Shown here: piece after piece, positions 1 to 64,000 of the stretch
Layout: each line of letters begins with the position of its first letter
Numbering within the stretch: the first letter of the stretch is position 1
From: Eledone cirrhosa
Taxonomy: Eukaryota
NCBI GenBank assembly: GCA_964016885.1
Contig: OZ024743.1
Location: 29,884,001 to 29,948,000, forward strand
Direction of reading: 5' to 3'
DNA length: 64,000 bases
Translations under genes and position numbers: made by a program
Notes under the pieces: model-generated
Database searches by the model: none
Told to the model about the DNA's origin: nothing
Seen by the model: only the letters and a program-made list of their open reading frames with translations

Positions 1-435
1 TATATAAGGAAAAGAATCGAAAATGCAGCTGGAATCTTTTTAAGAATATTCATTTATTTCCTTTACCGGTTTCACAGTTTTTTTCAAAAGTTAAATTGAG
101 ATGGCGGAGATCACTCCTCTCTTGATTCTTCGGTATATAGGTGTGCTGTAAAATAAAGTGGTGTTCCTCCAACCCTTTACCGGTCAATTTCTTGATGTTA
201 TCCCTACATACGTTTTCTTTTCTTATCTTTTCGTTTCCTCAGTTATTTTCACGTGGATTGTAAAATCTCAAGTTTTCATTTCTATGCAGTGGTAGCCCAA
301 CTTGGATGTTGCCGAATAATTGTGCGAATATTTTCGATACATTTGTATATACTAAGGCTTTCTTTCAGCCTACACGTGCCAATTCACTGACTTGTTCGAC
401 AATTTCAATGCTGTGAGAGCATTTAATAATAAAAG

Positions 436-437
<2 letters not shown>
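1..437 (-). mobile_element. Degenerate non-coding element with a hammerhead remnant (61-90); same family as 48190-48330
   Basis: Reverse complement reads ccatctcaa...ctt ttgaaaa aaactgt gaaa ccgg ta aag...aagattccagctgcattttcgatt, matching 48197-48305 on the + strand. Ends at (TA)n. Confidence 0.5.
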
Positions 438-471
<34 letters not shown>

Positions 472-531
472 TATTAAATATAATTATATATATATAAAAT
501 AAATGGAAACTATATTTATAAAACCATATTT

Positions 532-590
532 ATTTTATTATATATATTTCAAGGGTACCAAGACATTGGTACGCTTTCATCAGATAAAAT
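532..590 (-). ncRNA. Minimal type I hammerhead ribozyme
   Basis: Minus strand: attttat CTGATGA aagcgtacca-atgtct-tggtaccctt GAAA tatata TA ataaaat. 7-bp stem I, paired stem II, palindromic stem III, AUA site. Confidence 0.85.
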
Positions 591-719
591 AAAAAGTTTG
601 TTTTATAAATAGAGACATACCCATGAAAATCATACCTTATCTGTTGGAAATTCACTGGAAATTCAACCGATACAGTATGATTTTCATGTGTATGTCTCTA
701 TTTATAAAACACACTTTGT

Positions 720-780
720 ATTTCATATGATGAAAGCGTACCAATGTGTCTTGGTACCCTTGAAATATATATAATAAAAT
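720..780 (+). ncRNA. Degenerate hammerhead (core ATGATGA), inverted partner of 532-590
   Basis: atttcat ATGATGA aagcgtacca..tggtaccctt GAAA tatata TA ataaaat. Confidence 0.6.
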
Positions 781-915
781 AAATATGGTTTTATAAATAT
801 AGTTTCCATTTATTTAATATCATTGAATATTTACTCCAGTAACTTGTTGAGTGCTCTAAATCAGTTATAAACATTTATATTTGTCGGACTTCCAACAAAT
901 TAAATACTCCGTCTA

Positions 916-917
<2 letters not shown>

Positions 918-1004
<87 letters not shown>

Positions 1005-1090
1005 ATATATGTATATATGTATGTATGTATGTGTGTATGTATGTATATAACCTCATACACACAGACAAACACACACACATATATCTATAC
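918..1090. repeat. (TA)n/(TG)n/(CA)n microsatellite; representative of dozens across the window
   Basis: Directly visible. These tracts explain the many YIYI/HTHT/CVCV ORFs. Confidence 0.98.
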
Positions 1091-1842
1091 ATATAATTAT
1101 TTATAGAGAGCAACATCAATAATGAAGTTACAATGTTTTTGGTCACTACTTACACGTGTTTACAAAGGGTAACTATTAGATAGTGTATTTTCCTTCTGAA
1201 AATGTAAATACCTTAATCTACATGTGTCATTGCTTGCAAACATTAAACATGTATAGATCAAGCATATCAGCAATATGTGTAACGCAGATTTATGTAGGAG
1301 TACAGTACTTCTTTAATTTTGAAAAAGCTTAGGAGAAATTATCTAAAATGCATTAGTTTGAAATACAAGTACAACTTTACTGTCTGAATTTACATTTATT
1401 AGTGTAAAACCGCTCACTTCCTGAAGCTATACTAATGTCATTTTTAGACAATGGATAATACCACATACTCCAAGGGTTGAGTGCATAATCTCTTCCCAAC
1501 TTATGTTCCCACAAAGTTGAATAAAATCATTTTTTATAATGGTTACCCGTTTTAAATAAAGATTTATTATGAGGATATTGTTAAATAATGCGTATCCATA
1601 GAACGTACTTATCACAGTAAGTATTTGAATTATTTCAGAAAATACATTACCTAGGTTAACTTACCTGGGAGAATACAATTCGGAAGATATATTGACAGAA
1701 TCAGCGTGATGTACACATTTAATCAAATGAAGTCTCTCAGACCACCAGAACAAAATACCAAATTTGAAGAAAACTTAGTGTAAAGGATATTGTCATACTA
1801 GATCTTAACTACATATATACATGTACACACACGCATATACAT

Positions 1843-2037
<195 letters not shown>

Positions 2038-2490
2038 CCTATATATATATATAAAGATTTACATATGCACAAACTAGACAAAGTGACAGATATATATGTG
2101 CTTTGGCAACCATTCATGATGTGGCTCAATGAAGAATTAATAAATTAAATAATATACTATAATATACTATAAAGCAATATACTATAAAGTATGCAATATA
2201 CTATAAAGTATGTCCATAGAATCATTTGATAATATATATACACCATTTCCTCTCCCACTTAGCATAATTAACCACACAAAAAAATCAATTAGACCAGGCT
2301 ATAAGATTAAAAGGCACCTATGAAGAAATAGTAAATAAATAAACGACAGCAATCTCTTCGCGGTCAACCGCCATAGAGTTTTTACCCAACATTTCAACAG
2401 CACGTGGAAATCGATTAAATATACAGTCAACCATACATAATTAGGTATAAATTAAAGTTAGAAGAAATGCTCATACACATACCAGGATTA

Positions 2491-2572
2491 TGTCCCTACC
2501 CTCAACTTTCGATCGCATTTTGATATATCCTATTAAGGATAAAATCTCGAGCTTCGAACTCATCAGGAGACA
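2491..2572 (-). ncRNA. Type I hammerhead with long stem II (stem III mutated)
   Basis: tgtctc CTGATGA gttcg...cgatc GAAA gttgagg GTA gggaca. Confidence 0.6.
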
Positions 2573-3237
2573 AACTCGTTAGGACAGATTATTTTCTAAA
2601 GTGGTCCCCGCCAGACACGAATTCAAAATGGTTAAGAATTGTGTCGTAGCAGTGGTCATGTCAGAAAGAATGTGATTGGTTGCTTACGGCGAGTGGGTTG
2701 GTACCTAATTGTGTATGCTTGACCGTATATTTAATCGATTTCCACGTGCTGTTGAAATGCTGGGTAAAAACTCTATGGTGGTTGGCCGCGAAGCGATTGC
2801 TGTCGTTTATTTATTTACTTTTAATCTTATAGCCTGGTCTAATTGATTTTTTGTGTGGTTAATTATGCTAATTGGGAGAGGAAATGGTGTATATATATTA
2901 TCAAATGATTATATGTACATACTTTATAGTATATTGCTCTGATTATTTAATTTATTAATTCTTCATTGAGGCACATCGTGAATGGTTGCCAAAGCACATA
3001 TATATGTGTGACTTTGTCTAGTTTGTGTATATGTAAATCTCTATATTTAATAATCTCACATAAGGTTGAGATGCAATTTGGGCAATATCGGGCTGCGTTT
3101 TCTAGCAACCAACCCACTCGCCGTAAGCAACCAATCACATTCTTTCGAACTTGACCTCTGCCACGTCACAATTCTTAGCCATTTTGAATTCGTGTCTGGT
3201 GGGGACCACTTTAGAAAATAATCTGTCCTAACGACTT

Positions 3238-3319
3238 TGTCTTCTGATGAGTTCGAAACTCGAGATTTTATCCTTAACAGGATATATCAAAATGCGATCG
3301 AAACTCGATGGTAGGGACA
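3238..3319 (+). ncRNA. Type I hammerhead with long stem II
   Basis: tgtctt CTGATGA gttcg..attttatcct-taac-aggata..aaaat..cgatc GAAA c-tcgatg-G TA gggaca. Confidence 0.7.
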
Positions 3320-3789
3320 TAATCCTGTTATGTGTATGACCATTTCTTCTAACTTTAATTATACTTAATTATGTAAGGTTGACCGTATATTTAATCGATT
3401 TCCACGTGCTGTTGAAATGTTGGGTAAATATTCTATAGCGGCTGGCCGCGAAGAGATTGTTGTCGTTTATTTATTTACTATTTCTTCACAGGTGCCTTTT
3501 AATCTTATAGCCTCGTCTAATTGATTTTTTGTGTGTTTAATTATGCTAATTGGGAGAGGAAATGATGTATATATATTATCAAAGGATTATGTATATATAT
3601 ATAAACAAGGAGACAGAGAGACGACAAGAGAGAGAGAGAGCGGTACATAACTAACGAATTTCGAATGATATAGGATTTGCCGGTGAAATTAGGAATATAA
3701 GAAAAGAGTAAAAGGGTAAAAAAAAAGTCACACATTTTTGGTTTTTGCTTCTAGAATATTTCCTTCATAAATAAACGCATAGACAATGT

Positions 3790-4000
3790 TTGTGGAAGAC
3801 ATGCACTCACCGCTGCACGTCAATCTCACATTTCTACGCCACAATTATGTCCAAAAGAAAGCAGAATACGATGCAGCTTAGCATATGTAACACCGCAAAG
3901 CATTACCCCGCCTGCATGAACTAGAGCAACGCGAAGTAAATTGTTTGCTTAAAGACTCATTGCACCAACCGCTCCGGTATACTGAATCCAAAACACTTAC
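3790..4000 (-). mobile_element. Degenerate tRNA-derived/CORE-like SINE
   Basis: gaactagagcaacgcgaagtaaattgtttgcttaaaga is the reverse complement of the core seen at 48725-48770. Confidence 0.4.
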
Positions 4001-4062
4001 AAAGACTGAGTCCTTTATGAATATTTACACACAGACAATCACTATATAGACACACACAAACA

Positions 4063-4125
<63 letters not shown>

Positions 4126-4145
4126 TATACACACACACACACACG

Positions 4146-4185
<40 letters not shown>

Positions 4186-4189
<4 letters not shown>

Positions 4190-4276
4190 TATTAAAATAA
4201 GAGATTAAAGTTTAATCGCAGCTTTCACCCTTAATGTGATCTTTGCTTAAACTTTAATCTGTTATTTTAATAAATA
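4186..4276. repeat. Short foldback (about 30-bp arms) between (TA)n tracts
   Basis: tttattaaaataagagattaaagtttaa ... ttaaactttaatctgttattttaataaa. Confidence 0.75.
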
Positions 4277-4355
4277 TTTACTTGGGTTCCTATATTTTTT
4301 ATATATATTTATCCTCATCGAGCTCTCTTTGGATAGTAGTCTTCGCATTTGTTGT

Positions 4356-4417
<62 letters not shown>

Positions 4418-4429
4418 ATGTATGTGTGT

Positions 4430-5880
4430 GTGTGTTCGAAGCCGTAGATAACGAATGACCATGAATATGGGCTGAAGAGTTTTGCGTCAGCTCCCCATGG
4501 TGGTGCAGTATTGTACGTAACAACTGCATTTGAAGAAGATGCCCTCCTGTATTTTGTCCTTATTTCGAGCACGCTTTTCCTCTTTGGCAAGTTTCAGTTT
4601 CTCTTCCTCGCCCCCATTCCCTTCCGTAATACTGATCTCCAGCTTGGGCGATCATTAGTGACCTCTTCCCATCAATGGACGTCCAGCTCTATTTACTAAA
4701 TATCTCTTTTGTAGACGTCTTTGTAACGAAGGCGATGCCACCTTCGTGCTTTTGAGCCAATGACCAGTTCTTTATAGAGTCGGTCTTTTGGGATCCTCCT
4801 ATTCAGTATACTCTGTAGGTGACCTAACCAGCGCTGACCGCACTGTTGAGGAAGAGTGAACGTCTTGCGTATCTTGGTGCGATGCTAGACTTCAGTGTTG
4901 GCGATTCACTCGGTACACTTGTTGTCCAAAATGCCTATCAGATTACGAAGATAGAATACGTAAAGAAGTCACTCTGCTGTGGTGTAGTGGACCCATGTTT
5001 TGCTGCTGTAAACTAGTATGCTGATGACGCACAACTTGTAGACAGCAATATTGGCATTCGTAGTCTATTCTCACAGACTTCCCTGGTCAGCCTGACAAAT
5101 GTGGAGGTTGTTTGTTCAACTCACCTGCTTATCCCGGTGTCTTCGAAAAGCTTATCAGTCATGGTGAAGTCAATGTAGATGATGTTTTAAACGTTGGTCT
5201 TCTTCAGAGTAATGGTTAAGCTGAATTCCCAGCAGGTTCCCGGAAGTAAGTGTCCATGAAGTGCTTTGGCTACTGAGAGTGCACTGCCAATGCTGCGTAA
5301 CCCGCAGACATAATTTTGCTGATGAGTCCCTGACGAACCCTGGATTTCGCCTTAACAGACTAAACAGCTTCTCCTCTGATATGGTGTCGAGGTAAACTCC
5401 ATCAACTGATGTTCCCAATGCATGTTTTAGCAAGACTGCGAAAAATATGCCAAACTGGGTGGGAGCAATCATACAACCCTGGTTCACACAACTGTAGATG
5501 TTAAACACCTCCAAAGAGTCATCAAATTGAATGACAAAATTCACATCCGTATGAAACGATTGGACAGTCCAGAGAAGTCATGCACAATAACCAATCATGG
5601 CAAGTATTTTGAATAGGCCTCCGTTACTAGGTCGAATACCTTCATGATGTCAATTAAAGCAATGTAGTGTGGTTTCCTTTGCTCACGGCAAATCTGAGAT
5701 TTAGAGTATACTACACCGAGATTTAAAATATATCATCTGAGCCAGTTTCTGTTGTCTATTCAAGTCCTCACGGGGGAAGACCTTCCAAACAATGCTTAGC
5801 AGGGAGACGCCGGGGTAGCTATTGCAGATAAACAAGCTGGTCATCTTGTGACAAATTGTTGTGTTCGTGTCCCCAGAGTA
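4430..5880 (-). mobile_element. Degenerate RTE (BovB-like) LINE, RT and C-terminal region
   Basis: Minus-strand translation gives SYPGVSLLSIVWKVF, CVNQGCMIAPTQFGIFFAVLL and GRIPKDRLYKEL...LRYKDVYKRD. Many stops and frameshifts. Confidence 0.85.
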
Positions 5881-6874
5881 TTTAATATACTCCATCAACC
5901 ACAACAATAACAAAAACAATAACAACAACAACAGCAGCAGCAGCAGTAGCAGCAACAACAAAGCAACAACCACGACGGTAGCCAGCTGATATTCCGACTC
6001 GATTCTCACAAGTTCGTGTCCGTGTTGTAACAAATAATGTCTACATAAAGTGTGTGTATGTGTTTCTTTTTGTTTTTGTATGTCTGTTTGCCTGTGTGCT
6101 TAATTTCGAATGAAGTGTGCGTAACGAGATTTCATTCTGACTATTAAATATTTAGACTTAAAATCTACTTTCTTGTTTTGGAGTGACCATATCGTCTCTA
6201 CTAAGCTAGTTTATGATCAGTTGTTTTTATTTTTAAATGAGTTTACTTGGTTATAGCGTCCGGACTTAAATGTGGTGAGTGTATACGTACGCCCTATTTC
6301 GCGTGATGATCGTGCACCAGTAAATCATATTGAACGTTAGGGAGTTGTACTGTAATGGACATCAGTTGGGGTCCTCTCCTTATATTAGTTAGTTCATCGC
6401 TGTGTGGGCTCTTTTCATTTGTCTGGCGCATCAATAATTTTAAGAAGAGAAAGTCACGCAAGGTCTATAATAGTATGTATTATTTTAAAGCTTAGATTAT
6501 ACTTCTTGTTTTCTAAAGAACTATTAATATAAATTGCATCTTTGCCAAATTTCTACTAATGGAATTAAGATGTCAAATTTATTTGTTAATTAAAAATTGG
6601 CCAAAGTGCAGAACAAGCATCTGAAGATATTTATTATGTTTAGTAGAAAAGGGTGATAATGAATGCACAGTGCAAATTTGAATTAATTGATTGCGTCATA
6701 CTAGAATAGTATATTCACTCTGGAAGATAAGGAGGATCATGGAAAATGTTCTCCCATTGACGACGATTATTGCAAGACATTGGTGGAAGCAGAAGGTCGC
6801 ATAAATGTCCAAGAGCATGCAGGATAGCTAGAAGTAAGCATTGGAGAATTTATATGAATATGTGTATACATATG

Positions 6875-6928
<54 letters not shown>

Positions 6929-6955
6929 TGTGTGTGTGTGTGTGGGGGTGTGTGT

Positions 6956-7011
<56 letters not shown>

Positions 7012-7122
7012 GTGTGTGCAAATATATATGTATATACATAACAAAGAAAGTGTGGTAATGAACCACCATATGTATATATATACATATATTTGTGTGTGTG
7101 TGTGTGTCTATATATCTATATA

Positions 7123-7175
<53 letters not shown>

Positions 7176-7600
7176 GTGTGTGGGGTGTATATATAACGAA
7201 GGAAGTGTGGTAAGGAACCACCATATATATGTATATATATCTTTCTCAAAGCCCCTTTCACAATGCCTCTTTAATAATTAGACTATTCTCTTGTATTATC
7301 TGTTGCATGTATTCCACTCTGTGCTTTTCATTTGAATTTGAATTTTTGTACAATTCTCGTAAAATATATGTCACATCCATTCCACCTTGTAAATACGCGA
7401 AACTGTTGCCCACAACATAAATATATATGTATCTATATTATTGTTCAGTTGAATAGGAGGTTAATTACATGTACAAACATTGATGATGCTCCGATGATTC
7501 CAAAAAAAGATTTTGGAGGAAACGATTGTCAGCTATTAAATGATTTGAACACAACTTTGACAATTGTCTAATTTATTTATTTATTAAATTGTTATATATA

Positions 7601-7777
7601 TATATTTGGGGATGGTCATATTGTTATAATATTGCCAGAAATATATAATAAATCACACTCACTGTTTCGTTTGTATGGTTTTCACTTTCGGAAGCGAAAA
7701 CTAACTCAAACCAAACAGTAAGTGTTGTATTATATATTTCTGGCAACATTATAACAATATGACCCTCCTCAAATATA
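7601..7777. repeat. Foldback element, about 65-bp arms
   Basis: tatatttggggatggtcatattgttataatattgccagaaatatataata / tattatatatttctggcaacattataacaatatgaccctcctcaaatata. Confidence 0.85.
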
Positions 7778-7843
7778 AGACTGTTTGTTTCAACACACGA
7801 TTTCATATAAAAAAACGTTGCAAAACAAAAACACACACACACA

Positions 7844-7938
<95 letters not shown>

Positions 7939-7939
7939 T

Positions 7940-7980
<41 letters not shown>

Positions 7981-8369
7981 TGAGAACTTTCTAAATGTTT
8001 CCCAGCGTGGTCGTAGTAAAAAGTATGTAATCAGTAAAAGATAGCAATGGAAGGATAGATGGATAAAGAATGAGATGTATACAGTTCTATCGCAGAACAT
8101 CGCATGTTTAAAAGTGAGACAACTATGAAAATATCTATTCTGTGTTTGATTTTACACTCGTTCTACGATTTCCATATGCAGACACGGGCACACAAGCACA
8201 CACACACACGCACCCACACACACGCACGCACACAAAAGCATATATATAGAGAGAGACGGAAAATTAATATTTCGTGACGAGTTTGCACGCCTACACATTG
8301 GATATGTGTATATATTTATACAAGTTGGTACAGTAGTTTTGGTTATACACTTTATATTTATAATTTATA

Positions 8370-8403
<34 letters not shown>

Positions 8404-8573
8404 TTCTAATAACCGATGTTTATGATATAGTTATATATGTATAAATTATAAATATAAAGTGTATAACCGAGACGACTGCACCAACGTGTATAAATATATT
8501 CACATATCCAACATGTAGGCATGCAAACTCGTCAAGAAATATGTATTTCCCCTGTCTATTGAGAAAATACTAA

Positions 8574-8622
8574 ACACCTTTAATCAATTTTCAGAACTAA
8601 TTGGACCTTCACCAGAAGGCGT
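8574..8622 (-). ncRNA. Degenerate hammerhead (core CTGGTGA)
   Basis: acgcctt CTGGTGA aggt-ccaattag-ttct GAAA attgat TA aaggtgt. Confidence 0.6.
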
Positions 8623-9113
8623 GTATTTCAACAACAGGGAAACATTTATTTCATGGGTATAGATATATTTGATGGGTATATATACCACTTAGTATTATTC
8701 TGAAATGCTCATATTAATTTGCATATAATTAGCGTCTGCCTTGGCGTTGGTTAAGATATTTACTGTGAAGTGCGTTTGCAGCCAAAGCGTATGAAAAAAT
8801 TATATCTGTGTCTAACCGATACCGTAAATTCATATCTGTTTTGGCGTTTAGATATATATATTTATACACGTTATAGACGTATATATTTATACACGTTGGT
8901 ACAGTCTCGGGTGAACTCTTAGTATACATATATATAACTTTATCTTACACTTCGGCTGCTAGCACACCTCTAAATATATATCTTAACAATTAACACGCGT
9001 ACTAATTATATGCAAATTAATGTCTATTTCAGAATAATACTGAGAATAGTAAAAGCGAATTGGTATATAAACCTATCAAATACATGGTTACTTGTGGTTT
9101 AGAGATAATCTAC

Positions 9114-9162
9114 ACATCTTCTGATGAAGATCCAATTATATCTGAAAATAGATTAAACGTGT
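9114..9162 (+). ncRNA. Minimal type I hammerhead
   Basis: acatctt CTGATGA agat-ccaattat-atct GAAA atagat TA aacgtgt. Confidence 0.7.
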
Positions 9163-10140
9163 TTCTCAATTTAAAATGAAAATTTGTATTTTCTGGTGTA
9201 TTTATATGCCCAGATATTACATGTGTGTATATATATTTATACACATTGGTAAATTCTCAGTCACACACTGTATTTAAAACAGCGATGATAAAGTTATCAT
9301 AATAACTTCATCATATATGCATATATATATATATATATATATATATACACCATTCCAATTAAAAGAAATTTTCTGCTACCTAATTATTCAAGTTTAAAGC
9401 ATAAAAATATCAAAATGACAATAAATCATATGCCATAATATTTCCATGCATATAAAATCACGAATCGTAATTTACAGAACGGGCCATCTATTCCACATGA
9501 ACCAGGAAATGTAATTCTTATATCATTGCGAGATTCAGGGTCTTCGTATCCTCATATCTATAAATCCATAGAAAATTGCCAATGAATGTTCTACGAAAAG
9601 TAAAGTTTCAAAAATATAAAATAAATTCTATATCAACGGAATATCTAATTGAGTATTCATACGTTTTATCTTTCTCATGAGCTTTATTTTTATATTCTAT
9701 GAGGCAATGAAATAAATTTAATGGCTGTAATTTTGAAAATAATATGATACATTATCGATATCAGTTGATGTAAAAGTATTGAGAGATATATATTCCCTAA
9801 CTAATGAATGCATTTCCTTTTGTTTAGAAGGCTGGCTAAAATTGTGCGTGATAAAGCTGAGGCTTTATCTGATGTGACAATGAAGATGATATTTATATTT
9901 TTCAGTAAGTAAGGTAGATAGGGATATCGAAATATATTGTATTTTGTAATTAGATATATCAACTTTAAACGTATATTGAATGTACATACTTTTATGTGAT
10001 CGTTTCCTGTCATACAAAATGGAGATGCCGTATAGATATATGTAAATTATCATAGTCAATAGAAAGGAAAATGTGTTACAAAATAAGACCGAAGTTTAAG
10101 GGTTAGAAAATAGTATATTGTACAACCTTAGTTATCTTAC

Positions 10141-10236
10141 CTGAAAAATAAGATCCATCTATAAATATTTATCGCATACAATATTCATGCGGAAATTGGT
10201 TGACATTTCTTCGTGGCGCGACACATTCATCAATGT
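10141..10236 (-). pseudogene. Possible degenerate calcium-binding EGF-like exon
   Basis: 96-nt phase 1-1 segment bounded by ttattcag| and cag|gtaaga. Translates (D)IDECVAPRRNVNQFPHEYCMR*IFIDGSYFS, with DIDEC and GSY motifs but a stop codon and missing cysteines. Confidence 0.3.
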
Positions 10237-10514
10237 CTGAATAATTACAGAGCTTCAATATTTTATAGAGTGGTCGCCAGTTAACTAGTGACAGCAGGAG
10301 AAGCCTATATGTGATCGCTCAAACTGCTAAAAAAATAGCAGAAAAGTTAATTTAATATTACGGCTAATCGCATGTTTCAATGGATCAGTGATTTAAATTA
10401 GCTGATTCTTTTATTGGCTCATGTATTTAAGCTGCGATTCGGGTAGACCTGCAGATAAGTTTCATATAATAGCAATACAATCTCATTTTCTCATCAATTA
10501 TTATCCGTTATGCG

Positions 10515-10737
10515 GGTGGTAGATTGGCAGAATCGGTAGAGCCTTGGACACCATGCTCTGCAGCATTGAATTATGTCAAGTTACGTTCTCAGTTCAAATC
10601 CCACCGTGGTTAGCTTTGCCTTTCAGCCTTACGGGATCGGGAAAATAAAGCACCACTAATGCAATGGGATCGATTCAATCGACTTTCTCCTCCCCTTCAA
10701 ATTGCTGGCTTTGCGCCTATATTGAAACAATTATTAT
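10515..10737 (+). mobile_element. tRNA-derived SINE (octopus-type)
   Basis: A-box-like tggcagaatcggtaga, B-box gttcaaatcc, body ctttgcctttca..ggatcg..aaataaagcacca, tail gaaacaattatta. Confidence 0.8.
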
Positions 10738-10767
10738 CAGTCGTATATAGGCTTCTTGTTTCGATAA

Positions 10768-10957
10768 ATATTGTTTCTACTGTTGGCACAAGGCCAGCAA
10801 TTATCCCAGTGCATTACTGGTACTTTATTTTATCGACCCCGTAAGGATGAAAGGCAAAGTTAACCTCGGCGGGAATTGAACTCAGATCATGAAGGGAGGT
10901 AAATATATGCTTCAAAGCGCGGCGTCCGACCCTCTACTGATACTGCCAATCCACCGC
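10768..10957 (-). mobile_element. tRNA-derived SINE, tail-to-tail with the previous copy
   Basis: actggtactttattttatcgaccccgtaaggatgaaaggcaaagttaacctcggcgggaattgaactcaga. Confidence 0.85.
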
Positions 10958-13384
10958 TCGGTTTCAATAAATATGATAAAGGATGGTAATGGAATGACTT
11001 TTGCTAATGTTACATAAAAATGTTTTAGATCAAATTCACGCAGGATCGACTATATATCTGGACAAATAATTACCTTTCTTTTTAAACCATCACGAGTTCT
11101 GCTGAGAAGTCGACTGTCGTTGTGCGGGTTTTGAAACAAATGAGTTCTTCTACGATAAGAGTTTGCTGGAGAAGGAGGCGCAGTTAGTTGACTCCGACAG
11201 TGTTTCTTAAGGCACAACTTATCTGCCAGCCGTGATATTACTTCCAACCCGACTGCGTATGTCACTCCTGGAATCCTACTACCACATGAATGGTTTTCAT
11301 TTACCACCATTTATTCGCACAGAAATACTCGGACATTCGTGTAAAGTGATCAAGGCAGCAAGAAACTGACTTTCGTATCCACCAAAGACGTTTCGGAATG
11401 GAGAAACCCATGGCAATTCATATACACCCAAGCCTCAAATTAAAATGTTTTCATAGACACGTAATAGGAGGAATGTTTTTTTTTATTTACAAAAACTGAA
11501 ATATAGCTGTTGTAATTGTAATATTCAGAGAGTAAGAGCAATAGAAAATAAGAGATTAATGTATAGAAACAGAATACAATAGATTGTTGTTTCCTATTAG
11601 TAGTCAGTAGGTGCTTGTGTTCAACATGTGTGATATACCCGCGGATAGTGTGACACAAGTGGTTGCATTGTCTACAAGATTGATTTGTATTAGTTTTACT
11701 TGCCTTAATTCTCTCCAATAGAATAACAACTAGTTAAACAATATTTTCTGCTAAGTTAACGCCAGCACTAAATCAGGTGGTCTTGTTCCATTCCTATTAA
11801 ACCATTCGAGCATAACCACCTGGCTTCCATCGAGTGTAGATTTTGGTTTATGTAGAATTCATAATTAACAGCAGTACATGACTGAAATAGTAGAATTCCA
11901 GAGTAAATATAATGCAGCACTCAGACATATCCGTTTACATTCAGAGCACAAACTCCTCCAGGATCGTTGTTACCTTTAATATATTTTAGGTGAAATAAGA
12001 ACCGTTCTGGAATCAAAAGATCAAATATACGAGCTAGGATTCAAATCGAATCACGTCTCTCACGTCGATGTTGATTTTATCACAATAGTAACTAGAATAT
12101 TATCATTGTTGAAAAAAATCAAGAAATATGTAAAGTAAAAGTGTGTACAAATATATTCGACGTAGAAGAGATAACTTGAGTATAATCAAATTAATAAGAG
12201 AAATATAATTATATTTTCTCTTACTGTGTTATAATCATATTGTTCAAATTATCCAAAGTACAGAAGATTATTAATTATATTTGTTCTCAACTTGAACACA
12301 ATCAGTAGGAAATCTGTACCTTTAACACACTACTATCTTGTTCAACATTGTCCTAACATTAAACTTTATTTAGATCAGACTTCTTGTGTTCAGTTAGTAG
12401 TGAACATTACCTGACATATGTCATGTAAATAATCTGCTGATTATCTGTGTTGGGAAATACCTTTAGTGCACAGGTCAACTAAATCAATAATCTAACCTAA
12501 TCCAATCAGTATTAAGAGGCAATCTGAAGATAAGTTCCCAACATCGCTTGATATATATGCTTTTTAATGAGGAGATAATCAAATTAACCCTTCAGTATTT
12601 ATTCTAACTATATGACCTCTTCTTCTACACAGCAGCGATAGAAATGTTTGAAATACGAGTTCAGTAAAAGGATGAGTGTAAAATATCAAGAACAATTCAG
12701 ACTGATAAAGAGTGGGGGATGAATTCGCTTAAGAGAGTAATAGAATTGATTTGAAATAGAGGAAAAGATGTGTGTAAGAAACTTTTCGAGAGAAATACAG
12801 ATCAAGATTACTAAGTGACATAGTTTGCTAGAAAGACGTGTAGCACTGCTTAATTCAATTTGTGTCAGATACTTCATGACTAGTTTAAAATTCAACAGTT
12901 CAGTGCGTGTGTTGAAATACCATCAAGTATTCATTATTTGATTCCAAGTAGAATGTTTGTAAAATGAAGTAACTATTGGTATATATATATATATATATAT
13001 ATATATGTCTGTGTGTGTGTGTGTGTGTAAGTATATATATATACATTTTTGGATAGGTTCCTATACCTCATGCCTCTATTGTTAAAACGTGCGATTGGCG
13101 ATACGGTAAGAATCTTTTTTATACTTCTCACCATATGTCACTTTTGGTGGTCTTATTCGCGCCAAACTCCAACCTGGTACTTTCGAAAAACCGCGAAGCA
13201 GAATTATTGTAATTGACTTAAATTAATTTAAGATTAAATTCGGTGATATCCAGGGTGACAAGAGGGAAAATGTCAAAATTGAAGATTCGTGCATCGTTAC
13301 ATAGAATGTACTAATCATGGAATCATCATATAATGTAGTTTCCTACTATAAACGCCATCACTTTTTACGGGTCCTATACTAGTA

Positions 13385-13488
<104 letters not shown>

Positions 13489-13536
13489 TATGTATGTATA
13501 CGTACATACATATATGTATACAGACGTACAGTAGCA

Positions 13537-13608
<72 letters not shown>

Positions 13609-13762
13609 TACAGGTACACATACATATATGTACGCATCAGTTTAGCGGACGCTTATTATAGCGCCCGCTTTGTTCGTTTGTAAACAAACTGAACAGCCTG
13701 AATTTATGCCGCACGGTGTTAAGGCAACCACGTCACCTTTTTGTTCAACACTGACACAGGAA

Positions 13763-13803
13763 CGATGTACTAGTTTCAAGCTTGTTAGCTATCATCAGCA
13801 CCG
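13763..13803 (-). ncRNA. Minimal type I hammerhead, array copy 1
   Basis: cggtg CTGATGA t-agct-aaca-agct-t GAAA ctag TA catcg. Palindromic actagt stem III, GUA site. Confidence 0.8.
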
Positions 13804-14040
13804 GATACCCATCTGCCAGGTAGTTGAACGTTCGAAAGTATATACTTTCCTTATGAAAATTAACGGCTGAGCAGCCTAATTTGCATATCGAGTGAGTTAA
13901 ATCGGTCAGGCGCACCGAAAACGATGAGTTGTAATAAAATGAAAACGAAATTTCATTTATCACTCTTAGTACGGCACTTACTTAAATTTAAGTATGTATG
14001 TATACGTACATACATATATGTATACAGACGTACAGTAGCA

Positions 14041-14084
<44 letters not shown>

Positions 14085-14237
14085 TACAGGTACACATACA
14101 TATATGTACGCATCAGTTTAGCGCCCGCTTATTATAGCGCCCGCTTTGTTCGTTTGTAAACAAACTGAACAGCCTGAATTTATGCCGCACGGTGTTAAGG
14201 CAACCACGTCACCTTTTTGTTCAACACTGACACGGGA

Positions 14238-14280
14238 ACGATGTACTAGTTTCAAACTTGTTAGCTATCATCAGCACCGT
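14238..14280 (-). ncRNA. Minimal type I hammerhead, array copy 2
   Basis: acggtg CTGATGA tagctaacaagttt GAAA ctag TA catcgt. Confidence 0.8.
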
Positions 14281-14516
14281 ATACCCATCTGCCAGATAGT
14301 TGAACGTTCGAAAGTATATACTTTCCTTATGAAAATTAACGGCTGAGCAGCCTAATTTGCATATCGAGTGAGTTATATCGGTCAGGCGCACCAAAAACGA
14401 TGAGTTGTAATAAAATGAAAACGAAATTTCATTTCTCACTCTTAGTACGGCACTTACTTAAATTTAAGTATGTATGTATACGTACATACATATATGTATA
14501 AAGACGTACAGTAGCA

Positions 14517-14600
<84 letters not shown>

Positions 14601-14753
14601 TACAGGTACACATACATATATGTACGCATCAGTTTAGCACCCGCTTATTATAGCGCCCGCTTTGTTCGTTTGTAAACAAACTGAACAGCCTGAATTTATG
14701 CCGCACGGTGTTAAGGCAACCACGTCACCTTTTTGTTCAACACTGACACGGGA

Positions 14754-14796
14754 ACGATGTACTAGTTTCAAACTTGTTGGCTATCATCAGCACCGT
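14754..14796 (-). ncRNA. Minimal type I hammerhead, array copy 3
   Basis: Same as copy 2, with one stem II substitution. Confidence 0.75.
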
Positions 14797-15032
14797 ATAC
14801 CCATCTGCCAGATAGTTGAACGTTCGAAAGTATATACTTTCCTTATGAAAATTAACGGCTGAGCAGCCTAATTTGCATATCGAGTGAGTTAAATCGGTCA
14901 GGCGCACCAAAAACGATGAGTTGTAATAAAATGAAAACGAAATTTCATTTCTCACTCTTAGTACGGCACTTACTTAAATTTAAGTATGTATGTATACGTA
15001 CATACATATATGTATAAAGACGTACAGTAGCA

Positions 15033-15096
<64 letters not shown>

Positions 15097-15233
15097 TACA
15101 GGTACACATACATATATGTACGCATCAGTTTAGCGCCCGCTTTGTTCGTTTGTAAACAAACTGAACAGCCTGAATTTATGCCGCACGGTGTTAAGGCAAC
15201 CACGTCACCTTTTTGTTCAACACTGACACAGGA

Positions 15234-15276
15234 ACGATGTACTAGTTTCAAACTTGTTAGCTATCATCAGCACCGT
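15234..15276 (-). ncRNA. Minimal type I hammerhead, array copy 4
   Basis: Same as copy 2. Confidence 0.8.
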
Positions 15277-15514
15277 ATACCCATCTGCCAGATCGTTGAA
15301 CGTTCGAAAGTATATACTTTACTTATGAAAATTAACGGCTGAGCAGCCTAATTTGCATATCGAGTGAGTTAAATCGGTCAGGCTCACCGAAAACGATTAG
15401 TTGTAATAAAATGAAAACGAAATTTCATTTCTCACTCTTAGTACGGCACTTACTTAAATTTAAGTATGTATGTATACGTACATACATATATGTATACAGA
15501 CGTACAGTAGCATG

Positions 15515-15644
<130 letters not shown>

Positions 15645-15797
15645 TACAGGTACACATACATATATGTACGCATCAGTTTAGCGGACGCTTATTATAGCAC
15701 CCGATGTGTTCGTTTGTAAACAAACTGAACAGCCTGAATTTATGCCGCACGGTGTTAAGGCAACCACGTCACCTTTTTGTTCAACACTGACACAGGA

Positions 15798-15839
15798 ACG
15801 ATGTACTAGTTTCAAGCTTGTTAGCTATCATCAGCACGT
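15798..15839 (-). ncRNA. Minimal type I hammerhead, array copy 5
   Basis: Same core; 1-nt deletion in stem I. Confidence 0.75.
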
Positions 15840-16019
15840 ATACCCATCTGCCAGATAGTTGAACGTTCGAAAGTATATACTTTCCTTATGAAAATTAACG
15901 GCTGAGCAGCCTAATTTGCATATCGAGTGAGTTAAATCGGTCAGGTGCACCGAAAACGATGAGTTGTAATAAAACGAAAAGCCGCACTAAGAGTGAGAAA
16001 TGAAATTTCGTTTTCATTT

Positions 16020-16058
<39 letters not shown>

Positions 16059-16060
<2 letters not shown>

Positions 16061-16379
16061 AATTGGTGCTCTGAAATAGCGATATATATATGAATGTATA
16101 TATAGTGTATTTTGCAATACACTGTATGCTTAATTAAAAGCATTTCGAAGAACTTATGCTATTGTTTTAGAGTAGTGATAGTCTCACTTACTTTAATTTT
16201 CAGCAAACAGGGGAGATAAAGCTGACAGAGCTCTGTTTCGCATGTTTTTATGCTTATCAAAGCTAACTACTCCTCCTGTTTGCTGAAAATCATGTATGTT
16301 TGATTCTTATAGAATTCTAGTAAATAATCAGGAACTGATTATACAGAGCGGTTGCCGGTCAAGCAGAAATTGAAAATTA
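16059..16379 (-). mobile_element. One 320-bp monomer of the U3-A8 hammerhead element (family also at 55553-56085)
   Basis: Begins agaattggtgctc and ends gcagaaattgaaaatta. These ends are contiguous in the 55.8 kb copy. Confidence 0.85.
16196..16290 (-). ncRNA. Type I hammerhead with U3-A8 core and extended stem I
   Basis: ttttcagcaaacagg..agct TTGATAA gcat-aaaaac-atgc GAAA cagagctctg TC agct..cctgtttgctgaaaa (core 16220-16264). Confidence 0.8.
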
Positions 16380-16422
16380 TACTTGGTGTAAGTCAATTGC
16401 ATGAACTCATAATCCTTTATTT

Positions 16423-16476
16423 ACTCATATATATTTCGATGATAGCCATTGAATGACTATGACCTCATCAGGGAGT
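16423..16476 (-). ncRNA. Minimal type I hammerhead (related to the 56.6 kb family)
   Basis: actcc CTGATGA ggtcatagtcat-tca-atggctatcatc GAAA tata TA tgagt. Confidence 0.7.
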
Positions 16477-17599
16477 TAGTCAGTTCTTAGATATGCCAGC
16501 TCTGTGTTTATAGTGTTGATGGTCTCAGAGCCTTGGGACATATGAGCTTGTTAGGAATAATTTAATGTTGTCAGCAGGAATAGTCTTAATTCTCATTGGT
16601 CAGTTTGTAGATGCTAGTAGGGTTGGTATTTGACCTCAAAGAGGCAGGTGGTCTTGTAAAGTTCAAACTGTCAGGCAAGATAACAATAGATCCATATGAC
16701 TGATTTTCACGAAAAGCATTCCTGGTCAGATATATATTCAATTGAGGTTAATAGTATGAAATAGATACTACAGGTCATTCTTAAGTTGAGGAATTTATAA
16801 GGAGTGGTACTAGTGAAAATTATGGTTAGAGTAGAAGACTAGAAAATTTACAAATAACAACATTTACAAATAAAAAGACTTATGTAGGTTGACTTGCACA
16901 TACACTCACACCCACCTCCACCGACAGAGACACACATCCACACATACAAATTAAGGAATTAATGTGGGGTGGTAATACTGAAAATAATGGTTGGAGTCAA
17001 ATACTTAGAGAATTTAGAAATGTTAGAAATAAAAAGACTTATGTTGGTTGACTTGTACATACACTCACACCTACTCCCTCATACACACACACACATCTAC
17101 ACTCACAAATCCATACAGGTGTGTGTATATATATATGTACGCACAAGTGCTTATATATATACAACAGAGGCCCCCATATCCAAGTATAAGGCAGACATAA
17201 AACTAGGTGTGTGTTATTTTTAAAGAAAAGTAAAGTAGGTGTTTGGAAGAGTTATTGTTTAGACTAGACAAAAGTAGAGTGTTATATATATCTTCACAGC
17301 AATAGCTTGGGCGAGTCCCTTAGTACAGACATACATACCCACCCACACGTTTATACTTTTGGATGCGCGTGTATGTCTATATACACATGTGCACTCATAC
17401 AACAGAGCATATACAAACATACTCTTAAGCATACGCTCGAACATTTTTTAAATCCAACCTGGGGTATTGGTATTTCGTTGCGTTCACATGAGTGTGTACA
17501 TTCACGCAGTCCCAGTATACACACACAATGCACGGTTGCGGGCACTCATTTATGCGTATAGGGTTAGTACCTTGGGATAATTGTTCTTCCTGTGTGGGC

Positions 17600-18330
17600 C
17601 GCTCCCGGGGGGGGGGGGGGGGTCCTCAGGTTCAATAAACGTAGTTTTGTTGACTCCTAACCAGTAGAGGATCCGGTGGATATATATATAGAAGCTATCT
17701 GCTAGACATAGTCGGAGTTTCCCCAACAAAGATCCGTGTCTTTGGTACCGTAGATTTGGATGGAAGATAGTAATTTCACTATCCAGGCGTGGTGCCAGAA
17801 ATGACTGCACAGGTGGGTATGGGGATATTCACAATAGACCGGCTGTCAAAATGTGTTATGGACTTAATGCCATTAGGAGGGAAGATTTGGCTTTTGAATC
17901 TTATGTAGCAAACAAGGAGTCCGAATTCAGATCCTTGCTTGATGAAGTCACTGCAGCGTTAGTTGTAGTTAAGACTGAGTCATAAATACTGATGGGAGAT
18001 GACAATGCCCCTGTTGGCACTGACCACCTGGCATAGAAAGAAGTGATTGGAAGGAACGGTGATTCCGATCTAAATGCAAATGGAGAGGCATTATTAGTCT
18101 TCTGTTCTAGCAATGGACTCTCGATTGTGAACAACTTCTACCCGTACAGAGACATCAATAAATATACATGGTATAAGGGGAATCATGTACATAGATGTAA
18201 AATTGATTTTGTTTATATCTGTGATATATTCGATTCTATGGTGGATGTTCGTGTTAATCGAGGGGCTGAGCTGTCATCTGATCATTATCTAGATATTTGC
18301 AATTTCAGACCACATAAAACCAAAGAAAAC
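17600..18330 (+). mobile_element. Degenerate RTE-type LINE AP endonuclease fragment
   Basis: ILMGDDNAPVG..IGRNGDSDLNANGEALLVFC..KYTWY..IDFV..DVRVNRGAELSSDHYL. Confidence 0.8.
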
Positions 18331-18846
18331 CACACTACTGGATGGTCCAGGACGAAGTGGTGATTTTTCCCTTCAGCAGGTTCTTCTTCATGTTAAATAA
18401 TTCGGGCAGAGAGGCTTGGCGTGGAGCCGGATGTCAGATGGACCCCTTGGTTCAGTCAAGATGTCAATGATGCCAATCTGTGCGAAAAAGGAGCCCTTTA
18501 TATTGGAGAAGGCACTTTCACATTATTACAATAGTAGCACATACATGTTAAGTGAATGGAACTTTACAACAAATAAGCTCTCTTACAACATATTTAGCAC
18601 TGTTTTGCTCGATCTTTAATCTACGGATTTCCAACCATACACCGACCCACACACACATATATATATACACTCTGGCGTAAATGTGTCAATCCCCCCCCCC
18701 CCACATATATATATATATATATAGGAGGTGAGTTTTATTGTAGTACAATAAAGCAATGCAGATATCGGATAAGAAGCACTCTACAGTTTGTAGGACTGGA
18801 GTATGCATAATATAAGATCAAAAGATGGTTAAAGGAGTTCCATATA

Positions 18847-18913
18847 TTTTATTATGCGCATTTCAAAAACAAACATCATCATGCAATAATATTTGTGTTT
18901 TCATCAGATAAAA
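18847..18913 (-). ncRNA. Minimal type I hammerhead
   Basis: Exact reverse complement of 19039-19105. Confidence 0.85.
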
Positions 18914-19038
18914 CAGGAGAACATGATATGAAGGCTAAAAAACACTTGTGGATAGTGCAGTTTTAAATCAACATGACATGTTGATTTAACACTGCACTAT
19001 CCACAAGTGTTTTTTAGCCTTCATATCATGTTCTCCTG

Positions 19039-19105
19039 TTTTATCTGATGAAAACACAAATATTATTGCATGATGATGTTTGTTTTTGAAATGCGCATAA
19101 TAAAA
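19039..19105 (+). ncRNA. Minimal type I hammerhead
   Basis: ttttat CTGATGA aaac-acaaatattat-tgcatg-atgatgtttgt-tttt GAAA tgcgca TA ataaaa. Confidence 0.85.
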
Positions 19106-19137
19106 TATATGGAACTCCTTTAACCATCTTTTGATCT

Positions 19138-19265
<128 letters not shown>

Positions 19266-19358
19266 ATATATATACACACATACGTAAATTTGCCAGAATG
19301 TACATAATATCTAAATGAAAAGCGATCGATAAAAAAATGTCAGTCAGAGAACCAAATA

Positions 19359-19670
19359 TATATAGAACATCTTTGACAAAATCACAAAGGAGTAGATTAC
19401 TGTAGGAGCATCCATCCCTTGGGGTAAAAAAATGTATCTTTATTACAATTTCAAAGTCGAAAAGAATAACTGACAGCCATCATTAACAGAATGGACTTCT
19501 CTTCAGAGGATTCATTCTGTAAGGCTTTAGAAAATGAAAATGTATTTATATACCCGTTAGTTGAATTGTCTTCAGTTCTTCATTGAAGCAGCATAAAATG
19601 TTTATCCCAAGGGCGTGATGCCACTACAGTAATCTATCCCACTGTGATATTGTATAAGATGTTCTATATA
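19359..19670. mobile_element. Diverged MITE-like or foldback element, about 70-bp terminal inverted repeats
   Basis: tatagaacatctt..atcaca..tagattactgtag..cccttggg / cccaaggg..ctacagtaatcta..tgtgat..aagatgttctata. Confidence 0.6.
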
Positions 19671-20344
19671 TTCAAATTCTGAGCCTGTGGATTGATTCCT
19701 TTGTTCACAATTTGAAACTGCCCGCCAAAATCCCGGATGTAATTATTCCTCATTTCTTAAGTAAGAACAATTGACCCCACTGCTATAGCTCATACTGTAG
19801 TGATTAACACGGGTGCCATCACACCAAGTTGTTGGTATAGATAACGAAATGCGCGTTGAATATGTTAATCCGCATTCGATCTGAGGATACAGTACTGACT
19901 TGCATATCACGCAGTTTGGATTGTTAATTTAGGTTAACCAGAAAATTATCGAAGGTATTTTATATTCATCGATCAGTTCCAGGTCCGTATTAACCTGTTG
20001 TACTTTTGTTGTTGTAGTGACGTGTGTGGCATTCTTTACCTAGCCGCAGTTTTCAATTTGTCACACTTTTAACCTATATTTATTACTCTGAGATTTAATT
20101 TATCGATTTATCGATATCATCTTAATGAGTGTTTGCGGAAGCTTCTGAGGATTGCTCTTTCGAGAGATGCTGCAACTTCGATTTTACTCCATCCACTTTT
20201 CTAAAAAATAAATCATACACAAAACGCCAGCACCAACAGTTTTGCAACATATGTCAACCTGGATGGATCTGTTATTTTTAACTAAAGACATTTTTTTCAA
20301 TTCCAACCCACTCGTCCCCTTAATCTATCTTATTTCTCATTCTT

Positions 20345-20380
20345 TCTTCTGATGAAGGATTAGCGTCTGAATCGTTAAGA
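20345..20380 (+). ncRNA. Degenerate hammerhead remnant
   Basis: tctt CTGATGA aggattagcgtct GAAT cgtt aaga; GAAA is mutated. Confidence 0.35.
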
Positions 20381-20492
20381 CCCTGTTCCTGCTATATCAA
20401 GCGTTAACCTAATATATCCCTTTCATATACTGTAGCGATTGTGTTGTTATTTCTCTTTACCTTTTACATACATACATTCATACATACATACA

Positions 20493-21101
20493 TGGTGGCT
20501 GCCAACTCGTTTTCGAGTACGGCCACTACTTTATACCCATGTAGGAGAACCCCTACCGATGCGCTGAACGAGTGTGACTTTTTAGTCCAGCCAGCGACTT
20601 GAAAACTCTAGTACAAAGACTACACTTGTGACCATTATTGACATATAGTGCAGGGCCCATGGTACCATGTGATGACAAGTGCAGAGAGATATCCAGATAC
20701 AAAGCAATGCCTGTGCCGTGAAGCTTTTATAGTGAGCAAAGGCACTGCACAAAGCCAGTCCCACTCTCTTAACCAAGATGATATTTACCAAAAAGAAGAA
20801 CAAGTCAACATCATTGGATACCATCAGGGTTGCAGGTGTTATATCAGAGTTTTCCTTCTCCTAGAATTCTGCCTTGACAAAGGCTAAGGGGTCATCTCTC
20901 CCGGTGATTTTGGATGGCCATTGACTCTTAAGAGCTCCCTTGCCCTTTGACAGGTTTTGTTTTTAGTCCTGCAGGATGTCCAAAGTCACCCTCCTCACCA
21001 AGAAACCTTGGTGGGGTTGCCAGTTTAGTCGCCAAGGACCCGACCATGAGGCAGGTTGTACTGGGATACATGTTACCAGTAGCACCAACTGGTGACCTGA
21101 C
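20493..21101 (-). mobile_element. About 610-bp non-coding interspersed element, probably RTE-derived and non-autonomous; copy 1
   Basis: Highly similar to 54146-54753. Contains ctaggagaaggaaaactctga, which resembles RTE 5' regions. Terminal stem-loop at 20493-20527. Sits in (CATA)n. Confidence 0.7.
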
Positions 21102-21150
21102 ATACATACATACATACATACATACATACATACATACATACATACATACA

Positions 21151-21183
<33 letters not shown>

Positions 21184-21997
21184 CCATATATATGACTGTA
21201 TGTGTGAGTTGGTTACTGTGCATATGCCTGCGTCTATGTGTAGGCATGAGTAAGAGAGAAAAAGACAGTAACTCCTTCGTTCTATTTAGAGTATAAACTA
21301 AAACTGACATGATTACATATCCTAGAATACGACGAGTTTTCTACTCAGGCAGATATATCCCTTTAGATTTATAAATATCAAACGGGAAAACAATTACAGC
21401 ATCAACAATTCTATAACCTGCCTAAGTGAGAAGACGACATATAATCGAATGTTAATAATAATTTAAATAGTTTATTAATGTATATTTTATTACGTAACTT
21501 TACATTTTCACGTAACGTAATATTTTTTTTATGAAACGAAATTGGATATTGTTGATGATTAGAATATATAAGCATGGTAACTCTTCGTCACACAATTTGG
21601 TAAACTTAGCTAGGAAGTATTAGTAATGATTATTAATATTGATATCATAATCCAATTTCCTTCGCTACACGTATCGTAATTATTAAAATCATCATTAACA
21701 TCACCATGCCACTCATTATCTTAATAAAAATCTATGTAATTTTTGTGGTGATGATCATCATGTTGATGATACTTATGATGATATTCATGATTATCATGTA
21801 AATGATGGTGTATATGATCTTAATACTCATGTAAATTAGATAACGATGTTATCAATGGGCTTTTGATTATGACGGTGGCGGTGATGATGATAACAACAAG
21901 ATTTAGGATGAAAGAGAGGCGAAGCTGCTGATGAAGGGATTATCGTTGAAAGATGTAATAGTTGACAGAATAATCAATAACGGTTTCACTTAAAATA

Positions 21998-22177
21998 TAA
22001 TTGTTTCTACTTTTGGCACAAGGCCAGTAATTACACAGTTCATTACTGGTACTTTATTTTATCGACCCCGTAAGGCAAAGTTAACCTCGGCAGCATTTGA
22101 ACTCAGAATGGCAAAGGCCGTAACTCTATGCGTCAAAGCATGGTGTCCGACCCTCTACTGATACTGCCAATCTACCT
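21998..22177 (-). mobile_element. tRNA-derived SINE
   Basis: Same family as 10768-10957. Confidence 0.85.
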
Positions 22178-23454
22178 AAAATATAATGAAGGTGAAGATG
22201 CTGAGGTTTCTTTTATTTTATTGGTGGTTGTAAGTGGGGCAGGACTCCTGATCTTTCAAACTTTTGTTGAATAAACGTGATGATATAGTTGATGTTGATG
22301 ATGATGGACTGTGACTCCAAATATATACTTACTGTAGCACAAGGAGGCATCTAAAATATTTCTGGTTCAAATATCAGTAGTACAAACGGGATTACCGAGC
22401 CTGCTAGAAATAGCAGAAACATATTCTTCAAACGTTATTATATAAAACTAGAAAGCAGTTTACTTCCAGTTACTAAGTTCTAGAAGTTATTCTGTTCCAC
22501 AAGAAGGGGATGACCATAGGTAGAGTGTCGTTGATCACTGCTCTCTTCCAGAAACGTTCGGTTAAAAGCACACCATATCCACTTTTCAGTAACACTTATT
22601 TAGCAGATTATATAAAATTAAAAACAGAGTAACGGCATATTATTTACCATCTTTGTTAATAGTGTTAAACTTGATCCAGGAAAAGGAATATTTAAAAGAT
22701 CTTCAAGAATTTAGTATAAACTTTTAAACACATTTTATTGTCACACATCGTGTAGGAATAAAGTTTTATTAAGTCATTATCTGTTTATTCATTTAAACAT
22801 GGTGGAACGTGCATACATATGTGAACGGATATAGATGCAAAAACAAAAAGAACTGGTTGAGATCAAGCAGGATTCCTAGTTGATTTCTCACTCTATAAAT
22901 CAAATTTAGATGCGAACAAACAATCGTAACACATATAGTACGTGTGAAATCCATACGATGATTGAAAATGCATGCGAGAAATGATTATACAAATATAGAG
23001 TTAAATAAAGTGGTGCGTTATATAATGCACTCTATTATAATTAATGGAATTAAATCACTTCGGTAATAACGTTTAACATCATATATAATAAAAATAATTG
23101 CAGATGCACTTCGATATATAATATGGAGCTTCAGTGTTCCATCACAAATAAAGCTATATCGTCAGAGAATGCCTGGATTATAAAGAGAGGATACAATTAT
23201 AAAGAGTGGATACAATTAATTAACCTTTATAAATATATATCTTAATTGATGATTTCACAATTCAACGGTTATATATATATATTGCGTCTGTGTGAGTATG
23301 CGGGTTCGTATGTAGGGTGTGTGTATATGTGTACTTTGTGTTTTGGTTGACGTAAGTCTCCGAACATCTGTGTATTAACATGTAGGTATGTGTGTACGCT
23401 TGTTATATACGTATTTATTTATTTATTTATATACGTTTATTTAATTATATGTAT

Positions 23455-23514
<60 letters not shown>

Positions 23515-23687
23515 TATATATATATTTTTATGTGTATAGGAACTATTATAGGCACATGATTTACGTGTGTTGTATTGAAGCAAATAACTATGTGTATAAT
23601 CTGGGATTGTATCCTACATAACCTATTGAGTACGCTGAGATACAACCGGTACTGGCATTGATAAATATGCTGGGTTCGTCAACTCCT

Positions 23688-23768
<81 letters not shown>

Positions 23769-23998
23769 ACAGTTGAATTGTGAAATCATCAATTAATTAT
23801 ATATACATATTGGATATCAATCTAAACCCTTATTATTATATAGATATGCAAAACATTTATATATGTATGTTGAGAATTGATAAATGAGATTTTTTAAAAA
23901 ATATATTTATGAAAGGTATGAAATTTGTTGTAGCTTTGACAATATCTATCTGAGTTCCCTCAGATTTGTTTCTTTTACCACTATATTTGCATATTGAT

Positions 23999-24060
<62 letters not shown>

Positions 24061-24067
24061 ACACATA

Positions 24068-24146
<79 letters not shown>

Positions 24147-24730
24147 GATCAACATAACTGCCAACAGTCGGTGGAGAGCCCACCAAAGAGGTTAAGTCAT
24201 TTGTCTACGTTGGATGTGTTAGAGCAGTATATTATTATTATCATACATAATTAAAACTAACATTTTAATTATGTTTAATATAATATATATAAATTTTAAT
24301 TATGTATATTATAAATACTGCTCCTAAAAAATCGTGTGCTGATTGGGCAGCCCGTATTGACTGCTATTTCTAATGACGTTTTAATCTGGAATTTTCTCCA
24401 TGTTTACAAATATTTCCTTGTAGATTTACGCATACGTGAAATAGTATTATTGAAGATTTTTGTTGCACCGTGTTGGATCGATAAGAGATGACAAAATTTT
24501 CCTCAGGAGGTATTTATATTTTTCTTATATCTTACAGAAATCGCCAGATAATGATGGCCACCTCAATCTATTGAAATGGTCAGATATATTATTCATTTCC
24601 GATACTGTCATCAAATTGCAGTTAGGTATTTTTGGTCAGGGTTCCTATATTTCGGTCGCTTGTTTGTAAGTATATAACAGTGACCCTGACCACCAAGGCA
24701 AGTGCCCTCTCCCAGTTGTCCACCTTTAAT

Positions 24731-27700
24731 TTACGGATACATACTCAGAATAGGCCGATTCACTCGGGCCGTTCTTGCTTCTCTCACCCATCTTTCAACA
24801 AAATGCTGGGAAGAGAGCACTTCCCTCTCTACTCTGATTTTCCTTTTCAAATGAAATTTGAAAAAGTCAATCAGAGCATCACGGAAGAGTTAAGTGCTCG
24901 TCTTCAGCCCTTTCAAACGTGTCCACCATACTATCTCTTTCGCCATGGCCACCAGACAGATAAAAACTGCCTGGCCTTCCCGGCTAAAGGAAGACGGCGG
25001 GGCAATCCTCACAATGGACTCAGATGATAGCCGGATCCGTCCTACACGCGACAGCAGGTGTTCCACATAAACCGACAAGTCAGCAATTTTCGGACACTGG
25101 ACGAGTGCGTGCAGGACGGTTTCGTCGCCCTGCGCGCATCTCGGACATGCCCGGCTGACGGCACCTCCATGCCTGTAGAGTTTATCCCAAACTGGCAAAG
25201 CTCCTCGGTAGCACTGCCAGACCAGAGATTTCCGGAAGTTGTCCATAGGCCCCGGCCCGAAAGTTCTTCCGAGAGATTGGCTCGTTGATTTTCGTCGACG
25301 CCTAGAGTTTCCCCAAGTACGTCGTCGCTCTTCCCCTCCACTAATCCTCTATAGAACGCCGAGGTGGAGTTTCCACCGATCACATTGCCCGATTGGTCGA
25401 GGGCTGTGAGCGCCTGAAGACATTCCAGTCTCCAGGCGCTCCCTCTCGGTCTTCGCTTCACCCAGGACTGCCGCTCCGTCAAGGAAACGAGCTGGGGAAA
25501 TACGTGTCTAGCAAACGGCAACCACACCTGATCACCGTCGAGGAAGAGGTGGAGATGTCGTAGCCTGAGCGTGTGTCTGCGCATCATCAGCCCCGGCATA
25601 CCCAGCCCTCCACGTAGCGGGTGTTGACAGCAGATGGACCGCCTGACTATCGGAGCGCGTCTCTTCCACAAAAAGCGAAAGAGCAAACGCTCCAGCGCAG
25701 TCAGGCGGGGCTTAGGACAAGGTACGACGGTCAGGCGGTAGCAGATGACAGACGCGATGTACGCATTAGCCACCTCCACTCGACCTTTCAGGGATAGCTT
25801 CCTCTCCGCCCATTTCTGGGTTTGAGAAGCCACCCTTCAGGTCACCTCGTCCCAGTTTTTGTCCGTCTGGAGGTCCGGACCGAACCAAACCCCTAGCAAT
25901 TTAACCGATCCGTCCGTCCAGCGTCCGACGACGCTGTTGGACGGCAGGACCTGCTTCTCCAGGTGCCGAGCTGCAGGCCCACTGACTTTTCCTGGTCGAT
26001 CATTGCTCCTGTCACCGCTTCGTTATCTCTTAGTGTAGTGCCGATCGCCTAGATGTGTTTGGCGTTCGACACAACTACGGTGACATAGTCCGAATATACT
26101 GACACGGATAGTCCGCATCCTAGTTCGCGCGGGACGCCCCTCAACGTCTCCAGTTTGTGCAGTAATGGCTCGAGAGTCAATACGTACAAGAGGGACGAGA
26201 GGGGACATCCTTGGCGGACCGAGCGCATGATGTTGAACGGTTCCGAAAGGTGACCATTCACTCTCTTCACAGAGCAGATGTCGCTGTGCATGGCAGCGAT
26301 CCAGCCTCTGAAGACGGGCCCAAAGCCAGCCGCCTTCAGGACTGCCGCTAGGTAACGATGGTCGACCCTATCGAAGGCTTTCGACTGATCTAAATTGATC
26401 AAGGACCCACCCGTGCCAGGTTCCCTAGCTACCCTCTCTACGATGTATCGCATGAGGTTGAGGTTGTCGTGGATGGATCTGTTGGGAATGGCGCATGTCT
26501 GCGCCTCTCCCATCAGACCAGCAACGACAAGCGCCAATCTCTTTGCTCGCACCTTGGCCACAATCTTGAACTCTGTGTTTAGCAGAGTTATTGCCCTGAA
26601 ATTATCTATGTTATCCCCCTTGTTCGGATCCTTTCTCAGCACCGCTACAGCTCCTCGGCTCACAGAGCTGGGAATACTCCCGTTCTGTTGTCAGTTGCAG
26701 TAGACGTCCGTCAAGAGGCCTTCGAACAAATCTGGCATCTATACGTAAAGTTCATAGGGCAGACCATTCAAACCAGGCGATTTACCCATTGTGCAGCCAG
26801 CTATTGCCTCCCGTACTTCAGCGGCTGTTATCGCTTTTCGCAACACTCCGCCTCAGTGGCCGAAAGCCGCGGCAGTCCGTCGAGATAGACACTAAAGTCC
26901 ATCCTTCGATCCGGCCCGCCGCTGCCCCCGAACAGCTGTGATATGTGTCGCTGAAAAGATTCACACATTTGCCCGGGATCGAGTAGCATGCGCCCGTCGT
27001 CGTCCACCAAAGACCGGATCGTGGCTTTGTTGCCACGACGCGCCTCCGCCACTCGGGCCCATTGAACGGCTTTCGTCCCCTCGTGTCTGAGAGCACATAC
27101 CCTAGCTCTGACAACTCAGCCTTCGTGCTTTAATTTGAAGAATTGGTCAAGGGCCAATTTCGCCGCAAGTACGTCGGTCGCGATGCCTTTGCTAAGCGCC
27201 TCGTCTAATTTTCTAACTAATTCTCCCTCTGTTCAGTGTCGCTGAAAGGCTTCACACATTTGCCCGGGATCGAGTAGCATTGAGCGGCTTTCGTCCCCTC
27301 GTGTCTGAGTGCACGCACCCTAGCTCTGACAACGCAGCCTTCGTTCTTTCCATTGAAGAATTGGCCAAGGGACAATTTCGCCGCAAGTACGTCGGTCGCG
27401 ATGCTTCTGCTAAGCGCCTCGTCTAATTTTCTAACTAATTCTCCCTCTGCTCTATTTTTCTCTATCGCTAAAGCCTTACTAAAACTAATGGACTCTATTC
27501 TAATTGCTGTTTTCAGAGCAAACCACCACTTGTTGTTGACGATGGCCCCCGTCAACGCCCGCTTAACTAGTTCGCTAATCCGGTCTCTGTAGGCCTTGCG
27601 CGCTGGTGAGGACGCGTTTAGCTTCCAGTAGCCGGGTCCTTGTCTATGAAGCCTATCTAAGTCAAGGACACAGATCATAAATTTGTGGTCTGTGTAGCTG

Positions 27701-28365
27701 ACTATCTTGAATTGTGGACAGCCTATGCTAGACCTATCTATTTCCCCACAGAATTCTCTATCTAGGTATGATCTGGATGACCCTATGCGATTTGTCCAAG
27801 TCCACATTGGCACATTCGGGAAATCCAATCGGTACCTGTCAGACAGTTCAAAACGCCTGAGCAGGTTGATGGGACTCTTGCACCCTCCTCCCGTATCCGC
27901 TAATCCCACACAGTCCCAGCGTGCATCTAAGATCCCGTTCCAGTCGCCCACTAACACTAAGGAGCGGGACGTTCCAAGAAAGTTCTCCAGACGCCGGAAG
28001 AAATCAGGCCGCACTGCTCCTGTTGGGGCATAGACGGCCACTAGCCTGAAAGCTTGCCCGTCTCTGCTTGTCACGTCCAGCACCACCAACTTATCTTCTG
28101 GGTCCAGGAAGATGGCCCGTATGGCGAGATCCAAACCTCTCCGAAAAGCACAGGAACTTCTCCCCCCCGATCCCGGACGGCTGGTAGATGCGTACACATC
28201 GTAGCCGCCGAAGATCGGTGCGAAGGCTCGTGTTTCGGAGATTCTGGTCTCGCTGCTGGCCACTACATCTATGTTTAGTGACCTGAGGTCGTTGAGCAGG
28301 TGGCCCTGCTTCCATGACGACCCCAATCCACGCGCATTTATGCTGCCTATTCTGAGTGAGGTCAT
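24731..28365 (-). pseudogene. Tx1-like ORF2 (AP endonuclease + reverse transcriptase + CCHC), frameshifted
   Basis: MTSLRIGSINARGL, GDWN, TDH, QSKAFDRVDH, RQGCPLS, YSDY, CPRC..ETVLHALVQC. Confidence 0.92.
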
Positions 28366-28398
28366 GTTGAAATGGAGTGGAAAGATGGGAAAGACCAC

Positions 28399-30330
28399 TT
28401 ACCTTACTTCTGGTAGAGGAAGGACGGTTTCTCCATCCTTTTCACTGCTTTTGGCCTCCTCAGGAAGGATGTCCTTATAAATCCTCCTGGAGAGTGCTTG
28501 TCGGAAGTCTCCGATGTCTTTGGGGAATTTTTGTTTTAGTGTCATGTACGTTTCCTGTGTGATGCGAGTGATTTGTATGTGTGGAGGTGGTGTGAACTTT
28601 TGGGTTGTTGTGTAGTCTTTTTCTGTGATGCTGGTGTTGTGTTGGATGTAGTGTAATAATTGGTTGTTGTACAAATTTAATGCTGTGTAGTGTGTATCAT
28701 TTTGGTTGTTTTGTTTTGTTTGCGTTTGTTGTGGCTTTGTTTCTGTTTCGCTTTTTGGTGACTTTTGTGGTGTTGGTGATGCTCGTGTTGGGGTTAAAGA
28801 TGGTGATGGTGTTGGTGTTTGTGGTGATGGGGTTGGTGATGCTGGTGTGGATGCTGGCATATCTGTCCTAACTTTTTGTTTGATAGTTTATTTGTTTCCC
28901 ACTGTATTTTGTTTTTGGAGGGGGGTGGAAGAGAACTTTTTCTTTTTTGGTTTCTTTTTTTCTTTTTTCCTGATACCGTTTCCCACTCCTCGTCGTCACA
29001 ATCTGTCTCCAGTTGTGATAGGCCGGGGACTGGTAAATCCTCCACAGGCGTTAGCTTTGGTTGTGGCGTGGTGTATGGTGTAGGCGCTGGTGCTAGTTCT
29101 GACGCATTGGGTGGTGGTGGTGTCGGTATTGCTACTGTTGCTGGGGTTGTTGCTGTTACAGTTGCTTCTGTTGTTGCTGCTACAGTTGTTGCTGCTATCG
29201 CTGCTACTGGTGGTGTTGATGGTTGCGTCACTGGGGTGGGTAAGAGAAGTGGCCTCAACCTTTTAGCCTGAGGGCAGAAAGCCCTTAGGTGGGTTCCTTC
29301 AGCGCAAACGTCACACCTAAGCCTTCTGCCCTCGACAATTACGGTGAGGTGGCTGCCGTTAGTGAGGTCTATTACCTCTGGGATCTCCTCAATGCTTTTT
29401 TGGTCCGCTTGGATCATAAGCTCCATCCCTGATCCCGACCAGTTCTCCTGTTTTTCTTTCGCTATTTCGATTATCTTGGTGTTGTCTTCGATGCCCGCGA
29501 GGACGGCAGCTATTAGCCAGGGAATTTCGATGGCCGGTGGTACGTGGGTGACCCTGATCTTTACGAGTCTCTGGCCACAATAGCTTGGGACGAGTGTGAA
29601 GTCGTCACTTCTTAATGTGGCTATGGAGTGTTATCTAGCCTCCTGTGGTTTTTCAAAGAACACGTCCACGGTTCCATACTTTTGCCCAAGTCTGATGTGG
29701 GTTTTTTTGCCCACACATGTCCCAAAGCATTTTGGATTTGAGACTCGGATGCCCGTTCCACTCGGCGCGATTTTATATTAATTGTTCGATAAGACACGGT
29801 GCATAGGCGCCGATGCTCCATTTTATTAGGAGGGGGGGGAGGATGACCCTTTACCCATCTTTCTTTACCATTTTTTTGGCTTCTTCTAATTCCTCCTGAG
29901 TTACCTGAAATGCTTCGCACTGTTTTGCTACTCTGGCAAAACTTAGGGTGGTTTTCTTAATGTCATTGTTGCCGTTGTTGTTATCGTTATTTTTGTTATT
30001 AGTAATTTTAGTTTCAGTTGTGGTGGTGGTGGCGTCAGTGGTGTTCGGTGTGGAAGAGTTAATTTTGGTTGAATTCATTTCGATATCACGAGTTAATTAA
30101 TTTTTTTCTTTTGTTTCTGTTGTCGCGGTGGTGGCGGTGGTGGCGGCTTTAACACATGCAGTCATTGGTAATGGCGGGAAATGAATGTCTGCCTGAGACC
30201 AATTTAAAATATTTCTACTGCTTATATTTTTAGTGTTGGCAAACGTAGTAATATTTACAATGGTAGTGTCGGTGTGAGGTGTTAGTTTGTGAGGAAGGCT
30301 GTCAGCTTCGTGTGGCTGTCAGGCATCCAT
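28399..30330 (-). pseudogene. Tx1-like ORF1 (gag-like zinc knuckle, Pro/Thr-rich), disrupted
   Basis: SFARVAK, VEGRRLRCDVCAEGTHLRAFC, low-complexity tail. Confidence 0.8.
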
Positions 30331-30553
30331 GTTTATTTCAAAGAAAGTTTTTTTTGATAATTATAAAAGTTTAAATTTCGGGCTCAAGGCCCAAATTTTT
30401 TTGAGTGTCCTTTTCGGACATAAGTGAATGTGCACTTATATAGAGTTAACAATACAAATTTTCCATAAATGGCAATTTTAAACAAACGAAAACAACAAAC
30501 CTTTGCGGAGCTCACGATGATACGACTTGCTACGTAGGTCGCCAATAATAATG

Positions 30554-30599
<46 letters not shown>

Positions 30600-30600
<1 letters not shown>

Positions 30601-31670
30601 CATGTTCCACAAGAGGAGTGATGTCGATAGACTCTACCTAAGGAGATCTGAGGGTGGAAGAGGTCTTATCAGCATAGAGGACTGTGTTCAGATGGAGAAA
30701 AACAACCTATACAAATACGTGACCTATAGTAAGGAGCCAATGCTCAGAGCTGTACTGAAGGAGGGGACAGTAGGCCAGGGGATGTCCAGGGAGGAAATAA
30801 CATCAAGGAGGAAGAGCAGCCTTAAGGGAAAACCCCTTCATAGTACCTTCTTTGAGAAAACTGAATTTAGAGATCCACAGACATGGAACTGGTTGAGAAG
30901 AGGAGACCTCAAAAAGGCTACAGAAGGAATGCTAATGGCTGCGCAGGAGCAGGCCCTCAAAACGAAGTAGTTGAAGCACCATATCTACAAGGAGGAGGCC
31001 AGCCCATTGTGCAGGATCTGTGGAGAGAGAGAGGAGACTGTGGCTCACATTGTGTCCGAGTGTAAACACCTAGCCCAGACCCACTATAAGGGCTGGAGAC
31101 ACGATGTGATGGGCAGGGTCATCCACTGGCACCTGTGCAAAGTAAACAATCTACCACATTCTGAGAAATGGTATGAGCATAGGCCAGAGGCGGTGATGGA
31201 GAACAATCAGGTGAAGGTGCTGTGGGATTTTAGGATACAGACGGACAAAAAACTGGAACACAATAGACCTGACCTGGTGGTTGTGGACAAAGAAAAAAGA
31301 TCGTGCCTGATTGTGGATGTGGCCTGCCCGTTCGACACGAGAGTGCAAGAGAAGGAGAGGGAGAAAATTAACCGATACCAGGACCTAAAGTGGGAGGTGA
31401 AAAGGATTTGGAACTGCCATGAAGTCAAAGTGATCCCGATTGTCATAGGCGCACTGGGGACTATCTCCAAAAGTTTCCAGGGATGGTTAAAGAAAATCGG
31501 CCCCTTCACGCTTTTTGGAACGCTTCAAAAGGCATGCTTGCTTGGAACAGCAAGAACCCTCCGATACGTCCTGAATATCTGAGGCTGCAGGTAGTGGCTT
31601 GATATTCAATCCAACGGACTTTCCAATTAACCAACATCAATGACTGAGATTCAAGGAATAATAATAATAA
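30600..31670 (+). mobile_element. 5'-truncated R4/Dong-like LINE (RT C-terminus, CCHC, restriction-like endonuclease) in (TAA)n
   Basis: RLYLRRSEGGRGL, CRICGEREETVAHIVSEC, RHD, WD..TD..NRPDLVV..IVDVACPFD..EKINRY. One stop codon; (AAT)n on both sides. Confidence 0.92.
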
Positions 31671-31852
31671 TTGTTTCTACTTTTGGAACAAGGCAAGCAA
31701 ATACCCAGTGTATTACTGGTAGTTTATTTTATCGAGCCCGTAAGGATGAAAGGCAAAGTTAACATCCGGGGGATTTGAATTCAGAATGGCAAGGGCCATA
31801 ACTCTACGTGTCAAAGCATGGCGTCTGACCCTCTACCGATACTGCCAATCCA
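31668..31852 (-). mobile_element. tRNA-derived SINE
   Basis: Same family as 10768-10957. Confidence 0.85.
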
Positions 31853-31857
31853 ATAAT

Positions 31858-33818
31858 CCTCGATATGAGTGTTTAAATGTCGAACCTAAACAGTTCGAAT
31901 AACGGTGAAAAAGAGACTGGAACGTCATGTGAAAGACTCTCACCCAGCAAGTGCTTTGGCCCAGCAGCAGGAACCTGGCTGTCGTCCAAATACTGCTGGT
32001 GCTGGAGGAAGAAGAAGAAGGAAAGGGACAAGGACCAACTGGACGAAAGAATTGAATATAACTGTCATGAAATGTTACCTGAAGAGTAACCTCATGGAAA
32101 AAGGCTATAGGAAACGGATGCATAACACCTGGAACGAGATTGGTCTATTTAAATTAGATAAACAAAAATTGGCCGGGCATGGCTCGGGTAATAAGAACTA
32201 ATGTATGGATAAGCGAGTTGAAACTGGAAGAACTGAGCAGAGAGATTAAGTTGGAAATGGAGAGTGGAGTATGTCAGGCAAACGAGTCAGTGGGAAATGA
32301 AAGTGAATAGGTTGAGAGAGCTGAGGAAGCATCCGAAGCAGACAATGATCTGAATGCTGAAATAAATAACATCTGGAACAAAGATACGGCCATTGAGGAA
32401 ATGAATCCTGACGGGCTAGGACAAGATTTGTTTGACATCCTGAACTTAGTGGTAGATGAAATGAATAATGATAGTGGAAAACCTATGAACCTAAGATTTG
32501 TAGACAGGAAAAAGTTAAAAGAAACAACAGCTAAGGTAAACAAAGTCATCCCATACCTTGAGGCGAGGAACCTTCACCAATGCAACAATATCCTCAAAGC
32601 AACTCCAAATGTGGTGAGGAAATTACTTGGCATAAAAACGAGAGGAAACAACAAACAAGAAAGATCAGAACTTTGGTGAAAGAAACGACTGAATAGTCAA
32701 ATCAAGGAAATGAGAAAAGACATTGGAAAGCTTGAGTCCTTACTGAATGGGACATTACAAAACTAAAGAAGGATTGGAAATAAAATACAAAACTAGGGGG
32801 AAAAAGCTAAATATTATCATAGAGGACCTGAAGCAAGGCATTGTTGCAAAAGGTGCAAAGATTAGGCCGTATGAGAACAGAGTCAGTCAGTATAGACAGA
32901 ACCGCATGTTTGAAAACAACCAGATGTTGTTTGGACAGCTTGAAGGGAAAGAAACAGGCAACGACGTGATCCCTGAGGCGGAACAGACTAAGACATTCTG
33001 GAGAGGAATATGGGAGCAGGATGTTGAACATAATAGTCAGGCAGTGTGGATTGAGACAGTTCAAAAGGAGATTAGTGAACAAGCACACCAACAACCTGAT
33101 TTGAGTATCACAGTTGAAACTCTTAAAGGGCAGGCCAAAAAACTAGCCAACTCGAAATCACCAGATGGTGTGTAGGGGTATTGGATTAAACATATAACAT
33201 CCCTCCACTCGAAACTGACAACCATGTTCAATGACTGGTTGATATCGGTTGATGTACCACAGTTCTGGTAATGAAAGTCCGAATCAAGGGTAATGATGTT
33301 ACCAACTATAGGCCTATCACATGTCTGTTCGTAATCTGGAAACTGTTAACAAGCATTGTGTCTGAGGATGTCTACCATCATAAACAACTTGTGACCCGAC
33401 GAACAGAAAGGATGCCGAAAGAAGTCCTGTAGTACAAAAGACCAGTTACTTATTGATAAGATGGTAACGAGGAACTGCAAGAGGAGACACACTGGTCTTG
33501 CCATGGGATGGATAGATTACAAAAAGGCATTCGACATGGTATCTCATTTTGGATACCCAAAAGCCTGGAGATCTTCAAGGTGGCAGATAACATCAGACAG
33601 TTGTTGAGCAAAAGTATGAAGTCCTGGGAAACAGAGTTAACATCGGGTCGAGAATCTTTGGGAAGCGTGAAGATCAAGAGAGGTATCTTCTAGGGAGATA
33701 GTTTGTCCCCTCAGCTGTTTGTCCTTGCCCTGATACTATTTGCTTGATATTCATTTCAACAAACTTTCCAGTTAAATAACATCAATGACTGAGACTCAAA
33801 GAACAATAATAATAATAA
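31858..33818 (+). mobile_element. Internally deleted R4/Dong-like LINE (N-terminus and RT joined to the 3' UTR)
   Basis: [50 protein letters not shown]. Jumps at about 33740 to a 3' UTR matching 31597-31660. Confidence 0.88.
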
Positions 33819-33992
33819 TTGTTTCTACGTTTGGCACAAGACCAGCAGTTACCCAGTACATTACTGGTTCTTTATTTTATCGACCCCGTAAGGATGAAAG
33901 GCAAAGTTAACCTCGGCGGGATTTGAACTCAGAATGACAAGGGCCGTAACTCTATACGTCAAAGGATGGCGTCTGATCCTCTACCGATACTA
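33815..33992 (-). mobile_element. tRNA-derived SINE
   Basis: Same family as 10768-10957. Confidence 0.85.
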
Positions 33993-34020
33993 CTACTACT
34001 AATAATAATACTAATAATAA

Positions 34021-34086
<66 letters not shown>

Positions 34087-34154
34087 GTTTTACGGGGAAA
34101 ATATAATAAAAGATAATAAAAGAAAACGGAACTTGCATATATAAATGAAACAGT

Positions 34155-34775
34155 CCTGCACGCAACTGTACACTGCCCGGGCGTAACCGACCTGAGGAAC
34201 TATGCAGAACAACTGCTGTCGCGTATGGGACAAATCCAGTTGACTACCGAGTCCATAGTAAGGATCAGACCGCCAGCCTCTTTCAAAAACAAAAGAGAGG
34301 CGGTTTTCCTCTGTACAGTGGCTATGGTGAAAGAGGTTATATGGTGGACGAGATTGAGAGGACTGAGGACAGATGCCTTTCTCTCCGGACAACAATTCAT
34401 TCCCTTCTTTAAGTATCACTTTAGAAGGAGAATCCGAGTGGAGAGAGAGACATTGCACCCCAGTAAATTTACTGAAAGGTGGGTGAATGAAGCGAAAATG
34501 GCCCGAGTGACTGTGCTTTCTCTGTTTATAAGCCTCTAGGTTAAAGAAGAGGGCAAAAAGAAGAAAGGAGCACTTGCACAACACGCTCCTGGAGTTGGGG
34601 GTTGTTCTATCGGCGGGGTATTTAACAACCCATTTGTGGCGCTTCCCCTCTATTAGGGATTTCGATTGTTGTAATTGTTTGTTTTATATTTTTTACACGA
34701 CTGTATGTAAAATCCCCGGCATGTCTTTGTATTATCCCCTTTTTTGTGCGCCCTTGTGGCAAGTAAGGAAATCAA
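34155..34775 (+). mobile_element. 5'-truncated Tx1-like LINE (ORF2 end and 3' UTR)
   Basis: HATVHCPGV..AMVKEVIWWTRLRGL..ERWV. Followed by (TCTA)n. Confidence 0.88.
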
Positions 34776-35032
34776 TCTATCTTAATATCTATCTATCTAT
34801 CTATCTCTCTATCAGACATGTGTAACTTCGCGGAGAAGTTTCCGTTAATTTATGTAAGAAAAAAACGTGAGTTTTCAGTTAAATTTTATATTATTGTGTA
34901 ACTTGACCCCCTGTCTGGACTTTCAGATGGTGGGTCATCTCATTTTCGCCCCTACAGGGGCGAAATATTCGTTTTAAAATTTTTTCTCCAACGAATTTTG
35001 AAAAAAAAAAAAATTATAAGTTTGATTACGTT

Positions 35033-36963
35033 ATGAACGCTGCGTTCAACGATAATGGTGGTGGAGAGTCGGTAAGACTACAAAGCTCGCAGTCGACATC
35101 GTCTTCTTCCCTTTCCTTCTCAATAGATACTATAGAGATGGAAAGACGAAATGAAAATGTAAAAACAAATTCATTTGCAAACAACACAAATGACACCAAA
35201 CAGTTCAATGACAACAAAAATAACAGCAACACCAATAATGATGATAAAAACAACAATGATAACGACAACAAAGAAAAAAATAAAGACAACACCAATAACA
35301 CCAGCATCAAAGACAACAACAACACCAAGGAAAATAGGAATAATATCAACATCGGTGACAACAAGAATAACAACAACAATAACAACAATAATGACAACAC
35401 CACCAACACGGATAAATCCACAAAGAAACCAAAAATCTCCTTTGCACAGACAGTTCAGAAAAAGGTGGAACTGACATATCTCGACATAACAAATGCTGAA
35501 CAACTTTTAAAGGACGCTAGGAGATATGTCACTTTCGAAAAAAATGGTCCTTTCAGCATCAATTCTCCGGTAGAAATTCGCAAGGAAACTGCTCTCAAAA
35601 CGATAGTTTTTAGGACAGTTCCAATTCTACCCGAAAACCAGTCCAATTGTCACAGAAAGAAAATTGAACTGGTTTTCAAAAATTCAATGAATGATATTGC
35701 ATTCATTCAAAGAAGCAAACTTTTTGGGAGTATTTCGGTACTCATGAAGGATCAATTGACTGCCCAAAATTACTCTGTGTCGCCAATTGTATCCAACCTG
35801 TACACCTTTTTCCCTACATACATGGGAAAAGAACACAAAAGATCAAAACCACGAGTGTCACACCAAAAATGAACATATGGTGGATACTGTGCGGCTTTAT
35901 CAATTTTGATGAAGACAGAATACTGTCAGTAGGAAAGTCCCCCTGAGATGTATTCAATGGGACAAGCATTGACGTTCTGGTGCAAATGAGCCCAGAGCGA
36001 ATAGCTATGATCCCACAACGTGTACTCCTGGACAGACTCACCTACATAAACTTTTCGGTTGAGGGTAGGCGGCTTTCATGTTACCATTGCTTTAGCAGGG
36101 GTCACCTGAGGGCTTCCTGTCCTAAATTAATGAATCATAAAAAGGCTCTTCTGCCGACACCCATCAAAACAACACAACCACCAACACCACCACAACAACA
36201 ACAACTCCAACATACAAAAATAACCACAACAAACACAGTCCCACCCAACCCCACTCCACCTAAAACCACTGCAAAATCACATACAGACGCAACAGCTCCC
36301 CAAGACATACCCCTCCCCAATCACACAGACGATACAACAGATGAGGCTATCTCGCCATCACCCAGTGAAGACGAGGGAGAACCCCATCGCTCGAAAAGAA
36401 AGAAAAGACATCACAAAAGCAAAAAACCAGCAATCATTACCAGAAACATACGACCACCAACACAACCAACAAAAACATCACAAACAAAACCCCCACCTCC
36501 TGAAAACAAAATGCCTACAACAAAACGAAAGCACACACAAGAACTACAGACAAAAACAAACACAACACAAGAAAATTACATTTACACTTACATAAACACT
36601 GAAAACAAAACACAAATGGAGACCACCACGAACGACCCTTCGGTGAAAACCGAAGGGAAAACTTTCGCCCACTCTATTAAAAATAACAAAAAACTGAACC
36701 TAAAACTGATTAGGGTCCCTATACAAACTTATAGGTCCCTAAAAGAAGGATTTGAGAAGGATGTGGGGAATTCCTGCGTGAAACCACTGAACCGCGTCCT
36801 TCTCAAATGTCTCCCCACCCCAGAGACCCCCATCCCACCAGACCCCACCACACCAAACGTTTCTGTCCCCACCACACCGGAAACCACCACCCATCCAGAC
36901 AACCCCTCCAACACCACCATGGAAATCGTGCAGCCTGGTCCCCAGGAAACGAAGAGTGAGTGA
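35033..36963 (+). pseudogene. Tx1-like ORF1 (Asn-rich N-terminus, CX2CX4HX4C knuckle)
   Basis: SFAQTV, VEGRRLSCYHCFSRGHLRASC. Frameshift and stop near 35830-35950. Confidence 0.85.
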
Positions 36964-36996
36964 TTTCTTTTCCTCTTTTAACTTTTCAGCACCAAC

Positions 36997-39900
36997 ATGG
37001 CCAATATAAGAGTTGGATGTGTGAACGTACGCGGCCTGGGGATGCCCTGGAAACAGGGCAAACTCTTAAACGACCTCAGGTCGCACATATGGATGTGGTA
37101 GCCATTTGCGAGTCCAGGATCCACAGCGAGCGACAGCTGGCCCCCATCTTCGATGACTTTGAGATCTACGCATCTCTCTGTCAACCGGGGGTGGGGGCGG
37201 AGTTGCCGTTTTGCTGCGGAAACACCTGGGTCTCGTAACACAGACGGTACATCTGGACCCGGAGGGTCGACAGGTGGTCCTAGATGTTAACGGTAGTGAA
37301 GGTGAAGCCTTCAGGCTGGTGGCCGCATATGACCCATCCGGGACACCGCGGCCAGATTTCTTCAAACGTCTAGAGACTTTTCTGGGAACGTCCCGCTCCT
37401 TGCTTTTAGTGGGGGACTGGAATGGAATCCTAGATGCACGTTGGGACTATGTGGGAGCATGACCCGATAAAGGGGGGTGTAACAGCCTCAAACAGTTAAT
37501 CGACCGATTTGACCTTGCCGATAAATATCGACTAGATTTTCCGACTGCGCCACTGTGGACGTGGACTAATCGTAGCGGAACATCTAGATCGTACCTAGAT
37601 AGGGTTCTAGTTAGAAATAAGGATAGGGACTTGTTAAGCTGTCCATAAATGTTAATGGTTGCCTATTCAGATCACAAACTAGAGACCTGCATGGCCAACC
37701 TTGATAGAACCCAGAGACAAGGACCCGGCTACTGGAGGCTGAACTTGTCATTACCGACTAGCAAAGCCTACAGTAGCATTTTAGTTAACCAGCACTTGAC
37801 AGGGGCCATTGTCAACAACAGATGGTGGTACTCTCTCAAGAGGGCAGTTAGATTAGACTCGCTAGTTTTTAGTAAAGAATTAGCGTTAGATAGAAATAGA
37901 ACCGAGAAGGAACTGGTAGATAAAGTAGAAGAGGTAATTAGAAGTGGCAACGTAGCCAGCGTGCTAGCAACGAGAACGGCCTTGGACCGTTCTTCGACGC
38001 AAAGCACGAGGGCTGAGTCGTCAGAAGCAAAATACGTGCTCAGGGAAACGAGGGAGCCAAAGCTGTTAGCTGGGCCCGAGTGACGGAGACAAAAAGTGGC
38101 AACAAGTCCACGATTCGGTCTTTGAAGGACCAAAACAGACGCGTGATACGTGAGACGAAGCAGATGTGTGCGGCTTTTCAGCGGCACTTTGCTCAACTGT
38201 TCGGGAGGGGCGGCGCGCCGGGAGGGGCTATGGATTTCGGTCCATACCTCGAGGGCCTACCGCGACTCTCGGACGGCGAGGCAAAATTCTGCGAAAAGCC
38301 GATATCAGCCGCTGAGATAGGGGACGCGCTGAGCCAATGCGGCAAAGGCAAATCACCAGGTCTCGACGGTCTACCCTACGAATTTTACGTAGCAATGCCG
38401 GACTTATTCTCCGGTCTCCTGGAAGCGGTTTACTGCAACTGGCAACAGAACGGGAGAATTCCCAGTTCTGTAACCGGGGTCGTGGTCACACTAATCAGGA
38501 AGGACGAGAATAAGGGGTATAACATAGGCAACTTCCGGCCGATAACTCTGCTAAACACAGAGTTAGAGATTTTGGCCAAGGTGTTGGCAAAGAGGCTGGC
38601 GCTTGTCGTCGAGAACCTGATGGGAGAAGCGCAGACATGCGCAATCCCGACCAGATCCATACACGACAACCTCCACCTCATGCGATACATCATAGAGAGG
38701 GTAGGGTGTAAACCCGGCTTCGGTGGGGCTCTGATCAACTTGGATTAGTCTAAGGCTTTCGATAGGGTTGACCATCGTTACCTGGATGCAACACTCGAGG
38801 CGGCAGGCTTCGGACCCGTGTTCAGGGGCTGGATTGCTGCAACACAACAGCAACATCTGCTCAAGGGTCAAGTGAACGGCTACCTCTCGGAGCCGTTCCA
38901 TATTACGCGATCCATTCGACAGGGATGCCCTATCTCCTCCCTTATGTACGTACTGACTCTCGAGCCACTACTGCGGAAGTTGGAGCTATTGCAGGGCATC
39001 CCTCTGGAACCGGGACTGCGGAAAGCGGCGTCGGCCTACTCCGACGACGTGACAGTAATGGTGTCGAGCGCCTTGCAAATCGAGGAAGTCGGCACCTTAC
39101 TGAAGGAATACGAAAGTTTCACAGGAGCGAAGCGGAACCGGGACAAGTCCATCGGTTTGCAACTCGGATCGTGTAGAGGCAAACCGATGCCTTCCGATGG
39201 CGTCGTCGGACGCTGGACCGAAGGACCGGTAAAGCTGCTCGGGGTCTGGTTTGGTCTGGACCTCCAGGTGGAGAAGAACTGGAACGAAGTGACAGCCAAG
39301 GTGTTTGTACTCACCCCGAAGTGGGCCGAGGGCAAACTATCCTTGAAAGGTCGAGCGGAGATGGCGAACACTTTTATAGCGTCCGCCATCTACTACCGTT
39401 TGACCGTCGTGCCTTGTCCAGCCAAAACGGTCGCCAAAATGGAGCGCGCGCTCTTCCAATTCCTTTGGAAGAGGCGGGCTCCTTTGGTGAGAAGATCCAT
39501 CTGCTGCCAACACCCTTCTAACGGAGGGCTGGGGTTGCCCTGGTTGACGATGCGCAAACACGCGCTCAGGCTGCGGCATCTCTACGGACTTCACCGGACA
39601 ACCGGTGTGGGCCCCGTTCGTGAGGCGAGCCTTCCCACGACTCGTCTCGTTGACCGAGCTGCAGTCCTGGGTCAAGCAAAATCCGAGGAAAATGGGCGAC
39701 TGGCACATCGAATGTGCTCAGGCGCTCACAGCCCTCTGGCAGGCGGACCCTGCGATCAGTGGAGACTCCACTTCGTCATTCTATAGAGGGTTGATCCGCA
39801 GCAAGTGTGACGACGTGCTCAGTGAAACTCTAGGCGTAGCGGAAGATGAACTGGTCAGTCTGTTCGGTAGGACCTTCCGCCCGGGACCGATGGACAACTT

Positions 39901-40416
39901 CCAAAAGTCCCTGGCCTGGCAGTGCTACCGAGGAGCTCTACCAGTTCGAGACAAGCACTACAGACATGGGCGCCCGGGCAGGGACCCTGCAAAAAAGATC
40001 TGTCCGAGGTGTGTGCGAGACGAAGAAACAACGCGCACGCATTCATACACTGCCCGGGCGTCACTGACCTGTTGTGCTATGTAGAACGACTATTGTCGCG
40101 GGTGGGACCAATCCGGTTGAACACCGAGTCCATTGTCATGATCAAACCGCCAACCTCCTTTAAAAACGAAGGAGAGGCGGTTTTCCTCTGTGTGATAGCT
40201 ATGGCGAAAGAGGTTGTTTGGTGGACAAGGTTGAAAGGGCTGAGGTCAGACACCTTTCTCTTCGGCCAACAACTGATTCTTTTTTTCAAATACCACTTTG
40301 GAAGAATAATCAGGATGGAGAGAGAGGTGCTGTACCCCAGCAAGTTTTATGAAAGGTGGGTTAAAGTGGCGAGAATGACCCGAGTGAATGGGCCTTCTCT
40401 CTATATCAGCCTGTAG
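36997..40416 (+). pseudogene. Tx1-like ORF2 (APE + RT + CCHC), frameshifted
   Basis: MANIRVGCVNVRGL, GDWN, SDH, KSPGLDGLP, RQGCPIS, YSDD, CPRC. Confidence 0.92.
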
Positions 40417-40740
40417 GTTGAGGAAAAAGAGGAGGAGAGGAAAGGAGTACAAACTCTTCGTACTCCTGGAGATGAGGGTTGCACATTTTTTCGGGGGTAT
40501 GTGTTACCCATATAAACTGTCTCCCTCTATTGGGGAAAATCGACTAACTTTTTAAATTGCAGTTGTGATAACATTTTACACATTTTTATTGTATGTAAAC
40601 TTCCCCCTTTGTATTGTCCCCTTCTTTTGTGCCCCTGTGTTCTAATAAAGAAACATATCTAACTATCCACCTATCTATATATCTATCTATCTACCTATCT
40701 ATTTAGCTATCTATCTATCACATGTATATATATTCATATA

Positions 40741-40799
<59 letters not shown>

Positions 40800-40887
40800 T
40801 TTATTTCACTCTACACGGTTAAATACAATAAATGTAATCTGAGCTTTTCGAATATCAATAACAACATCCGATTCCTTTGCAATTATG

Positions 40888-41073
40888 CAAACAAGTCTCA
40901 TTTTTATAGCCATGTCAATAGAATGAACCTTTCATTCTTGCTCTTGTGTTTGCATGTAAAGAGAACTGCAGACACTAATGTTACTGGCTATCACATTTCA
41001 TTACTACAGCCAACACATGAGCAAGAATAAAAGGTTCATTCTACTCACATGGCTATAAAATGAGGCTTTTTTG
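40888..41073. repeat. Foldback element, about 75-bp arms
   Basis: agtctcatttttatagccatgtcaatagaatgaacctttcattcttgctc / gagcaagaataaaaggttcattctactcacatggctataaaatgaggct. Confidence 0.85.
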
Positions 41074-43051
41074 TCCGAAAACATTCCTTCCAGCGGATCC
41101 TGTCAGAAACAACCGTTTCCAACTGATCCTGCTTGCTCGGAGTCTGCCCCTGGGTCTGTTGTAGGTTGGCTTTGTCCGGGGTTAATCCTATAAAATAATA
41201 AATAAATAATTGTTTCTACTTTTGGCACGCACACGATTACTATGACCTATTCCCCACTGCGATGCTTCCCATTTCGTTTGAGTCTTCGGTTTAGTTGAAC
41301 GCATTTTAAGTTTTAAAATAATGTTACATTTTTCAAAGTAAGGTTAATTTCTTAATATAGTAATACATTTTAAAGGAATTCGGGCTAACACATGTCACAA
41401 CTTTATTCGTTAGTTAACACAATAGTGTTTTGACTATAAATTATTGTTTTTTGTTAAACTTCATACATTTATCAAATTACTAAAAGTCGGTTTTGCTAAA
41501 TTCGCATTCCGCTGCAATGCTCGTCACGTTTCAAAACTCAAGAGTGCAGAATATCTGTATTAGATATACACTGAGGGTGATTAAATCAATAGCACCATCC
41601 ATTATTATATGCGTCTTAAGTTAAAATATTAATAGTTATCGTTTGTTATTTTCTTAAAATTCTCATTTATATAGAAATGTCCTTTCAGTAATACTGGTCA
41701 TTCCATGTCTTGAGAAAGTAAATGATCGTATGGCAAAATTCGATTGTAGTTATTGTTTGTGATTAAGATTGCCTTAGCAAATGAGCACAAATAATAGGTT
41801 TTCCTCTCATAATGTGATATATATTCTTCCTCAAATACAATAAACATTAACTGAAGGAAGAAATAAATAGAAACGATTAATTTCGCAATCGATTACTCTA
41901 ACCTATTTCCCTTTTGTTACTTCAATAGCTCTTCAAAGGATTGTTTTCTTTTATAAAAAAAAAGATCTATTTTTTTAGTGAGTGAGAAATACTCTCATTA
42001 AAATTGGTGTATTAAATAAAAGATCATAAATCAATGATATTACATTTTTTCCCTGTTTTCTTATATGGGAATACAAAGAACAGACAGGTCACTTTATGTG
42101 GTGATCAACCACGCGATGCCTCTGATCCTGTCTTATACTCACTTAGTTTCTTTCACAACAATCACTCATATCTTTCAAGATATTCTGAACCTCATCTAAT
42201 TCCTATGACTCATTTCCGTTGTATCTAGTGTTTTCTTTTATATGTACGAAGAATTTATATTACGTTGGGATTTTTGAATAAAATTGCAATACATTACTGA
42301 ATACATGAAACAAACATTAATAGGGTTACAGCATTTTGAGATGGTATTACATACAAAACGCATTGCCACAAAGGGTAGATTTTACTTCACTTTCATTTAA
42401 TAACTACGTTTCTAAAGACTTTATTGCTATAACGTTTACCGACGGAAATCACTATTATATAATTACCATTTTCCCATATATAAATCCTTTTTGAGACATA
42501 GATTAGAAATAGATATACAATATTTTGATTTCATTGATTTGCCGCGAATATCAACACAAGAAATAACTTTCGTGATACACAATTTCAAGGCTATTGCTCT
42601 TATCAGAGGAGTCAATTACTGTAACAATAAACATTGACGGTCTCTAGTCAGAAAAGTTATAATTTGAACCCTGTTATTAATATTTGCCAATGTGGAACGG
42701 CAAGACAAGATTCATTATCATCCAGCATTATCATTCTTCTAATTTTAAGTACAGAAATATCTTAGTTTATTTACCAAAATATATTTTTGAGAGTAATGGA
42801 GGTGAAATGATTTTGGCCGAGTAGGTGGCAACTTGACCTGTTAGAAATGACAGCTAAATATCGCCCAAATGATATTCAACTAACGTATAAAGGAAACAAT
42901 GCATTAAATATGTTTTAAAATGATGTGATTGTAGCTGCTGGAACGTCCCCATTAATATATTTGCTTAATCAGGTTTAATGAAAGACTAAAGAAAAAGGAT
43001 TCATGTTCTCCTTCTTTTGTGAGCATGCCTAGTTTCCTGTAGATCTATGTA

Positions 43052-43240
43052 TTGGAATGGCAGTATCGGTAGAGGGTCAGAAGCCATGCTTTGACGCATA
43101 GAGTTACGGACCTTGCCATTCTGAGTTCAAATCCCGCCGAGGTTAACTTTGCCTTTCATCCTTACGGGGTCGATAAAATAAAGTACCAGTAAAGTACTGG
43201 GTAATTGCTGGCCATGTGCCAAAAGTACAAACAATTATTA
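43052..43240 (+). mobile_element. tRNA-derived SINE
   Basis: tggcagtatcggtagagggtcag..gagttcaaatcccgccgagg..gtcgataaaataaagtaccagt. Confidence 0.85.
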
Positions 43241-44708
43241 TAAATGTAGTTTTCGTTTTAAATGCCAACTGTACAATTATACAGATATTTAAGATGTAAT
43301 AGCTAATAACATGAGGAGGGAGTGCCTATAATTGTGACTAATATTAATAGTATGCTAAGCTCTTTATAATTGTTCATTGAAATACGCTATATTAATTCTT
43401 GTATCGAGCTATGATGCCTCGGAAGAAATGTGTTTATCTCTGTATCCCGAAGTGTGACTAATTTATTTCTTGATAGATCGCTGAACTATTGCAGATAGAT
43501 TTTCCCCACACGAGGAACTGAAGGCAATCCTGCAACCATACAATGTAGTTGTAATTACACTGTCTTCGATTCGTTTATGTTTGCAAATTATATCAAGGAG
43601 ACAAACTTGATTAATCTGAAGGTAGCAAAATATACACCATGATCAAAGACAGGTGCAGTGCCGGCAAAAGCATACGAAGCTGCAACATCTTTTTGTGAGT
43701 TACATTATCAACTCAAACACCCACACTAGTTACACCATCAACATATCTATTCTCATTTCCACTAGAATATATCAGTCATATTAGAAAATAACTATATGTT
43801 TTATAAGAACCAGACAGTCAGGCAGTGACGCTAGAACATCGAAGAGAATGATTTTTCAATATTTGTTCCTCCTCTCTTTGATCTGAGTTCAAACCTTGTT
43901 GGAGACTTCTATGCCTTTCATTATTTCGAGAACGATAAATAAAATACGAGTAAACTGTTTGGTTCGATTCTCTCTACATATACTTTTTTTTATTTCTCTG
44001 GGAGAAATGTACTGCGATCCAACCTGGAGAAGAATGGTCTTCACAAGTTTTAAATCTCCAAGGCACGCCGTAAGTAACAACTGCGCCCTATGACTCCATT
44101 ATGAGTTAATGGTCCATGAAATGACATAACGCCATGGATCATGGTGTATAATGGGCATCTTGAATTTGCCTCATTGGAATGCGAAAAGACAAAACAACGA
44201 ATATTAATTCACTTCATATATTCTGAGGCAATAATAAAAACTCATTACTGGTAAATATATTATGTTATCTTGTGCTAGTTCACCAGTACCACATGATATA
44301 ATTAACATCGTCAGTAATTCACAGGATGATGTAAAGTTTAGCGAAGAAAGGAAATAAAATGGAAGCCAGTCTTCACATTTCTGGTACAATAACTATTATT
44401 AATTCCAATCATTTGACACACCATTTTGTTTCCCACATTTATTGTTTTCATCATTATTTTTATTTTTATTCATTTCAAAGATTCTGTCCCCTAAGGCTTT
44501 TTATCGTGATGAGATAATATATATTAAATTGCCCAGAAAACAAATATTTTGTTGACAATTAATTTTTATTCCTGACTTTCTAATTTCGTTATCATTTTCT
44601 TGTAATACTTCTTTGCTACATTCATTATATTTGGTGTTATTTTCCTTTCTTTATGCCTTTTGCACATTATTATATCTTACTAAACACATAGGCGTGGCTA
44701 ATAACATA

Positions 44709-45908
44709 TTTAGAGCGCTGAACTAAATATTCCTTCGGTATTTTATAGTAACTTCTATTGTCGATTCTCACTAAGGTGAAGTGAATGTATACTATATCGT
44801 TTTGCTCTGTGAAGGAAATCTTTGATTTTGCATCTCTGACAATGTTCTGTGCTAACAGATGCTCCTTGATGAACGGAAGGAAATCTCTTTCTTTTCAAGA
44901 TACATGTGCAAAGTTGTTCGATTACGTGCATAATTTGAACATCTCTACCTAGTATTTGAGATTGCAAAATACTTCCTTCCTTGTTGAGTTGTCCATGTGT
45001 AAGGATGACTGATAGTTATTCTTGTAAATTTTAGTTATTTTCCTCTGTTACTTGATTTCGTACTGAAAAGGCTACCCTTGTTCCTTTAACCGAATAGATT
45101 GCCGGGGTAGAAACCATGTTACATCCATCCCGAAGTAAATATACACCACTCCAACAAACATATATATCATGGTGGTGTATATTTACTTCGGAATGTATGT
45201 ATGTGTGTTTGGCTTGTCCAATGATTGTGTTTGTGTTTAACACCAATGAATGTATGTGTGTATATGTATGAGCATGTATGTTTGTATATGTGTGTCGGTG
45301 TATGATGGAAGAATATTGTTAAACTTAATTGGAAGGGTAATTACAGGAATAGGGGTGGTTTAAGAAGCTGTCGAAATAACTCCGTCGCGCTACTGACGCA
45401 TTATCACATTGTCTTACCAGATGATTGTAACACAAAACGAAGTAGTAGTTACGCTACATGGATCAGAACAAATCATGTGAGCTGGACCGCTAGGAAACAT
45501 GGTTTCTACACCCGCAATCTATTGGGTTAAAGGAACGAGGGTAGCCTTTTCAGTACGAAATAAAATAACAGAGGAAAAGAACCAAAATTTACAAGAATAT
45601 CTATCAGTCATCCTTACACATGGACAACTCAACAAGGAAGGAAGTCGTTTGCAAGCTCAAATACTAGGTAGAGATGTTCAAATTATGCACGTAATCGAAC
45701 AACTTTGCACGTGTATCTTGAAAAGAAAGAGATTTCCTTCCGTTCATCAAGCAGCATCTGTTAGCACAGAAAATTGTCAGAGATGCAAAATCAAAGATTT
45801 CCTTCACAAATCAAAACGAGATAGTATAAAGTCACTTCATCTTAGTTTAGAATCGACAATAGATGTTACATTAAAATACCGAAGGAATATTTAGTTCAGC
45901 GCTCTAAA
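44709..45908. repeat. Large inverted duplication (arms 44709-45120 and 45496-45908)
   Basis: About 410-bp arms, clearly homologous with scattered mismatches; 375-bp spacer. Confidence 0.9.
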
Positions 45909-48210
45909 AATGTGTGTATGTGACTGTGTGCACACACTGTCACATACATAGACACACACATACATACGGATGCCGACACACACACATGCATACACACACA
46001 CTCACACACACACAAACACACATATGTATAAGATCTACAAACATTTATACTCATACGTAACTTCATACACAAACTATTAAGAAGGAAAAAACGCACACGA
46101 ACCTCACACTCTGATAATAGCTAAGAAATACACGCGTATATAAACACACACTCCCATGTACACCCCCCCACTATATACACATACACACACAGAAACTCAC
46201 ACATGCAACCGCACCCATCACATCTCACCCATCATGATAAAGGGTTTTCTTTTTTCTTTAACCTTTCATCCTTGCAAAACCTTAAAGGATACATTCGTTT
46301 TCCTTTTAACAAGCAGGTAACAAATAAGATTTAAATTTAGCACCCTTTAAATCTGGTCACAGCCATTTTTTTTCTAGAGCGAATTACCGAAGGAAGAATA
46401 ATTTATTCAATTGATGATCGGTAATCATATTTATCGATTCCGAAAGGATAAAATTAAAGTCACCCTCTGCCTGATTTGATCTCAGGATCCAGAACTGTGT
46501 GACAGGGAACTAATATTAAGCACTCTGATGAACATTTGAATTTACTGCCTCGAACAATTTCATGCTAATACTACGGTGATAACAAGAGAGCAGGAAATTT
46601 GAGCGGTGGAAGACACTTAACACGCATTAGTCTGCTCTATTTAACACGCATTAGTCTGCTCTATTGTATATAACGTTCTTTGACAGACATATTATTGAGC
46701 CACGTAATATCATTAGGCTATTTGGAAGCCAATGTAATTACATATTTTATTGTTATCTAATATTTGTCGTGTTTAATAACTGCATTCTTTCTATAAAAGT
46801 TGGTGTATTTGTTCGGAACCACATGTTGGAACATTTGTATAAACAACCCGATATCTCACACCGTAGTTATAACAATTTGAATGTTAAGATAATTACGTAA
46901 CAATCCGTTCGTTTTAGCCGAGATGAATTTAAATTAAAATTATTACAAACGGATTTAAAAGACAATAATTTCTATAGCAATTTTCAATTTAAATTTGTGG
47001 TGTTTGTTCATCTCCGTAATCATAATAGAGCAAACAAGTTTATTTATTGTTGTAGATTGTGGCACAGAAGAAACATTGAACGGTAAACATTTCATAATGT
47101 CAATGATAAGCAGATTTATAGTTCCCTTGATGAATATTTTATTTGCCTATCAGATCTCTTCTCATCTCTTTCAATTTCTCGTCGTCTATTCTTTATCACT
47201 CTCTCGGTTAGAAGAATATCTCAAATAATCAGTGGTAAAAACGGGAGAAGAAAATAGTAAAAGAGTGAGAATGAGAAGAAAGAGTGAGAAAACAACAGTA
47301 AAGAGATATCAGTATCCACTTCTATTTACACACCAACTGAAAATGGAAGGAATGTGTTGTTATTCCAAGATCGTCCATCAATATTTACGTTTTGTCAGTC
47401 TGTTTATCATTCCTGAATATTTACATTATTTTTAATATCAGTCTTTCTCAATAATATCTCTCTTCGATGTCTGAACATAGAGATAAAGAACAACGTTTAT
47501 TACATAATACGTGCATACATAAACTTTCACTAATTCTTCTGAGATTTCGATATTAGTTAATGAAATTATCGGTTTTCGCCGGAATAACAGAGAATGTTCT
47601 GTATAAAAAAACTTTCCAAAACTGATGTAGACATTCTGGACTACATTCATAAATTACCACTTGTCAGATGGACAAGTCTTCTCGCATTAGTATCTTCTAC
47701 TACTGAGAGAATAAATCAACAGAGTAGCCATATGGTATTTAGTCATTCAATCTGCTAGATATAACAACCAAACTATCATCAAATCAAACCTCATCCGGGA
47801 AATAAGAAAAAAACACAATTCAGAGCACAAGAAAAACTAACTTAGAGATAAAGAAAGAAATCCGACAAAACTATCAGATTTCTTGGCTAACATCCATACG
47901 GATTAATTTAGAGACATAATTATGTGGGAAATACGCTCCTGAAACTGAGGTCTACTATCTTAGTAATAGAATGACTCTCGTCTCAGGTATCTTGCTTTCC
48001 TTAATCTAACTTACAGTCTGGAGAATTTCAATAGATTATGCACTAATTGCCTATGACGTTCAGCACATCAGTCTTTAAATTTAACACACACTCGTATATA
48101 TGTGTGTGTATGTGTGTGTATAGTGTATTCATATATATATACATATAGAAATGTATATATATGGAAATGTATATATATGGAAAAACCACAGACCTTCCAT
48201 CTCAACTCTA

Positions 48211-48246
48211 CTTTTGAAAAGCAGAAGAAATGCGAAACCGGTAAAG
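48211..48246 (+). ncRNA. Candidate hammerhead with U3-A8 core
   Basis: ctt TTGAAAA gca-gaagaaa-tgc GAAA ccgg TA aag. Palindromic accggt; stems are short. Confidence 0.45.
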
Positions 48247-48379
48247 AAACCAAATAAATATATATATATTTAAAAAAAAATAAGACTCCAGTTGCATTTT
48301 CGATTTCATCTTTTTTTCTTTATACTTTCACTCGTGTAAGACACCTCGGTTATTTTTCATTTTGTAAAAAAAACATCAC

Positions 48380-48587
<208 letters not shown>

Positions 48588-48644
48588 ATATATGCATATA
48601 GGTGCTTATATATACGTATATATACGTATGTATGTGTGTGAAAA

Positions 48645-48960
48645 CGCATTGGATTACTAGTTATAGCATTGGGCCGATAGCCATGAGGTCGTGAGTTCAA
48701 TTCCCAGACTGAGTGGTGAGTGATATCCTTGCGCAAAACACTCTATTTCATATTGCAACAGTTCACAGAGCTGTAGGAATGATTTGCGAAATGACTGGTG
48801 TCAAGCTGTATTGTCCTTTGACTTATCGTTGGACATCTTTTGTGGCGTTGAGAGGGGAGACGTGTGTGCATGCGTGACTGCTGATCTTCCAGACAATCCT
48901 CTTCCGCTGCGAAGAATTCATACCAACGGAAACAGATCTGGTCTCGAGGAAGTAACTTTT
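48645..48960 (+). mobile_element. tRNA-derived CORE-like SINE
   Basis: gaggtcgtgagttcaattccca B-box, then tccttgcgcaaaacactctatttca..ttgcaacagttcacagagctg. Confidence 0.6.
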
Positions 48961-49657
48961 TAAATAGACGTCGAAATTTCATGTAATGGGGATTTTATTT
49001 TAGACAGAGAACTTTCCTTTCTCACAAGTCACGTAAACAAAACTTCTATTCTATATCATTACCAGAATCAAAGAATCAATTAGCTGCCCATTCCCAATCA
49101 TTATTAGTTGTATAAGTGTCTCGTATTATAATATTCTATTATGTGTGGATGTTTCTTTGTGCATCTAGCCCTACGTTGCTTGGTAGGTGATATAATGGAT
49201 GCATATGCATGTACATATCTTCTTGAACATGCAAATACAAACATATGTACCATTTGGCACCATTAAAAATTAATGTTTTAATCTTAATGTGTTCATCCAG
49301 ATGGGTCTGCTGGAATATGCCATAGTTCCAAGGTTTTTGTGTGAAGTGAAAACATTTTATGACTTATTCTTATAAAGGATTGGGCTTTCATGTTTATGCG
49401 GGTTGTTTACTAGGTGTATAAGATCAGAGTTTGTAATAAATTTGTTATGTGAATGTCCGATATAACAGAACTTAAATTGTTCGATAAGATGTTTCTAAAA
49501 AGTGTTACCCACAAAATTATGACAACCAAATCAGTTCTGGTTGTTTTTATGTAAAATATACGTAAAACTAGAACTATACTAAACAATCACACAACCAAGT
49601 ACTCTCCATAACGTTGGATATTTGTGTACTTGAGTGTTCAACCTGTTATATAGTTTC

Positions 49658-49748
<91 letters not shown>

Positions 49749-49843
49749 TACGCACACACACATGCATGTGTTTATATATATAGATATCTAAGAATAAATA
49801 ATAGATATATGTTTGTCTATTATTTGCTCGCTTTTTATAATGT

Positions 49844-49874
<31 letters not shown>

Positions 49875-49958
49875 GTATATATCCAGACAGCTTCCAAAAA
49901 TAATGGTCGCATCTAATAGGGTACGTCAAAATTATTTATAAAACTGTTTATATATTGT

Positions 49959-50062
49959 ATTTTGTCCGATGAAGGCATACTATATTTTTATTTGGTATCC
50001 CTGAAATATGTATAATGAAATAAATATGGTTTTATAAATATAGTTTCCATTTATTTAATATC
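49959..50062 (+). mobile_element. Degenerate copy of the 497-918 family, hammerhead core CCGATGA
   Basis: Shares taaatatggttttataaatatagtttccatttatttaatatc with 780-821. Confidence 0.7.
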
Positions 50063-50096
50063 GTATATATATAATATATATATATAGATATATTTC

Positions 50097-53000
50097 TTTA
50101 TTTACCATAAAGGTATAAAAAGAAGGGACAAATACAAAGGAGGAGTTTACATAAAACCGAGTAAAAAGGGTATAAAATGAAAATAATCAAAAACAACCTC
50201 AAAAGGGAAGGGACGTGATGGGGTTTGCACCCCCCCCCCCGAAAAAGTGTGCAATCCTTTGCCCAGGGAGCACATGGAGAAGGTGCTCCCCTCTCCTTCA
50301 CTTCTTTACCTACAGGATGGTATACAGAGAAGGCCCATTTATACGAGCCATTCTCGCCACTATCACCCAGCTGCCTGTGGCCAAGCACCTCTCTCTCCAT
50401 TCTTATCCTTCTTCCGAAGTGATATCGGAAGAAGTAGACCAGACTATGGCCAGAGAGGAAGTTGCCTGACCTCAGACCTTTCAATCGTGTCCACCAAACA
50501 ACCTCTTTCAACATGGCTATTACGCACAGAAAAACCGCCTTTGCTTCCTTTGTGAAGAGGGCAGGCGGTTTGATTGTCAACACGGACTCGGCGGTCAATC
50601 GAATCGGCGCCACCTGCGAGAGCAGTCGTTCGGCGTAGCCCCACAGATCAGCCACGCCCGGACAGTGCACCAATGCGTGCGCAACGGTTTCTTCGTGACG
50701 TACGCATCTAGGGCAAATCTTTTTCGAGGGATCCCTGCCCGGGCGCCCGTGTCTGTAGAGCTTTTCTCGAACGGGTAGAGCCCCCCGGTAGCACTGCCAG
50801 GCCAGTGACTTCTGGAAGTTGTCCATTGGTCCCGGGCCGAAAGTCCTACTGAACAGGCTGGCCAGTTCGTCCTCCTCCATGTCCAGCGACTCTCCAAGGG
50901 TGTCATCGCCCCTGCTAGCCACAAGCTCTCTATATAATGACGAGGTGGATTATCCACCGCTTGCCAGAGAGCCCTGAGCGCCTGGGCACACTCAGTGTGC
51001 CAATCGCCCAGTTTTCCGGATCTTTGCTTGACCCAGGACTGCAGCTCGGTGAGCGAGACGAGTCTCGGAAAGGCTCGTTTCACGAACGGAGCCCACACCG
51101 GTTGACCAGTGAGGAATACCTGTAGGTGCCGTATTCCTTAATGCGCGCCTACGCATCGTCAACCACGGCATCCCCAGTCCTCCTTTCGAAGGTTGTTGGC
51201 AGCAGATGGATCTTCTCACCATAGGAGGGCGCTTCTTCCAAAGAAATTGAAAGAGCATGCGTTCCATGGTGGTGAGTGTTTCCTTAGGACAAGGCACGAC
51301 AGTCAGGCGGTAGTAGGTGCTGGATGCTATGTAAATGTTCGCCACCTCCGTCCGACCTTTTAGGGACAGCTTACACTTGGCCCATTTCTGGGTTAGTGCA
51401 AACACCTTGTTCGTAACCTTGCCCCAGTTCTTTTCCACCTGGAGGTCCGGTCTAAACCAGACCCCAAGCAACTTCATCAGGCCCTCCGTCCAGTGTCCGA
51501 CGACACCGTCGGGAGGCATCGGTCTGCCTCTCCACGTTCCGAGTTGCAGCCCGATGGATTTTTCCCGGTTCAGTTTCGCTCCTGACAAGCTTTCGTATTG
51601 CTCCAGTAAGGTACCGATCACCTCGATATCCGAGTCGGTCGATACCATTACTGTCACGTCATTGGCGTAGGCCGACACCGCTTTGCTCAATCCTGGTTCC
51701 AGGGGGATACCCTACAACAACTCCAACTTCCTCAGTAAAGGCTCGAGAGTCAATACGTACAAAAGTGAGGAGAGAGGGCACCCCTGTCGAATGGATCGTG
51801 TGATTTCGAACGGCTTCGAAATGTAGCCGTTGACCTTGATCCTAGAACAGATGTGGTTGCTATGTAAGGCAGTGATCCAGCCTCTGAAAACAGGACCGAA
51901 CCCAGCCGCCGCTAGCACCGCATCCAGGTAACCATGCTCGACCCTATCGAACGCCTTAGACTGATCCAAGTTGATCAGGGCCCCACCGAAGCCGGGTTTG
52001 TTGCCAACCCTCTCTATGATGTATCGCATGAGGTGGAGGTTGTCGTGAATGGAACTGGATGGGATAGCACATGTCTGCGCATCTCCCACCAGGCCACCCA
52101 CGACTAGCGCCATACCCTTTGCTAACACTTTGGCCAAAATCTTTAACTCTGTGTTTAGCAGGGTTATGGGCCGAAAATTATTTATACTATCCCCCTTGTT
52201 CTCGTCCTTCCTCACCAGCGAGACTACGCCCTTGGCTACAGAACAAGGAATTCCCCCGTTCTGCTGCCAATTGCAGTAGACTGCCTCGGGGAGTTCGGAA
52301 AAGAAGACCGACATTGCTAAATAAAGTTCGTAAGGTATACCATCGAGACCTGGAGATTTGCGTCTGCTGGATTGGCTCAGCGCATCTCCGATCTCATCAG
52401 CCGAGATTGGTCCCTCGAAGGACTGTGCCTCTTCGCTCGAGAGACGCGGCAGGCCGTCGAGGTATGGACCGAAATCCACGTCCCCGCCCGGACCCTCGCC
52501 TCCCCCGAACAATCGGGCAAAGTGCCTTTGAAAGGCCTCGCACATCTGCTTAGGCTCCCGGATCACCCGTCCATCCTCGTCTTGCAAAGACCGGATGGTG
52601 GATCGATTTCCACTCTTAGCTTCTGTCACGTGGGCCCAGCCAACGGCTTTGGCCCCCTCATTACCTAGAGCACGTATTTTACTTCGAATGACGCAGCCTT
52701 CGTGCTTTGCATCGAAAAACTGGTTCAAGGCCGTCCTTGATGCCAGCACTCTGGCCACATCTTCGCTCTTGATTGCCTCTTCTAATTTACCTGTTAATTC
52801 TTTCTCGTTCCTATTCCTATCGGCAGCTAACATCTTGCTATAACTTATTGATTCTGTTCTAATCTCTCTTTTGAGAGATGCCCACCATCGGTTGTTGACG
52901 ATTGCACCCGTCAACCTCTCCTTAACTAATCTGCTAATCCGGTCTCTGTAAGCATCTTTTGCCGGTAAAGACAAATTAAGTTTCCAGTAACCGGGACCCT

Positions 53001-53622
53001 GTCTATGTCTTTTCTCGAGATTGACTACGCAGGTCACTAATTTGTGATCTGTATAGCCAACCGTGAGCATTTCTGGACAGCTTAATATGTCCCTATCCTT
53101 ACTTCTAACTAAGAATCTATTTAAGTACAATCTAGATTGACCACTGTGGTTCGTCCAAGTCCAGGTTGACACAGTTGGAAAATCTAGTCGATATCTATCG
53201 ACCAAGTTAAAACGGTCGAGTAACCCCTTGAGGCTGTTACAACCCCCTCTATTAGGACATGCTCCTGCATAGTCCCAACGTGCATCTAGGATGTCATTCC
53301 AATCCCCCGCTAGAAGCAGGGAACGCGACGTTCCCAGAAAAGTCTCCAGACGCTGGAAGAGGTCGGGTCGTTCAGCTCCGAAAGGGGAGTAGACGGCGAC
53401 CAGTCTCAAGGCCGCACCTCCTCTACTGCCAACGTCTAGCACCAACAAACGACCTTCCGCGTCCGAGTGAACAACCTGTACGGTGAGACCCAGGTGTTTT
53501 TCCAGCAGTACGACAACCCCACCCCCACCTCCAGGTGGACAGAGAGATGCATGCACCTCAAAGTCATCGAAGGTAGGGGCCAGCTGCCGCACGACGCTGA
53601 TCCGAGTCTCACAGATAACCAT
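50097..53622 (-). mobile_element. 5'-truncated Tx1-like LINE (ORF2 from within APE to the 3' end)
   Basis: 650-aa open segment with ETR, GDWN, TDH, SPGLDG, SKAFDRV, RQGCPLS. Then YAND, frameshifts, CPRC. 3' end aaataaagaaa followed by (TA/TATC)n. Confidence 0.93.
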
Positions 53623-54110
53623 GTCTAAGACAAAACCTATATATTTGCTAACATAGGTATACATCTGTATATATATGTTGGTAGATATACTAATTCTTTA
53701 TAATTATCTCCAAATTATTTTGTTGAGCAAAAATTTGCCAAAACTGCTACTAGAGTTCATAGTAATAGTTCGGCTACTATCTTCTTAACACCCCACTCCT
53801 CACTGAGTAACCTCGATGTTACATGATTGATTCTTTTGAATTTGCCACCGACCAAGTAGGCAGTGATTTCTTCAATGTCTTGGAATTTAGTCCACACTTG
53901 CTTTTTTCCATCCACTGAATTATTTTTGTATAAGTTCCCTGTGTCCACGCATCACCTGGGAACTTAGCTGAGAATAGACTTCCCGATGACGAAAGGCCTT
54001 CTCCTTGCGTTCCATTCGAAAACAATGTTTATTCCCTTTCAGAAACTAAGTAGTTGGAGTGAATGAAAATTTAGTAAGCATGTTAATTTTTATAATTTTG
54101 TTATTTTACG

Positions 54111-54145
<35 letters not shown>

Positions 54146-54148
<3 letters not shown>

Positions 54149-54753
54149 TGGCTGCCAACTCGTTTTCGAGTACGGCCACTACTTTATATCCATGTAGGAG
54201 AACCCCTACCGATGCGCTGAACGAGTGTGACTTTTTAGTCCAGCCAGCGACTTGAAAACTCTGGTACAAACACTACACTTGTGACAATTACTGACACATA
54301 GTGCTGGGCCCATGGTACCATGTGACGACAAGTGCAGAGAGATCTCCAGATATAAAGCAATGCCTGTGCCGTGAAGCTTTTATAGTGAGCAAAGGCACTG
54401 CACAAAGCCAGTCCCACTCTCTTAACCAAGATGATATTTACCAAAAAGAAGAACAAGTCAACATCATTGGATACCATCAGGGTTGCAGGTGTTATATCAG
54501 AGTTTTCCTTCTCCTAGAATTCTGCCTTGACAAAGGCTAAGCGGTCATCTCTCCCGGTGATTTTGGATGGCCATTGACTCTTAAGAGCTCCTTTGCCCTT
54601 TGACAGGTTTTGTTTTTAGTCCTGCAGGATGTCCAAAGTCACCCTCCTCACCAAGAAACCTTGGTGGGGTTGCCAGTTTAGTCGCCAACGACCCGACCAT
54701 GGGACAGGTTGTACTGGGATACATGTTACCAGTAGCACCAACTGGTGACCTGA
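54146..54753 (-). mobile_element. About 610-bp interspersed element, copy 2
   Basis: Matches 20493-21101 end to end; sits in (TA)n. Confidence 0.75.
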
Positions 54754-55552
54754 CATATATATATATATATATATACATACATACATATAAAAAGCATAAA
54801 GTATAAGGAGATGAAAGAATGGGTTGATTGGAAGAGTTACCAATTTAGAGTGAGTGTAAATATGTAAAAGAATAAGAAAGTGAGAGCAGATGAGACAGAG
54901 AGAAAGAGCGCGAGATACTTATAGGTATCGGAATAGACAGACAACAATGCTAGTTATGTATTTTAGATGTATGGTTTTATTGGTAAAAAAAAATATTCGA
55001 GATCATGTCGATTACTTCAATCGTAACTCTCAACCATTATCCGGTGGGAGAATTATACGGATAATTAGAATAAATATAGGTATATACATGAATAAGCTGG
55101 CACTACGCAATGTAATATTGATACGGATAAAAAGGAAATTCAAAAGATCAAAATACCCACTGAGACATACCAAGTAGATATGATTCAACGTACAAAGATA
55201 TAAACATGTATCCCTCTACTAGCGTATGCATATATCAGTACATAATCACTTATATATACTCACATACATGTATATATAGATATATACATATATATATATA
55301 TATACATGTTATTGAGCTTCTAAATACATAGGTATCAAAGTGAATGATTTAAGTACGAACTATAATTTATATATATATAACGAAGTGTGTGTGGCGAGAA
55401 ACCTGGTGACTCTTTTCCTATATATATAGTCCATTCCGTAAGAATACACAGTCATGAACATTTTTTTATCTTATATTTTTTCTGTATTTTTATTGGCAGC
55501 ATGGCCCTCCCAAAGTATAATAATAATAATAATAATAATATATATACATATT

Positions 55553-56079
55553 TTGAAAATTAGAATTGGTGCTCTGAAATAGCTATATATATATGAATGT
55601 ATATATAGTGTATATTGCAATACGCTGTATGCTTATTTAAAATCATTTCGAAGACCTTATGCTATTGTTTTAGAGTAGTGATAGTCTCACCTACTTTAAT
55701 TTTCTTCGAAATGTTTTTAATTAAGCATACAGTGTATTGCAAAATACACTATATATACATTCATATATATATAGTGATTTCAGAGCACCAATTCTAATTT
55801 TCAATTTCTGCTTGACCGGCAACCGCTCTGTATAATCAGTTCCTGATTATTTACTAGAATTTTATAAGAATCAAACATCCATGATTTCCCGAAAACAGGA
55901 GGAGTAGTTAGCCTTGATAAGCATCAACAAATGCAAAACAGGGCTCTGTCGGCTTTATCACCCCTGTTTGCTGAAAATTAAAGTAAGTGAGACTATCATT
56001 ACTCTAAAACAATAGCATAAGGTCTTCGGAATGCTGCTAATTAAGTATACAGTGTATTGCAAAATACAATATATATACA

Positions 56080-56085
<6 letters not shown>
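55553..56085 (+). mobile_element. 320-bp-unit hammerhead element: inverted 150-bp arm plus a 1.2-mer
   Basis: tcttcg(a/g)aatg at 55703 and 56023 (period 320). 55553-55702 is inverted. Ends in (TA)n. Confidence 0.85.
55910..55954 (+). ncRNA. U3-A8 hammerhead (GAAA mutated to AAAA)
   Basis: agcc TTGATAA gcat-caacaa-atgc AAAA cagggctctg TC ggct. Confidence 0.65.
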
Positions 56086-56172
<87 letters not shown>

Positions 56173-56411
56173 TGGCTTAGTTCGGATCTAGCTGACGAAA
56201 CCGCTGCAGCTCAGCAGTCGTGGTCCTGACCCTTTTCCTATTACCCACTCTTCCACCCTAGTATTGAGTATGCTGGTGCATTATGGCCCACCTGGCATCT
56301 TACCACGCCCTCACTGTTCTATAGCTCCTACTTCTGCAGTGGAGCCCTCTGGAGCCCTCTTCGATCCATACAACACTTAAATCACGGCACTACTACTGAA
56401 ATCGGGTATAT

Positions 56412-56442
<31 letters not shown>

Positions 56443-56554
56443 CATATATTTAGTAATAATAATAAATGTGAAGAGGTCTCGAATATATATATATATATAT
56501 ATATAAAATAAAGTTAAATAAAAGTCAAATGATTAAAATTTAGCTTCGTTTATT

Positions 56555-56609
56555 ACTGCTATATATATTTCAGTGACAGCCATCTTTGGCTGTGACCTCT
56601 TCAGGCAGT
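56555..56609 (-). ncRNA. Minimal type I hammerhead
   Basis: Reverse complement of 56769-56823. Confidence 0.88.
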
Positions 56610-56768
56610 TTGAATTAGTATGGTATAGACAAGTACATATGTTGTTTAGGTGTATGATATTGTCAATACTCTGATATGCCCAGTTCCTTGTTGGGTTGTT
56701 AATTCACTGGGGAACTGGAGTCATATCACTAAACAACATATGTACTTGTCTATACCATACTAATTCAA

Positions 56769-56823
56769 ACTGCCTGAAGAGGTCACAGCCAAAGATGGCT
56801 GTCACTGAAATATATATAGCAGT
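56769..56823 (+). ncRNA. Minimal type I hammerhead
   Basis: actgc CTGAAGA ggtcacagcca-aaga-tggctgtcact GAAA tatata TA gcagt. Confidence 0.88.
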
Positions 56824-56969
56824 AATAAACGAAGCTAAATTTTAATCATTTGACTTTTATTTAACTTTATTTTACACTACTCCGGAGTAACCAAACCAAC
56901 CTGCGCACTTCGTCGAGTGCTCCAGCCTGCATACTGAGGTGTTGGTATACAACCAACATAAACTCAAAA

Positions 56970-57103
<134 letters not shown>

Positions 57104-57269
57104 TTCATGATATAAATACCCCCTCCGCCTCCGTGGTATCTTCTTCGGGGTTATAAGAGGCTTAGCTCTGTTTCTAGACCGTTATATCGCGTGACTATCT
57201 CCCCCTCCGCCTTTTGGGATTCTTTCTCACGTCGTGTAGACGCGTTCTTGAGACTAGTAAAATGAGGTA

Positions 57270-57359
57270 TCCTCTTGATAAGTCGGCAGACCTCGCAAGG
57301 ACTCTATATCTTTATGATGTATTGTTTTTGTTTATGCCACGAAACTACGTAGTCGAGGA
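57270..57359 (+). ncRNA. Type I hammerhead with U3-A8 core
   Basis: tcctc TTGATAA gtcggca...tgccac GAAA ctacgtag TC gagga. Confidence 0.8.
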
Positions 57360-57863
57360 ATCTAGGAGCAGTTTAGGTATGATACATGTTATTACTAATT
57401 ATATCTAAATGTTTCTTCTCTCTTCATAATGTATTTTTAACTCTGATACTGGTTCAGTCTAGTTCAACCGGATTGGTCTGTCCCAGTCATTCATTGAGCA
57501 ACATCGGTGAAGTTGGCACCCTTAACTCACGGTTGGGTGCGGATGCATTCATGTATATGTGTGTCCCCGCATGAATCTGTGTGTTTCTAAATATATTGTT
57601 AATAACTCCCTCTGGTCGAGCAATCTTTGAAGTGTGGGGACTGCTGGAAAGCTTCCATTACTCATACTTCTCGCCTCCTTCACCACCTCTTCTACGGCTT
57701 CGATATAAATACCCCCCCCCGCCTCCGTGGTATCTTCTTCGGGGTTATAAGAGGCTTAGCTCTGTTTCTCGACCGTTATATCGCGTGACTATCTCCCCCT
57801 CCGCCTTTTGGGATTCTTTCTCACGTCGTGTAGACGCGTTCTTGAGACTAGTAAAATGAGGTA

Positions 57864-57953
57864 TCCTCTTGATAAGTCGGCAGACCTCGCAAGGACTCTA
57901 TATCTTTATGATGTATTGTTTTTGTTTATGCCACGAAACTACGTAGTCGAGGA
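57864..57953 (+). ncRNA. Type I hammerhead with U3-A8 core (second copy)
   Basis: Same as 57270-57359, offset by 594. Confidence 0.8.
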
Positions 57954-58109
57954 ATCTAGGAGCAGTTTAGGTATGATACATTTTATTACTAATTACATCT
58001 AAATGTTTCTTCTCTCTTCATAATGTATATATATATATATATATATATACATATATTTATATATGAAACAAAAACAAAGAGCGCTTACATCATCAATTAA
58101 TCTTTATTT

Positions 58110-58154
58110 GCTGACAGTGTTTTGTCCTTGCATAATTGCAGGACACATCAGAGC
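58110..58154 (-). ncRNA. Degenerate hammerhead (two core mutations)
   Basis: gct CTGATGT gtcctgca-atta-tgcaaggac AAAA cactg TC agc. Confidence 0.5.
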
Positions 58155-58319
58155 GTTATAAAGAGGAATTAAATCAATAGTATACACAATAACGATCTAT
58201 ATGTAGCACAGAGGACTAAGAAGAGTGGGGTGCTTGGACGACGCGTCACCGCTAGAAGCCGATACATTTAAGACCAAAATCAGTTACAATAATTAAAGAT
58301 AAGGAAAAATAAAATATAA

Positions 58320-58530
58320 GAAATTTAAAGATAAAAGATAAAGCGTAAAGGGTAGCGTCTAGAAGTAAGGATAAAATAAAGATAACAATAAAATGATGAC
58401 CATTTAAGAAAATATAATAAAATAATAAAAAATAATAAAAATAAAAATAAAAATAAAAATAAAAATGAGAATAAAATATGAGAATAAAAGATGATAAAAA
58501 TAAAGATAAAAATAAAAATGGAACATAAAA
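58320..58530. repeat. (ATAAAA)n low-complexity tract
   Basis: Directly visible. Confidence 0.9.
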
Positions 58531-59979
58531 GATAACACATTATATAAGCAATGCAAATAAATGCAAGCAAATGTAGTTGTAGACAGTAAAGGATTTCAGA
58601 GGTGACAGTTTAAGAATAATATTAACGATGTAGGCAGAGTCAGTTATAGTGGGAGCTAGATAAAGCGATCATATTGTAGAATTCCATGTATCTATCACAC
58701 AGTATGGCAACAAGTCTTCAAATGCAATTTATCTGTGTGGTTCACAGAACATATAGGTCGCTAAAGCAAAGCGTAGTGGAAGCAGGTGAAAGCAATCACC
58801 ACGGATATCAGTAGAATATAAGTTTGCGTGTGTGTGTGTGTTTGCGTGTAAGTCTACATAGACCTACGTACATACGCACACACTCATATATTTATATATA
58901 TACATACATACATGTATCCACGTGTTCCATTCGTCCGTGATACCCCTTAAAATCACAAATCCATCCACTCCAGTCTCATGTTGGGATCAATACCTCCGCA
59001 TCAGAGCTGTGGGGTTGTGAGTCCATGCAATCCTAAGTTTCTCAACATTCCACGAATGACTTAAATTATCCGAGTCATACAAGTATAGATGAAACTATAC
59101 ATATCAAGCTGTAAGGTACACACGGCGCATCCACAGTATCGCTTACTATATTCTAACCTGGTACAATGGTATTCCAATATGTTCTAATTTAATTAATTAA
59201 ATCAAATCAATTGACCGTTTAATTCCAGAGTTTACAGCGTTCCGTTATATATATACGTATATATATATATGTATATATATATATTTACCCATTCATTGAC
59301 TTATGTAGAAACAGTGACTTTTTGACGAGACCCTCGAAATCTGAAAGGTCTTGTAATTGAATCGATTACATTAGTCTTGGTAATGGGTATATATCTATTA
59401 AGTTAAGAAAGATGTACATTTAGAAGATATGTTCAGCTATAGCTAAAGTGAAAAAGTGTTTTCGTTAAAATATTATGATTTATTACAAAGCATCTCCTGT
59501 GCACCAGAACTATTTAGATTTCAAAAAAATTATATTCCGTTATTTATATCTCTAAAACAATGTCGCCCATTATTTTAATATGAATTATATAGTGAATATC
59601 AGCAGTTATGTTAATTTTCCGAATCAATACTTTGTCGTTTGTTTAGGTGTAACAAACACTCGGCTGTGACTGTAATCAAAACACTGAACCTCCATTGAAT
59701 AAAAATATTTATTGGAATGTACTATACCACTGCAGATCACTACTTGTTATTATGTAGCACTTTGGTCAACATGACTCTGATGAACAACTTCGCAAACCCC
59801 GTTTTTACTTGAATGGACTTTCAGCTAGAAAGTTCTTCTCCGAAAGTTCCTCTCCGAGTCATAAGTTAGGGCAATGTGTTTTGGTAAACAATAGTAGTCG
59901 CTGATGTATACAAGTCTCTTTTCTTCACGTCCAAGGTAAAAGCCAAGGCCGATAGACATTGGCACCAGTGACGCGCAAC

Positions 59980-60115
59980 TAAACAGAGTGAGCTGCATTC
60001 TCCTGAAATAAAATGTCTTGCTAAAGGATATAACGCATCGCGTTGTTCAGGAATCTAACTCACAATATCAGAATCGTAAGCACGATGTTTTAACTACTAA
60101 CCCATCCACCTTCAC
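59980..60115 (-). mobile_element. Degenerate CORE-like SINE
   Basis: tgaaataaaatgtcttgctaaagga..caggaatctaactcacaat..taactactaacc. Confidence 0.45.
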
Positions 60116-61285
60116 AATGAACAACCTAACGTTATATTATATGCAGCTGTGTACCTTTCGATTGGCTGAATATGTAAAGGATTAGATTCATATTGTTTAT
60201 TTGGTGAACTTTTATTGCTATTCACTGAAATATGGCACACATATCGTAAATCTAATTTTATTAAGGTTTATGTTACAAAGACTCCGTTTTTTGCTGTGCC
60301 CCTGTAACTGAAAACACATAGTAGAAAACGTATACTATAGGGAGGCACACATTTTCAATTATTTATTTCGTGGGGAGGGGATAGGATCTTAGATTTAAAG
60401 GAAATCTAATACGTTTAGTAAAATGAAATAAATTGAAATGGGAAACAAAACTTGAACGTGGAATAGGATTACATGAAATGTTCTTCTCAACCCATTCATA
60501 TGAATTATGCTTCATAGCTGGATTGATATTTAGTGCATTTTCGATGCAGGGTTCAAGGGATCCATGTAGATAAACTGAATGAATCCAAATTCTGAGTAAG
60601 GCGAAGAGCGAAGCCAGAGTTGGAATGTTGTTTATAGAAGTTAGAATCTAAACAATATTTACTAGATATGTGTGTGTGTATAAACCGTCACACACAATCA
60701 GACATTCATGCATGTAAAAACACACAATCAGGAACTCCCAAACGCATCATCAGCAAAGCCCTTGAGAGCCATTACGAATGTCAACATTTCTATTGTCCCT
60801 TTTTATTTATCTATAACACACAGTTAAGCGAGAGCTTCAGATAATCAGATAACATCTTTTATTGTATGACATTTTAGAATTATTACATGCTTTTTTTATT
60901 GAATAAATTGATTTATATATCTTAGGTTAGCAGTGAATATGAAATAATTTATCATACGTATTGCATGTCCAATTACACTGTCAACGTACATATTAATATA
61001 TGGATTGAATTATATATGTTGCTACGAATTATTTGAGTACTGTAACTTGGTAAAATTTGTGTTACATAATTCTTTATTCAAATACCTTAATATCGGCTTT
61101 TATATGACAGCGAAAACTATATTTTCTCCACCTGTACTGACACAAAACTAAGTGTACAGAGAATAAGTGTTAGATTGGGAGAAGGGTGTAATTTATCTAT
61201 AAAAGGAATCAAAGATATCGTTCTTGAACACCGGGTTCTTTAGCATTTAAAGGGATTGAGATAACTCGTTAGGTGTTATTATTTT

Positions 61286-61532
61286 TACGGGGTCGATAAA
61301 ATAAAGTACCAGTAATGTACTGATTAATTGCTGGCCTTGTGCCTAAAGTAGAAACAATTATTTTTAGAGAGTCGGACGCCATGCTTTCCAGCATAGTTGC
61401 GTCCCTTTACAATCTGTGTTCAAATCCCGCCGAGGTTGACTTTGCCTTTCATCCTTACGGGGTCTATAAAATAAAGTACCAGTAATGCACTGAGTAATTG
61501 CTGGCCTTGTGCCTAAAGTAGAAACAATTATT
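61286..61532 (+). mobile_element. Two tandem truncated tRNA-derived SINE copies
   Basis: ttacggggtc(g/t)ataaaataaagtaccagtaatg..gaaacaattatt occurs twice. Confidence 0.85.
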
Positions 61533-62528
61533 TTTTCTATTGTTTAAATTCAGGTTAGCACTCATAGAGTAGGTTCATGATCAAAAGGATACCAGCATAA
61601 AAATATTGTCATCTTTTAGGTGTCGTGGGGCAATTTATCTATAGCTTCTAGCAGGTCAAATAACCATGTGGAGTTTCTCCTATGGTATAAGAATTGGTTG
61701 ATTCTATCTGTGTGTGTGACTGTATCTATATATCGAACATAATACCTTTGTAGACATTATTCGAAGTATTTAACTTGGGATGGTATGTCTTCCTCTCTAT
61801 GGAGCCAGACAATCACATGATCCATGAGGATTATCATATCAAATATATAATGCAGTTTACCTAAGCGATCTTCTACAACTGTGTAGCAGTATCGAGTTTG
61901 TATCAATTCACTCTGCAATAAAGAGTAAATATTGTTTGTTTATATGGCTGCAGATCGCAAGGCTGTCGAACTTTTATCTAATGGAATTTAGAATAATTCA
62001 AAATATATTTTGTTAGAATCAATCTCCATTATGCGTATTTTTATATCTTTTTAAAAATTTGTATATTTTTATGACTGTTTTTGTTTATTAGTCCATAATA
62101 TCGCGAGGTTTCACAAGTTTTACTTTCATGTTGAATTTAATCACCAGCTAGTATTTTGCAGAAAATTTATGTGGTGCATTAATGTTATGGTTTAGTTGTG
62201 CAAGTCAAAGAATATACAACTGATTTTTATCAGTTTAGAAATACCTCTAAAGAATTGTGGTTGTATGTCACAGGCAAATGCTGTCAGTAATTATATATTG
62301 CCGAATATTATTAAATAACTATGGGAGGACAGAGTTCTGTGACAGAAAATAATAACAAACATAACATAAAATATTTCTATACATCATCAGAAAACATTGA
62401 TGAATAATACCCAAACAAATACATTACACAGTGAGGAAACACATGAAAAACACACACAACCACATACACACACGCGCACATATATATATATATATGCACA
62501 CTCTCATATATATATATATATATGCACA

Positions 62529-62573
<45 letters not shown>

Positions 62574-62759
62574 GTATACATACAAATATATGTGTGATAG
62601 TGGGGTGTGATATTCATGTGTTTCCTCAGTGTATTATCCATTTGTTTTGTGTGTATATATATGTATATACGTATATATATCTATATATATATATATATAT
62701 ATATGCATACATACATAAACACATACACACACACATATACACCCGCACACACACCCACA

Positions 62760-62849
<90 letters not shown>

Positions 62850-63129
62850 TATATTCGACTGGGAGGAGTGTGTGAAAGACGGAAAAATTGAGAGAAAGTG
62901 ACACATTCACTTAGAAACATTCACTAATCAAATAGAAACTTTCGGAAACACAAATTATCGAATACACATATACACATTTTATAGAGAAAGTATGCTTTTC
63001 CCAGTTAAGTATACGTAGGTAGACACGCTCATATGTACGTATATACATACCTATATACATATATATGCCCATATAGGTATAGCATATAGGAGTAATTAGT
63101 AACGTAAGTAATAATTTTATGTTCTGTTC

Positions 63130-63630
63130 ATTTTCTACTCTCGCGTATTCATAACAATCTTGCCATTTCCAATTTGAAATCGAAGTTCTTGGTGATAATC
63201 TTAACCACTTTACTCACAAAACTCACGCCATTTGGTATGGCTACGTTAAAGATTTAACAGTTTTCTTCATTTCTTATTTCCTGTTCAATGCCACAATATC
63301 CTTTAGGCAATTTTCAATTACTCTATCATTCAGAAAGTCATAATCCCAGTATATCGTTGTTTTCCCATTATCCTGCATTACATTAACTTATGTTTTAACC
63401 TTGATATCCTCTGTATATCTTTCAAAGTAATCATGCTTTCTCATTTCCAGAAGATCTCTTCTCTTTGGCTCTTTAATTTAACTCATCCTAACTAATCTTT
63501 TCATCTATATTAATATCCATTTCTTCTGTTGCACTTTACTCTTCGTCACTATTTACCAAACGTTCTACTCCTTACACTCTAATCTACACTGCCGAGACCT
63601 ATACCACCATTCTTTCTCTTCGTGTACAAT
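63130..63630 (-). mobile_element. Ancient R4/Dong-like RLE fragment
   Basis: Minus strand gives [12 protein letters not shown] and MQDNGKTTIYWDYDFLNDRVIENCLKDIV, aligning by eye to RSEGGRGLISIE and MENNQVKVLWDFRIQTDKKLEHNRPDLV at 31 kb. Confidence 0.6.
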
Positions 63631-63647
63631 ATCTCTCTCTCTCTCAA

Positions 63648-64000
<353 letters not shown>

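Follow-up and report, generated by a model that had tools for sequence, protein, structure and literature searches.

Three head-to-head palindromes set in (TA)n tracts of the Eledone cirrhosa genome are, as judged from their sequence, pLTRs of Hydra-type Penelope-like elements (PLEs); the clade is placed by motifs, and the PLE origin itself is virtually certain. The three are labelled E1 (497-918), E2 (18723-19145) and E3 (56504-56970) by their positions in the window, i.e., the whole 64,000-nt stretch of DNA that was analysed. Short Hydra-type insertions of this kind are likely built anew, with both cut ends of a (TA)n target priming at two hairpin-set sites and the resulting cDNAs being joined head to head.

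Layout of the three palindromes

A sequence-only reading of the window had ascribed one layout to the three elements, and all three are indeed head-to-head palindromes set in (TA)n at these positions (Table 1). As it had also proposed, the arms are joined 5' to 5', with 142/150 (E1), 168/169 (E2) and 144/144 (E3) of the aligned inverted-repeat columns being identical, and only one arm is extended by a tail—about 90, 84 and 96 nt long, respectively—that runs into (TA)n. The placement of the microsatellite was right in part: (TA)n does follow the tail but is not confined there, flanking each element on both sides. The description of the elements as unrelated holds at the BLASTN level only (no E1/E2/E3 cross-matches at E<=1e-3), as they have a hairpin motif in common and their parent proteins are 40–69% identical over the aligned segments. 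The outer end of the E1 inverted arm is a few bases shorter than in most copies, and the apparent spacer of E3 is a portion of the inverted arm that is missing from the direct arm.

Table 1. Features of E1, E2 and E3, in window coordinates
Element	Feature	Position	Strand	Basis
E1	Left (TA)n target remnant	438..496		
E1	Inverted arm, pLTR about +5 to +173	497..659	-	
E1	Intact hammerhead motif, TATATA palindrome in helix III	583-539	-	motif scan
E1	Head-to-head junction, private to this copy	660..663		
E1	Direct arm, from pLTR about +18	664..828	+	
E1	Tail-side hammerhead, mutated core (727-733) starting with A, not C	727-773	+	
E1	Tail, stretch of parent 5' UTR from site A to site B	829..918	+	
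E1	Hairpin A, ACTCC...GAGTGCT, bulged stem	833..855	+	
E1	Right (TA)n	918..1049		
E2	(TA)n after tail	18705..18723		
E2	Tail	18723..18806	-	
E2	Hairpin A	18775..18802	-	
E2	Direct arm, from pLTR +3	18807..18974	-	
E2	Direct-arm hammerhead motif, TGCGCA palindrome	18907-18853	-	motif scan
E2	Junction	18975..18977		
E2	Inverted arm, +3 to site A	18978..19145	+	
E2	Inverted-arm hammerhead motif	19045-19099	+	motif scan
E2	(TA)n at inverted arm	19138..19274		
E3	Left (TA)n	56483..56504		
E3	Inverted arm, site A to +1	56504..56726	-	
E3	Inverted-arm hammerhead motif	56604-56560	-	motif scan
E3	Base beyond +1, G on sense strand vs. C in parent	56727	-	
E3	Direct arm, 5'-truncated by about 75 nt	56728..56874	+	
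E3	Direct-arm hammerhead motif, CTGAAGA core	56774-56818	+	motif scan
E3	Tail, with hairpin A at 56879-56921	56875..56970	+	
E3	(TC)n then (TA)n after tail	56971..57023		

Other repeats are also found in the window. At 2279-3530 lies an older inverted repeat (93%), which has a rearranged centre and, near 2570 and 3240, hammerhead-like cores. The stretch 49850-50062 is a solo arm from a family related to E1 (81%); it meets (TA)n at site A, and its hammerhead core is mutated. The inverted repeat at 44770-45846 (351-nt arms, 94%) lies outside (TA)n, has no hammerhead match and may derive from a genuine DNA transposon. Three LINE copies, all broken, carry frames for an endonuclease and an RT at 24890-28398, 37649-40416 and 50098-53697, two of them in opposite orientation (72–81% alike), and a further LINE-like piece is seen at 30521-33175.

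Parent elements and their clade

The parents of E1 (locus L121), E2 (L186) and E3 (L196) are organised as pLTR+tail, ORF, long 3' UTR and pLTR+tail. In L186, an open 798-aa RT-EN frame lies between two direct pLTR+tail copies that are 3,710 nt apart; the L196 unit is 4,132 nt long, and the ORFs of L196 and L121 are broken but arranged as in L186. Direct pLTRs, an inverted pLTR and a one-sided tail are found in L121, L186, L187 and L196, and some E1 tails are preceded by a nuclease-like frame. The tail corresponds to the beginning of the parent 5' UTR, ending at a fixed point. The suggested origin from a Penelope pLTR plus tail is thus borne out, in that the pLTR and tail of the palindromes also flank the RT-GIY-YIG ORF of the parents.

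The modelled L186 protein (pLDDT 76) has TERT structures as all of its top seven fold matches. Pfam gave no RT match for the parent ORF, and a PDB sequence search likewise returned no identification, the homologues found carrying no name either; PF01541 (GIY-YIG) was weakly matched (E 0.005) in 2/16 family members, L186 not being one of them, and the signature residues of the C-terminal GIY-YIG endonuclease, LIYECK...YFG, R, E and N, are visible in the alignment. The hallmarks of the Hydra clade, as given in the available text of PMC8557442, are RWK, DKT in place of DKG, a CxCX5C linker, the absence of CCHH and CxxC/CxH around E and N. The CxCX5C linker is present in 3/3 parents, and the L186 nuclease has CNLC...E...N...CLH and no CCHH; small deviations are seen in the E2 parent (RWI, with DKT) and the E3 parent (RWK, with DKP in one broken copy). 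The Neptune clade, considered first, was dropped in favour of Hydra on these motifs. The target preference is also that described for the Hydra clade in the same available text, namely insertion into (TA)n: a run of (TA)4 or more lies at most 40 nt from the tail end in 66/66 E2 and 63/68 E3 copies. That text differs from the present families in giving element sizes mostly <3 kb, as a tendency (here 3,710 and 4,132 nt, the large units combining a long 3' UTR with linker insertions), and tails of 30–40 nt (here 84–96 nt).

The linker region of these elements is itself variable, with Asn-rich or low-complexity inserts between RT and nuclease (about residues 580–655 of the L186/L187 ORF, and also in L196), as in rotifer PLEs. 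A subfamily of E2 (L128, L132, L141, L148, L203, L213) has an approximately 220-nt tandem duplication in the 3' UTR just upstream of +1. A fourth Hydra-type family is represented by L198 (353-1249, minus strand), which differs from the others in the hammerhead-like core at its 3' end, where the hairpin pattern finds no match.

Fixed ends and variable centres

The tail sequences are abundant: exact occurrences in the 3.0-Gb genome number 9,344 for an E2 tail 42-mer and 2,029 for an E3 tail 38-mer, with 0 for the control in each case, and a search with the E1 tail gave 1,406 first-look candidates, of which 40 were scored. End statistics for E2 and E3 were taken from exact tail-pattern matches in positional order on one contig, with 70 regions per family; leaving out matches that had been collected as pairs (6 E2, 3 E3), L152 and L178, each the other end of a single insertion, and L236, with its three matches, gave 68 and 69 copies. 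These omissions disfavour long insertions and those with two tails, and the use of exact anchors shifts the samples towards young copies. The E1 sample consists of the 30 best tail matches minus L100, i.e., 29. All copy samples were anchored on the tail and hence cover tail-bearing insertions; full-length DNA queries, which return look-alikes and overstate uniformity, were kept out of the end statistics.

The tail stops at the same point, site B, in 66/68 E2 and 68/69 E3 copies, the remainder continuing into the 5' UTR, and an inverted arm that terminates at site A can be seen in 37/68 E2, 37/69 E3 and 12/29 E1 copies. Four contig sets, which may come from the same or a related sample and do not bear on expression, likewise have loose (TA)n ends at these two sites. 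Short palindromes account for 31/68 E2 and 34/69 E3 tail-bearing copies; the others comprise long direct arms and long inversions, together with solo arms and a small number of two-tailed insertions. The tail is present on both sides in L099, L111, L151 and L177, so that A-plus-B ends are the majority pattern and not a rule. The short palindromes have 27 distinct junctions in 31 copies (E2) and 30 in 34 (E3), with differences even among copies that are 98–99% identical.

These patterns agree with what the sequence-only reading had anticipated for retrotransposition products, namely a fixed tail end, an inversion point that varies from copy to copy and no constant target-site duplication. As to the last, candidate duplications of 10–36 nt were seen in 7/37 and 9/37 copies, many of them trivial and with (TA)n as flanks, and a TA duplication inside (TA)n is possible. 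Its notion of a 5' inversion survives in modified form: there is an inverted arm with a variable centre, but the inversion departs from randomness at both ends, the outer one being fixed and the inner one showing a hotspot at pLTR position +1. Similarly, derivation from the 3' end of a Penelope element needs to be amended, in that the 5' pLTR of the RNA is a likelier source of the short copies than a truncated 3' end. The centre was also considered as a natural hairpin with a flip-flop loop, and this was rejected for E2 and E3, whose parents have no such hairpin at +1.

A twin bulged hairpin

Both fixed sites lie immediately before a bulged hairpin. In all three families, site A is about 3–8 nt before hairpin A (ACTCC...GAGTGCT), and site B is about 3–7 nt before a related hairpin B (GCTCC...GAGC(A/G)CT), which is present in the parents only. 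The pattern of the hairpin pair has 865 genomic matches, as against 5 for the control, in many families and mostly followed by a similar ORF start. The predicted fold consists of RCUC, an upper stem, a loop, a two-base UN bulge, GAGY and RCU.

A metagenome set of 78 related loci, drawn from the best 80 of 517, displays the same signal: where enough upstream sequence is available, at least one hairpin is found upstream of the ORF in 22/26 loci and two in 16/26, with 0 on the reverse strand and a shuffle expectation of 0.16, and a downstream hairpin is present in 19/47. Pairing was assessed by anchored counts. Unforced upper-stem pairs are formed in 50/52, 42/50, 32/36 and 22/30 distinct metagenome instances, as against 1/53 and 9/52 in shifted registers, although these counts are not independent because the loci are related. 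In the octopus's own genome the corresponding figures are 28/35, 25/35 and 19/25, the unforced partner base being A with T in 20 cases, G with C in 13 and others in 2. Isolated single hairpins fold weakly (z -0.2 to -2.4). By these counts, the predicted hairpin covaries across marine Hydra-type elements. Thirteen further metagenome pLTR copies were available, of which six are cut by the contig end and one continues into the ORF; five of the other six stop 0–4 nt before the hairpin and one stops 83 nt before hairpin A. The hairpins probably position the start of reverse transcription. The literature searched, with few subscription papers and no Repbase, yielded no account, for PLEs, of a start hairpin in two copies or of a cap-derived G. 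One metagenome element (L373) has its own (TA)n run directly before hairpin B.

Relation between the two arms

The 5' reach of the inverted arm exceeds that of the direct arm by more than 10 nt in 19/37 E2 and 16/37 E3 copies, the reverse being true of 6 and 4, and in L103, L114 and L115 the inverted-arm sequence that is missing from the direct arm amounts to up to kilobases. Since either arm can extend further 5', neither is a copy of the other. At the same time, the arms of a copy are closely related: their distance is 1.0% within a copy vs. 4.7% between copies in E2 and 1.4% vs. 2.5% in E3. Variants present in both arms vs. one arm number 86 vs. 35 in E2 (28 copies), 38 vs. 46 plus 1 discordant in E3 (30 copies) and 35 vs. 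66 in E1 (30 copies, from a full-length query). Variants that recur are almost always present in both arms (15 vs. 3 in E2, and 10 vs. 1), with the three one-arm variants of E2 recurring twice each. The variant pattern fits both arms having been copied from one RNA, or from RNAs of one locus, that was copied twice; variants common to both arms, which are less marked in E3 and E1, are equally compatible with a fold-back or with gene conversion.

A hotspot at +1 and an extra G

Inverted arms end at pLTR 0/+1 in 17/37 E2 copies and at -2 to +5 in 11/37 E3 copies. Genome-wide, 2,502 E2 arms have a non-parental base before +1, as against 81 before the control position +18, the parent having C before both. 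Hand counts of this base gave G 49, A 12 and T 39 in the first 100 of the 2,502 E2 arms, G 19, A 33 and T 29 in all 81 control arms and G 31, A 12 and T 57 in the first 100 of 1,004 E3 arms. Set against the control, G is in excess over A (p=2.7e-6 in E2, 9e-4 in E3); against A+T the values are p=6e-4 and 0.32, the extra G being weaker in E3, and the T count before +1 is inflated because of joining to (TA)n. When judged by eye, G junctions are unexplained by the partner arm in 6/11 E2 and 3/7 E3 cases, the rest possibly reflecting microhomology. An internal GATATG match as the source of the extra G was rejected, as it accounts for 0/18 G junctions in two 30-locus samples; such a match is nevertheless present in L067, L068 and L071.

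The initiator consensus is BBCA(+1)BW, and the +1 of all three parents fits it. In L121, L186 and L196, the upstream pLTR begins 5' of +1, with more element sequence before it. Position +1 is a candidate capped transcription start, and a somewhat favoured one, because of the extra G, which is also known from capped L1 copies, and the initiator fit. The base at 56727 of E3 fits a cap-derived base but could also be part of the direct arm.

Hammerhead motifs

The window was scanned for a type-I hammerhead motif comprising stem I, CUGANGA, stem II, GAAA, a 6-nt palindrome, UA and stem I'. An outward-pointing ribozyme had been reported for every arm, and the motif is indeed present in 5/6 arms, as against 0 matches in each of 20 shuffled windows; the exception is the tail-side copy of E1, whose core is mutated. 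None of the 132 Rfam matches in the window at E<=1 is a hammerhead, and in the E2 parent pLTR Rfam gave neither a hammerhead nor a family for the hairpin, so that the ribozyme call rests on the motif scan and the hammerhead in the pLTR is a predicted ribozyme motif. Its short helix III with a palindromic loop is the form described for minimal PLE type-I hammerheads in the accessible part of PMC4209133. The same part of that work (Cervera and de la Pena 2014) reports opposite-strand hammerhead pairs 100–700 bp apart in Schistosoma, for which, unlike here, the origin and end rules are not worked out in it.

Both arms of the palindromes span the hammerhead cleavage site, which suggests that the template RNA is uncut by the hammerhead. 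Stopping of the arms at the hammerhead cut was rejected, as it applies to at most 1/37 copies per family. In non-LTR retrozymes, hammerhead units are tandem and head to tail, while E1–E3 are instead head to head. A retrozyme-like array does occur in the window at 13568-15300, where units about 476 bp long follow one another in tandem with (TA)n between them, and every unit has a minus-strand hammerhead with a CTAG palindrome (four motifs, at 13798, 14274, 14790 and 15270).

A proposed mechanism and its alternatives

In the proposed mechanism, a capped RNA would begin at +1 and be left uncut by the hammerhead. The RT-nuclease, perhaps as a dimer, would bind hairpins A and B and cut both strands of (TA)n. 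Each target 3' end would then pair with the U/A-rich bases before a hairpin and be extended, from site A or site B, in the direction of the 5' end of the RNA. The cDNA ends would be trimmed and joined, often via short matches. Priming on the 5' pLTR would give short run-off cDNAs and hence a short palindrome with a one-sided tail, whereas priming on the 3' pLTR would give long arms. Separate priming from the two cut DNA ends is, like the building of the insertions anew, quite probable in our judgment. The full account—two tandem bulged hairpins placing a dimeric RT-nuclease, both (TA)n ends copying the same capped RNA from two defined sites, a single rule thereby producing the tail, inverted pLTRs and MITE-like palindromes in their thousands, and the cap as the source of the extra G—is evenly poised between right and wrong.

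The nearest alternative is self-priming, whereby one cDNA, started at the tail end, turns back on itself and uses its own strand as template for the inverted arm, with the hairpin marking a cut or join point. It would account for the variants common to both arms and for several centres that are perfect fold-backs or hold short template jumps, and the available text of PMC3846280 proposes it for rotifer PLEs on account of junction palindromes. It is nevertheless unlikely, given that many inverted arms (those 19/37 and 16/37, with kilobases in three loci) contain sequence absent from the direct arm and that inverted arms have an extra G of their own; because of such overreach, fold-back of a single cDNA would need large later deletions. 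Long palindromes are prone to deletion, which lends something to a different idea, that whole palindromes are non-autonomous units copied by the PLE enzyme, with cruciform deletion varying their centres and gene conversion homogenising their arms. Short palindromes do form about half of the tail-bearing copies, and the best matches to a full-length query look uniform. Yet nearly all junctions differ even in near-identical copies, one-arm variants are hardly common between copies, long inverted arms begin at the same site A (L114, L138, L150), and hammerhead and tail derive directly from the parent, all of which makes unit copying very improbable.

The long inverted repeats, high copy number and TA on both flanks are also what true MITEs would display, i.e., DNA transposons with a TA target duplication—itself possible inside (TA)n—that had captured a hammerhead. 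The chance of this is close to nil: the termini are not mutual inverted copies, only one of them bearing a tail, there is no constant internal region, with centres differing per copy, and solo arms, 5'-truncated arms and arms running into an RT-EN parent exist. The contention that these palindromes are not DNA transposons is accordingly upheld by the one-sided tail, the per-copy centres and the continuity of the arms with RT-EN parents.

Comparison with other retroelements

The favoured reading of two separately primed cDNAs has its closest counterpart in Poseidon of Anolis (Frangieh et al. 2024, PMC11167929). As far as the accessible sections of that study go, both target strands are cut and extended in vitro, as proposed here, and there are two start sites with a tail between them; RNA is needed 3' of the start, the RNA template is uncut and a dimer is predicted, like our reading of the present families. 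The same sections point to differences: Poseidon belongs to another clade, starts in an AC-rich stem loop inside the ORF and primes without homology to the target, vs. the short TA match suggested here, and a duplicated signal comparable to the twin hairpin is not described in them.

A parallel can also be drawn with LINE-1, for which the portion of PMC11702581 at hand reports an extra, cap-derived G at full-length 5' junctions, as with the extra G here, and twin priming with a second priming event from the other DNA end, as proposed here. By the same portion, LINE-1 inverts without duplicating and at variable sites, whereas here the pLTR is copied twice and at fixed sites. Among PLEs, the inverted pLTR plus one-sided tail is already published, according to the available parts of PMC8557442 and PMC3846280. 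For EN+ PLEs, the latter (Arkhipova et al. 2013) has a head-to-head inverted pLTR with a tail on one end, an initiator-like sequence in the pLTR and a variable or absent target-site duplication, all as here. Its available part invokes self-priming on an antisense template or EN-mediated resolution, as against the two sense-template cDNAs favoured here, and differs from the present families in that ORF-less palindromes are the commonest product here. In what is available of PMC8557442 (Craig et al. 2021), there is no hairpin signal, second start site or cap signature of the kind seen here.

Implications

The making of the PLE tail and inverted ends is named in the available text of Craig et al. 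(PMC8557442) as needing mechanistic work. The covarying RNA signal, the candidate capped start and the open 798-aa ORF together make PLE end formation directly testable, and the proposed mechanism, if true, would show how a relative of telomerase picks its template boundary. For the genome at large, thousands of palindromes per family could be mis-annotated as MITEs, and these palindromes constitute a large source of potential double-stranded RNA.
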